This document shows, one piece after another, positions 1 to 64,000 of a stretch of DNA of 64,000 nucleotides. The stretch's first letter is position 1, and each line of letters opens with the position of its first letter. Position numbers and translations under genes: made by a program. The DNA comes from Ramazzottius varieornatus (taxonomy: Eukaryota; Animalia; Tardigrada). The stretch is from positions 558,001 to 622,000 of the forward strand of contig BDGG01000005.1 of NCBI GenBank assembly GCA_001949185.1, written 5' to 3'. Below the pieces are notes generated by a model that saw nothing but the letters and a program-made list of their open reading frames with translations, had not been told where the DNA came from and did no database searches.

Positions 1-740
1 AATCCAGTCAGTAGATCCGTCGGCGTTCACGGGATCCAGCATCTGCCGTTCAAATTCTTCGTTGCAGTCCCCACTTTCCGTAGGCGAATCCGGAGACATG
101 GGGCTAAAAACAATAAGGAAAAAGATGTCTGGCATCGAAATTGAACTCGAAATACTTTTTGGCGAAGCGTTACAGGACGACTACCTGCTACGCTTGCTTT
201 GGTAGAGGCTCTGTCGAGCAGAGTTTTGCAGCGACTCCTTCTGGGCATCGAACAGCAAACGTTCCATGCTCGCGGATTTCTTGGCCTGTGTGGAGTTGTA
301 CTGAGCAGTGGACACCAGCATGGTCTCTTCCGTTTCACGTCCAGATGCCGAGGGGACAGAAAGGACTTCCCATGATTCAGTGGATTCTGCAGAATGGTAA
401 AGGTCCTTTTAAAGTTTGTAAACAGTGAGTTCAAAGAGTGAGCATAACAATAATTCATTCATTCTGCTCGTCTGGATCACGACCAGAAGGTTCATCGCTT
501 CTTTCCAGGATTCCGAGCTTATCATCTCTCCACTTATGCTGTGCGGAAGTTTAATTACAGGCACTAGTTTCTAAACCTTCGGATTCCACCTTCGTTTTCA
601 GATCAACGAGCAACTCTCGCACGAAAAAACAGACGCTATAATAATCATTGCTGTGCTAATAATATCTCGATGGGTTTCTTCGAGTCCCGCTTACCTCTCA
701 TTCGATCCATTTCTGGAGAGGTAGGATGAGATTTCTCCAT
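1..740 (-). CDS. BNIP3: BNIP3/NIX-family mitophagy receptor, 5' part (gene continues beyond left edge); exons 740-695, 386-185, 103-1
   Basis: Spliced translation with consistent GT-AG phases: MEKSHPTSPEMDRMR|ESTESWEVLSVP...SMERLLFDAQKESLQNSARQSLYQSKRS|SPMSPDSPTES...DGSTDWI. It matches BNIP3 hallmarks: S-W-x-x-L LIR, MEK/RxLxDAQxES block, and the start of the DWIWDWSSRP motif at the window edge. Not present in the supplied ORF track. Confidence 0.85.
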
Positions 741-1351
741 GGATCGCTTGGCTAGCTGGTCCCCACACTTACAGATGATAGCCGAAGGTTGAAGGATTTG
801 CAAAGGAGGTAATTTGATCGATAAGGTCAAATCGAATATCAAATCGAAAGAAGTTTCTCCATTCGAACGCAGTGTTTGTGTTTTTGAATGAGCTTTGTTT
901 TGATTTTTCGAGCAAGTAATCGATCGGTCGGGAGAGCAAGTATGTGATTGGCTCAACCATGCGCATTGTGCGGAACCACTAGGGTAGCAAAGATATAAAT
1001 CAATCTGTGATGTGGTGGATTTGGCAACAGCTGTGCACGTCTTCCACCACGCGCAACGTGTATTAGACACGCCGTTTTTGTCATGAAAGATTTGGGTCAG
1101 GAAGTACTATACCTCTAGTGCCGACACAGAACATACTGTAGTAACTGTAGTTGCTACCATAGATCTACGTTGCTACTTCCCACGAGTGGGATTCGTCCTG
1201 CGGCTTCTGCTTCGTTCTTCCGGGGTACGTTGGCCACTTATTAGTCCTGCGACTAGCATCTTGCATACCCTCGCGTTCACCCCTGTTGCGGGATACTGTT
1301 GGATATCACCTTGGTGGGATGCGACGCGCGTAACTAACTGAACCACTCGCC
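741..1351. promoter_or_regulatory. Bidirectional promoter/5' UTR region shared by BNIP3 (-) and Hem (+)
   Basis: The start codons face away from each other 611 bp apart (740 on -, 1352 on +). Four RCGTG cores lie at 1036-1072. Confidence 0.6.
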
Positions 1352-4300
1352 ATGGCTCGAGCTCTCATTCCGGGACATCAGAAGCTAGCGGAGAAGCTAA
1401 CCATCTTAAACGATCGCGCTCAGGGAATGCTAACTCGCTTATACAATATCCGAAAGGTATGGTATTGAACGTGCAGCGTATTTCATATTCCCGTTCTCGG
1501 TACAGGTAGCGTTTCATTCCGCTGTGTTACAGGCCTGCCTGGATCCGGAATCCAAACCAAAGTTTCTACAGGACAAGCAACTGGAAGCAGCAATCCGTCA
1601 TATAGAAAAGAAGTTTCCAGCAATCAATGCAAAGTCGAGTGGGGTAAGACTTGCTGCGTCCAGTGTTGTATGCACGTAGCAGCTTCTCTAGTGTCTCTGA
1701 TTCAGAGCGTGTTTGGGTACTTGGGACAAATTCGAGCGGAAGTATCGAAGAACCTATCGATTTACTACGATACCTTCGTGGACATTCTCGAATTCAAAGA
1801 CCATGTCAGCGAGCTTCTTACGACCATGGATGCCTGTCAGCTGATACTGGACATAGTAAGAAATCTCCTGAATGAAATTGACGTGTTTTGAATCACTGGT
1901 GCTATCAGTCTACTATTTGTTTTACAGACTTGCAATCACGATGTCACCACTCGGTACTTGGAGCTGGTTACAAAGTATGTCTCGCTGATGATCCTTCTGT
2001 CCAGAATTGACGACAGGAAGGCAATGCTCGGTCTGTACACAGCAGTACACGAGCTCGCTAATGGCGTCAGGTAAGACGACTGTAGCCGTTCTGGTAATAT
2101 TTTATTATGAAGTACATCGTTGGGGTGTGCAGTGTGATGATAAAGCTGTACCAGAAAGGAGGAGACAGTAGACTTGTCAATGTTTGTAGTGAGCCGCATT
2201 TTCCCCGTCTGGGCCAGTTGATTCTGGACTACGAAGTGCCCCTCCGGAAGCTGTGCGAGGATTTCGTCCCACATAGCCGAGTATTATAAGCGTACCCACC
2301 AGACTTCAATATTCCAGTCTACTGACGTACTCACTCTGTAGATTCTGTCGTCGGGGTTGCTATCACTGCAAAAAATCTATTCGCGCCGGAACCTCACTGC
2401 TGACCAGTGGCGGTCAGCTTCCTTGTTGAACCTCACTGGATCTCCGAACCATTTGTCCACGCCAGCCTTGACTGATACCGTAAGCTCGTGAGGCATATTC
2501 TATCACGTACTATACACTGAGCCCCGTAAGTATCTGTCCACCCTCGCCGGTATGGGCTTTTTGCCGCCTGAAGTACGCTGCGTCTCGCAGAGCTGCCCGT
2601 ATCTTCCGTTTTGGCTGACTAAACGACCCAAACTACGAAGTCTGGTACCTTTCATGAAAGTGGCTACCATTTGAAGGTAAACTGGCTGAAAAGATACCAA
2701 AGACAAAGCGTCTGCAGTAACCAATACCAAAAAAACAAGAAAACTTCCTGGTTGGCGTGTTAACGAAAACTTTTTACAGAGCTCCGAAAAATTCCCACAT
2801 GGGCTTGTTCGAAAGCCCGATGTTGACCCCATGTCACGATTACAAGCGCGTTCTGCTAGCTACTGTCTGACTTTCGCAACACGGAGCCGAAAACAAGGGT
2901 ATTTTCGAAGACGTTCGAATTATCGAAATCGCGTGAGAGTGAAGGAAGTTATGAATTTTGAATGAAAATATAGGGTGGACAGATACTTATGGGGCTCAGT
3001 GTACCTGTAGATGGCTGACCATTGCTGTGATCTTTCAGAGTGCCTGCGAGTACCTCAGTCTTGAAGTGGTCGAACGATGGATAGTAGGTAAGTCATTCGG
3101 CAAGCACCTTAGTTACCTTGAAGGAGTCAAGCCAGGTACCTTCGACCGCGGAAGGAATGATCATCTTCTTCGTTGTTTCCCTTCATAGTCGGGTTCACGT
3201 TGTGTCAGAGCGCATTGAGTACGCCCATCGGAATGGAGTTATGGTCGCAGGCCATGCACACCAGCTGGATCATAACGTTGTTCCGCGATGAAGTGATCCA
3301 CGTCCATTACTACTTGCAAGTCTACTTTGAGTCCGTAAAAGGACAGAACAAGCGTGTGAGTGAAATCAAAGACAGCCATGCCGTTGCACTTCAGTCCGCG
3401 TAAGTCCTAATTTAAGACTTTCCTTAATTAGTCATAACCCTGGTATACAGTGGCACTGAGCTAGTACCAATTTCTCAGAATACCGATCCATAAAGACCGG
3501 CGACTGTTCCTCCGGATCGCGCTGAGAGAGTTAAACCTGTTATTCACTGACCAGCCAGGACTGATGGGACCAAAGGTGACGAAGTCGTTGTTCCGACCCG
3601 GAAGTCGTAGTTGATGTACAGTTCTTTTTGACGCATACTAGGCTCTGTTGGCTCTGATGGCACTGTCTATGGCTCGCGATGAAATCTCATGGCTGGTGCG
3701 CCATTCGTACCATCAGGAACCAGCACAATTAGCCAAAGATAAGAAGCAGCGGACAATGGAGGATATGATCGACCGTCATCTGCCGGAATTGCTGTTCCTG
3801 ACGGAGCAACTACGAGGTAACTCGCTTTTCGTCCCGACTGAGCACAAATACAGTGTCGTAACGGAAAGGTGATCGTGGTTCTTTACGCCTAGAACTCATC
3901 AGACGGCATGGAAAAATTATTCAGACCTACCATATTCAGTACCTTGGAGGGTACGATGCCGGGCTCCTGAACGCATTAATGCAGAACGTCTCTGCGCTTC
4001 CGGAAGACGAGAATGCCATACTGTCTTCATTGTGCAACTCCTTGAGCGAACTCAACCGCCGAAAGAATAACAGTGACATCAACTGCGACACCGCCGACCT
4101 GAGAGATATTCGTTTGGACTGGTTCCGAGTACAGGTAAAGATTAGTCCATCATGCCAAAAGCACTTCCGGTCGTGTAGAAATTCTGATTAACTAAGTGGT
4201 CTTCTGCAGGCATCAGCGAGTTCTGTAGCACGAAACACGTTCATGCTCCAAGAACACAAAGAAATTGTGTGCCATCTGAACACCATTACCTACCATTCGA

Positions 4301-7233
4301 GACTGGTTGACGAGTTGGACGGACTGCTGGAAGAAGTGTCTGACCTGTCCCTGTTCTGGTGAGTGCCGTGCTGTGTTTTGCATTCGTATGATGGTCGAAA
4401 AAAGAATTATCGTGTTCTCTTGCAGCTTTTATATTTCGTTCTTCCAAGACCAGTTTTCCTTGTGCCTGGAGTTTCCTGCTCAGACTCGGTGAGTGAACAA
4501 GGAAGTAACTGACTTTGAGTTATCGACTGGCAGTTTCAGTCGAGTTCTTCGTAGGTACATCATTGCCTTTCCGTTGATCTGTGGGCACTTTATGGCAGCT
4601 ACGCATGAGTTGTGTCCGGAGGAACGAGGCAGCTTGGGACACATCTCTATCAATGTAGCCCAGCACTTTCTCGAGGAAATGGGCAGAGAAGCCAAGAACA
4701 TCGTCTTCAGCATTTGCGATGAGCAATGTATGCTGGCGGACCATGTAAGATCATCCGAATGGTGCTTCTGTTCTGCTTACTGCTAACCGCTTCTTGGTTT
4801 TAGGTCCTACCGAAGCATGCTGCGTTCGCGCTGATTACCCAAGCTGCGTCTGAAAGGAAGACGAAGAAGCCGAAGGTTGCCGCCGTTCCGCCCAGCATGC
4901 CCATTCCTGGCCAAGAAAGCTACCGTCGAACTCGGGAAGAACTGACCACGTAAGGATCGATATGAAAAATGAGATCTACGCTAACGTCAGCAGCTTTTAT
5001 CTGTTCTCTCAGGTTCGACAAGTTGCACATGGCACTGACAGAGCTGTGCTACTCCATAAACTACAGCAACACCGTGGTGGTGTGGGAGCATATATTCTGC
5101 CCGAAAGAGTACATGCTGTCGCACATCGAAAGCTCTTTGGGAAAGTAAGCAAGTCTGACCAAGTACCTGCAGACTTTTGATGTCGGGTTTTGTTCGTTCT
5201 TGCCACAAGTCATTTACGATGTGACGGAATGGGCTGTTCCGTAGGGTATTCGTCGATATGCTCACAATGTTCGCACCGGATAACTACATCGTCAAGCCGT
5301 CAGAACTGCTGGTTTGGGTGCGGACTTACATGAACACTCTTCAAACGCTGGAAAACTATGGTGAGTCCGATGCGAGCTATGATAATGAATCGAGCCGGGT
5401 CGTTGTCGCAAGTGGTGCACGTTGTCTGCCAGTAGCGATATAAACGTGCGCCATGTGAAATAACGAGCGGATTCAGTTCATCTACCGGTCTTGCAGACAG
5501 TTGTCAGTCGAATGGACAGATTTTGATGGTCGGTTCTCCTTACAGTTCAAATCGACATGTCTCGGGTGTTTAACACTATCATGCTGCAGCAGACGCAGCC
5601 AGCGGATAGTCTCGGCCAGAAGACCATTACAGCGCTGTATACCACCTGGTACCTGGACACCCTACTAAGGCGAGTCAGCTCCGGTCATGTCGTCTTCTCG
5701 CCACTACAGAAGGCCTTCGTGACAGTCCAGCATGAACCAGGAACTCAACCAAAGCCAGAAGACTACGCGAACCTTGTAGAACTGAGAGCTCTGGCTGAAA
5801 TCATTGGGCCGTATGGGATGAAATACTTTTACGAAACGATCACATGGAATGTGGCGAGCCAAATTGGCGAACTGAAGGTACGATCAGACCATTTTCGATG
5901 ATATCTACCCGCACTTATATTGTTTGTTTGATCCTGTAGAAAATTGTCCTCCAGAATAGCGTTGTGCTAATGGAACTGCGGACGAGCTTTGACAAGCCGG
6001 AAAGCATGCGAGAACTTGCACGTAAACTCCAAAGTAAGTCGGTTTCCGGTTGGTGCACTTGGTCGTGTGTCTGGTCTGCTGGTGGCTTGGTGGTGAGTCT
6101 ATCGCTTATCTAACCTACATGTATTCTTCTTCCTGCTTGATAGAGGCTAAAGCTGATCACGGTAATTCTTCGCTAGCAACCTGTGCTTTGTGATAAATCA
6201 TTGATGTTCATGAAGCTCATTGAACAACTTGGTAATATCGTTTCGTGATTGCTTCATCTACAGATGCGGATAGTCTACTGCATAGGATGATAGTGATCGG
6301 CACCTTGCTGCAGTTCCGGTCATTGTGTCAAGAGCCGCTGAACGATGTAGGTCTTTTTGGTTGTCTTTTCCAAATGTTTGTAGTGAAAGCAAATTCTCTT
6401 CAGACTGTGAAACAGCATGTACCACATCTGTACAGTAGCGTGGAGGATTTCAAAGATTTCAATCAAAGCGGAGATGCGATGATGGTATGGGCGAGTTCAT
6501 TCATCTTTTCCGTTTCTTTACCGGTGGGCGAATTATGGTTGAATGTTTTTCTTGTAGCTGATCAATGAAATGCTGATTTCGGTTGGATTAGAGCCTAAGG
6601 TGGACGCTATCCTGATTAATGCCATCAGGGCCCAAAAGAATGAGAAGAAAGGTGAGTCGACATGTTTATTCGGTAAACCTGTTACTCATTCGCTATATTG
6701 TAAATGTGTTTCCATGTCTGAGGTTTCTCGTTCATTAGAAACTGTATCGGAGGAAGATTACCAGTTCTCGTGTCTGCTGATGGTGTTCCTGGCGGTCTCG
6801 CTGCCTCGTCTAGCCAGGCTGGACGAGGCAGCTTTCAACGTAGCGCTGGAAGCCCACGTCAATAACATGCATTGCTTGGGCAAGGCTGTCAACACTGTCC
6901 TTGGTGAGAGAAAATTTCCATCCGCATTTCTTTCGCGATACATTGTGGAACGTGTTGTCTTTAGGTGCTCTGTTTCACCTGTGCGATCGAGGCGACACTG
7001 CCGACAGGCTTCGCGAGTTCTTGGCTCTTGCGTCTTCCAGTCTCTTGCGTCTAGCCACGGAACAGGACCGAGAGGCCATTAAAAACCGAGACTCCACTTA
7101 CTTGTTACTAGAATACATTGTCAAAGAATCACCCTACCTAACCCAAGATCTCTTTGAGGCATGTTTTCCGCAAGCTTTGTACCGCACAGCCTATCAAGCT
7201 GTACACCGCATCGACCGTCATCTAGCCGTGTGA
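1352..7233 (+). CDS. Hem: Hem/NCKAP1 (Nap1, Kette), WAVE regulatory complex subunit; multi-exon
   Basis: Exon 1 (1352-1456) [35 protein letters not shown]. Later exons carry [48 protein letters not shown]-like [50 protein letters not shown] and [15 protein letters not shown]. Stop TGA at 7231-7233. Confidence 0.95.
5381..5486. mobile_element. Palindromic MITE-like element, copy 1 (Hem intron; diverged)
   Basis: caagtggtgcac...gtgcgccatgtg core with flanking arms. Confidence 0.6.
6144..6161 (+). other. Candidate 18-nt alternative microexon in Hem (adds KAKADH)
   Basis: ctaac branch point (6110-6114), pyrimidine tract, tgc, then tag|AGGCTAAAGCTGATCACG|gtaatt. It is phase 1 to phase 1 and sits in an otherwise oversized intron (6034-6263). 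Confidence 0.6.
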
Positions 7234-7609
7234 TGTTACGTTTGACTTCCTTGTTCCTTTTTTTGTAATTTTCTAATCGGATTTTGTTTCCAGTTTTAAT
7301 TCTTCTGTTGTCACTTTCTTGTTTGACTCCGTTTTTTATCACAGAACAATAATATAAATATTTGAAACTTCCTCGGGAGTGTCCGGCATTGTACATCCAT
7401 TCATTTGACTAGAGAGAAGTTAATCATCAAAAAATCTGATTACACACGTTGCAGTTCAAAACACTGCCAAACAACAAACATAAAAAAACCAGAGAGGTAG
7501 GTTTTGTTAACAGATGAAAGCTTTGTCTTTTGGAGCGATTTGAGCGTTGAAGAGTCTAGCTGCATTGCATACTGCATCTCTTCCGTCTTTGGGCAAGTGA
7601 AGTGAGGCA

Positions 7610-10600
7610 TTACATTTCAATGTTTTCTTCCTTTTCTTCTATTATCACACCATTGAGAGGAAACTGTACATTTGAAGAGCAAGTGTGGCAGTCCGCCGGA
7701 ATCTGCGAATGTCGCTTGGTCCGTACGTTGGCAGACGAAGCACCTCCGTTGCGCACTGACGGCCAGCAGGGAAATACCTTGAAAAAGCGGTCCCGCGCCG
7801 TGTCACGGTTACCCACTGACGACTGCACAGAGTCCCGGTTTACTTGCATGTATCTCGTAAGGTGCGATGAAGAAAGGGAACTGACCCGTCGATTGGCGCT
7901 CCGTATGGTCTCGCGCTGCAGAGCCTGTCTTTGACACGCAGTTTTCAGCGCCTCTTGTACCTGATGAAACCAAAAGCAAGATACAGTTTCGTGAAGCTGA
8001 CCTGACGCAAACTACGATCAGGATCGTTTGATGGTAAGCTGGATTCTAGTTTCTTTTTGCTATCCATATGAGAGCTCGGCAGATAAATTCGATAAGATTG
8101 TTGTTCCAACTGGCGCACGCTTTCAGCCACTGACACTGTCAACATGCGCCACTTGGAAAACGAATCTTGTCGCTTTTCTCTGCCGAGCTCTGATACTTTT
8201 GAAATATCCTGATATTGATTGTTAATTGTCATTATGTCGTTACCTCGCTATTTAGGAAGCAATAGATCAAGGCCACGAAGAAGCCCTCGAAGGACCTTAG
8301 GAAATGTGAGACGTACATCCAAGCGGCGAACCACGCGAAGGGTGAGTTGAAGTCTGTAGGTGGCGGTATCGCCCATATCAGGTGTGTCACGCCCATCAGC
8401 GGCGCCAGTACGATTGTCGCCTTGACGGCTTTCCTGTAAATAAAGTTCCGAATAGCATACGTTGCACGGATATCGAGAGGAAAATACCCTCGTACCTGAT
8501 TTGTACTGTATCGGACTGATGAGAGTCTCTCAGTTTGGTCAGCAGCACTCTGATGATATTGAAGAGGAAAATGATGTTGATCGCGATGAAGCAGAGCCGC
8601 GGTATTTCGATAATATTGTAGAAGTTGGACTCATTGTGTTGGTACCAGCAGTTGTCTTCGTTAGTGCGATTTCGCTTAACGAAGCGCTCGTGGAGCCAAA
8701 CAAACTCAATGACGGGCGCCCAAGCTGCCACCAGTAGTGCCGGGAAACCTAAAAGAAAGGAAGAAAGCAAACATCATGGCACAGCTCGAGGATTAATAGC
8801 TCCTTGCCCAGCAGAGTGCTGATTATCAGCAAGGACGTTAAGCTCGGACTTGGGAAATGGCATGTCGCAAGTAACACTTAATGGCTTTCTCAATTACACA
8901 CACTCACCCCATCCGATGGCAGAATATAGCCAATAATTAGGTTTCGATGCTTGGAAAACCTTCCAGGCCACAACATTGTGCATGTAACTGTAACCAACAG
9001 ATAGGGTCAGTCATCAGAAGGGAAAATTCGCTCAGGCGGAACTCCTGATCGATATTCACTTACAGTCCTTCCAGAAACATCCACATGAACATTGCCGTCT
9101 GCAAAAGTTCAAAGTACCGTGTTAGACAGAAAAACACGATGTTTCCGCGGGCTATGTACTCCAAAAAGTTTCAACATACCCTTGCGTACTCTATCAGCAC
9201 TATGAGCATCTCGCACAGGTGGCGCTGCAAGCATAAACAAAAAATGTAAAACCAGACATTGAAATGGTTTTATAATACATCTTATCGAAGTAGTATTTCC
9301 TGCGGAATGTTAACGAAAGTTGCTCAAATCTTTCAAAAGATTAGTATTGGAAGTTGTTGGGTGGAAAAGACTGAGAGATTATTTTGGGACAAACGACAAC
9401 AAAGTCGAGCTTGTTTACAAAATAAGTTTGGAACTTGAACGTGGACGATTGGCAAGCGTCAAAGAAAGCTCGGGCATGTGAGGGGGCTTTGCGTGTCAGT
9501 TGGATGAGGCTGGCTTCCTGTCGTTGGGAGCGTTGGACAAGTAAGCTATGATTAGAAGCTAACTGAGCCGGCAGCTAAAGTTGATACTTACCGTCGTGCG
9601 TAAACTGCCAGTATCCCGAGTGTTGGAGCTAGTGACGTAGCCCGAAATATATTGATCCGAGATCTCTATCGTCTTGCAAAAGGTCATGACGGCAATAGTA
9701 CAAAACAGATGGACGTGGATGGTCGTACGAGAATTCCTCAAACTCCTGTAAGAAACAAAGCCTTGCTTCAGCTCTTCGGAAGAAATGTCTCAGAAAAGTT
9801 TTACTCACCGGAAGTATCGGAATATAAACAACGATACGAGGACGCAGACCAGCGACAGTGGATCTAGAAACGACAATAAACGGTTTTATTGATTGGGTCG
9901 ACAATCTTTGTGTCAATGTAAAGCTGGCGTGAGAGTTGGGACGACTACTGTCTTACAGCCTGCCATTTCAATTGCCCTCGACTTAATCAAGACGGCGAAG
10001 CGTTCAGTAGTGTCATTGGAATTTCCGATAAACGTATCAAGCATGACCCTTGTTTCTTCCTGTGGGAACAAAACATGATTAGACAGTGATCTTGAAAACG
10101 TGGAGGATCGATACTGTACGAGTAGATCTTGAAAGCGCATACCGTGTAACATCCTTCGTAGTCCGTGTACCCGGCTGGATTGCCTTCTGTTTGGCGGCTC
10201 CATTGTCCGTCAATCTCACACGTTTTCATGGCATATTCTGTAGAAGAAAACAGTAACTCTTTCAGTCATCCAAAGGCAGCACTTCCTTCCACAAACACCA
10301 AAATTTTCTGACAGCCCGAAACAAATTGTGGGAGCCGGCCAAACAGAACGTACAAATCTGCCATCTTGAGTGGCGTACCCTTCCGGTTGAAAACCGTGAG
10401 AAAGCGCGCCACTTGCGGAAGTGATCTTGTACGTTTTGCTTGCCCAGCTCCCATATTATGGTGAGAAGCCTTAGTTACTTTTTTGCGATATTGAGGTTTT
10501 TGCGGATCTGTTATTGAATGATTTTCTTCCTGACTATCAGATTATTGGCAAAGACTTTTTCTTCCTCGTTCTCTGGAGGGTGGTGTATGTGTCATCCAGG

Positions 10601-13600
10601 GCTACATAGAGTAGCTCGAGTGTCTTCAAGGCGTCAGAACTGGCAAATGTGGATTGGCATTGAATTAATTTGCTAGTGTGGCTCGTGTCACCCGGCTGGG
10701 ATCAGAGTCCCCTCCAGAGCATGACGTCAGAGAACTAACTATTAGTGGGGAGAAAAGCTTGACTCGCTCTTGTGATCGGTCGACAATTGGCAAATCGATT
10801 TACGCAGTCCAGCTCGCCGACACCGGAATGTATACTGGAGGCGTAATTTACTGCGCCCGCCATGTTAGAATGGTGATGGCTTGAGTGAAAGTTTGTATCA
10901 AGGCAGATGATATAGCTGAGTTTGATTTTGCTTGATGTGTGCGGTGATCGATAGCGACTTGCATGTCACATCGATCCCATCGATCGAGGGGAAGGAAAGG
11001 AATTGAGATTCGACTTTGTTCTTGGATGGAAGTTGCTGCTTCATACGCTACGCAATGTACTTTGCGATGCAATAAGATGTAACTGATGTGCAGCCATGCC
11101 GAGCATAAAGAAATCATTCACGGTGCGGGCAAACTTACTGGTAGGATCCACTCCTTGCATGCGCGGACACAGTTGCTGGATCGTCTCGCCGGGAGGCGCA
11201 GCTGGCCAACACAGAACTTCATCGGTGACGCCCGGGCACCAACCTACAAAAAAACCCAGAATGTATGTCATCATTTCTAATTTTGCGGAAGAAAGATCGT
11301 TAGTTAAGAAGGTCCGTCTCCCTGATATTCTTATCCCTGATGACGATAAGTTTTGAACAAGGCGTGGGCGCCTAACGTTGACGGAACGACGACAATTCGG
11401 GGAACCGGTGCACTGTCGACATTTCCTAGTTTTTTGGAAATTCCTCCTCGGGCCGTCCACCAATGGAAACGGTTTTATCAGTCTTGTAAGGTCGATTGTG
11501 GGGAAACAGTTTTTGGCTTCATCAGACTCGTTTATGGTACTTGAACAGTCTCTGATGACAGTGCGAGCGACCTGATAATGAGATTTGTGGAACTACATGG
11601 GAATTCCGTGGCAAAGGCGGAAGCGAGTCCATCTTCCGGGCTGCACGTCTCGACAAGATGCGCTGCCAATTAACCTTCTTTCGACCGATCTGCTATTCCC
11701 CCTGCTCTACTGTACTTCTTGTCAAATTGAAGACGATCAATCAAACCAAGCCTGCAGGAAACTGAGCCCGAAAGTAACTGAGATAAAAATAAGTTGATGA
11801 TTCAAGGAAAAGATGATGCTAATCGCACTGTGACGAACCGCGCTGTAAGTATTCGCATCGTTTCTTTTTCTCACCAATTACGCCCGACCAAACATCAAAA
11901 CAGTTTGTGTATGTGTCTGGTTAAATGAATTCGAAAACAGCTGCGTCATTCCCTAGCACAACCCAGGGCCCAACAGCAAAAATGTTTCCCCATTAAGCGC
12001 TCAATGTACACAGTTCGAGGGCCATTATTCCCAAAGAGACCGCCATATATTATCAAGTGCGACGACATTGCAACACAGTTCGCTAGCCAATTTTTCTACG
12101 GAATTTTGATATAATTGGCCAGAGTTGTTCGCCATCTGACTTTCGCTGTGTGCGCCCAGCATCCCTCGACACAGCTGAATACCACTGTACTCCATTCTAA
12201 TTAAACTAACCACGCTTCAGTTATCAACCCACGCTATACTTAGAATATCCTGGTACCCCCATATGGTAACAGCTCCCTTTCGAAAATACTAAAAGTGAAG
12301 CACCACACGTCCATATACAAATATTGACCGTCCACAAATGCGTTAACAATTAATGATATGTACTCCTTATACTGAGTCAACAAAAGAAAAGCATACCTGC
12401 TTCCTTCACCGATCGAAACTGTGGTCGATTCTTGGGCAGAAAAGACTGTTCTGTAAATGTTTCGTCGGGGGCGAACCGGCCTTTGAACCGACCGATAAGG
12501 TGTTACTATGAAAGTACGGGTAAATAATTGAAGATAAAGATCGTAAAGTTAAAGTACTAACTCAACGGTAAACTCAACGAGCGATGTCAATCAAAGAAAA
12601 ATGGTAGATCATAAATTAATCCATCATTTTGTATTGTGTGATGCCGCCATCAAAGTCGCATTGGCCGTCGTTTGTTTTTGCTACATGAAGCGCCACGCGC
12701 TTCATACTTAACTTAAGTTGATACACTATGTAAACTATGAGAGCACAGCTGTGGACCTTCTCAAATAACAACTCGACGCATCCGCGCCACTGTGAATATT
12801 ATCACAGGGAGGTATATTCCCTGTTAACCCATTAAGCAAAGACCTTGCTGTATCACGCTTACCTGGTTGTCCCAAAGCCTGGCCAATGCTCTCCAGGAAA
12901 GCCGTACAGCTTTCAGGAGTGCCTAAAGCCCAGGGTTGTGGGGGAATCATGACGACGGCAGCCGTGTGGACATTGCGAACCCGGCGCGGCAGCCAAGAAG
13001 ATTTATGGGATAACTCTGACGGTATGTTATTCTGTAGAGCGATGCGCGCGAGGGGAATGACAGTCAGATTGAGTGGAGCTGGCAAAAGAATTCCCCGCTT
13101 GCCGTCTGAGATTATCCCGGCTGAAGCCTACAGAAACACACGAGCAAAAGAATACATTAGCGGAGTTTGGCACGCAATGGCCGATGGTGGATGCCATCAG
13201 TGGCCCGATGCCGGCGATAGATCTGGCAAGCATAGCGTGCAACTAGCTCAATCAGGATTCTCAGGCCGGTGCTCAGGCTAGCCCGATTTTCTCGCTTTTC
13301 GGGCAACACCCAACACAAGCAGTTAACATCTCAAAAAGAGCACATGTAAGTCCCATGGATTAATCGTGGCCCGCATCAACGCAGGGAACATATGAAGTGA
13401 AGGGAAGAACCAGCACACATACAGGAAGCGCCTTCAGCATAGTCGTCTACGACAAACCTGCCTTCTTCTAAGCTGACGGCAATACACACTCCAATTCAAC
13501 CGTCACGCTCTTTCCAAAGGAACCACCAGTGAGCGGTACAGATAAAAACAGAAATTTCGCTGGCGTACTATGGACGGAAGATCAAAGCTCAAAGACATGG

Positions 13601-16600
13601 GTAAATAACCCCCGAATACGATCGAGATCCACTTACACAAGGTTAAGAAGGTAACGGGATTCCGTTCGATGGCTGAAATGGAAGAGCACTTCAGGAACAA
13701 TATTCGATGCTCGTGTGATATGACAGTACTTTAGGTCGGTAAATAACTTTGCCAAATATGTCTGTCATCGCGGAAGAACGGCGGTTTCAGAGAGACTATC
13801 GAAAACATATTTGATTGTGTGCACGAGAATAAAAGCGCCGTGTTCGTTGATATAAGAGACATCAAATTCTTTAGCTCATTTCCTTCGACGGCTTCTTTGA
13901 AAGCGCGGAACAGTTTTGTGAACATTATCCAGCCATAGCATGACTTCTGTCTTCGTTCACAACAATCGGCTGAGATTTTCAATGAGGTTGCGCGAAGCTG
14001 TCTAACAAGCAGCAAAAGCTTTTCATCAAGCACGAAGGAAGGACCCATACATATGCATCGCAGCCTGAGGGGAGAAATCGCTTTATGCCATCTCTCAGTG
14101 ACGACTGTCTAATAAGACTAGAACTCACTAATACACCGTATCAAAAGGTTTCCGTCAAGCTAAAGCTGCTAAAGCCCGAAGAACCGCTGTACAGAGCAAG
14201 AAATCCAAGTTGGCCATGCCAGGTAAGTCGGCCACCCAATGAGCTAACCGTCAGCGATGGCGTCACACAGGCAGACGCCTTGGGTGACTGACTCCTAACT
14301 CTTACCCCATGCTTGCCGCTGTTTTCTGTGTCGTACGTACGAGGGCTTACCAGCATGAATAATCACTCGTATGTAAGACTGTGAACTAAACGGGAATCAA
14401 TTTTATTTTCAACAAGGAACTGAGTGCCACACCCATCGTCGATATCTCTGATTCCGTGACTAGGCAAGGCCGGCGTTGGGGTACGCTGACGTCATGGGTG
14501 TCATCGATCAGAAGGATGGAAGCTAGACTCTCAAGTTAAGTAGTGTGGTAAATAGCACTGCTTTTTGTTCCAGTAAGCTGGTCGAATGTCCTGCTATAGT
14601 AGCCCACCAAGCGTAACATCCCATCGCCAAGTGTCTCATCATATCCGAGAACCTAGACGCCGTATCGTTCTTTCACTTCCATCAAATTAATGACAAGCCT
14701 TGCGCACGCGGTAGTAAATCGATAAGCACTCTATACCAACGATAATGAAGATCATTAATAGAGCAGCATAATATTCTTCGCGTCTCGGACGTAACATTAT
14801 CGGAAAGTAATTGCAGGTCGAATTTCACCTTTTCAAACACGTAAAACTTTTAACGTTGCTCCGCGAACGAGCACAATCCATACGGAGTTGAGGGCTTCGG
14901 CACCACCGCCCTGTCTAACCTAATTGGTACAGAGCTCTAACTCCAAAGACACGGAAGCGCCACACTGGAACTCCTTACACGAGAGAAAGCCGTGCAGTCC
15001 GAAAGACGTAAGATAGGTCTTTCGGGAAGACATCGAAAAGGTTCGGTGTACATGTGCGAGTTAGTTTTCTCTAACGGAGCCGAAGGCGGTTTTGGCGAGA
15101 ACAAGATCCACAGCACTATATAAATAAGGTCGCCTCATACAGAAGACCTTGACGTCTTCGAGAGACTTGCGGTCAATAATGCGTAATATTTGTGATCATA
15201 TAGACGATGAGCAAACACATTTCGAAAATGTCAAATAACTTTGTCTCTTTGTGGATCGATCCGGGATTAAAAATAAAAAATTAATCTCTTGGTCGTACCT
15301 CATTCCTGCTTCTTTTTGCGGTAAAATTCAAACGGCTCTTTCAGCGCGTCAGTCTATTCGAGGTACTGGCGTGATGCATGATGGCCTCCCGATGAAGTCT
15401 GGAAAGCAGACGTGTGGCGACGGCCCTAATTGGTTAGTTTCGTGCTGATGTCGAAGGTCGTCAAGTTATTAGTGGGGGAATATCGTGAGTAACTAACGGG
15501 ATCTCAATTGTATGCAGCTTATCACATCCTGGTTGTGTAACGTAATTGGAGTTGCCTCATGTTTGTACACCCATAAACCTAAGCCCACGTACAGGTCCCT
15601 TTGTACACAGTACACTTGGAAATTATATCTTGTGGATACTCATCAAAAAGCACTCTTCCGGGCTTAGGCGTTTTGATATCGCCTGTTTTTTATTGACTCT
15701 CATTTGAAAAGGGCCTTTGAAAATGGAGCCTACAGAAAGATTCGCGCGGTGGCTTCTGTCATCTGAGTCCCTTTGGTCTTTCGGTCAGATATCCTACCGT
15801 TGGAAAATTTGCTCCTTGGCAAGACGGGCTCTTTAGGGAAACGCCGAGGCCTCTCAACTCTAATCATAGCCTTGACTATGCGTCCTTCTAGTACGTAATA
15901 TGTCAGAAGAGAAAGAAAATGGGCAAAGGATTAGTCCGAGTATCGATTTTCCATTCGGCATTCTTGGGTGAGTACTCCCTCGCTGGAAGGTTCCCGCGCG
16001 GCTTCAGAACGACACGAGCCAAGTGTGGCTTACGTACGTCAGGTCGATGGTTCTTCATTAAAGATCCCGCTACAGCTCTCGCCTTTTTCCATTGCTAGAC
16101 CAGAATATCGAGCGGGCTATTACTGCAAATATGACTGCTCGCTTTAATCACGTTACACACTCTGTATATAGTGCGTGCCGTCATGTTCCCTGACATGCCA
16201 GCGCGCGAAGTGGGCGGACATTCGCATGACAGTTTCCCGAGTCTTTGGCAGGCTGTTCGATCTCAGCAGAAAGCCGGTCTCCGGAGAATGGCAAAGACTG
16301 TCCACTTGCTCTGCGGTGCACTTCTGAAAACTTTGCCAAAATAAAATGGGAAGCCGGCAAACGAAACGCACAGGATCGCTATTCTAAGTGGCGCACGTCA
16401 CTATTATTATCAGCAGGAAGTGTTTGCCACTTGGGATAGAAACTTGTATCATACATTTCGTTGCCGATCCCACAAATGATACTTAATCTTTTGTAAAATT
16501 GTGCGTCGAGGACCTTCTTGGGGAAGAAACCCTAGGTTGTTGCCGGTGAAAAACGGCCACTGGCGATAATTTAGTAATTTAGGCCCTTTGGAAAATGGAC

Positions 16601-18491
16601 TCTGCCTTGATGTACTTTGTTCAACGAAAACATGTTCCATCAAAGCGTAATAATCCTTGTGCCACAAAAGCCAGTTAACTGTCCATAGGTTCGAGGCTAT
16701 TGTATGGTCGAGGTTGTGATGGTTTCGGGAGCTGGTGGGTACGACTGGTGGTCGTACTTCACGGTACGGTACTAGACAGATTTGTCAAGTGCAGACGTTT
16801 GCATGTGATTAATTGGCGTATGTGTCTGTGAATTCTTTTCTGCAACTTCAGTCAACTGAACCGTTTCCTACTTGGTGATTTATGGCAATTAAATTGTTCT
16901 CGTTGCGGCACACTTCACAGCCCGTTGTGGTACATATTTCGACAAAGAATAATGCTCTTGTCCATGTTTGTTCACAGAGACTTGGCAATATTGGTGTTAA
17001 TTAATGTACTCGTAAACAAGCGGCATGAACCGTCCTTCTATAAATACGCGGCCCACACAATGTTCGCGGAAAATGAACACACTGTCTGTTTTAAGAATAA
17101 TCCCTGATGTTTCAATCATACAAAAAATCCATCTGCCTATCCGGCACACCCAGCAGCCCAGCCTAAATACCCAACCAGATAAAACCTCCGTACGGAAAAG
17201 GAGATTCTCCCAGGCTTTCAGAGGTTCTCATGAAATCCAAGCCATACTAGATGTCGAAAGTAGGATTTCATAGGATTTTCGGCTACGTCGAAAAGAGCCT
17301 GATGAAGCAAGTCTAACGTATCAGAGAAGCCTTTTCTCTGACCTCGGCGACCTTTGAACATCCGAAAGGTTAGAATTCAAACCGTGCCCATGATTTATTA
17401 CCGCTTTTACTTCGGCAGCCGTGTACGAGGAGCACTCGGAAGCGTCATGGATCGATTGACCACTCGGGGATTCCGCTATTTCCATTCTCTTATGCAGATT
17501 GATGAATTCAAGTTCAAAGTGAGAATGGCTCCTTTCGTACTTCAGAGTCTAAGGAAGTCGCGCTTACGTAACCAGAGCGGCATGCAGCCTCTTCGGCCGC
17601 AATCTCAAGTTCCCTTTCGGCTGTGCTATGACAGGCGCAAACACGACTGTTGCCTGTCAGCCGTTCCCGAAAAAGAAGCCGCGAAGGTTAGTTGATGCAA
17701 ACAGCAGTGCCATCGTTACATAAGTGCCTTGCTTCTGTATCCAAATGCTCAACACCGTTTACGCACTCAACGTTAACATTTGAGCCAATAAATATCCAAC
17801 ATCAACTTCCCAGCAGCAGCAGCATCATCCCGTGCAAATTCACACAGCTAATATGCAACACCGAAGGATCACCGGGTCACTGTACAGAGGTCGCGATCCT
17901 GGAACCTTAGATATTAAAAGCAAACAAAACCAGACCTTACGTATGCGTCCCTCTGGCTTTTTCAAAACATCCCGCTGAATTATTTGCTGACCTTCGCTAC
18001 GAGCCTGAGCTTTTCCTCTCTGTTTTCGTATGTCAGCAATCAGGTGGGACATCCTTGACCGGAAGCAAGTGAAAAGACACAACGCTACACACCGGAACAC
18101 CTCTCATGCACCGTACCCTGAAGACAACTTCCGGTCTATTCACAACAGCTTCTTTTGTACCTGGAAAGGCCAGGTACAACGAACCGCGCGTTGCTCTGTT
18201 GTAACCTTCAGCGGGAGAAACCGGCAAGGATATCTCCTTACCACGACGCTGTTTTAATTAGCGTCGTGAAAGCTTAAATTAGGCACACGGAAGTAGACAC
18301 AGAAAACCCTGTGGATTACCACACAACAACAAAATGCAGCAGAATGCAAGCCAGACTTACTGCAGTCCGCAGCTCAAATTCAAAGCTGGGGTATAGTTTG
18401 AACTTACCGGGTTTTCGGCGGTCGACGGGAAGATGAGAATGAAGAAAAATCCGGCGAAGCGCAGTGATCCACATGACGATGCCGGCGTCAT
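7610..18491 (-). CDS. Pdfr: Pigment-dispersing factor receptor-like class B (secretin-family) GPCR
   Basis: Signal-peptide exon 18491-18408 (MTPASSCGSLRFAGFFFILIFPSTAENP|gtaagt) is in phase with exon 13127-12863 (...TPESCTAFLESIGQALGQP). The hormone-binding domain follows: GWCPGVTDEVLCWPAAPPG..CP..GVDP|KYAMKTCEIDGQW..NPAGYTDYEGCY. TM region: SLRNSRTTIH, LIEYARTAMFMWMFLEGL, NIIRVLLTKLRDSHQSD, KAVKATIVLAPLMG, LIYCFLNSEV. These match PDFR-specific motifs. The exact N-terminal exon set and the last-exon end are less certain. Confidence 0.85.
8071..8191. mobile_element. Palindromic MITE-like element, copy 2 (PDFR last intron)
   Basis: agagctcggcag...ccaactggcgcac..tgcgccacttgg...ctgccgagctct. Confidence 0.75.
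10329..10453. mobile_element. Palindromic MITE-like element, copy 3 (PDFR intron)
   Basis: tgggagccggcc...gagtggcgtac..gcgcgccacttg...tgcccagctccca. Confidence 0.7.
16347..16472. mobile_element. Palindromic MITE-like element, copy 4 (PDFR intron 1)
   Basis: tgggaagccggcaa...aagtggcgcac..gccacttggg...ttgccgatccca. Confidence 0.7.
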
Positions 18492-20965
18492 ACAGAAGCA
18501 GGAAGTGAATCCAGGTGAGTGAGAAACTCCACGTATGATGGAGAGAAATTTACGCTGGGTTGGAAAGGCACCTTTTCCTGGAGAGACCTTGAGTGGTACT
18601 GTAGTCAGAAAGGTGCGTCAAGGAGTAGGGCAGGCCCACACATTGATCCATCAACGATAATTAATACTTTCACCTCTGCAGTAAGGACAACAGACTATTA
18701 GCGAGTTTCCTTCGGATATTCCACTAGCTGAGAAGCGATAACCGTTTCGCCAAAGCAATATAGGCTGGCTGCCCTAACCGGAGAGAAGATGAAGTGGGTA
18801 AATCCGACCTTCACACAACGACTGCACCGTATGGCGTTTTCAGGCTGACAGCACGATCCCAAAGACTGTGTGGGAAAGGAGGAGGAGGAAACCAGAAATG
18901 TCCGACTGGCTGTTGCAGGCTGCAAGGAGAACTAGTTGTTAGTACGAGTAATGATTGCTTTCGTGCTGATGTCAGGGATGTGAGTGCAGTGTACAGATTG
19001 AAAGCAAGAAGCTAATCGAAGTCTCTCTGTACGAGCAAAGCTCTTCCGCCTATATCCGACGTAATTCCTGCAAGCCTGCCATACGGCGGAAATCAGTAAT
19101 TTATCAGTCTAGGTTTTTTTGCATGCCTTAGCTTACTCTGTCCAGAAAATGATGCTTGTCCTGGTGGTGACAGGGATAGATGAATTTGCGATTCAGCAAT
19201 GAATGAAAACGACGACCATCGATCGTGAATTGAGTGTGGTGCTTTGAATAACAAGGAAGATATCCCTCCTTGTGGAATTAATTGACTCGAACCATCGCCT
19301 TCAGCAAACATGGGTCTTTTCGCGAGCACAGTGAAGAGTCAGCTTTTCCGATTTGTCCGGAAAGGGAAGAACAATTTGTTGTGTTTCAGACTGAAGGAGA
19401 TCCCTTCCTACAAAGTACATACATACATGCGCTAGTTGACAAAAGCTGAGGTTGATATTTTGCTTACATACAAAAACATCCATTGCACCTTCAGTTTGTA
19501 AACGATTATAAAGGATTCTGTCAATATGGGAGCGCGGTACATGGCGGCACAGATTCCACAGATTAAAGTCCAAAGATAGACGCAAATTAATTGCCTCGCC
19601 GAGAGAAATCAATTTTTTATCCATTAAGTTTTCATAACATCGCGTGTGACGCCAAAATGGGAATCGATTATCGCGCCTGGAAATCCATCGAAAACGGCCT
19701 TCTTGAAATTTGCCTTTGAAAATTCGCTTGATCGCTTGATCGAGCTAACCCACTACTCTTCGCGCGCCTTCAGCCATTCAATCAAGCCTTCTTTAACACT
19801 AGTGACTTGGCAGCTGGATTTCTTTCCGAAACAATCCGCCTGGACTTACTGTATTATCATTTGAGCGTGTGCCGTCGTGTGGTATGTTTCTATGTTGAAG
19901 CAAGATGAGTTCTTTCCTGACGTATCTTCTCGGTTATTCCATGCCATTAATAATCATCCCCTTCACGGGCGGCAAGTGTGTGAGCTTAACGAAGCCTTTC
20001 CGGCAAAGGTGAGGTTCTCCTTGATGAAATGACTGGATGTGAATTTATTGAGACTCATCAGGCCGTCTTGCTCCCATCGTCACCTTCCGGGCATACGCAA
20101 TGCGGACGGAATCGAAGGCTCACCGATCCAGCAGTAGGTATGGCTGGTTCCTCCCTACAGCGAGTCAGAATGATTGTGAAAATTCTATAACTGTCATATG
20201 ATTGTCAGGCGCCTTCGGAATGGTCGGCGAATCGATACAAAGCAATATTGAAGGGGACACACCTCAGACCACCAGAATGAGCATGGAGGAGAAGTTAGAT
20301 GAAATTTATATGGCTGTTGTTGAAACACTGATGGTTCTTCACGCGCGAGCTCAAGCAGTATGGGTTCTCCACTATGAAAGACCATCCAGCATGCGAGTCT
20401 CTCGTAGACTTCCGAAACTGACGCGATGGTGGGTGAAACTTTAAGGACCTCTTACCTAATGGAACTTTAAGTTACCAGTATGCGACAACGAATGAACGGA
20501 TTGCGATAGACTTCACGATCATTTTTAATGGCGCAGCGACGCAGTATACGCCGATCCTGCAGACTTCATTCATAAGGCGACCTTGAAAAATGTTAATTGA
20601 TTGTACCACCATAAATATACTTGGGATTAGAGAAGTTGCATTTTGCGCAGATGGTTTGAACAATCGAGAACTAATTAATTTTGAAATCGAAGTTTATAAA
20701 AGCATTCGCTAGAAGCTTTGAGAAGTTGCACAATGCGGGCGAGTTTGAGAAAAACGATGGGACAAACGACCGCTCCTGGTCATGGTGGTTTGTTCGGCAG
20801 TAATTAGCCCACCAAGTTAGAAAAGAGCCGGCTCAAATATAAATCTGATTGACTGATTGTCCGGAGTGGAGGCCCTGTGTTGCCCGGGCACCGATTACGC
20901 TTCCCGGTGCTTCGGGCCAGCCAGGGCATTACTGACGGCAATTCGTTCATGTTTGAAATCTACGG

Positions 20966-21032
20966 GTAATTCTATTCGTGATTCACGAACGAAGCCCCCC
21001 CCTTTCGTTTCGTGAATCGCGAGGCGAATTAC
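20966..21032 (+). other. Isolated ~67-nt hairpin (pre-miRNA-like or foldback remnant)
   Basis: gtaattctattcgtgattcacgaacgaag-C7 loop-tttcgtttcgtgaatcgcgaggcgaattac. About 25 paired positions. Confidence 0.4.
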
Positions 21033-23546
21033 AAATCTTGAATGTTTAAACTTTTCTAAATGCAATCGTTTTGTCCGAACTGTCGTTTGTTCAAACCATC
21101 TGTGCAAAGTGCAACTTCTCTATTGATAGATTGTTCTCGACAACGGAAGCTGTTTGTATTCCCGATCAAAGACTTGGTAGTTGAACACTTCCTTCTGGAC
21201 TAACGCTAATCAAATCAACGGACCTTTGAATGAGTAACTCGATAATGCGGAAGTGTACGGACGGAGCATGTCTTCCTGTAGTCCGCGAAGCTCAGAAACA
21301 TAGCTTATTGCTTGTACGGTTCACGTCACCGGAACCCAGTACATTAATCCAGCCCGATCATCCCCGTTCTCTTGGAAATCTCCAAGCAATCCGCAGGCAA
21401 CGCCCAAATGCTGTGAGATCCAACTTCTCCGATTAAGCTACTCAACAAAGAATCCACAAATTTATCACTATGGCTGCTAAGAAAAGCATAATTTCCTGAG
21501 GCCGGATAGAGCACGTATCCCAACAGCGATCGTGCCGACCTTGATCTGTGGCAGTCGACCATGGCGAACTGAAATCGAAATCACAAGCTTTGAAAATACA
21601 GCTAGACTTTTATACCGAGTAGGATCTGCAGGTTCCCCATTTCTCAGTAAGCCAATATACGTACGAGTCAAGTCCACGCGTTCGGGCTCTAGGCTCACGT
21701 CGAGAACTCGCAAGAACCGGAAACCGGCTTTTGCCAGAACGATCGGCAGACCGCGTTCGTCGCTCGAATTTTCCAGGCAAACGGAAATGACCATGTCGCA
21801 GTAACTTCCTCGTCTGAACGCCGACAAGATGGCTGCCTGCATGATTGAGCTAATGGGAAGAACTGCAAGAAAAAAATTACCATACAATACGTATATGTTC
21901 AAATTGTCCGAGAAAGCTAGTTTGTCTAACCAGTCGTCAAATTGATCTCCACGGCCGTGTCCGGTTGGGATGCCAAATTGAAATTGCCCACGACTTCGGT
22001 CTGACCAGCCAGCTGAAGTTGCAGAAAGGCCGGTAGTCCGGAGCGTTGTCCGTAGACTGGCGCATCTTCTGTCAGGCATACAGAGAACACCTTTAGGGTG
22101 ATAGTGGTGTCGTCATTGCCTGACGCGACATCTGCAGTTCGCCGGTCGGTCCCAAGTAGGTCAACGTGCATCGATCTTGGACTCTCGTAGTAACTTCCGT
22201 CTTGAAACTGGGCTTCTGCACTGATCTCCTTTCGTTCGCTGGTGCCAACCAGCTGGGTTGATATAGCTGTCCTCTCCAGTTCTTCCACTTCGTCCATATG
22301 ACCATGGTATGTTCTCTTTAAATGGGACAGCTCGATATCCCAGGCAATAGATAGCTCGTGTTTTTGAACCCGATAACGGACCGACCTTTCTGTACACATC
22401 TCTCTGTTTCCGATTTCTGATGGGTTTCGGCCTGTCTCGTGGCGAGCAGCAAAGGTCCTTCCGGAAGTTTTCGACTTGGTTTTGAAGTGTTGCATCCTGT
22501 CCGTGTTTCTGCCTATTGTCGTAGGCACTTTTGAAAGCCCGATACTCCACCGCAATACTGTAAGAAGAGCAGCACGGCGTTCAGAATGTCAGATACTGTT
22601 CGTTACCCACAATGTAACCACACAATAAATTATTTAATTTGTCAAATAAGTAGTACCATTGTAACTCGGAGAGTAAGGAATGTAACGGAGCCAGTCGTTC
22701 TAGTGAGTTCGAGTTTTGAGTGCATGTGTGGAAAGTCCCGGTGTTTGCTGGTCGCTTCTTCTGTGCCCGACGCGATAGAACCGGGAAGCCTTCGCTAACA
22801 ATGTCATCTACAAAACGTTTAAAAGTTGGACACCCGTCTCGTGTGTAAATTTCTGGGTTGGTTTGAGATCAACTACACGTACGAAAGTCGGTTCGACTCG
22901 CCTACGCGTTCGATCGCTTGTCCCAGCAGCTGCAACCTGTCGCAGATCTCTCCGTGGTGAGTCTCCTGCAGATGCTCTTCGCCACAAATAACCGACGAGG
23001 TGCAAATGCAACCCATTTTTCTGGATGATGTACAACGTTACGCTGGAACAGGAAGGTTTAACTATCCCTCCTGCCTGGTGGTCGCGCTGACAGTACCTTC
23101 TCGAAGCATCGTAACGCGGCAACCGTACACGTCCATCCCGAAACTGGTTATTCTGTGTTGCTGGACCATTGTCATGTTAAGGGCGACCATCGGCAGTTCC
23201 ATTGCTTTTATTTCGTTAGTCTGTACAGTGTATTAAGGATATCAGGTGGTATCAACCTAAGGATAAATCAACCATAAACTGGAACAGAATATTACAAACC
23301 GGGTAAGCCACACATTTTCTCCACCGAGAATCATAGAGAAGTAATTGCTTGACATCTTTGGTCCGCTGAAAGACTGGGCATCTTGGACAAGCGCATGGAA
23401 TGCATCACAAGCTGCCAGGTACAGAAATGGAACAAAAGACCACCATCAAAATTTTGCCACAATCCAATAGTTGGCCATAATAAAAAATCCTAATAGTCCC
23501 TTCTAGGAAAACCTTTACGTATCGCAGTGAGATCGATATGAATCAG

Positions 23547-26500
23547 TTACAACTGTCGCACATGCGTATTCCCGTCTTTCTTGTTGGCTTCGTTCGTGGG
23601 TGTAGTAGAACTGTTGGAGGAAGTACTAGAAGTTTGTCTGGTCGACGCCCGAGAACTGCCAGTGGTGGTAGTAGACCGCGAGCCACCGCTGAAGCGGTAG
23701 AACTCGGCGGTGGTCAGGCTAGCTAAGGTCTCGGAGCTCGCCTGCAATAAGTTCGGCATATACACTGTACGTGTCACAGGGATTTCTTTCGAGGCACACT
23801 TGAATTTGGCTTTCACTCATTACACTCGCTACAACGGATACCAAAGAAACGTAAGTGCACATCAGATCAAACCATGCAGTGCGTCAAAAGGTAAGAAACT
23901 TGCAGGAAATCATCAAGCTTACCAGTGGCGCACTCTGTGTCGCGGCTTCAGCTTGGATCTTCTGGATCAGAAGCTGTTTAATTTCGGCAATATCTCGTCC
24001 GAACCGATCCTCCATCCTTTGAAGATTGCTGTAACATGAAGCATGCATTAGAGTTGTAGCCTAAACAGACATTCAACTTCGCTTGTGGTAAAGTTAAACT
24101 ACAGGAAACCAGTACATACCACCGCATGGGTTCCCGTAGTGATCGCAGGCAGATAATGTACTTACGTATTCATCTTCTCGATGCGGTCGTTCATACGTAA
24201 GACTTCTGGATCAGGAAACGAGCTACTCGTATCGTCTTCGCTAACCCGACTTCGTCCGAGAGGGGGAGCACGTCGAGATGGGCCACGAGGAGATTCCAGC
24301 GTGATTCTTGTGTCGCGCGTCGTTTGAGGAATGCCGATGGGAAGACCCAGTGTCCCGGGCGTAGTCATTGTAGAGTGCAGTAGTGGCTGCTGTTCGTTAT
24401 TCTCAGCTAAAAGGATAAAAATTAGCCACATGAAAAGATCGAATTAGGCTACATAATATGTGTGAGGACCCACCATGGTGCCTGTTCGTTATAGCAATAT
24501 CGGTTAGGCTCCGTTTGATGTTCGAAAACACATCTGCAAAAAAATCATTTCGTTGATCAATATTTGATCGAACTGCACAAACAATATCCCGATTAACCCG
24601 AAATAGTTTTCATTTCAGCCGCCTGAAAAGTGGAAACGTACCGCCGAGGTTCATATTCATTCCAGTTCCCCGCCGGCCTGATCGATGATGAAAGTCGGTA
24701 ATCATTGGAGTGACGTCTTGTCCAGCTGCGTTTGGTGTAAATTCCAGGATGCCATGGCCTTCGCCTCTATGTCCATGTACACCGTCTGGGGAGACACTGT
24801 CGGACCGGTAGTTTTGGCCAGGTGTCGAAAGCGCTGGTGTAGCTCGTCGCTTGAACTTGCTTCGCGCCTTCTTCCGTCGGGAAGGTTCCACACTGAAATC
24901 TTCCCCTTGGTCTTCATCGCCTTCGGAATCCGATTGGTGCCGTATGCCACGAGGAAGTTGGACTTGCGATACTTGAGCACTCAACTCCTCCTGCAAAGTA
25001 GGGCCAAATTAGTCGATCAATCTTACAGAATATCAGACTTATTTGAGACGTCGGCAAACGCAGTGAACCAGATCGTTATCTCAAGTGACGCACGCTCTCA
25101 TTGTGCCTGGCTCAGAAAGTGCGCCACTTGGAAACCGGTAGGTTTAGTTCGTTTGCGCACATGATGGGCGGCACATCCCACTTTTGTTCTGGTGAGGCTT
25201 TTTTATTTTCTGTATTCAATAATGTTTCGGAAAGGTACGTACGTCGCGTAGGCAAACTGTCAGTTCCAAGTTTTTGCTCAGATGGTCGAGAAACTCCGGA
25301 TAGCTTTCCAAGATGTCCAAAATTTCGTCTCTCCAGATCTTGTGTAAATCACAATAGCTTAAGGCACGAACAGTGGCCGAGGACTTGCCAATGGTCGGGT
25401 AATTGCAGGGATTCTCCCCGAATACATCATCCTTCCCTGTAACGGACAGATGGAACACACATCAAACAAAGCTGCTCAAAGCTCATTCGGCAAAACCTTT
25501 CAGTGTATGTACCCAATATAGCTTCAACGACGTCATTCTTGACGACTTCCAGCGAGCCTCTTGAGACAAAGTACAAGGCATTGAGGACGTCACCGCGGTG
25601 GACGAGGGTATCTCCGGGAGGCACATGGGTAGTATGAAATCGAACGCTTAAGGCACGCAGACAACCGGGTGATGCATCTTTGAAGGCCGGATTATTCTCC
25701 AGTAACTGACGGTTCAAATGAAGGCAAATGTCTCCTTGCAAACATTCGGGGAAACCTTTTAGAACCTAGAGAAGAGACCGAAGTGAAGAGTTGGATGTTA
25801 TCATGCAGTTGAGCTCAACAATGACAAATGATATACTTCGTTCATGTTAATGCCATTGGTGTACGTCCATGCATGCTGGAAGTACTCCTCCAGCCGCTGC
25901 CGCAGTGGATTGGGAATTTGATGGAAGCGAATAAACTCTTTGACCTGCGCCATTTGTGTGTGGTAGCGAGCTGTGCCAGAGTACAGGCGCTGGATGATGG
26001 CGGAAACGTTACCGAAGATACTGGCGTACATCAGCGAACCCACCATCATTACACAGGACGAAAATATCTATGAAGCAAAAACACGTCACAAGATAAGTAA
26101 CAAGAAACGTAATAACAAGGAACGTAAAAGGATCTTGATGGAAAAACAATTTATCTGGGAGTTGGGCAAATAACCTCGACAGGATTGGTTTTTCCAAGTG
26201 ACGCACACGCCGGGTCAGTAACACTGAAAACATGCGCCACTTGGAAAAACGGTCTTATCGAGCTCCGCAGTTCCCATTCGACAATATATTTTCTTACTTT
26301 TTCTGAATTGGTGGTGGCACTGATGTTTCCGAAGCCTATGGTGGTCAGACTGCTCATGATGAAGTACAAGGAAGTTATGTATTTGGACTTTAATGAAGGT
26401 CCACTGAGCGGGTCGGATTCGTTGTAAGGCTGTTTAGTCTGCACCGCCAGTTGATCGAGCCAGCCTATCTGCATGACGTAGGCCTTCTCCACGTTGGCTA

Positions 26501-29500
26501 TGGCGTACCAAATACAGGCCAGCCAGTGGGCGATGAGCAAGAAAGTGGCCAGCAACAACATGAGGACCGCGGCTCCGTATTCCGAATACCTATCCAATTT
26601 CCGCGCAACGCGAACCAACCTCAACAGCCGCGCTGTTTTCAATAGGCCGATCAACGTCGTGGTCTACAAAGTACAAAGAGGCGAACATTTGAGAGGTTCT
26701 TCGATGAATGGGAGAAAGAGGAAGCAAAGCGCTTTCGATTTACTCTACAATTGACTACCGGTTTACAAAGTACACAAGCGCAGATATGGACGCGGCGATA
26801 TGACAGCCTTTCAATCTGGCTCGACACTTATGCTGCCCGTTTTATCTCTTTTTATGGCAAGCCTGCCCTAACGTCCATTTGTACACAATGAGTATACGGA
26901 CAAATTCATCACCCAACAGCTTCTTTTTCGCCCTTTTCTATAGCTCGAAACACGAACCTCATCACTTTGTGATCCGAAGAGGAGTAAATCAAAGGGGATA
27001 GCGGCCACCACGTCAATAAGGAACCATCCTTTGAAGTAGTGCACGGAGATTTTGCCCAGGTCGCTGACAACTTCGTCGTTGGTGTTTACATACGTTGTCC
27101 GAAAGTTGATCAATATGTCCACGATAAACCTGCAACAATAAAACAGAAAAATAATAACACCATGAAAATCCATCAACACCGTTTTCCACTGGTATTTAAC
27201 TTGGTAGATTAGTCAACAACGATGCGCCGCATCTTTGCGACCCTTTTGATGGGCTTCCTGCGCGGTTCGCTGATGCAGTAAGTGCGTCACTCGATCGGAT
27301 ATAAAAGAGAGCGGTGGAATATGTACTTACATAATATCGACTATTAAATCGACGATAGTCATCGGGTCATCGTATCGATTGTTCCCACCAGATTCTCCGC
27401 GAGTTTCGGGATTCTGCAGCACAGACACACAAGTAAATTATTGATCAAACCGTAAAAACTGGCAAAAAAATTGCCATGAAGTCAGTCTCGCTCATGGCAC
27501 TACTGTATCGCCCCACAACTCAGGACAATTCAGCGGGCTTCGTGCCCAGTGTGTAATTTCAGAAACATTTGACAAGTGACGTGATCTAAAGCGTTATCTC
27601 AAGTGGCGCACTCTCTCATTGTGATCAGCTGAAAGTGTGCGCCACTTGGAAAGCGATCCGGTTGAGTTCAGTTGCCCAGTTGTCATTTTTCACGTTGATC
27701 AAATTACGCAAATGTAACATTTGAGGATTGTCTTCTTGGGTGTGTTTGTAATGTGGACTTTGGGAAAGTTACTGGGTGTACCTGATTTAATTTAGCTCGT
27801 CGTTCCTCCTCGTTGAGAAGGAAGGCGGCCACGTACGGCGTGACAATGGCGGTGTAAATGACAAGCAACAGAATAATCCAATCCCAGACGGCTTTAAAAG
27901 GCGAATAGTGTAATATGGTCCATCTGTTCACTTTCGGTGGGTTGAGCACAAAGTCTTTGGTGGTGTCATCTTCCAGCTGGAATACCTAAAACGACAGGAA
28001 AAGCTTGGGATGATGAAAACATATCTTCCCGTTCCCGGAAGGAAAGAAAGAGGGGGAAGGAATTGATCGAGAGCTACATACAAGTCTTCTTTATACTGTT
28101 TATGTATTGCGTGGGAAAGAAGGGTGTCAAAGAGTGGCCTGCAAGAGTTTGCCCAGCACGCACATGGCGTGCTGATGACCTTCGCTATATTAGCTTTATA
28201 TCCCGCCAGAGTCAAGCTTGAGCCTTTAGCTGGCGGGCTGCAAACAGAACCTAGCTCGGCTCTGCATTGCAGCAGCTGGCACATCTTACACTACGGAAGT
28301 CGCAGCTCTCGCTCCGAGAAGCTGGAACAAGTAAGGCGAAAAGGATAATGTAAAGAAAATGACAAACTCAGGAACACACAGAACAATCGCAGCTATAACG
28401 CACGATCGATAAGGCGCACCATGCGGGATATAATAAGGCGGCTGCACACAACAGGAAACTCATTACGGAGACGAATACATAACAGCGCGAAGGAAGACAG
28501 AGGAAAAGAAGCAAGCCGTGAGAAGGAAGCTAGTACGCTGTATTCATGCACTCGGCTCCCTCGAAGATGGTATAACATAATTGTATCACGGACCGAAATG
28601 AATTAACAGTGAGCTGGTGGGGTCGGATACGCTACGTGAGAAAAATAAGCAAGAACTTAGCCAACTTACTGAAGCAATCCCGTGAACTTTATGTGCTATT
28701 CCAGAGTCCGACTTTTTCATGGCACCAACTTCGTGGCGTGTTTCTTCCCTTAATGGGACGGATATTGCTGATTTCCCCTCCAAACCATAAGCTTCCTTCA
28801 GGTCGACCAAGCTGGTCGCAGGAGAGATCCGCGGACTATGCGAAGACGAAGGTTGGATGCGATTAGCGTGAAGACGATCGGTCGAATCTGTCGGACAGAA
28901 ATTAGAATAAGCTACAGTCCCATAAAGGTGAACGGACGCACGCTGGTTTTTGGAAAACGGGATCTACTGGTACTACTTTTTCGAAAGGTCATGTTGTATT
29001 TTTACTAGATTACGAGAGTTCAACCTGCGTTGTTGAACGAACTTCGAACAGACATCGCCACTCAAACGATTCTAGACTATCGATAAACTTACGCAGTGAT
29101 CCGGCGTCTGTGGAGAACATGCGCGGCACATCGTGATGTCGACCTGCAAAACAAAGATTGAAGCATATGGGATCGTAACCACGATTGATGGTCGTAGCTG
29201 TAATGGGGAGATATAATTACAAAGGTGATTTACCCTTGTCGATCTCAATCAATAATTAATGACCGCCCGCAAAACAGATATTCCATCGCGAAAAATCAAG
29301 AGAATCAAGAGGATTTCGAACGTCGGCAATGACTTGCACATGATCGTTTTTCCCAAGTGGCGCAGACTTTTGGCCAAAAACAACGAGAAGGTGCGCCACT
29401 TGGGATAACGATCGTGTTCAGTTCATTTGCCGGCGTCGCAAACATTCTAATCAAAGAGAAACGAGTATATTCAAAAACTATTCCACAGAGCTTGTTTCAC

Positions 29501-32500
29501 GGATGATCCAGGGAAGACTCAATATTGTCGAGCGCGTTGCGGATATAAAACCCAATAGCGGTTCACAAATCTCTCGCTGGAGATAGAAAAAGCGATTGTA
29601 CACTGGAGGGACATCCACTGGCAGCAATGAAGGTCTTCCCAGTTCGTGACCAGCCGATATGGGGGAGCGAATTTATTAAAGAAGATAAGTATCGACATTC
29701 ACGATTTGTACAGTAGTACCCTGAATCCCCGATCAAGTCAATCAAAAGTCGAATAGAATATCGGTTCAAAAGCGCGGTCCCTGCCTCACGGATGACTGGA
29801 GTCTTGTCTCAGTACCACAGGCGACTAGATGAAAGCGAAATGTTGGGGGGCATGTCTGACAAAAAGGACGGTAATCGGATTAACGAAGCGTGAGGGAAAT
29901 TTGTCGGTTGGAGCCACCAGTAAGAAAAGAGCTACAAGGTTAGCCTTATGGCCATACAAGTAACATCTGATGGGGAGGGTGGTCGCTGTATCACTTGCTG
30001 CCATATTCAATTAGCCTCTCAGAAAGAACGGAGGAAAGAACGGGGATCAAACTAGGCGAACTAACTCACCAGGTGGTGGAGCGGTAAGTGGAGGACCCGC
30101 GTTGCCGGTGGCTGAAATGGAATGGCTGCTGATGGAATGGGCAATGACAGGTGACTGGGTATTTTCGCGGGATGAAGCGTAGGCATCATGGCGCGCATGG
30201 GAATCAGAGGGCTCACGCTCGCGCTCGTTGCGATTGTCGGCACGTAAGGAACGGAGGGACGGGGCGGTGGACGTAGCCGAGGCACGCCGCGAACCAGAGG
30301 GAAATTGCTGAGCTGACACGCTCAACATGTTGGGATTGAAGGCAGCTGAAAAGGTGTCGAGAGGAATGGGCTCCCCACCACGTTGGGTGCTGGTTAATGA
30401 GACGGGCAGATCACCCGACGAGGCAATCGAGTAATTACCGCCAAAGTCCGACGGCGACGGCGAACCAGCCTTCGAACGCCGAGAACCCGTACGACGAAAA
30501 CGAGGCAGTTGCAAATTCAACTGAGGCCTCACACCCACTATGAAGAAACGCACGGTATACTTTATGCAGAAAAATACTCAGGAAATATTGAACAGAAAAT
30601 TGGAAAATATCATTAGAAAATTAGAAAATAAGAAACTAGAAAATATTGTTGGTAAAATAAGGGCAAGGTCTTAATTTCGAGGAAAAAACGCTTCGGCCGA
30701 AGAAGGAAGAAAGAAGTGAAAAAAGGAGTGAGGCTGAGATAGATCAATCTCTCTCCCAACACTTAAAGTTAATGCAGACAACGGGAAATGTCAAGCATCT
30801 CTTTATGCCCCGACACTTTGCCAAGGATATGAGGCAATTCTCCGGGCAAAATAAGAGAGCCCAAGTGGGCAATGCTGCCATCGTATCCTTTCCCGTTAAC
30901 GTTCCTTCCCCGACCAACACGTTACTCACAGTAGTACAGCCTCGGCTACTCGCGCACTCACCGTGATTCTGTCTTTCTTCATCATTTTTATCCGTCAAAT
31001 CGTCAAAATTCAATATGTACATAATCACATCAGACTTTTCATTGCGAACCGGAGCCAGGATCACATTGCAGGGAAGTTCCGAGCCTGCAAAATAGATATT
31101 CCGAATGCAACATGACCGACAAAATATTCCCTGACTGACCGACGCACTAGCGGCTCTTGATGCAAGCGCGAGTTCGTCGGCACGGCTTATTACTTCTTAT
31201 TCCCAGCTGCCAACGCACACACAGGCGAAAAGGAAGGATGAATGTGGAAGGAGAAGCAAGCTTAAGCGACACCAGGAGCAAATATCGGCAATAAGATATA
31301 TCAAGACTTGGGTTCTTGCAATGTGTACACTACCCTCCACTGTAAATGGCAAATATAAGCGACGCGGGTCTCCTGGCTCTATACATGTGCACTCGTTTCG
31401 CTTTATGCATACTCTAGTGATTTTTCCTTCCCTCCAGCTCCTTTGCCCTCCCTCCTCATCGAACCAGCCAGAGTCTTCCCCTTACACATGCAACCAAATC
31501 TTGACGATGTGTGGAGGAACGCAGTTTGCTACTGTTGCCTTACAGCACAGCACATCACATCCCATTGGCATCCACAGGCAGCTAGATTAATTTTATCGAT
31601 ATATCTGCCCGTCGGGCTCATTTTAACGAATTGTGCTGTTTGGCTCTTCGTCGAGGAAGGAACGAACGCATCGCTTGCTTGCGTTCTAGACTGTGTACGT
31701 GCGCCTGACAAAGAAGCGATAGCAACCTTCCTTCGCCATGTGTGTACACTCTACTCTTGGAAAGCTTCTTCTTTATCCCTCGACGCTGAATGGATTCCCT
31801 AAACAAACAAGCCAGCCCAACGCAGCACCATTTATATAAATTTCCACCCCAAATCCTTTCCTACTGTGGGCCTCCAACGGCTAAAGCGAACTATGGCCTG
31901 CGCGTCCCTTAATTTCCTGATCGATTAGACGGAATCGCGCGCGCGACATTTACGCAACGCGTGGGACTTCACAACCAGCTTCTTCCTTGGCTATGCACTG
32001 CCCGTCGAAATCGTTAACACCCACCACATGGATTAAATAGTATCATATGCATTCATAATAAAGCCAGGCTGATTGCCCATTACCGACAGGCGATTTCCCC
32101 AATTGTCCCAACAATTACCCAAGATCCTCCTTCCTCGTTCAGCCTCATGACTCGTGAATATTTACCAAGACCGGCAAACCACACTTCCCTATATAGCTTA
32201 GCCTTTTTAACGACTAAAGTTGCCCAGCGCTAATTCTGTTAGTTAACTCAATTAGGAAAGAGTAGAGCCTGGACGATGTAACGAGCTCGTTCTGTAGTAC
32301 AACTCTTCACCAGCAGTAGAGTACCAATTAAAACGGGATGAAGTGGCATAATCGAAGTGAACAAAGGTACACTCTTTACACACATGTGCGAACTTGCGTC
32401 AATACAGCAGTAAAAACAGCTCGACGTTCATATTTCGCGCGCTGTCGGTAAACGTCGATCGACATCCAGTACAATACGGCAGCTTACCGTGAAGGGTCCC

Positions 32501-35500
32501 CCCGTAATATTGATCAGTGAAATGGATGCTCCCAAATCCCAAAGCACCGTTCGTTGTCTGGAGCAAGTAAGCGCTTCAACAGCTGCACATGACCCCCGTT
32601 CGGCCATAAGTGCGCGACTGGCTAGCACGGGAGAAACTTCGTTAAACCATTATCCTCATCCACGTTAACCTTACATTTTACCCGCGCACTACGTGTAAGT
32701 TAGTAACTCTTGATCTGTAAGCCCGTGATACAAGGTCAAGTGCGACGTTCCTCATGTGCTGACTACTTGTCAAAGGCTGGAGAGACGCCCCCAAAAGCCC
32801 TGGGAAAACCAGGTCCGGGTTAGTGAGGCCCAACGCGGACCATTTTCTCCGCACACCTGCCATTTTCGACTCTCGAGATGTCACACCCTGTGGTACAGAA
32901 AGCACAGAGTATCGGTAACGGAAAATCCGAATTTGGATCCTCCATGAAGCAATCAGAGAACCCTGTATGTCGAACACAAGAATTTCCGCCTGATGAAGAA
33001 TATTGGTACTATGGTTCTTGATAATATTTTTGGGCCTCAAAAAGTCCGGACAAACCGTACTCCGTTATACGGTTTTCAAGTCATCATAATAGCCGTCCTA
33101 ACAAAACTAAAGCGTCAGCCTACATACGACATATAGTGTCGTATACGCGGACTGTTACAACCCGCACTTTGTACGTCGTACTAGTTTTTTCGAGGATCTG
33201 GAGACTCGACTGTAGAACACCTTCTTAGACAGTCAATAATGACACGATGATTTGGATGATTGTTTCCGGTAGGCCTTTTCGAATTCTATTTTTATGTTTT
33301 CTCACTGATATATACTGAGGGAACGCTGGCTTAATCGGTCATATTCATCGAAATTGATGGCGCGACTAGGGTCCCCGGTTTGCAGCAGCAGCTACAAGGG
33401 TAATCTGGGATGGAGCATGTTGTGTCATTGTGTTGGTGTCAGATGCAGCGGAGCGCGGCGCCTAATCACTATGGGCCGTAATCCCTGCCATCTTCCTGGG
33501 ATTCGGCAACAAAATCCTTGTGCTTTATCTAGCTGGCTCGCCTTCAATCTGGCCCTAATAACTATAACTGAGAGCCATTATGCTCTCTCAAGCAGAAATC
33601 ATGTAAGCTTGACGGTCCATCACAGGCTGCGATCTGCCACATGTTGTTTGACAGCCAACGCCTCCCAATGCTCCGACATCGCTAGTGCACCGTTAATCAA
33701 GATCGATGACAAGATCAATACGCGTACCATATTCGGCGAGCTAGGCCTCGACGTAAGTTGTCCTTCATCCTTTCCAGCGGGATGATGTAACCCCTACCAA
33801 TCCCAACTCTGTTCTTCGCCGAATGGAAATTACAAAGAGACATGACAAATAAGCCAGTTACCATTCCCGGTCCTCACAAACCTCAGCGTCATCTGCAGAC
33901 TCAGGGACTAAAACGGCGCCGGCAGATGTGTGATCAGAGACTAGATGGCGTTCTCCACCACGGGTCTTGAATCCTCATCTTCATCGATTTCTTATCGCCG
34001 TCAAAACCTACAGGAGTTTGTCCAGAATTATATTGTGTTATTTTCCCGTTGTCCAGATGAAGGCTGGTTAAGCGGTCCAAACACAAGAGTCTATGCGAAA
34101 TAGGCGAAAGATAGCGTAGAACTACAAGTATCTCAAGCATCAAAAATAACCATTTAAGTTTCTCATATCTCGATCTAGCTCGGCCTACATGAAGCCATAG
34201 AACAAGTGCCAGAGCGAGGAGCAAACGGCTTCTATCGCTGCTAGTTGTGCAAAATCGTGCAGAAAATTCCGAGAGCCCTTATCACGGTGGCGCCCCTGCA
34301 GGCGAGACTACCGCAGACCGGAAGTTCGCGAGTACCCGTCCTAAAGCACAGCCGACCTTCTACAGATGTCCGAATCAAGATGCTTCTTGTTTCTCCCTGA
34401 AAAGACCGCACAGTCCTTTAGTCCGAACATCAAGATGGAATCTGCAACATCAAGCCCTTTCTCAATTCCCACCACCGCTTCTCCAGCCCCCCGTTCTTCT
34501 AAACACCCAACGAAAACAATACGAAGTTAAATATTCATTCAAGCTCAACATCTCTTGAAACAGCGCAAGAGAGACGCACAGCGGATCTCTAATCCAGAAC
34601 GCAAATCGCAACGAGTGGACCGACCAGAACGCGATCGAAGTCCTTCAAAGAATCTAGACCGTTAGAGGCCGTGAACCTGTTCCTCGTCAGTTATGAGATC
34701 CGAAGCCACATTCAGAAAGCGAAAATATCAATAGCACCTCTGTATCCATCGCTTCGCTCATAAATCTGATGACCTTCTCCCACGTTTCGGCACAGCCGTC
34801 CGAATGTGGCACGCTGATCCAACTTGGTGTCAGGCAAACAACAGCACCACACTTGTCACGTCAGTTGCATCTCGTGCTTTGTCCCGGAAACTTTGTCCCG
34901 GCCGATAATTAGGCAAACTGCGTGTACGATCGAAGCGAATCCCCAAAGAAACATCAACAAGACCCAGAGTTTATTTTTCGACCACCACGCGTCCCTTTTG
35001 CCTCAGCACGATCAACGCAGCATGCGTGCTCCCTTCGCTCTGCTGAAGATCTCCGTTCTTGATCTTTCTTCGTGACCTACAACTTCTCCGTGGAATATGA
35101 ACAGACAGGACACGCGCTAACTCAGCTCACTAGCAGATGTTCCAGCAGAAATCATTAACCCAGACGTACTTTGTAATCCGAGGACCCTCATTCCTTTCAT
35201 CAAACATTAATATACACGAATAGGGTCTTCGCGTACAATCTGGCTCGTTCAAAAGCACAACACGAAGCGCTTCTACGAATATGACGCCATTGAGCACGTT
35301 GCAGGTAATGAATAATAAAAGTACCATTATATGGATTAGAAGAGAAGTTTCTTCTTTTTTCGCGAAACTGCCTCACAGTTCCACACTACTAGGTCCGTAA
35401 GGCCTTGCACGCATATCTGTGCATATCGATCAGAGTTCTGAAAGAAGCCTGACAGCAATAAAGCGCTTCCTGTAATTACGAACGGGTCGAATCAATCTGA

Positions 35501-36978
35501 GACATCAATGCGTGTACTCCCGATTCCCCATTTACGCCTGTATGAAACATAACTTGAAAAGACGTTTACCAGCTTGTCTGGCGGTCGTTCGCAGTAGGAA
35601 AGTGAACAGGAGGAAGAGCTGAATGGAACAGAGGTAACGGAAGCCACTCTCTTTGCACCTGTACCCTCAGGCCAGCACATTGCTTCTAGTGAAGCACGAG
35701 TTATTCCAGTAGGAGAGTCAGTTCAAGGGACTGAGTATGGATTGATAAATTCAAGGGACCGAGTACGGATTGATAAATGAGGGACGCAGATGCGACATGG
35801 ACGGTTCGCACCAGGTGCAATGAGGAGTAGGGAATGACACGTAGTCAAGCGGATAACAGAGGGAACCGGGAAGCCCTTGGCCTCTGTGTTACCAGGAGCT
35901 TAAACGATCCGCGACAGAAAAGAAAGCCGAAAACTTAATTTGGCCATTATCGTCACGCCGGCCCCAGAGCTAATTCTGGCACCATCCTTGACTAGCCATC
36001 AAATCGATAAGATTCATTCAAGAGTCATCAAAATGGCCTCCCCATCCTTAGTCTCCTCTTGGCTCCGTACAGGAGTGCCCTAAGCACCCCCACGGAAAAT
36101 CAGACACACAAACGTCATCTTGCACAATCGACGCTTTGCCGAACAAGACTTGGCCCTATTAGCGGCGGTACTCTGCTTCACACGATTCGAAAGAAGGAAG
36201 AAGGCTTCATTGGTAGGGACTGTGTATGATTTGTTTGTGTGTTGACAATAGATATGTCTGTTCTGTGTCGGGTCTTGGCTTACCGTCTTTCTTATAGAGC
36301 ACTAGTTCCACTTGTAACTCTTCGGCCATGGCCACTCCGTTTTCAATGTCAATAATCTTGGACATGTCCGTCTTGGGTCCATGGAGAAAGCGGATGCAGC
36401 AGTTATGCTGCATAACCTCGGGCCGCGAGAAGCCAGAGAGCTCATGGAAACGATCGCTGGAATATATAATTCGCGGTAGCGGCAGTGTGTGGTTACAGAT
36501 GAGAAATATCCGATCTGCAGGGACAAGAAAAAAACAGTAATATCGAAATACGTCAACAAGACAGAAACGTCATTTCTGCCATTCGAAAATTAATAATAAA
36601 GGAAAAAACACATTGTTATAAAAACGATATTTATTCTGGTGGAATTTTTGGTTTCTTTTTCGGTATCAAATTTTTCACAAAATCAAAAAACCTCGTCAAA
36701 AAAATCTAAGTGAAAATTTTAAAGTTCCTGGATAACATTTTTATATAAAGCCAGCTGTCAAAAGAAGGATAGAAGTCAAGTTAAATGACGCGTCTTGATG
36801 GGCCATCTAAACAGAGTCAATATAGAGCGATTGGCGACGCAAGGAAGCAGAAGAAACTCGTGTCTGGATGAGACGAAATTGGACAGTTGTTGGTATACTC
36901 ACTCTGGCTCTCGAATTTGCGTATAATGGTTTCAGCGATGGAATTTTGGACGTTGGCGTGACCCTTCCGTACGGGCAT
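23547..36978 (-). CDS. KCNH2: Erg-subfamily (KCNH2/6/7, seizure/unc-103-like) voltage-gated K+ channel with N-terminal EAG/PAS domain; about 18 exons
   Basis: Exon 1 (36978-36903) [28 protein letters not shown] exons at 36514-36284 and 31084-30962. Core motifs: [17 protein letters not shown]4 [28 protein letters not shown], pore [13 protein letters not shown]6 [31 protein letters not shown] ([21 protein letters not shown]), C-terminal coiled coil. Stop at 23547-23549. Confidence 0.93.
25051..25158. mobile_element. Palindromic MITE-like element, copy 5 (Erg intron)
   Basis: ggcaaac..gaaccagatcgttatctcaagtgacgcac..gtgcgccacttgg..gtttgc. Confidence 0.75.
26156..26276. mobile_element. Palindromic MITE-like element, copy 6 (Erg intron)
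   Basis: tgggagttgggcaa..tttttccaagtgacgcac..tgcgccacttggaaaaa..ttccca. Confidence 0.75.
27569..27680. mobile_element. Palindromic MITE-like element, copy 7 (Erg intron)
   Basis: cgttatctcaagtggcgcac..gtgcgccacttggaaagcg..gttgccc. Confidence 0.75.
29321..29435. mobile_element. Palindromic MITE-like element, copy 8 (Erg intron; best-preserved arms)
   Basis: cgtcggcaatgac..gatcgtttttcccaagtggcgca..tgcgccacttgggataacgatc..ttgccggcg. Confidence 0.8.
35722..35777. repeat. Tandem duplication, 2 x 28 bp (in Erg intron 2)
   Basis: ttcaagggactgagtatggattgataaa / ttcaagggaccgagtacggattgataaa, two mismatches. Confidence 0.9.
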
Positions 36979-39706
36979 CCTATACACTCACGGCGGACCT
37001 TGACAGATTGCCCGCAAGGTCCTCAGCTACCTGGTACTAATCAATACTCCAACAGACATTCCTTGTTACAAACAACGTTTCAAGTTGATATTCCTCAGAG
37101 GTACAATGAACCAAGTGATGAGATGTCCAGCGGAAGACACGACACACAAGACGATCCTCCCGACAATAGCCCGGTAAACTTGATTTCCAGCGTAGCATAC
37201 CCGCATACATGCTTGTATGTTCGCCAAACACGTAATAATTCCATCACGGTAAGGAAACCATTTCGAACCGGTCGATAATCGTGTCAAAAAAATCCATAGA
37301 CTAAAGCCAGATGCAGATACGGCAATGCTTGGCTTGCTATATGTATGGTCCCACGTAATGTCTAAACTACCGTGTATCCACGTTGGATCAGGGGATCACG
37401 CATTGGCTGCAGCTTAATGCCCATAAAGGAAGTGAGGGAAGGACAGAATCGGGGAAGAGAAAACTGAGCATCGCAAGGCCTACTGACTACCGTACTGTAC
37501 AGAAGGAGGAAGCCTGGCCATGCGGAAGGAGCCAACATGTAAACGATGACAGAGGTTCAGATGATCACACACGAGGACGATGGAAGGGAAGAGCTACTTA
37601 AGCCTGGCGTACGGTGTACGCGTATTATATAAAAGTGAGCCACCCACGAACCAGTCAACATTGGGTAAAAAGGGGAACCACGTATGAACAAAGACAGACG
37701 CACGGGGAGGTTCACCCAAACTTCCGACTGCTGGCTAAATACACCGCTCTTGTATAAACATGCAGGAGGAATGGATAGATACACACACGGGCAGGCGCTT
37801 GATACTCACCGATCACCAAAACGCAACCGGAAAGGATACGGGCAGTACTTACGTTGTAATAACAGCCCGGCCACGGCATCTGACGTACATCCCTCCAGTT
37901 CAATCTGCGCTTCCTGAGTCGATCTCTATCCTTCCTCGGGAACCATTCGTCACGTAACTGCATCTCGGCTCCACGCTTTGATGTCAGGCCTAAAAGGAAA
38001 CAGATTTGTTAACAATAGCTTACAGTCCTTCATCGCGCTATTTTTTTTACTACACTCCAACAAATCTCTTCTTCCCAGGGCGGTCCAACATCTTGCTGTT
38101 TGCTTCCAGCATGTATTAATAGCCCCATCGATTCGTGACACTTTCGAGCCACTAGCGTACTTACCAAGTCCCCAGAAGGATGGACGTGTCGAGAGTTTCT
38201 TTGAAAATGTCATGCTGGCTTCCACGTAGTAACCAAGATCCCAAACCTCGTACACACATCGGGGAAACCTCTCGACAGACTTTGGCTCCATCTAATCAGG
38301 CACCGTACACTGCAAAAACAGATTGGCATTTCGAATTGAACATCATTCAGATAATAATAATAATTCAATGACTTTGTCCCGCATAATCGATTGCACTGAA
38401 TGTCGGTTGTAGGTCTCTCAGGCTCTGTAAAGTTTTCTTATCCATTCTTTTGAGGGGAAAGTGCGCGGAGGGGAGTGTTATTACTGATCTGGATTTGTGA
38501 GTGTGTACGCTTCGGTTACTATACACCTGCAATATGATAACAGAAAGCGCGGGCTGGGTGGATGATGCGCTATTAAAGTTGTAGGAGATGGCAAAGCCCG
38601 TAATCTATTCTAAGCCGCCGCAACTGGCTAACGTAGGGATTTGTAGCACTTACCTGTAGTGACCCAAAAGTGGAAGATAATGAGTCAGGTGCACAAGTAG
38701 AGAGGAGTGTTCGGGATAAGTACTGGCGTCGTTGGGAGGACGAAGGGTGCGAGTACAGCTGCGCATCGATCGACCATCGGTATGGTCAAGGACCCATTGA
38801 TTCTATTCGGTGCCGCGCTGTAGTTCGACTGGCATCGTTGCGTCTCTCTCACTCTCCGAGCGTTCCGCAGCAAACTTCGAGATGAATTAGATGGAGGAGC
38901 TGGAGAAGACATCCTCTGCTAAACGTGAAAACTGATGTGGATCAGTGGATTTAACAAAATTAATTTTCGGTTTGTTGCTATTTTCTGTTCGGTCGCGACT
39001 CGCGGAGGCGGTCTTTCCAGTGTCGGACCGGCGCAGTGACACAGGATGTCCAGTCGTTTTTCAGCCCGGCCCAAAAGCACGAGCTCTCTTCGGGTCACCC
39101 TTAGCCGGCAGGGATAAGTTTCAAGAAAACATGCAGCTGTTTTGGGTTTCGGCTTTTCGGTAGAACTTCGAACCGTCTTTGATCATGTTGACGTTTGCTC
39201 CATAGCCCTCGCACCGTCTCAGGAAACCGTCGCGGGAGTCGGGACAGACGTGTTGCGTGAGCGACCTGCTGGCAAGACGATGTCCGAGCAGCCCCTACCG
39301 AGGCAGCACATCCCGCGGATGCCCATTGTCCAGTTTCCGGTGGACCCTGCTGGATTTCTCTATGCATGCCCGCAAGCGGACTGTCCATGCTCAACCGTTC
39401 CTTGCCGAAGAACGTGGATAAGGTTGCAGTGTAGAGTTGCAGAAATCATCTTGGCCTTCTGGGCATCCTACCAAGCCGTTCTCTTTGTTAGGACGTTATC
39501 GTGGAGTGTGGTGAGATACAAAGTCAATTTCGTGTTGTTTATCAATTTGACGTAAGATAACCAGGTGCTTTGCTTTCGTAGATAGCAAGTAGATAGTATT
39601 CTAGGGAAACCAGCTGAATTGATGCTCTCTCAACGGAGTCCATCGGTGTTCTGCTCAGTGTTTGTGTGGTAAAGTTAGTTCGTTAGTCTGCGCGCATTTT
39701 CTCAAC

Positions 39707-42700
39707 ATGACTCAAGCTTACGATATTGGCTCTAAACTGAGCGTCCGCCCAAATTTCGAGCGTGGTCACTATTTTCACGATGATCTAGAGCACGACAAGC
39801 TGCTGAGAGACTATGATGAGCCGACGCTGGCCGCTGCAAAACGGGACGAGTCGATAGCCGGAGCTTTCAAGCGGGAGAACTATGGGTCCATCGTCACGTC
39901 GCGCTCGCGCAGAGGGACCTACCGCAGTAAAGCAAGAACCCTTCTCAGTGCTGGCGATGGACTACAGGCTAATTTGACTTTTGAAAACATCAACGTAGTT
40001 TCCGTCCCAAATAAGCGAGATGACGATGGTTTGGCCAAGTCCGTCCAGCTGCTGAATAACGGTCAGTATTTTCGCTTCCGGTGGAACGAGAACAGCCGTG
40101 TTTTGGGTCACAGCTATCGTGCTGAGTTTGTTATGCCTTTTAGTCAGTGGAATTGTTCGTTCGGGTGAAGTCACCGCCGTTATGGGGGCAAGGTAGGATT
40201 CTTGTCTTTTTTCTGTACTGTACGTGAAACCAACGCTCGTTTATTTCAATATAGCATAAGGTCGGTCCGTCATTGTCGTGTTCCAACGTAAAAGGCTAAA
40301 CGCACTGTTTTCTTTGCTAAACTAAGGCTTGTTTCAGTGGCGCGGGAAAGTCCACCTTGATGAACGTTTTGACCTACCGAAACCTAAGCGACAACCTGTT
40401 GATAGATGGCTCTGTCAAAGTGAACGGTGTTGAGCTGGGTCCTGCAATATCGCAGATTTCCGGATATGTTCAACAAGACGATTTGTTCTTTCCCACCCTC
40501 ACAGTGCGCGAACACATGCAGTTCCAGGCCGCTTTACGAATTGGTAGACTGTTGACGACACAAGAACGTGAGAATCGCATCGACGACCTACTAACTTTGG
40601 TAAGAATTTTGCGCGACCTCATTGTGCCTGTTACTATCTCACTTTAACCGATAACCTTGATTCACGCTTTACTGATAGTCGTTCCTGGCATTTTCAGAAT
40701 GTGTAAAGACTACAGACTTGTGTTCGTGCTTGATTTCTAGATGGGACTGAAGAAATGCCAGTATACAAGGATCGGAGTTCCGGGCGTGGAAAAGAGCCTT
40801 TCCGGTGGAGAAAGCAAGCGCTTGGCTTTTGCTACCGAGGTTTGTCTGATCACTCCATTGTTAAATTTCCTTCACTTTGATTCAGCTTGGATTTGCTTTA
40901 CCTGTTTCTCTTTGACTTTACAGCTAATCGTGAACCCTGCCATCCTGTTCTGCGATGAACCAACCACGGGACTGGATGCTTTTATGGCCGAGCAGGTACA
41001 TAATGGTTTGCATGGATGAACTACTCTTGGAGAATACAGTCGGTGTTCAGCTGTGTTTCTGTGGCAAGGTGGTCCATGTGCTGCAACAACTCGCGCGGCA
41101 AGGAAAGACGATTATTTGCGTCATTCACCAACCGGCTTCTCATGTTTTCAACATGTTCACTAGGTAGGGCTCTCCAAGACCTTAGCCATTTTAGCTGCTT
41201 GTAGTCAAAGCATTTAAGAGTGTCAGTCGATGACGCACGTAAATGGCTTGGTGCTGGGGTTTTCCTAGATTGCTGTTGCTGGCGGAAGGACGAGTAGCGT
41301 ATCACGGAAGTCCCGATGGTGGCTTGAAGTTCTTCACGTCCATCGGATATCCTTGCCCTGAGTCTTTCAATGGTAAATATGAATCGATTTCAGCAATAAT
41401 CGATGGATATCCTACCGTTGTGTTTTTCATAGGAGCGGAACATTTCATCAAGACTCTTGCCATAACGAGTGATCGAATTGTGGAGTGCAAGGAGAAGGTC
41501 AACGGGATCTGCGACCTGTTCGATCGGTCGTCCGACGCCGCTGAAGTCCGAAGAGCTATTGAGGAGACGAATGGTCGGCGTAGCGAAATAGAAATGCGCT
41601 CCGTGTTTGTGTCAGACCAGGAATCCAGGTATGTTTAAGCGAGCTGTTATCCGATCGACAGCGAAAGTCCCACAATATGACCTATCTGACCGTAGAACGA
41701 AGAATCCCCAGCACCTTTACGTCGGTGTCCTTTCTTTTCAGCTATCGGGTATCTGCGTTGGTTCAGTTGAAATGGCTCATATGGAGGTCGATGCTGGACA
41801 ACATCCGCAATCCTGACATGTTCAGAGTACGGACTGTCCAGAAGATTGTAGGTGTAGTTTCTCCCGGTCTGATATAAGCCGCTAGGCCGTCGTTTGCGAT
41901 GCATCGTGAACTATCAAGGATTTTTCCTTTAGGTTATCGCCATAATTTACGGTTTGGTCTACATGGGTGGAGTGAAGCCTACTCAGGAAGGCATACAGAA
42001 CGTCAACGGTGCCTTGTTCCTGTATATGACGGAGAACTCCTTTGCTCCTATGCTGGACCTCGTTGCAGTAAGTCAATTTTATATCCCCCAGAACGTTTCC
42101 AGAAGAGAGGAAACTCGTACTCATTGAATTGCAGGTATTCCAGCGAGGGATAGCCTTATTCAAAAGAGAACATTCTGCATACATGTACAGGTTGTCTATC
42201 TATTACCTGTCACAAATTATTGGCTGGGTGAGTACAAAGCTATGTATTGCTGTCAGGTTCTCAGATGGTTGCTGTTAGATGGTCACAAGGTGTTTGGTTT
42301 AGCTTCCTTCCTTTGCTGTGGATGCTTCCGTCTTTTGCGTGATAACGTATTTCATGGTCGGACTGGTGCCTGATTGGTACAAGTTCCTGGTGACGTTCGT
42401 CATTTGCATCATTACAGGTAAGGTCCATGGAACTACGGTGTCTGATAATTGCTAAAGTGTCTCCAACTCCCTGCTTCTCGTTAAAGCTAACGTGGCTGCT
42501 GCCTCCGGAAGCCTGGTGTCTGCCGTCTCGCCAAATGTCGACGTTGGGCTGGTCATCGCTCCAACTGTGACCGTTGTGGTCATGTTGTTCGGAGGTGGAG
42601 TCTACCTGAAGCTGAAGTAAGTTCCAGCAGATACTCGTTTTATGCATGTTGCGAACTTGCAGTATATGAACACTTGTCCTTTTCCTATGGAGAACCCTAC

Positions 42701-43293
42701 CGCCGTATTTGCGATGGATCCAATGGTGAGAAAACACTACCTGCTGTGCACCGAGAAGGTTTTCGAGTAGGGGAAACGCTTAGAAATTTTCCGGTCTTTG
42801 TAGGTTCAGCTGGTTCCGCTACGGCAACGAAATACTGGGCGTGACTCACTGGGATGGTGTCGCTAATATCAGTAAGTATGATTTCTTCAAAAACGGACAG
42901 GGAGCATCAACTGAGCAAATGCGACGTACCATCAAATTGGAAACGCACCATCTTTTCTGGTTCGCCATTGCTTAGTCATGACTTATCCCTGGTGATCGAG
43001 AATAAGGCAGCTCAGCCAACGAAAATTCTACTTGCTTTATTGTAGCATGTCCGGCGGACCCGACCATGCCCTGCATCCAGACGGGAGCTGAAGTAATGGT
43101 AGACAACGAATACAACCCGGTAAGACGCGCCGTTCGAGCACAGCAACATTAGTTTGTTGTTTCAAAGACTGTACGTGTGTCTTTTCTCCTATAGGCGAAG
43201 CTCAGGTTCGATTTCGGTATGTTGGCGGCTCTGTATGCAGGTTTCCATCTCTGTGCCTACCTTGCCCTATACCGGAAATACGGTAGGCGGTGA
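39707..43293 (+). CDS. ABCG half-transporter, white/scarlet family
   Basis: Walker A split across an intron (VMGAS|GAGKSTLMN), [10 protein letters not shown], signature [14 protein letters not shown], Walker [13 protein letters not shown]-loop IHQP, C-terminal TMD ([16 protein letters not shown]). ATG at 39707, stop TGA at 43291-43293. Confidence 0.93.
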
Positions 43294-45132
43294 TTACTGC
43301 CTATCAGGCCATTACATGTCTAGCTCCAGAACCATTCCTTAGAGGTTCTTGAAATAACTGCGATTGTTTGTTCGTCCGTTTGCTGTACACTCAACTCGCA
43401 GCCCGAGGTTTTTACTACAACGAAGCTTTCATATGAGCTTACAGCATATTCCGTGAATTTTCATGGCGGTGATCGAAATCCGTAGTTCCGAAAGTATGAG
43501 TCGTCCAGTCTAACAACTATTATCGGATGGATGTAATAACTAACCGCGATGACACGTGCACGTGTAGGACAGTCGTGGGACCAACCGCAGAATCGCCCGT
43601 ATGGATCAGCTTCACTTGACAAATCGTGTGAGCAGCGGATTACGGGATTAGCCGCCTGAAAGGTGAGAACGGTGTTTGGTGAAGAAGAATTCGTTTACGG
43701 ACAACGGTGTATACATGATCCATCATCTTACCGGAAGTCGCAATTAGCCACGCAGAGCGGCGTTCCGTTAGTTTGACGAGGGGAGATTTCCTGCCTGGTT
43801 AGCGATATGATAGAATGCGCATTCAAAGCATCTTTTGATCAAGCCAAACCTGACAAAGCGATTGAGTGGTTATTACAGGAAGAGAAGTGAATTGATCGGC
43901 GGTTTGCATGGACGTCGTCGCAACCATTACAAGTTATGAAGTGTATCGTCAATCTTTATGGGCGAACGGTGGGAGCCATCATTTGACATGGCTGCTGAAC
44001 ATTTCGACTATTAATCATGACGATAACAAGTCCCCCATTGCACACGTCGAAATCGTAAAGAAGACAATTCAGAGCACGGCCATATTTGTCAGTAAACCAA
44101 CCGAGCATGTTTGGCAAATGGGACGATTACACAAATTTCATCACTAACGGATGTTCTGCGCATTCATCCTCGAGGTTCTCATCGGGACTGGTGCCGTATC
44201 ACACGTAATAATTAAACCACATGCAGGGAAGACTTTGTGGCGCGTGATCATGATGGTGAAGGCCGATCTTATGAAAAACTTTTGAGAATAAGTAATTATA
44301 CCGATTGGGTACGACTGAGATATTTTGCAAGAGGTCTTGGACCTTCGCTCGGATAAATAGATGTCATCCCCAAAGTGTGACATGTTTCTTTACCAACCGA
44401 CGATTAATATATGTTTCGATCAGCTTGTCCCACGGAAGTCAACCTGATGATTTACGTAGGGAAACGGAGGCGGCAACCGGCAGGGCGTCGTACGTACTTA
44501 ATGCACTGTATCCAACCTAAAGTATCTTGGGAAAGATGACTATCTAGATCCCCGGGAGACCTCCTGCTGATCTGGAGCTAAGCCATGCCTTAAAAGTTTA
44601 TCCTACCTGAACGATGGATTTGTCAAACATAGCCGCTGGTCGTCCTAATGCCGGCGGACCCGGCAAATTTACTCACGACGTGATCAAATCTACGGAAAAC
44701 CATCGGCGCGGCGAACCGCGTCCCTCCAGCTAACTTATCCGAAATACATACAGTACGTATGAATATTTCGCAGTTATTGGATACTCAGACTGCTAAAATC
44801 GTCTTGCTGAGATGAAGAAGAAATGACCCGAATGTTCCCAAATACAGTACAAAGAACCAGACAAAGTGGTGAACAGACCTCAAGTGGAGCGGTTCTGCAT
44901 CTAAGGCACAGCACATTCAAATTTTAACACTACCGCCTGCCAGGATGATACCGCGCTGTACCACTGTACCTTACGCAGTGATTCGTCGGCACGGGCTGGA
45001 TGGGCGGCCTCGCGCCAGCTGCACAGCTCCAGATCAAATTTTACAACAGGGCGTATCTAGTGGTCTTGTCCAGATTGCCATGAAGTTGACAGGAAGTGGT
45101 ATCCTTGCAGTTCCCACTTCGAAACTTCTGAC

Positions 45133-45140
45133 TATATAAA
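45133..45140 (+). promoter_or_regulatory. TATA box of the BH3-only-like gene
   Basis: TATATAAA about 210 bp upstream of ATG 45346, with Inr-like sequences (cattaca, gcagtt) about 25-40 bp downstream. Confidence 0.5.
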
Positions 45141-45345
45141 CATTACATTCTCTTCGCTGAGCATTACACTTTGCAGTTCACAGTCAACGATCGCTACCTG
45201 TTCACAGATGGCTATCTTCTGTCGGACGTAGCTGAAGCCAGTGTATCATTGTGTAGTATACACTCACGGATCCTTCAACCTTGATCTTACTCCCGATTGC
45301 TGCCGTTTTTGAACTACGTTCCCCAGTACGATTTCATCTGCTGCA

Positions 45346-48300
45346 ATGGTCGATCAACGGTGAGTAAACTTGCATTCATTTCGGGTGGACAGTTTTCATC
45401 ATTCTTGGTCTCGTCTGCTTAGGATCATATCCCAGCTCCCCACCGAGTCATCCGACGCTACTCCGTGGTCCCCTGCTCACACTGACGACAGCGGCTACTA
45501 TTCCCCTCGCGGATCTTCCTCCTGTCCTCCCAACACCCGCTTCTTCCCCGCTGCTAGTGACGCTAACTTCGGACCAAACACTTCGGACGAGGAAGACGAT
45601 GTTTTCACCATGTTGACCAACGAAGAAGCTACACAGTCCCAACCGGAACTCGACATGGATCAACAGTTAGCCGTCGTCAGATTATCCGCATCACCCTTGC
45701 TGCTCGATCGTCCTCGCGCACTAAGCTTCCCCTTGGATGCCTACACCTCAACTGGACATTCCCTCATAATGCGGCGTCATTTGTTGCGTCGATCCTCAGC
45801 GAGCCTCTTTTGGGAGAACTTTCGCCCCCTAGAAGCATTCCAATTGAACCAGTCCGCGGGCAGAAATTCCCCCAATGGTAAGTGTAAGTCTCCTTATTTT
45901 TCAGTCAATGAGTAACGGTAGCAATTAGTCGAGTGAAATTAACTGGTACATCATATTATGATGGCGAAGTGGTATGAGAACATTCACCTGTTGAGGTGTG
46001 TTTATCTAGCGCAATGAGATCAGAGTTTGCCCATTTCGGTCTTCCTGAGTAAATTGTTTCTTTTGCTCCAGAAGAGGCTAGAAGGAATCGAAGAAGGAAT
46101 TACGGGACCACAGAGGAGAAGTAGATATAGTCTTTTTCTGTCTCTCGAAACGTCGAGTCTCGAAAGCTTTCTCAAAGTGGCGGCAGAGAGCGATAAACAC
46201 TGTAATTAAGAGCACTCCATTAACAGCGACGATTTCTTCCCTGTTGCGGCGTTTAGGGATCATCGGAAGTCAAGTAGCTCTAGTTACACCTGTTGTTTTG
46301 TTGGATGTCTCGGTTTTGCCCAAACCAGTTGTTTTCCTGGCCGGACACCGCAACATACCAGAAGAGAACGAGAAGGAAGTTTCTATGATGGACATGCTAA
46401 TCACTCTGATCTTGGTTGAGGCCTCTATTACAGTATAAAGCAGCTGGTCAAATTTCATGTCTTCGACCACTAGTGTTGATAGTGGCGCACTTCGATGTCG
46501 TAAGAGCAGATAGATCATAACAAGTTTTGCAACAGCCAAATACTGTATCAACGGACAAAGCGAGAAGATCGCATTTTTAGCCCAGAAGACGAGACGGTCA
46601 TTTTGATAATATTATTCCACAGTAGAGGAACACGTTAGAGAGACTTGGCGCCAGCTGTCAATCGCCGGTCGAAGTGCACGTGCGGCCGTCATAATTGCTC
46701 GCTCCAATGTCCACTCACTTGTCCACTTGTCTTCACCCCTAGAAACCTTCTAAAATCATCCACCTGGCGATGTATTTTTTCAGATTATGTTGAAACCTTT
46801 TTTATCGTTTCTCTTGGTTTTTGCAGGTGATGATATCGATGGCGAGGTTCCCGACATGGGTCCTTCCCCTCCCAAAAAGATCGAACTGGTTCGCGCACCC
46901 GAAGATGAGCCGCTCAGCGATCATGGAGCTTCCTCGACCGCGTCTCACTCGCCCGACATGTTTCGAGACGAAGAAGCCAGCTGGGACCTGCCCGACATCG
47001 TCACTTCCGGTCTGCGCCCACGAAGAAAGCGAACCCTGTCGGAGGCCGACGCGACGCGGATGAAGAAGCTCGAGTACCGCATCGCCTGTCGACTGGCCCA
47101 GATTGGCGACGAATTTGACCTGCAAATGTTCCAGACTACGGTAAGCACTGCAACTATTTTTCGATGCGCAAATATCTTCTCTTCGGTCATCAGTTGGTGG
47201 GCGGAAGCTGTTTGTTTATCCCCAAACCGTTCTTAGGATGACAACAAAATGCCGCTGTCGTTACAAAAGTCATATCCCTCGCTTGACATCACAAACATAG
47301 AACCACCTTCCATACTGACTGCTGAGCGACTCCATAATATAAAGATGACGTCTGAAAAGCCGCACTTTTACGGCTTGCAAGTTGAAACGTCGTCTCGGTT
47401 GAGTCTCTTCGTTTGTCAAGAGTGAAGTGTTTGCTTAGCAGTTACACATTTGCAACACGTGTTGCGAAGTCTTTAAACTGAATTTGAACGGCGTTCGAAG
47501 GGCTGTTAACGCTTAGTCAAAAGAGGGAGTTGCCCATCGTCGATGGTAATCAGGAGCAAGTCAAGCACATCGGAAATGTCACAATTTAGTTTATTTACTC
47601 CGCTTCACCCCGCTTCGAAGCAGTATCCCGCTTTGATGCGCTTCGATGTGCTTTGTTAAGCAGGATATTTGATTAACTGACAATTTTGTACACTGAGCGG
47701 GTCTCTTTTATGGGAGAGACGTTACTGCAAGGTGGCACAGTCAGTAAAAACGGAAGGGCCGATAATGCGTTTCGTCGTAATTAACATTAGTATTAGTATT
47801 TGTATGATCGCTAGTTGTTTGGGATCCCTTTTCACTCTCATCATGTTAACACCGAAGTGACGATTGCGATGGTATTCTAACAGCGCACAATAGCACACAA
47901 AACAATTGGATAATTAGATCAGAAGGATTTCCGGAAGAGCGCCTCCCCGTTATAAAGGTTTATTAAGAGGCAGTTTGGGTTAAGTGAACGGATATAAATT
48001 AGTGCGGGATGGCAGAACAGGACATGAACAGTGTGAGGGAAGACTCGATATTTTGGGCGAAAGATGGGGCCTATCAAAACTTGTTCTTTTGTTTGGAGAC
48101 ATAATGTGATTACGGTGGAAAATGTTTGACTAAGGGAAAGAAGAGATGTCAACTATGAAGAGTCAAGGCAGATATGAGATTGATGCCCTTAAAAGGTCCC
48201 TCGCGATCGGTCGTATGTCCGCACCTGCGTTGACTTATGATTATCAAGTGGCTGATTCCATCTCTGATTATACCTTTCAAGTGCAAATTTACCCAGTCGA

Positions 48301-49012
48301 ATAAACAGAGTGAAGATGTTCAAAGTCGTGGGCTTGACGCGTGCTGAAGTCCTCTAATGACGGATTTTAAAATCAATTTCAAACATGTTATCACAAGTCG
48401 TCCGACATACACGTTTCGCCAAACTGCTCTGTGCTGCTCAATCAAAACTCCAATTCGGAACTTTTGTCGAAAAGCAAACTCAGCTTTTCAAGCCTGCGCC
48501 ATACTGAGACCGTTCCCGAACTTAAACTGCTCCAGTCCGACTCAATGGATAATACAAAGTGAACGTACTTCGCAATATTGTGCAAACTGTGAGCAAATTT
48601 TCGGACCGTTGGAAATTTGTCTGTAATTTGTTAGGTTACTGTGAAAAGCTGCCGGCACAATACCGGTACGTAGTTTTGTGTCCAAGTTGAGCTTGAGGCG
48701 ATCTTAGAGTACGGGACGCTCAAAGCGTCTGGGAAATTCAGAGAATTTCAACGGCCAAAGAAATGGCTTCTCTTTCCGCACACCTTTGCGAAAGTTCAAG
48801 GTCTATTGAACCCACTGATTGAATCGTTCGATATTGAAAATTTTCTTTTTTCCTTTCAGGATGCTATTGATGGACAAGGAAGCAGAGTACTAGGATGGAT
48901 TGGGTCCAGTTCGTCGGCTGTGGTGACTCGATTTTGGTATTACATCACACGTCAAGGAGGGCCGCCACCTGTCGGATCGTCTCGTCAAAGATCCCATTCC
49001 ATGGCTGAGTGA
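45346..49012 (+). CDS. Putative BH3-only pro-apoptotic protein (Bim/Bad-like features), 311 aa; exons 45346-45359, 45423-45877, 46827-47140, 48860-49012
   Basis: Four exons join in frame with strong GT-AG sites (936 nt). The protein is mostly Ser/Pro/acidic and low in complexity. It has one BH3 motif IACRLAQIGDEFD (47081-47119), no recognisable BH1/BH2, DSGYYS, and three RxRxxS sites. Confidence 0.75.
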
Positions 49013-49425
49013 CCACGAGGAGCGCTTGTCCATCTTTGAATAGGTTGAGTAATACCCTCCACTTGCAATAACACGAGCATGCCCGAGTGATCTTCTTCCT
49101 CCCTCCTCTCTTCTCTCCTTCCGACCGTCATCTGTAATTATTCTCCGCTTTTTATCGTCATTTTTATTGACTTAGTGCATAGTCCTCTTCGTTGTTCCGT
49201 CTCCCAACCGTTCTCTTTGTGCCTGGTGTCTCTTAAACGGCTCCCAAAGCATGTTGAGTCTGAAGCTTTTCTAAATTAGCGTTGGGCGTGGTCGAGGTTT
49301 AGTCTGAATTTCCACTTTATAGTGCTTTTATATTTTTGGCTAACCTCGGATCTCTCAGGTCGGTTTTACTGGACCTTGTAACCTAATACTCTTTCTTCTA
49401 GAATCGGAACCGATCTTTTCCCCTT

Positions 49426-49445
49426 TGCACTGCACTGCACTGCAC
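49426..49445 (+). repeat. (TGCAC)4 microsatellite in the 3' UTR of the BH3-only-like gene
   Basis: tgcactgcactgcactgcac read directly. Confidence 0.9.
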
Positions 49446-49659
49446 TACAGTATGCATCTTTACCGAATCTTGACACCGGTTGGAATTGTTTTGTACTCCG
49501 TTTTTCCGTCTGTACATTCGTCTTGATAAATAATCGCCTTGATCTCGCGTGTTTCTGCCCGAAGATAGCAGTAATTAATTGTCAGAATTGATTAGCGATG
49601 ATTAATGGGCTGCCCCCTTCGGACACTGTCAAGGCTTCGTCGAGCAAGACTTACTTACA

Positions 49660-50570
49660 ATAAATACTCGAATTTACGGAGGTTTCACAGCACCGGTAAT
49701 CGATCTTACTAAACAGACAGCTTAATTTATCGGGTCAAGTTAAGGCTATCAGACACAGGTGCAAAATGCCCACTGTATGCATACAAGGCTCATAATTCAT
49801 GCATAAGCGACTGATAATTGACGAGCAGCCGAACAACAGAGGCGGATTTCGTACAGGTGGTGTTCCAAAGCGCTGAAGCGTATCCATATTTACCAAAAAT
49901 TTCTCAAAATCTGACAGAGATTTCGCAATGCAGGGGCAGCATGCAGCAGTAAATATTTTTAGCTAGTGTTCTTGCACCGAAACTTGTTTCGACAATCAAC
50001 AAACAAACAACAAAGGCCAGTCCCTCAACCGGACTACTTCCGGGACCAGAGCGTTGGTAAGAAAATTATATATGAAAATGCAACTTAAGTAGCTGGTACA
50101 AAATCTCGCCAAATATGGTCATCAAATAAGGGCCGAAACGGTCAAACGATCGAGCTCGAATATCACTTGGTACACATTTGCCTTTACCGGCCGCGGATCC
50201 AGGTTTTCGCTCATATAACTTCAGAGTACGGGCAAGGAAGACAGTTGAATCAGTTCATGGTCAGGGCCAACTGTTACGATCTGGTATTCGAATTCAACGA
50301 CAGGTTTTCACCGCGGCTATCAAAACTGCAGCAGCACGAAATTGCTAGCTCAGTGAGATAATACTGATGCGCTTGAGGAAGATACTTTTGACATTTGGTG
50401 TGGGTTGTTAATTATTCAATAAGCGTATCTGTCTAATGATTACACTTGTAGTGCTCTATTAACAAAATGCACAACAACTGCTGATGAAATTAACGCTCTG
50501 TCCTCTTCATTAATGTATCTCCGGGGAATATTCAATAGATGGATGCGTACTCATCACGAGGCACTCTGTG
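49660..50570 (+). pseudogene. Decayed duplicate segment, copy A (paired with ~52455-53680); former coding or TE sequence
   Basis: Collinear shared blocks (cacaggtgcaaaatg, aggcggatttcgtacaggtggtgttc, tttgacatttggtgtggg...ctaatgattacacttgtag...aatgtatctccggggaatattc). The + frame reads DTFDIWCGLLIIQ*AYLSNDYTCSA...MYLRGIF, with an internal stop. Confidence 0.5.
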
Positions 50571-52454
50571 ATATATAAAGAGCGAATCTACAGAGCAGGC
50601 GTAATTCTCAACGCCCTGGATCTTCCGCCTCGGAACAATGGCCCCTGAAAATAACCTTTACACAGAATGATATTGTCCCCTTAAAGTGATAATCGAATTC
50701 AGTCAGTCGGAACCAATATTTATACTACTTATGTATTAATCGTCTGCTCGTCCTTCACTCTGAAGGCACAATTCACGCGAAGTGGACCTTCTTAGGACAA
50801 CCGGTTTGTGACGCGTGTTTGTCGCGTGGAAGAAGGTGGTCAATAACGGACACATCTTCACAATGTTAATATGGCTGCTTAAAGTAGCCATATCTGTTAC
50901 TCTTTTGTCGACCGGAGGTCAGTGACGGGCAGGTTGTCCACTCTAACGGGACGAGGGAGAAGAAGTGCTGAAGAGAGCGGAACTTCATCGCTTCCCTCCA
51001 GACTGTGCCAACGACAGATAACACAAGTCTTGAATAGCATGACTTCATTTTGAGGCGATCAATAAGTCACAGCAGGAGCTCTGTCGTGATGGAGCAGAAA
51101 TCATATTCAGCCTCAATAAAGAGATAATAGCTGTGGACGAAAACAAAGAGGATAAACACAGGTGTATCCCTTCAGGCAACGGCTTAATCTTTCTGACCTC
51201 ACCGGTCACTTTCGCTGTATGCGCGCTCTCTTCCGTGTCATCCTTGACAATCGAGACAAGTATAGTAGGCGCCACGAAGTCTGTAGTAATGTCTAGCGTA
51301 ATGTCTGAATCTAATATAGCACGACGAATTTGGAGATGGCCGTTGACAGACTGAAGGATGAATCCGTAGACCAAACCTTCTTCCGCTTACTTTATCTTAC
51401 GCACAAGACGTTGGTGCGATGCGAATTTGCAAATCGGGGAACGAATCACAGAGAAAGCCGGCATGGATTTGCCTCAGTTGGCAAATCGTGCGACCTTCCG
51501 ATTAGTCGCTTGATACTTATTGAAGGTGATATTTTAAACGTGTCAGGTACTACGCTGTGTATATCATCCATCAGCTAACCGGAAATCCAAATTAATCTAG
51601 TATAGCCGTACCCTGTTTGCCTGGTTAGTTCTACGAGGGAAGCTTCCTGCCTAGTCGGTGATATGACCGTCGACACTAAGCAAAATTATCGTACCTAACG
51701 GAATTTTTGTGCAATCAACCACGAGGACCAAAGGTGCCGTCGCTCCAGGAAGGGGTCGGTGTCATCTCTTCCCCTTAGTCTGGCGAGAGCTAAGAGCCAT
51801 AGCTGTCACGTAGAAGTATTAATATCACGATCGGCGTGTGACATATATGGTCTGAACGTTCCCTTGCTAGTCGAACAAACAAAATGAAGAAGCTCCAATA
51901 CTGCGATTTAACGAGTGCTAAAGCCTGGCAGTCGCAAAATAAAATCAGTCTCGACAAGTTGTCGTCTGACAAACACGTGGCCAAACCGGTCTTCCTTGCT
52001 TGATAGTACCGTAATACGGATATCCTCTCCGTAAAGAGCGAAGTCTTGCTGAAAAGCGCCACGGTGAAATCGTATGTGAAGTTTTGCACACCAATCATGG
52101 AAAAATATCTTGGTTTGATTCCCTAGTCTTTCAGGACATTCCATAGCAATCAAGCGGACCGTGACTATTCCTCCAGGACGCTACGAATGGACAAGGAAGC
52201 GACGTCTATGGAGGAGTATGCCCGGTTTTGCAAATACTTCACAGGTCGCGCAAGTGCGCCCCCTGTCGAATCGTCCAGTCAAGGATCACATTAGCCATTT
52301 TTCAACTTATTAACTTGCTGCATAGGCACCTTAGTGGTTCCGTTCCTGTCTGGCGGTCTTTCCCATTCTCATAGTCTGATCTTACGAATCCCGCAGGCGT
52401 TCACACATCCTCCATCGAAGTCGAAACTTCGCGCAGCGGTAGCGATAAAGTGCG

Positions 52455-53680
52455 GGATACGGAATAACGGTGTAATTGATACATATAGACGGATAACTGG
52501 CTTGATTTAGGCAGGTCAATTCGGCGCGATCAGCCACAGGTGCAAAATGGTCACTTTCTGACGATATTTATGCACGTAGGCTGAAATGCGCGGACCGCGC
52601 ATTGTGATCCGATAATCGAGAAGCACCCAGTGACAAAGGCGGATTTCGTACAGGTGGTGTTCTGGGACATTGAACCACATCCATTTGATATTCATCAATC
52701 CCCTCTCAGAATAAGACCCAGATTTCTCGATTATTCTGAAGGATGAATACGGCGGTAATAGCTTTGAAATTTCACAATTTCGGACCAGCAAGCGGACGAC
52801 TCTATAGCACGTCATAAATTGCTGATGTGTCCCTTGACTTTAGCCATAGTACCAGGTTGTTTTCATGGCAATGTGAACTCGAGAGCAAAGATCACTGCGT
52901 TGTTATAGTATCATCTAACTGTTTGCACAGTATCGTAATGGTTATGCCCAAGTTGGGCCAAGTGCGTTGCCGGTCCAAAGGGCTGAAATTAATAATTAAG
53001 CGGCCAGACTGTCGACGCACCCGACAGAAAAGCATATTGCTAACTGAAAGAGCAACGAGAAAAGGAGAGCAATAGTATCGGCTTACAAAACAATGTGTGT
53101 TTCAGTCAAAATGTGAAGTTATCGTCCAACAGATGGATAATCTGCGCCGAGTAGAGTTGATGTGAGCTCGTGGGATCATCTCAGGTATCAGGCATTTAAT
53201 GGGAGTCAATTATCTCGAACTTATGGTCTCGGGGAACCCAACGCTCTCCTGGACTTTCGCAACCCTCTTTGGGTCCCTGAAGTAATCAGAAACTCAGAGT
53301 CTTCTAGATCCATTTTTTTTCGGACTTTCCAGGACGAAAATGAATTCGCCGAATCATACACAATACTGCCAAACACTGCGGGTATCGGAAGAGAAACGAT
53401 ATGTTGATTCCGAGGCAGTGATCACAATGGTAGCAGCACGACATTGTCGCATTGCTATTCAGAGCGAAGTGTCGATGTGTTTGAGGGGGATACGTTTGAC
53501 ATTTGGTGTGGGTCGTTAATTATTCAATACGCATATAAGTCTAATGATTACACTTGTAGCGCCCATTAACAAAAAGCCCAACAGTCTGTTGATCAAATTA
53601 ACACTTTGTTATCCTCTTCGTCAATGTATCTCCGGGGAATATTCCGTAGATTGACATGTACTCATCCCGAGGCACCCCAG
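52455..53680 (+). pseudogene. Decayed duplicate segment, copy B
   Basis: Same blocks as copy A. The + frame reads DTFDIWCGSLIIQYAYKSNDYTCSAH*...MYLRGIF, with a different internal stop. Confidence 0.5.
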
Positions 53681-54403
53681 GTTGAATATCTCGCTTACGA
53701 AGTGACTGCCACGCAATACAAGGAGCCTACGCCTTTTTGATTCTTTAAAATGTGGTCAAAAATTGGGAATCATAACAATGACTTTTAAGTGACACAAACG
53801 TTCGCATACAATAGCGAGAGTAAAAGTTAGTTTCGCAGGTACCCGCACTTCCGAGCGTTCAGAAAACCGATCTTCCGGCTTGTCGAGGTCCTATGGTTCG
53901 AGATCCTCATTGCCAAGTTTAACTGCCCGCGTCTTCAAACAAAACAACGTGAGCGGGTCAGTGGGGTTCTCTCCAGTGTTTTGTACCGGTGCCGGGTGCC
54001 CAAAGGCCAGGACGAATTCGCCGGGCATGCTGAAGGGTCTGGAGGGCGCAGCGTCTGCCCTCCGCAATCAAACTCAAACGGCAATCAACCGCAGGACTAC
54101 TATTGGAGAATGACATCATAGTCTGACGGCAGTTACAGTAGGCCGTGAGCACGGTCGTCCTTCGTAAATCGTAATCAAACCATTTTCCTATTTCCGAAAG
54201 AATTCTTCCTCTTATTCCGGCTTCGCAGTTTCTGCCGTACGAGTATTCGTTCCTGGACAGCTTGTGTCTTGATCTGCGTATTTTTTCCACAGCCCGCGAA
54301 GGAGACGGCTACTGCCTCGGAACTGGACAAACCGCCGTTGGATCATCAGTTGGCTGAGCTCGTGCGTTTGGTGATCCGTTGATAATCCGTTGACATCACA
54401 ACC

Positions 54404-57400
54404 ATGTCCGGTGCGAGCAACTCCGGGAAGGATCGACCAGCATCCCAAGAGAAGGACAAGCAAGACGCCTCGGAACTCCAAAAACGGATTGATGATCGTA
54501 AGTTCTTGATCCGTTGCGAGTAAGTGTGTAACCTAACTTATTCTGGTTGTGATGACAGTGTTGAAGCAGAAGGCAGCTCTGGAAAAGATGGACGATAAAG
54601 GCACAGCCCGATTTTCTGCTGCACAAAAGCTGAGGAATGACGCTGATCAGATCAAGCGCGATATGGGTAGGACAGTCTCTGGCATTTCTTCTGATATACG
54701 AGCCAGAATGCAGCAGCAGCTCGATGGGATGATAGATTCCGCCTTGGAGACCATCAACTCCATGAGAGGTGGACAGCAAGGCATACCTAGCACAAGACAG
54801 AACATTTCCCTGCTTCACAGTACTCCCATCGGTAACGGGTACGGAGTATCACCCTTCGGTAGACGAACAGCGAATGTCAGAGATGTTGCGGGAGAATCGC
54901 AAGAGAATGCTATGCAGGTAAGATACGGTGGTCCTTTCGTTGATGACAGCTTCCTTCTTCGGACTACATTGTGTAAATTGTAGGAGCTGCTACGAGCGAT
55001 GGGCGAAATTAAAGAGTTGCAGTTGAAGAAGGACGCCGACTTAAACTCGAAACTGGACAGATTCGATGCCAGACTGAGCGATCTGAACGGGCGTTTTGAT
55101 AGTCTCGAGAATAAGGTGGGAAGACAGCGAATGGAGAGTCCAGAGCCTGGTCGGAAGCAGCTACAGACCATGGGACAAGATGTCTCTCTCATCAAAGAGC
55201 AGCTGACATCCGTTCAAGGCCGATTCGACGGTATCAACAACCGCATCGACAACTTGCTGGTTCAGATGAATCAACGACCAACCTCTCCAGTGGCACCTCA
55301 AGTCATCCAGGTTCACCTGACTGGACAGATTCCCCAACAGATTGGAGGTAAGAAATCTTCAACAACTCGGTGAGCTCGTTTTTCCCAAGAGGCGCACGCT
55401 TTCAGCCAATAAACTGGGAGCCTGCGCTTCTTGGAAAAGAGTCTTGTCGAGCTTGTTTGCCGAGCTCATTAGACTGAAGAGGTGAAAGACATTTTGTTTT
55501 TCTCGTAGGTCCTTCTTCGCAGATGATGGAAGGCACCTCGTCCAAAGTTTCCAGTCATCCAGAGAAGGAAAAGGTTTGTGACGCCTATAATGCGAAGTGT
55601 TAAATAACGGCATTGTGATTCGCGTTATCTTCCAGGTTGTCCACCAGAAGGCTCCAGTTCCGATCAAGTCTGAACCTCAGGACCAGAAGAACACCACATC
55701 CCAAGTTGCGCCTTCCGCTACAGCTTCGTCGACTTCCACCAGCAGTAACCCGATGGTTGTGAACGTTCCCAAGACGCAGCAACGAGATAGTTCAGCCTTG
55801 GACCGGCTGATGAACACGGCACCTTGTTCGCCTTCCGTCGTCCCTGAGGTCAAGGGTACTGGAACGGTGAGCTGGGGTGCTTCTACTACGCATCCTTCTA
55901 AACCAACTCCATCACAAGCTGCTCGGCCTCAGTCGCCGTCTTCGTCCATGCCACCTCTACAAAGCAGCCAGCCTTCTTCTGTCCCGTCTTCTGCAACTGC
56001 CGACAAGCCTAGACTGTTCGAGCAATTTGCAGGTTTGTACTGAATACCCATTCCATCTTACTAATCAGACTGACTAGTCGAAACAGAAAACTGTCGGCGA
56101 ACAATGTCGACTGACTTTTCCTTAGTGGCGCACATGTTCAGTGTTACACGCTGGACACGCGCGGCACTTGGAGAAACGATCTTGTCAAGTTTGGTTGCCC
56201 AGATCTCAAACCTCAAAAACCTTTCGGTATAAGAATAAGGTCAGCTTCTCAGGTTTTGGGTGATGGTAGGTTATGGAATTATTGTTGCAGGTTTTGGAGC
56301 TCCTACGCAGTCTAGTCAGCAGTCCACACCGATGAAAGACCAGAAGCCGGGCGTCAGCTCCCTCTTTGGTGGCGCCGCAGCGTCGTCGGCGCCCTTCTCT
56401 TCGCTGTTCGGTGGTTTGCCGTCTAGCTCTATTGGTGGTAACACCAGTTTCGCCGCTCTGGCTTCGAGTGTCCCCAGTAGTGGGTTCAACAAGAGCGACA
56501 AGGCTTTCGCGGGTACTGGTGCGAAGCTCTTTGGATCGTCAACCACAAAGCCAGCCACTAAACCAGCCGAAGGTGACGATGAAGAAGGAGAAGTGGAGGA
56601 GAGTCCCGAAGGTTTTGTTCCTAACGTGGACTATCAGCCCATTGTCACCCTCCCCGAAGTGAAAGTGACGACTGGCGAAGAAGACTGGGACAACAAGTTC
56701 AGTGAGCGAGCCAAGCTGTTTAGGTTTGAGAAGTCCACACAGGAATGGAAGGAACGCGGGATTGGTGATATGGCTATTCAGCAGCAGAAAGGTAGACAAT
56801 CAATAGTAGAAAACAGAAGATGCGGAGCGTGGGCAGATGCTTTGAACCAGATCGTTTTCCCAAGTGGCGCACACTCTCAGCCAATAACAATGAAAACGTG
56901 CGCCACTCGAGATAACGATCTGGTTCGATTCATCTACCATCTCCCATGTAATTCCAGATCAAATTTGCTGAAAATAATTTTGATGATCGATGTGGATTTT
57001 CTGATGGCTGGGTTTTCGTTACAGGTGGAAAGCTTGTTTTCCGTATCCTGATGCGGTACGAAAAGACGCTGAAGATTTGTGCCAACCATCGCATTCATCC
57101 CAGCATGAACCTCCAGCCGTTTTCCGAGACCGATAAAAAGACAGTTCGATGGACCGCGCAAGACTTTGCCGACAACGAACCGAAGATGGAAATGCTGGCG
57201 GTCCGCTTCAAGACTCCAGAGATCGCTGAGAAGTTCAAGCAAATTTTCGATGACGCCAAGAAGCAGACCGAAGCTGGTGGCGACTCAGGTACTGTAAACG
57301 CCATCCAGTCGCCTAACCGAGATGAGAATTATGGGTCAACATCTGTGCGTTTTTCTTTGTAGGTGACAAGAAGCCACCTCCACCTCCCGAACCTACAAAA

Positions 57401-60242
57401 TCAGCCTCCGCCCCACTAAGTGACTTGTTCAAATCCGCTGCCGGTTCCTGGGACTGCCCAGGCTGCTATTGTAACAACCCTGGTGACAAGACAGTGTGTC
57501 CTGCTTGCAGCACACCGAAGCCTGACACTGCTGCTCCTGCCGCTTCTTCCGCACTGAAAAGTGGGCTGTTTGGAGGTGCCACCTTAAACCTCGGTAGCAC
57601 TTCAGCAACTGGTGGCTTCTCCTTCGGCGGCCAGCAGAAGCCAGCTGAAAGCAAACCACTGTTCGGAGGAGCTGGCACATCATCAGCATCGACGACGTCT
57701 ACTCCAGTGAAGACGGAGACGGGATTAACGAAAGCGTTTGCTGGATTCGGCCTGAATAAACCAGCGGCGACAAAGCCTGAAGGTGAGTTTATGGGAGAAT
57801 ATCGAAAATAAAATATAAAGTGGTGTCGAAGGAGAATAGAAAAAGTTATTCGAGTTTTCTGCTTCTATTAGTTGAAAGTCTTTTCAGGAAACATTCGAAT
57901 ATCTCACACAACGGTGAATCTTTTGCAGCTTCGTCTAGCGCTACTGGCGGATTCTCCTTCGGTCAACCAGCAGCCAGCGGGGGCTTCTCCTTCAACTTCG
58001 CTTCGCCAGTACCTTCTTCAGCCCCTAAACCAGCGCACAAAGACGACGAAGACGAGGACTCTGATAACGATCCAGAAGCTTACGAGCCTGGGGGTCAGTA
58101 CGCGCCTGTTGTAACACTGCCTGAGAACGTGCAGTTGTCGACGGGGGAGGAGAACGAAGTCTGCTTGTACTCTCAACGCGCCAAGCTGTACCGTTTCACA
58201 GAGAACGAATGGAAGGAACGCGGACTGGGTAACTTTGACAGTAATATAAAATCAAGATTTGGCTGGAATATTCTCGAATGCAGAACATTATATCGGTGTC
58301 TGGATGTCCGAAAATAGAATATAATGAACTCTCATTCACCTGCGTACGGCGTTCTGTGAGGTGGTTGTGGTGAAGGTGTATGCAGGTTTGCCACCAGCGC
58401 TGTATCACGTACCCGCATACATGCGTGTACGAGTTCAGCGTGGTGGCGGTGTATGTAGGTTCGGTACCGGCCGTATTTCATGACTTTCCTTTCTCTTAGG
58501 TGACCTGAGGATGCTGAAAGAGAAGAACGGGAACAAGATCCGTTTGGTGATGCGTCGTGAGAAGATCCTGAAACTGTGCCTTAACCACTACATTAAGGAA
58601 GGCATGAACCTGCGCCCGATGCCTAGCACGAAGAACGCCTGGATGTGGGACGCCCTGGACTTCAGCGAGATGACCACGCAGCACGAGACCTTCGCTGCCA
58701 AGTTCAAGCACGAAGCTCATGTGAAGGAGTTTAAGGAGCTCTTTGACCGCTGCAAGCAGATCTCCAGCAGCCAGGATTTCCAAAGCGTGGAAAAGTTCGA
58801 ACGTGTTGCGGTGGATGAGAACGAAGCCATGTTGCCGATTGCTGAAAGTGGGAAGAAAGCCATTCAAGCCATGTCAGTCAACAACCCATTCGGATCAGCC
58901 AACAAGAACGAAAGTCTTGTGCAGTCATCTGTCAAGATCGAGGAAGCGAGCGACACGGAAGACAGTAAGTAACGGTCACTGAAAGTATCGGAAGCGAATG
59001 GAGAAACTGTTTAGTATTTTGTTCGGAACATGCGAGATTACATCTGATCACAAACGACGAGAGCCGATGTGTGCTTTGTTCTTCTTAATACTAGAGTTTC
59101 TTGCTTTCTTTCATTTTTGCTTAGCTGTACACTCGCGCGTGTTTGTGATCGATGTGACTAGCAAGTTTCCGGATGATTGTTTGTCCACGGTATTCTCAGT
59201 AAAGTATCAAGCGTTAACTGATAATGTGGCGGAATGTTGTTGTTGTAGGCGTTGAAGCGGCAGGAAACCTTGACAAGTTAGGTGATGTAAAACTGCGACA
59301 CTTTAGTGTCATTCACAATGCGAAGGACCAGCCAGTGGCGATAGGCATCCCCGACAAAGGCTTCTACCTGTTGCGACAGCCGCAAGACATCCAGCTGGTA
59401 CTGGCAGCCGACAAGAAGTCTAAGGAAGAGGCGATCAGAGAAGTGGAGAAAATCACTCAGCTCATCGACGTCTCAGGTAAACGCACTTACACACACGTGT
59501 CCCTGGGACACTGTCCCATGTGGATGTGGGGAAATAATTTGAACCAGAGCGTTTCTCCAAGTAGCGCAAGTCTTCAGCCAATAACCGTGAAAACGTGCGC
59601 CAGTTTGAACGTCGATCTTGTTCAATTCAGTTGCCTACGTTCCATAAACATTATGCGGGGTCATCGAATTCTGTAACGAATGATCTTTTGGTTTTCTGTA
59701 GATCCAAGCATTCCGGAAGCGGTAAAGCGATACACTCGTGCGATGAGAGTGAAGGAGATCGGCGATGACGAATCGTGGCGAATGACGCTGTTCGAACGAC
59801 GGCTGGCAATGCAAAAGCAGTCTGGAACCGGAAGAGCACCTTCTGTGGTAAGCATCGGTTGTTTATGTTGAGAATTCCAGGGGAATTGAGTAAGTGTGAT
59901 TTTACGGATAGATTTAATTTTTAGACTCTGGGACCAGGAATCTTCCGTATCGCGCGCGACAACGATCCAGACTCGGCTTTCCTGATGCAGCTCTTCAACA
60001 ACGACCAGTCGACGGAACTGGCCGTGCAGAATATCGCTAGCGACGCGAACTTGGTGATCGATCGACAACGCATGACGGCTAAATGGACGGCGAACGACTA
60101 TGCTTTGAACGTGAACAACCCCGAACGAGTCATGTGCGAAATCAAGTTTAGCAATGCCGGAGCACTGGCAGACTTCGAGAAGGTGTTCCGAGATGGGATG
60201 CTTGTGGCGGAAGAGCTGGAAATTTCGCTGAGCACTCGGTAA
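54404..60242 (+). CDS. Nup358/RanBP2-like protein: coiled coil, FG repeats, RanBD1, one RanBP2-type zinc finger, RanBD2 and a degenerate third RanBD
   Basis: ATG 54404 with an upstream in-frame stop at 54383. RanBDs: PIVTLPEVKVTTGEED...RAKLFRF...EWKERGIG...KICANH, and TGEENE...RAKLYRF..EWKERGLG...KLCLNH. Zinc finger WDCPGCYCNNPGDKTVCPACSTPKP. FSFG/LFG repeats. The gene continues through in-phase exons 59249-59476, 59702-59847 and 59925-60242. Confidence 0.85.
55361..55467. mobile_element. Palindromic MITE-like element, copy 9 (Nup358-like intron)
   Basis: tttcccaagaggcgcac..tgcgcttcttggaaa..tttgccgagctc. Confidence 0.7.
56094..56204. mobile_element. Palindromic MITE-like element, copy 10 (Nup358-like intron)
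   Basis: tcggcgaac..agtggcgcac..gcggcacttggagaaacgatcttgt..gttgccc. Confidence 0.7.
56831..56938. mobile_element. Palindromic MITE-like element, copy 11 (Nup358-like intron)
   Basis: gggcagatg..gaaccagatcgttttcccaagtggcgcac..gtgcgccactcgagataacgatctggttc..catctacc. Confidence 0.8.
59524..59640. mobile_element. Palindromic MITE-like element, copy 12 (Nup358-like intron)
   Basis: gaaccagagcgtttctccaagtagcgca..gtgcgccagtt..gatcttgttc..gttgcc. The spacer cagccaataac is shared with copies 9 and 11. Confidence 0.75.
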
Positions 60243-60718
60243 ACCTGTTAACTGTGAACTTGTCTCTCTTGCGCGCTAACATGTCTCACTATAATGATTT
60301 TCCTTTCCTTAAAGTATGCTAAATGTTCATCTCACTTTTCAAATGTTGATTATTAGTCTAATGAGAATCTTTTTTAGTTTTAGTAATACCTGTGTATGTG
60401 TCTTCACAGCGCGATAATTTTTTCTGGGACCGAACTTCAGTAAATTGAAATATTGTATGGTACAAATGATCGTGTTCTTGAGGTTATAAATAAGTTGGGC
60501 GTTCGTATTAAGTCTGTAGTACGGAACAAGACTGAGCGCTGTGCGGTCCCACCGGTTCGTGGTATCAGATGGTACTCGCATCGTTGAGACTCCGCATCTG
60601 CTTGACAGGCGATGTATTAATAGAACGATTGGCTCGCTCTTAAAATATGCAGCTTAGAGCACGCTTTTGGAATTAGAGGAGACAGGATTTCAGATCTCAC
60701 AACAGGAAGACCTTCGAG

Positions 60719-62467
60719 ATGGACGGGGAACGAAGGAGGAAGCAACGTGTGGTCTATTGGGACGAACTTCCCGACGTAGGTTGCCTTCTGATTGCATCCA
60801 AAGATAAATTTCTCTGTTCTTTAGTGTCTTGTGAAGTGCGCATGATCGACTTTGATTTCGTAGTTGGTGGTCGAGAAGATCTTCTGTTACTTGCCGAAGC
60901 GTAGCAGGTTCAACGCCGCAGTAACATGCAAGTCCTGGTTGCGAGTGCTGAACTTCCCGGAGCTGTGGAAAACCTTCGTGCTGAAAGAGAAAACGCTTAC
61001 GCGTTCGAAGTACAACTACTTTCTGGGCAAGTTGCACGCTATATAAACCCTTAAGTGTTCCGAAATGTGAAGAATTACTCTGACTGATTCTGTGTACAGG
61101 GTACCAGGATGTTCTGGATCCTTTCATCACCCAGAGGTGTCTTCGTCGAATTGGGCGTCACTTCCGAAGAATACGAATCTCGCCAATATGCAGCTTTTCC
61201 AACGTATACGACTTTATGATCATATTGAACTCCTTCCTGACATATTTTGAGGACGACCAGATGCCGTTTCTCAGGGCTTTCGAATTTTATTTCGCATGTG
61301 AGCTACGAGACAAGTAAGCCTACCTTTTTCTTTTAAGCCTTATTTCCGTTGTTACCGTGTTTTTTGTTCAGGGAGGGAATACGAGTTTTCGGGACAGGAG
61401 GAAATATTCTAGGAACTCTGATTAAGCTGATGGGAAGTTTCCGACATTTGGAGGAGCTGAGACTGGAAAACCTTTTGCTAGATGGGTTCGACGCGGAACA
61501 CCTCTTGGATAACATCTACGAGAGCTGTGGCAGCTCCATAATGCGGCTCTCCATAATCAACTGCACAAAGTTCCACCATTTCTTCATGCACTGCGGACTG
61601 TTCCTCAACCTCCGGTACCTCACGGTTTCCCCGAACCACCTCCATTACGACCTGGTGTACTTGGTGAGCGAACTGCGCTACCTTCTCGAGTTCCACATAG
61701 TACAAACCAAGTTCACCACGAACGGACGCTTGCTCGATCACAACGACTGGAGACCCTTGAGAAATGGCCGTCGTTTCGTTAAGGTCTTCCTAGAAGCTGC
61801 AGGTACCGAGCTTACTATACTGACTAAGCAGCGACGAGATAAACGGTTTTTTTGCAGGAAAAACTAAAGACGAAATACTATGGCAGCAACACGCTCCTGT
61901 ATTCGCTGTTGCTTACTACACGCCCTATTCCCGTCTGAGCCTTCTGTCGGCCTTAGAGATAGTGAAGAACTACGGCGACTCCGTCTACGCCTACTGTCAA
62001 GTAAGAACCTTGTACAGGAATTTCGGCGCGAAGATCGAAAGGTGGTCGATGCTTTTCTTTCATAGTTTGGGCTTCCGCGATTCCCGTACAAGCGGTCTCG
62101 TCCGATGAATGAACGCTGTGACAGCTTGTTACTTCTTCTGGTACGGACCTGCATAAACCTTTCCCACATTGTGATACACGAACTCATCAGTATGGCTACT
62201 TTGCTCCTGATTGCTCATCAAACAAAGGGACGCCTAAGAACCATCTTCGTGAGAAAGAATGCTCTGCTGAAGAAACATGCTTGGCGGAACGGGGAAGACC
62301 AAGTCAAACTGACGGCTGACATGCAGGAGGTGCTCACGAATGCCTCGAATTACCAAAGTTTTGTGAAGGAAATGAATGTGCTGTTGGGATGTCCTTTGAA
62401 TAACTGGCGCCCGCTAACGGACAAGGAATTCAAAGAGCTCAGCTTCGATTCCCTAAACAAAAAGTAG
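60719..62467 (+). CDS. F-box protein with LRR-like C-terminal region (FBXO39/FBXO33-like)
   Basis: F-box WDELPD|LVVEKIFCYLPKRSRFNAAVTCKSWLRVLNFPELW, followed by LRR-like segments (HLEELRLENLLLD, LRLSIINCT, NLRYLTVSP, INLSHIVIHELIS). Stop TAG at 62465-62467. Confidence 0.85.
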
Positions 62468-63501
62468 GCGGAGTTAAGAGCCCGCTGTTGAAATTTGTAG
62501 TCGCATTCGCTGTATGCTTTCGGCCTGGATCAAAACGATCTTGAAAGTGTAGCAAAGCTTGTAGAAAGCTCTGTATGGAGCCGAAAACCCCATTCAAGAC
62601 ACGATTTCCTTCGTGTTGCGTCGGGGAAGAAATTTGATTCTCAGCAGCTTTTGTTGATACGGTCTCGGTTAGTAACTTCCGGGTCCGCGTGGATTTTCGT
62701 AATGCCAGTATCAAGACTCAAAGAGAACAGTGTCCACAGCTCGGACGTTTTGAAATTGATAAAAGACATACTAAGAAGTTTTGAAATTTCGGAAATTTCA
62801 AAAATGTAAGTAAAGAAGATTTCTGTGCTTCCTCGGTTAATATGGATGTTAGAGAGTCTCTGGGGATGTTCATGGGTCGACCTGTCCGACCGGAAGTTAG
62901 ATGGCGGCTACACGATTCGGCCAGCCCGAAAGGTTTAAGCGTTACAGCCTGCGCTACGTTGATTGTCCATCGTACGCCTGTTCAAGCGCGTTCAGGCTTT
63001 TTGGCATTGCCGGAACCCTTCGCTTCAAATTCAGTTTTACCTCTTTTAGGAATGTATCAGATAAAATTCCTATCCAGAAAGATCGAGAAACAACGATTCA
63101 GTTGAGTAGTTTACTCACAAACAACCGACCGGATCGTGGGGTGAAACCTGCCATAACCAAATCGTGTCGCTTACTTCGTAGTTCGTACGACGTACGTGTA
63201 GGCTTAACCAGAGAGTCAATCGATCGTATTTTACGTCATTAGATCGAATCCAACCACAACGGAACCTGGCGTGTGTTTGAACAGCGGCCTGTGACGTTCG
63301 CAGAGATCGTCGCAGTGGAGATGGGATGATGTGATCGCAAATTTTATCGCGAATTTTCCCACTTCCCGTGCGTTTCTCTCGAATCCCGATTCCCGAACTC
63401 TGTGTACGTCGTGGAAACTTGAGGAGAGCTGCCCACTCATCTGGAACGTTATCGTACTCGTTTGTTAGCATCTGCTTGATTCTCCGGATCTCGGATCGAC
63501 A

Positions 63502-64000
63502 ATGGTGTTCGCCGTTATCCGTGCTGTTGCCCAGCGTGCTCCCTGCAATGCGCTCACCATCGGAGCCCGAACCCTCTTCGGAGTTAAAAGTAAGTATGGG
63601 CTATCACCTTTTCGTTCTCGGTGATGCAGAGCGTCCATGTGCTCTCCGAACGTTATGATGGCTTCCGGATGCGAATTCGTGCGATCAAAGACGCATGGTC
63701 TCAAACACGAATAAGGATCTATGTGACTGACTTCGGTGACAGTCTTGGTTGTGTATTTCAGTGCCCAAATACGGACCCGATCCTCTCGACCTTGCAACTG
63801 GATTGGAAAAGAAGGAAATGATGGCTCGCGCAGCAGGAAACGACGTAAGTCAGGACGATTCACCTGCTGTACTTGCTGTTTAGGAACGCTAGGCTAGTTA
63901 TACAGCTGATCATAGCGTACCTGCTCACTCAAGTTTGTTGCTTCTTTTACCATGTGTCTAAATATCCTTCGTCCTTGCAGGATCCGTTCGAAATAGCAGC
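63502..64000 (+). CDS. 5' end of a probable mitochondrially targeted protein (exons 63502-63589 and 63981 to the window end); identity unknown
   Basis: MVFAVIRAVAQRAPCNALTIGARTLFGVK|RSVRNSS is Arg/Ala/Ser-rich and has no acidic residues, as in a presequence. The gtaagt donor and ccttgcag acceptor are in matching phase. Confidence 0.55.

What the first reader, a model, noticed from the sequence alone, without database searches (positions are those of the whole stretch)
45346..49012. Candidate Bim/Bad-like BH3-only apoptosis initiator in an invertebrate
Seen: four exons splice in frame to a 311-aa, disorder-prone protein. Its only recognisable folded-type element is LEYRIACRLAQIGDEFD (47081-47119), and there is no BH1/BH2. 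Established: L-x-x-I-G-D-E-F-[ND], with hydrophobic residues at the h1-h4 positions, is the canonical BH3 signature (Bim IAQELRRIGDEFN, Bik LALRLACIGDEMD). BH3-only proteins are unstructured and are missed by similarity searches, and few are known in ecdysozoans (e.g. nematode EGL-1/CED-13). Inference: this is a previously unrecognised BH3-only gene, which would imply a vertebrate-style Bcl-2 sensing layer in this lineage. The amphipathic or aromatic C-terminal segment (VLGWIGSSSSAVVTRFWYYITR) could be a membrane-targeting tail.
Basis: partly seen in the sequence, partly recalled or inferred. Interest (0 to 1): 0.88.

Follow-up and report, generated by a model that had tools for sequence, protein, structure and literature searches.

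The report
Tardigrade BH3-only cell-death gene
This tardigrade gene, filed publicly only as a 'hypothetical protein', encodes a floppy protein whose one conserved helix is a textbook BH3 'death signal' predicted to dock into the animal's own Bcl-2 protein, so tardigrades probably have the same three-part suicide switch as vertebrates.

Summary
Exons 45346-45359, 45423-45877, 46827-47140 and 48860-49012 (+), all GT-AG, join to 311 aa. That product is identical to the public protein GAU98962.1, RvY_10031 of Ramazzottius varieornatus, named only 'hypothetical protein'.

The protein is predicted disordered apart from a helix at residues 229-262 and a weaker one at 271-291. It has no BH1/BH2. The motif IACRLAQIGDEF fits the BH3 consensus and is the only strict match in the window's six frames.

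New here:
- An inverted paralogue, RvY_10019, lies 53 kb away, beside a Bcl-2/Bcl-xL-like gene (RvY_10015) and a BNIP3-like gene.
- Relatives exist in two other unnamed sources. The 22-residue BH3 block is the longest identical run at 52% overall identity.
- Non-converted paralogue exons give dN/dS 0.22-0.34.
- The BH3 half of exon 3 and patches of intron 3 are 100% identical between copies, which indicates gene conversion.
- The BH3 peptide is predicted to dock in the RvY_10015 groove, score 0.79 against best control 0.09.

No RNA-seq check was possible. Membership of Bim, Bmf or Bad is not shown. No paper found describes a tardigrade BH3-only gene. The scan's first readers had already flagged this stretch and the paralogue.

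The parts
45133..45140 (+). TATA-like box (TATATAAA) about 205 nt upstream of the annotated ATG; possible core promoter
   Evidence: Read directly. Inference only; no transcript data.
45346..45359 (+). Exon 1 coding part (ATG GTC GAT CAA CG), donor GTGAGT. It supplies the start codon of the public model.
   Evidence: The paralogue and the orthologue start at an ATG in exon 2 that is ATA here. This start is therefore derived and unverified.
45423..45877 (+). Exon 2: disordered, acidic N-terminal region with conserved blocks RGSSSCPP, PRALSFP and MRRHL..R.S..FWE
   Evidence: Between paralogues dN/dS is 0.34 at dS about 1.0.
45715..45732 (+). RALSFP (residues 103-108), an R-x-x-S-x-P site of 14-3-3 mode-1 type
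   Evidence: Identical in P0003 but RASNFP in the paralogue. Calling it a 14-3-3 site is inference.
46827..47140 (+). Exon 3: the BH3 exon (phase-1 acceptor, phase-0 donor)
   Evidence: The same exon borders appear in relative P0002, which reads into introns on both sides, and in P0003, which is joined.
47021..47041 (+). Basic cluster RRKRTLS (residues 222-228), an R-x-R-x-x-S basophilic-kinase consensus just upstream of the BH3
   Evidence: R223, R225, T226 and S228 are invariant in the three full-length proteins. The kinase assignment is inference.
47069..47134 (+). BH3 helix core LEYRIACRLAQIGDEFDLQMFQ (residues 238-259). h1-h4 are I242, L246, I249, F253; small residue G250; acidic D251.
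   Evidence: 22/22 identical in P0003 at 52% overall identity; 4 of 100,000 shuffles reach such a run. All the named residues lie in the predicted interface.
48860..49012 (+). Exon 4 with stop codon: conserved C-terminal region
   Evidence: Between paralogues dN/dS is 0.27.
48887..48949 (+). Predicted amphipathic aromatic helix (residues 271-291, VLGWIGSSSSAVVTRFWYYIT)
   Evidence: AF2 helix 271-291 at low confidence. Mean hydropathy is 0.29 with a high hydrophobic moment, so it is not of transmembrane grade.
46920..47275 (.). Tract 100% identical in DNA to paralogue RvY_10019. It covers the BH3 half of exon 3 and the first 135 nt of intron 3; read as gene conversion.
47453..47632 (.). Second near-identical tract inside intron 3 (178 of 180 positions)
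   Evidence: The intron sequence occurs only at the two paralogues in the genome.
47992..48411 (.). Third near-identical tract inside intron 3 (about 413 of 420 positions)
   Evidence: No Rfam match in the region.

Best explanation
RvY_10031 is one of two paralogous BH3-only genes of the tardigrade Ramazzottius varieornatus. The protein is intrinsically disordered. On a death signal, its single conserved amphipathic helix (residues about 236-259) would insert into the hydrophobic groove of the Bcl-2/Bcl-xL-like protein RvY_10015, and possibly of the Bak-like protein. I242, L246, I249 and F253 would fill the four pockets, and D251 would pair with the Arg of the BH1 motif NWGR. This would neutralise the survival protein, free or activate the Bak-like effector, and lead through Apaf-1-like and caspase genes to apoptosis. 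Shown by computation: the gene model, its conservation and selection, the absence of a Bcl-2 fold, and the predicted docking mode. Inferred: actual binding, killing, the conserved R-x-R-x-x-S and R-x-x-S-x-P sites acting as phospho-switches, and the C-terminal amphipathic helix acting in membrane or partner binding.
For: The gene model is in frame with GT-AG borders and is identical to the public 311-aa protein. A paralogue, RvY_10019, has 68% identity, and there are relatives P0003 (324 aa), P0002 and P0004. In the relative, P0002 reads into unrelated sequence at both exon-3 borders, while P0003, on 1.5-kb contigs, joins the exons at the same points; this is indirect evidence of splicing. The BH3 block is the longest identical run, 22 aa, with 4 of 100,000 shuffles reaching it, and its core is invariant in all five sequences. 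dN/dS is 0.22-0.34 in the parts not homogenised by conversion. AF2 gives pLDDT 40 with helices only at 229-262 and 271-291. The only Pfam and PDB similarities are BH3 ligands at the motif: BID, Bik, Bim, EGL-1 and designed Bcl-xL/Mcl-1 binders, all sub-threshold. The complex test scored 0.79 against a best control of 0.09. Runs agree in at least 85% of contacts and partner pLDDT is at least 67. That mark was reached by 51 of 78 solved complexes and 2 of 108 mismatched pairs. Interface residues are h1-h4, G250 and D251 against R221 of NWGR. Pathway partners are present: a Bcl-2/xL-like gene, a Bak-like gene, caspases and an NB-ARC locus. Protein-language-model neighbours are BMF, Bim and Bik clusters (a lead only).
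Against: No Pfam or PDB hit is individually significant. The complex predictor may pass from memory of the many solved BH3-groove complexes, and peptides were not part of its calibration. The 100% paralogue identity over the BH3 comes from gene conversion and says nothing about selection. The ancestral start codon of this copy is ATA, so the N-terminus rests on an unverified 14-nt exon. The IGDE-type motif also matches artificial HEAT-like repeat proteins in the PDB, so the short motif alone is not specific. By my own rough calculation, about five chance matches to a loose BH3 pattern are expected per proteome.
Confidence: 0.66

Rival explanations
1. The BH3 is real and binds Bcl-2-family proteins, but the protein's main job is not killing. 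It could be a Beclin- or BNIP3-style regulator of autophagy, mitophagy or mitochondrial dynamics, or a stress-tolerance factor that uses Bcl-2 as an anchor.
For: The paralogue sits between a Bcl-2-like gene and a BNIP3-like gene. Several conserved blocks outside the BH3 (RGSSSCPP, MRRHL..FWE, LGWIGS, ITRQGG) imply further partners. The literature treats BH3 motifs as short linear motifs that arise in unrelated proteins (PMC10107002).
Against: The motif fits the strict canonical signature, not a loose one. The architecture is that of classical BH3-only killers: disordered, BH3 near the C-terminus, then an amphipathic helix. The nearest language-model neighbours are BMF, Bim and Bik rather than Beclin or BNIP3.
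Confidence: 0.14
2. The motif is a look-alike. The conserved helix binds some other partner, and there is no functional link to the Bcl-2 family.
For: All sequence hits to BH3 families are below threshold. HEAT-like repeats share the ALGxIGDE pattern. No homologue outside tardigrade-like sources was found.
Against: The predicted docking is specific against three controls and reproduces the canonical Asp-Arg pair and four-pocket pattern. Every BH3-defining position is invariant in five sequences. The protein has one copy of the motif in a disordered chain, not a repeat array.
Confidence: 0.1
3. This particular copy, RvY_10031, is a redundant or decaying duplicate, and the function is carried by RvY_10019 beside the Bcl-2 gene. 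The ancestral ATG is lost and the annotated start is an artefact.
For: ATG has become ATA at the position where the paralogue and the orthologue start. An alternative weak donor upstream of the annotated ATG aligns with a donor candidate in the paralogue. A uORF lies at 45208. There is no RNA evidence.
Against: The frame is open over all 311 codons. dN/dS of 0.22-0.34 against the paralogue at dS about 1 means both copies have stayed under constraint. Splice sites are intact. An in-frame ATG in exon 1 or Met68 could start translation, and either would keep the BH3.
Confidence: 0.1
4. It is a mis-annotated multi-domain Bcl-2 family gene whose BH1/BH2 exons were missed.
For: None beyond the BH3 itself.
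Against: The model ends in a conserved stop, and the C-terminus is conserved in paralogue and orthologue. The genome-wide PF00452 scan finds Bcl-2 domains only at C5:542681 and C15:767163, plus one weak and apparently spurious site, and none near this gene. A profile comparison with RvY_10015 shows no similarity beyond the BH3.
Confidence: 0.01

Closest known systems
Vertebrate Bim (BCL2L11) and Bmf
   Same: Both are disordered proteins with a BH3 near the C-terminus, followed after an intron by a short hydrophobic or aromatic helix. The BH3 core I-A-x-x-L-x-x-I-G-D-E-F is the Bim pattern (from my own knowledge of Bim's IAQELRRIGDEFN). Bim BH3 peptides are among the few PDB hits. BMF and Bim clusters are the nearest named language-model neighbours, even for residues 1-225 alone, though at low scores.
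   Different: There is no significant Pfam match to PF08945 (E=2.5), and none at all to PF06773 or PF15185. There is no conserved dynein-light-chain TQT motif: TQS here, absent in the paralogue and orthologue. The protein is longer, at 311 aa. The C-terminal helix is S-rich and amphipathic and is followed by a 20-residue polar tail.
BID BH3 region
   Same: It is the best single sequence match. Chain 2voi_B, EEIIHNIARHLAQIGDEMDHNI, aligns with KKLEYRIACRLAQIGDEFDLQM, and the Pfam BID model hits at the BH3 with E=0.1.
   Different: BID is a folded helical bundle activated by caspase cleavage. This protein is predicted disordered, and the similarity stops at the motif.
Nematode EGL-1 / CED-13 and Drosophila Sayonara (the known ecdysozoan BH3-only proteins)
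   Same: All are ecdysozoan proteins whose only Bcl-2-family feature is a BH3. EGL-1 appears among the PDB hits.
   Different: EGL-1 and CED-13 are about 90-aa proteins that free CED-4 from CED-9. Sayonara is a coiled-coil protein whose BH3 arose within Diptera (PMC10107002). There is no sequence relation to either. The tardigrade motif is much closer to the vertebrate consensus, and the genome also has a Bak-like effector, which suggests a vertebrate-style route through the mitochondrial outer membrane.
Candidate Bim/Bad/Bmf-like proteins of echinoderms (reported 350-373 aa) and schistosome BH3-only proteins
   Same: They are long, disordered invertebrate proteins recognised only by a BH3, proposed to complete a three-part Bcl-2 system (PMC8998228).
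   Different: They come from other phyla, and no sequence link was found here. That survey reports ecdysozoan BH3-only proteins only in some nematodes and does not mention tardigrades.

Membership tests
BH3-only proteins (functional class) | BH3 consensus: hydrophobic h1-h4 spaced i, i+4, i+7, i+11, a small residue before an invariant Asp, Leu at h2 | tested here: met
   I242, L246, I249, G250, D251 and F253. The strict pattern matches once in the window, and every one of these positions is invariant in five sequences.
BH3-only proteins (functional class) | No BH1, BH2 or BH4 and no Bcl-2 helical-bundle fold | tested here: met
   No PF00452 hit in the protein or near the gene. AF2 gives mean pLDDT 40 with only two helices. 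hhalign against RvY_10015 gives probability 0.3%.
BH3-only proteins (functional class) | The BH3 helix binds the groove of a multi-domain Bcl-2 family protein | tested here: inconclusive
   Prediction only: score 0.79 against best control 0.09, with a D251-R221 (NWGR) contact. The model supports binding but does not show it, and it may draw on memory of solved complexes.
BH3-only proteins (functional class) | BH3-dependent induction of apoptosis | not testable with these tools
   Needs cell or animal assays.
Bim/Bmf family (Pfam PF08945, PF06773, PF15185) | Match to the family profiles above the gathering score | tested here: not met
   PF08945 scores 8.5 bits, E=2.5, against a cut-off of 25. 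PF06773 and PF15185 give no hit at E<=10.
Bim/Bmf family (Pfam PF08945, PF06773, PF15185) | Dynein-light-chain binding motif [KR]-x-T-Q-T upstream of the BH3 (feature recalled from my own knowledge) | tested here: not met
   Only ATQSQ at residues 75-79, and it is not conserved in P0007 or P0003.
Bim/Bmf family (Pfam PF08945, PF06773, PF15185) | Hydrophobic C-terminal membrane-binding segment encoded by the exon after the BH3 exon | tested here: inconclusive
   A conserved helix at 271-291 lies on its own exon, but its mean hydropathy is only 0.29; it is amphipathic, not of transmembrane grade.
Bad (Pfam PF10514) | Profile match, and 14-3-3 phospho-sites that gate the BH3 | tested here: not met
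   No PF10514 hit. RALSFP is conserved in the orthologue but not in the paralogue, and RRKRTLS is conserved in the three full-length proteins. Phosphorylation is untested.
BID (Pfam PF06393) | Full-length helical-bundle domain | tested here: not met
   The hit covers only 29 residues at the BH3, 12.6 bits against a cut-off of 25. The protein is predicted disordered.

The most novel reading that the evidence does not exclude
The tardigrade genes are surviving members of an ancient Bim/Bmf-type BH3-only lineage that also persists, unrecognised, in arthropods as 'hypothetical protein' clusters; those clusters are the nearest language-model neighbours (score 0.89). If so, the ecdysozoan ancestor had a vertebrate-style three-part Bcl-2 switch, and the odd systems of flies and worms are secondary losses.
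Probability: 0.2. Interest if true: 0.8.

Novelty: new member of a known kind. Interest (0 to 1): 0.6.

Why it matters
Canonical BH3-only sensors are documented in vertebrates, a few deuterostome and flatworm lineages, cnidarians, some nematodes, and Diptera (a derived motif). A 2022 survey found none elsewhere in Ecdysozoa (PMC8998228). No paper in the searched library links tardigrades with BH3-only proteins.

A near-perfect Bim/Bid-type BH3 in a conserved tardigrade gene, beside a Bcl-2/xL-like gene and in a genome that also has a Bak-like gene, points to a complete sensor, guardian and effector switch in a panarthropod relative. It gives a directly testable handle: a peptide, two point mutants and a defined partner. 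That handle bears on how animals famous for surviving radiation and desiccation decide whether damaged cells die.

The patchy gene conversion that keeps the BH3 exon of the two inverted copies identical is a small extra curiosity.

Tried and rejected
- **Source DNA of relatives.** The source organisms and DNA of P0002, P0003 and P0004 are therefore unknown, and cross-species dN/dS could not be computed.
- **Exhaustive phmmer of the BH3 exon** against 1.84 billion proteins gave only this gene, P0002, P0003, P0004 and one low-complexity 1430-aa hit.
- **Word-seeded searches** with the full protein and with a three-sequence profile found nothing beyond P0001, P0007 and P0003.
- **Metagenome scan** with the exon-3 alignment: 360 pattern matches, none confirmed.
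- **Rfam** on the gene and its introns found nothing.
- **Dispersed-repeat explanation** for the identical intron tracts is rejected; the intron occurs only at the two paralogues.
- **Third Bcl-2-like hit** on contig C2 looks spurious.
- **Tail-anchor reading** of the C-terminus is rejected on hydropathy.
- **Origin by truncation** of the neighbouring Bcl-2 gene has no support.
- **Joined exons.** Searches of the spliced model were made exon by exon by reference. No typed joined sequence was sent to any search. Exons were joined only in a local script to check the frame. Full-length analyses used the public protein P0001, which a search returned.
Full report
**Organism and locus.** The window is G000:C5:558001-622000 of a 55.8-Mb, 200-contig genome. 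The encoded protein is identical to GAU98962.1, 'hypothetical protein RvY_10031 [Ramazzottius varieornatus]'. The animal is therefore a tardigrade.

**Checking the observation.**
- Exons 45346-45359, 45423-45877, 46827-47140 and 48860-49012 on the + strand have GT-AG borders with good polypyrimidine tracts. They join to 936 nt, 311 codons plus a stop.
- I searched the model exon by exon by reference. The only join was in a local script to check the frame.
- The exhaustive protein search returned a public 311-aa protein, P0001, identical to that join. All full-length analyses used P0001.
The longer 17-mer it quotes starts at 47069.
- Pfam finds no domain. The only hits are sub-threshold matches of BH3-ligand families at the motif: BID E=0.1, Bclx_interact E=2.5, and Bik E=0.011 in relative P0004.
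- AlphaFold2 with a three-sequence alignment gives mean pLDDT 40 and helices only at 229-262 and 271-291. The ESM Atlas holds a model with pLDDT 0.45.
- A strict BH3 pattern occurs once in the six-frame translation of the 64 kb, at this site.

**Relatives.**
- A six-frame search of the same genome found a second copy of the BH3 exon at C5:551574-551885 on the opposite strand, 53 kb upstream. It belongs to RvY_10019 (P0007; 316 aa, 68% identity) and has the same intron positions and phases.
- Reading exon 3 against 1.84 billion representative proteins found only three more sequences:
  - P0003, 324 aa, on two 1.5-kb Logan contigs;
  - P0002, 150 aa, on a 4.3-kb ENA contig, with an exon 3 identical to that of P0003;
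  - P0004, 96 aa, more divergent.
- P0002 runs into unrelated sequence exactly at both exon-3 borders. P0003 continues there into exon-2-like and exon-4-like sequence. P0003 is thus a spliced message of a related species with the same exon borders. This is indirect support for the splicing pattern.
- Nothing was found outside this small group by a profile search or in metagenome contigs.

**Conservation.**
- Between P0001 and P0003 (52% identity) the longest identical run is the 22-mer LEYRIACRLAQIGDEFDLQMFQ. Only 4 of 100,000 shuffles of the identity pattern give a run that long.
- In all five sequences the invariant columns include E239, Y240, I242, A243, C244, R245, L246, A247, I249, G250, D251, E252, F253 and D254.
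- Shorter conserved blocks are RGSSSCPP, PRALSFP, MRRHL, DLPDI, LGWIGS, ITRQGG and RSHS.

**Selection and gene conversion between the two Ramazzottius copies.**
- Exon 2 has dS about 1.0 and dN/dS 0.34.
- The first 34 codons of exon 3 have dS 0.93 and dN/dS 0.22.
- Exon 4 has dN/dS 0.27. Both copies have therefore been kept under purifying selection since an old duplication.
- The last 70 codons of exon 3 and the first 135 nt of intron 3 (46920-47275) have no nucleotide difference at all.
- Two further tracts inside intron 3 (47453-47632 and 47992-48411) are almost identical, against a background of 45-85% identity.
- The intron occurs nowhere else in the genome and has no Rfam match.
- I read this as patchy gene conversion between the inverted copies. 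It means the paralogue identity over the BH3 is not itself evidence of selection; the cross-species conservation is.

**Partners and predicted mechanism.**
- A genome-wide PF00452 scan finds two clear Bcl-2-family loci.
  - C5:542681-543022 is RvY_10015 (P0008, 318 aa). Its closest solved relatives are Bcl-2 and Bcl-xL. It lies about 7 kb from the paralogue RvY_10019.
  - C15:767163-767483 is closest to Bak.
- A BNIP3-like exon lies at window 1-378.
- Caspase loci and one NB-ARC (Apaf-1-like) locus exist.
- I tested one pair: RvY_10015 residues 86-290 with RvY_10031 residues 222-266.
  - The score was 0.79 in all three runs against a best control of 0.09.
  - Runs agreed in at least 85% of contacts, and partner pLDDT was at least 67.
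  - The mark was reached by 51 of 78 solved complexes and 2 of 108 mismatched pairs.
  - The interface uses I242, L246, I249 and F253, with G250 and D251. The lowest-error contact is D251 with R221, the Arg of the BH1 motif NWGR. This is the canonical BH3-in-groove geometry.
  - The tool warns that such a pass may come from memory of solved complexes, and that peptides were not calibrated. It shows likeness to the canonical complex, not binding.

**What it is and is not.**
- It meets the sequence and structural definition of a BH3-only protein.
- It is not shown to be a member of Bim, Bmf, Bad or BID:
  - the profiles do not match;
  - the TQS at residues 76-78 is not a conserved dynein-light-chain motif;
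  - RALSFP is not kept in the paralogue;
  - the similarity to BID stops at the motif.
- Language-model neighbours are arthropod 'hypothetical protein' clusters (0.89), then BMF, Bim and Bik clusters (0.75-0.86). Residues 1-225 alone again give BMF and Bim_N clusters, at 0.76. All these scores are in the 'lead only' range, and I could not fetch the arthropod sequences.
- The proposed C-terminal 'tail' is a conserved, predicted amphipathic aromatic helix followed by a 20-residue polar end. No 19-residue window of the protein exceeds a mean hydropathy of 0.8, so it is not a classical tail anchor.

**A caveat specific to this copy.**
- The paralogue and the orthologue start at an ATG in exon 2. 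In RvY_10031 that codon is ATA.
- The public model starts instead at an ATG in a 14-nt exon-1 segment spliced in frame.
- An alternative weak donor upstream of that ATG aligns with a donor candidate in the paralogue.
- A 7-codon uORF starts at 45208.
- The N-terminus is therefore unverified. Met68 would still give a BH3-bearing product.

**Literature.**
- No paper in the searched library joins tardigrades and BH3-only proteins, or names RvY_10031, RvY_10019 or RvY_10015.
- A 2022 survey of metazoan Bcl-2 families reports BH3-only proteins in Ecdysozoa only for some nematodes. It lists long disordered candidates in echinoderms (PMC8998228).
- The Drosophila protein Sayonara has a BH3 that arose within Diptera (PMC10107002).

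**Earlier notes of this scan.** First readers had already flagged this same stretch (s1-795363), the paralogue (s1-808272) and the Bcl-2 / BH3-only / BNIP3 cluster (s1-808266). I checked the paralogue and the cluster myself.

**Verdict.** This is a real, conserved gene that very probably encodes a BH3-only protein, one of a pair in this tardigrade. It is a new member of a known kind, publicly present but unnamed. Binding and killing remain to be shown.

Noticed in passing
window 1-378 (-) = G000:C5:557986-558378: A BNIP3-like exon (PF06553, 28.5 bits, above the cut-off) at the very start of the window. Together with RvY_10015 (Bcl-2/xL-like, C5:542.7k) and RvY_10019 (BH3-only, C5:549.7-553.4k) it forms a 16-kb cluster of mitochondrial life-or-death genes.
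   Followed up: partly
window 46920-47275, 47453-47632, 47992-48411: Tracts of 100% or near-100% DNA identity with the inverted paralogue 53 kb away, set in 45-85% background identity. They look like a mosaic of gene conversion. The two long intronic tracts could instead be conserved regulatory elements.
   Followed up: partly
window 45208-45231 (+) and 45133-45140 (+): A 7-codon upstream ORF (ATG GCT ATC TTC TGT CGG ACG TAG) and a TATA-like box lie in the presumed 5' region of the gene.
   Followed up: no
G000:C5:660971-661654 and 662608-663264 (-), about 40 kb beyond the window's end: Two neighbouring caspase-domain loci (PF00656) sit on the same contig as the Bcl-2 and BH3-only genes.
   Followed up: no
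window 6570-7079 (+) and 56260-57048 (+): Exon-sized open frames match Nckap1 (E=1e-16) and a RanBP1 domain (E=2e-12). They are ordinary neighbours unrelated to the finding.
   Followed up: no
L005 = G000:C15:765663-768983 (-): The Bak-like gene has a roughly 50-residue insertion between its NWGR (BH1) and GGW (BH2) motifs within one exon, which is unusually long for the family.
   Followed up: no
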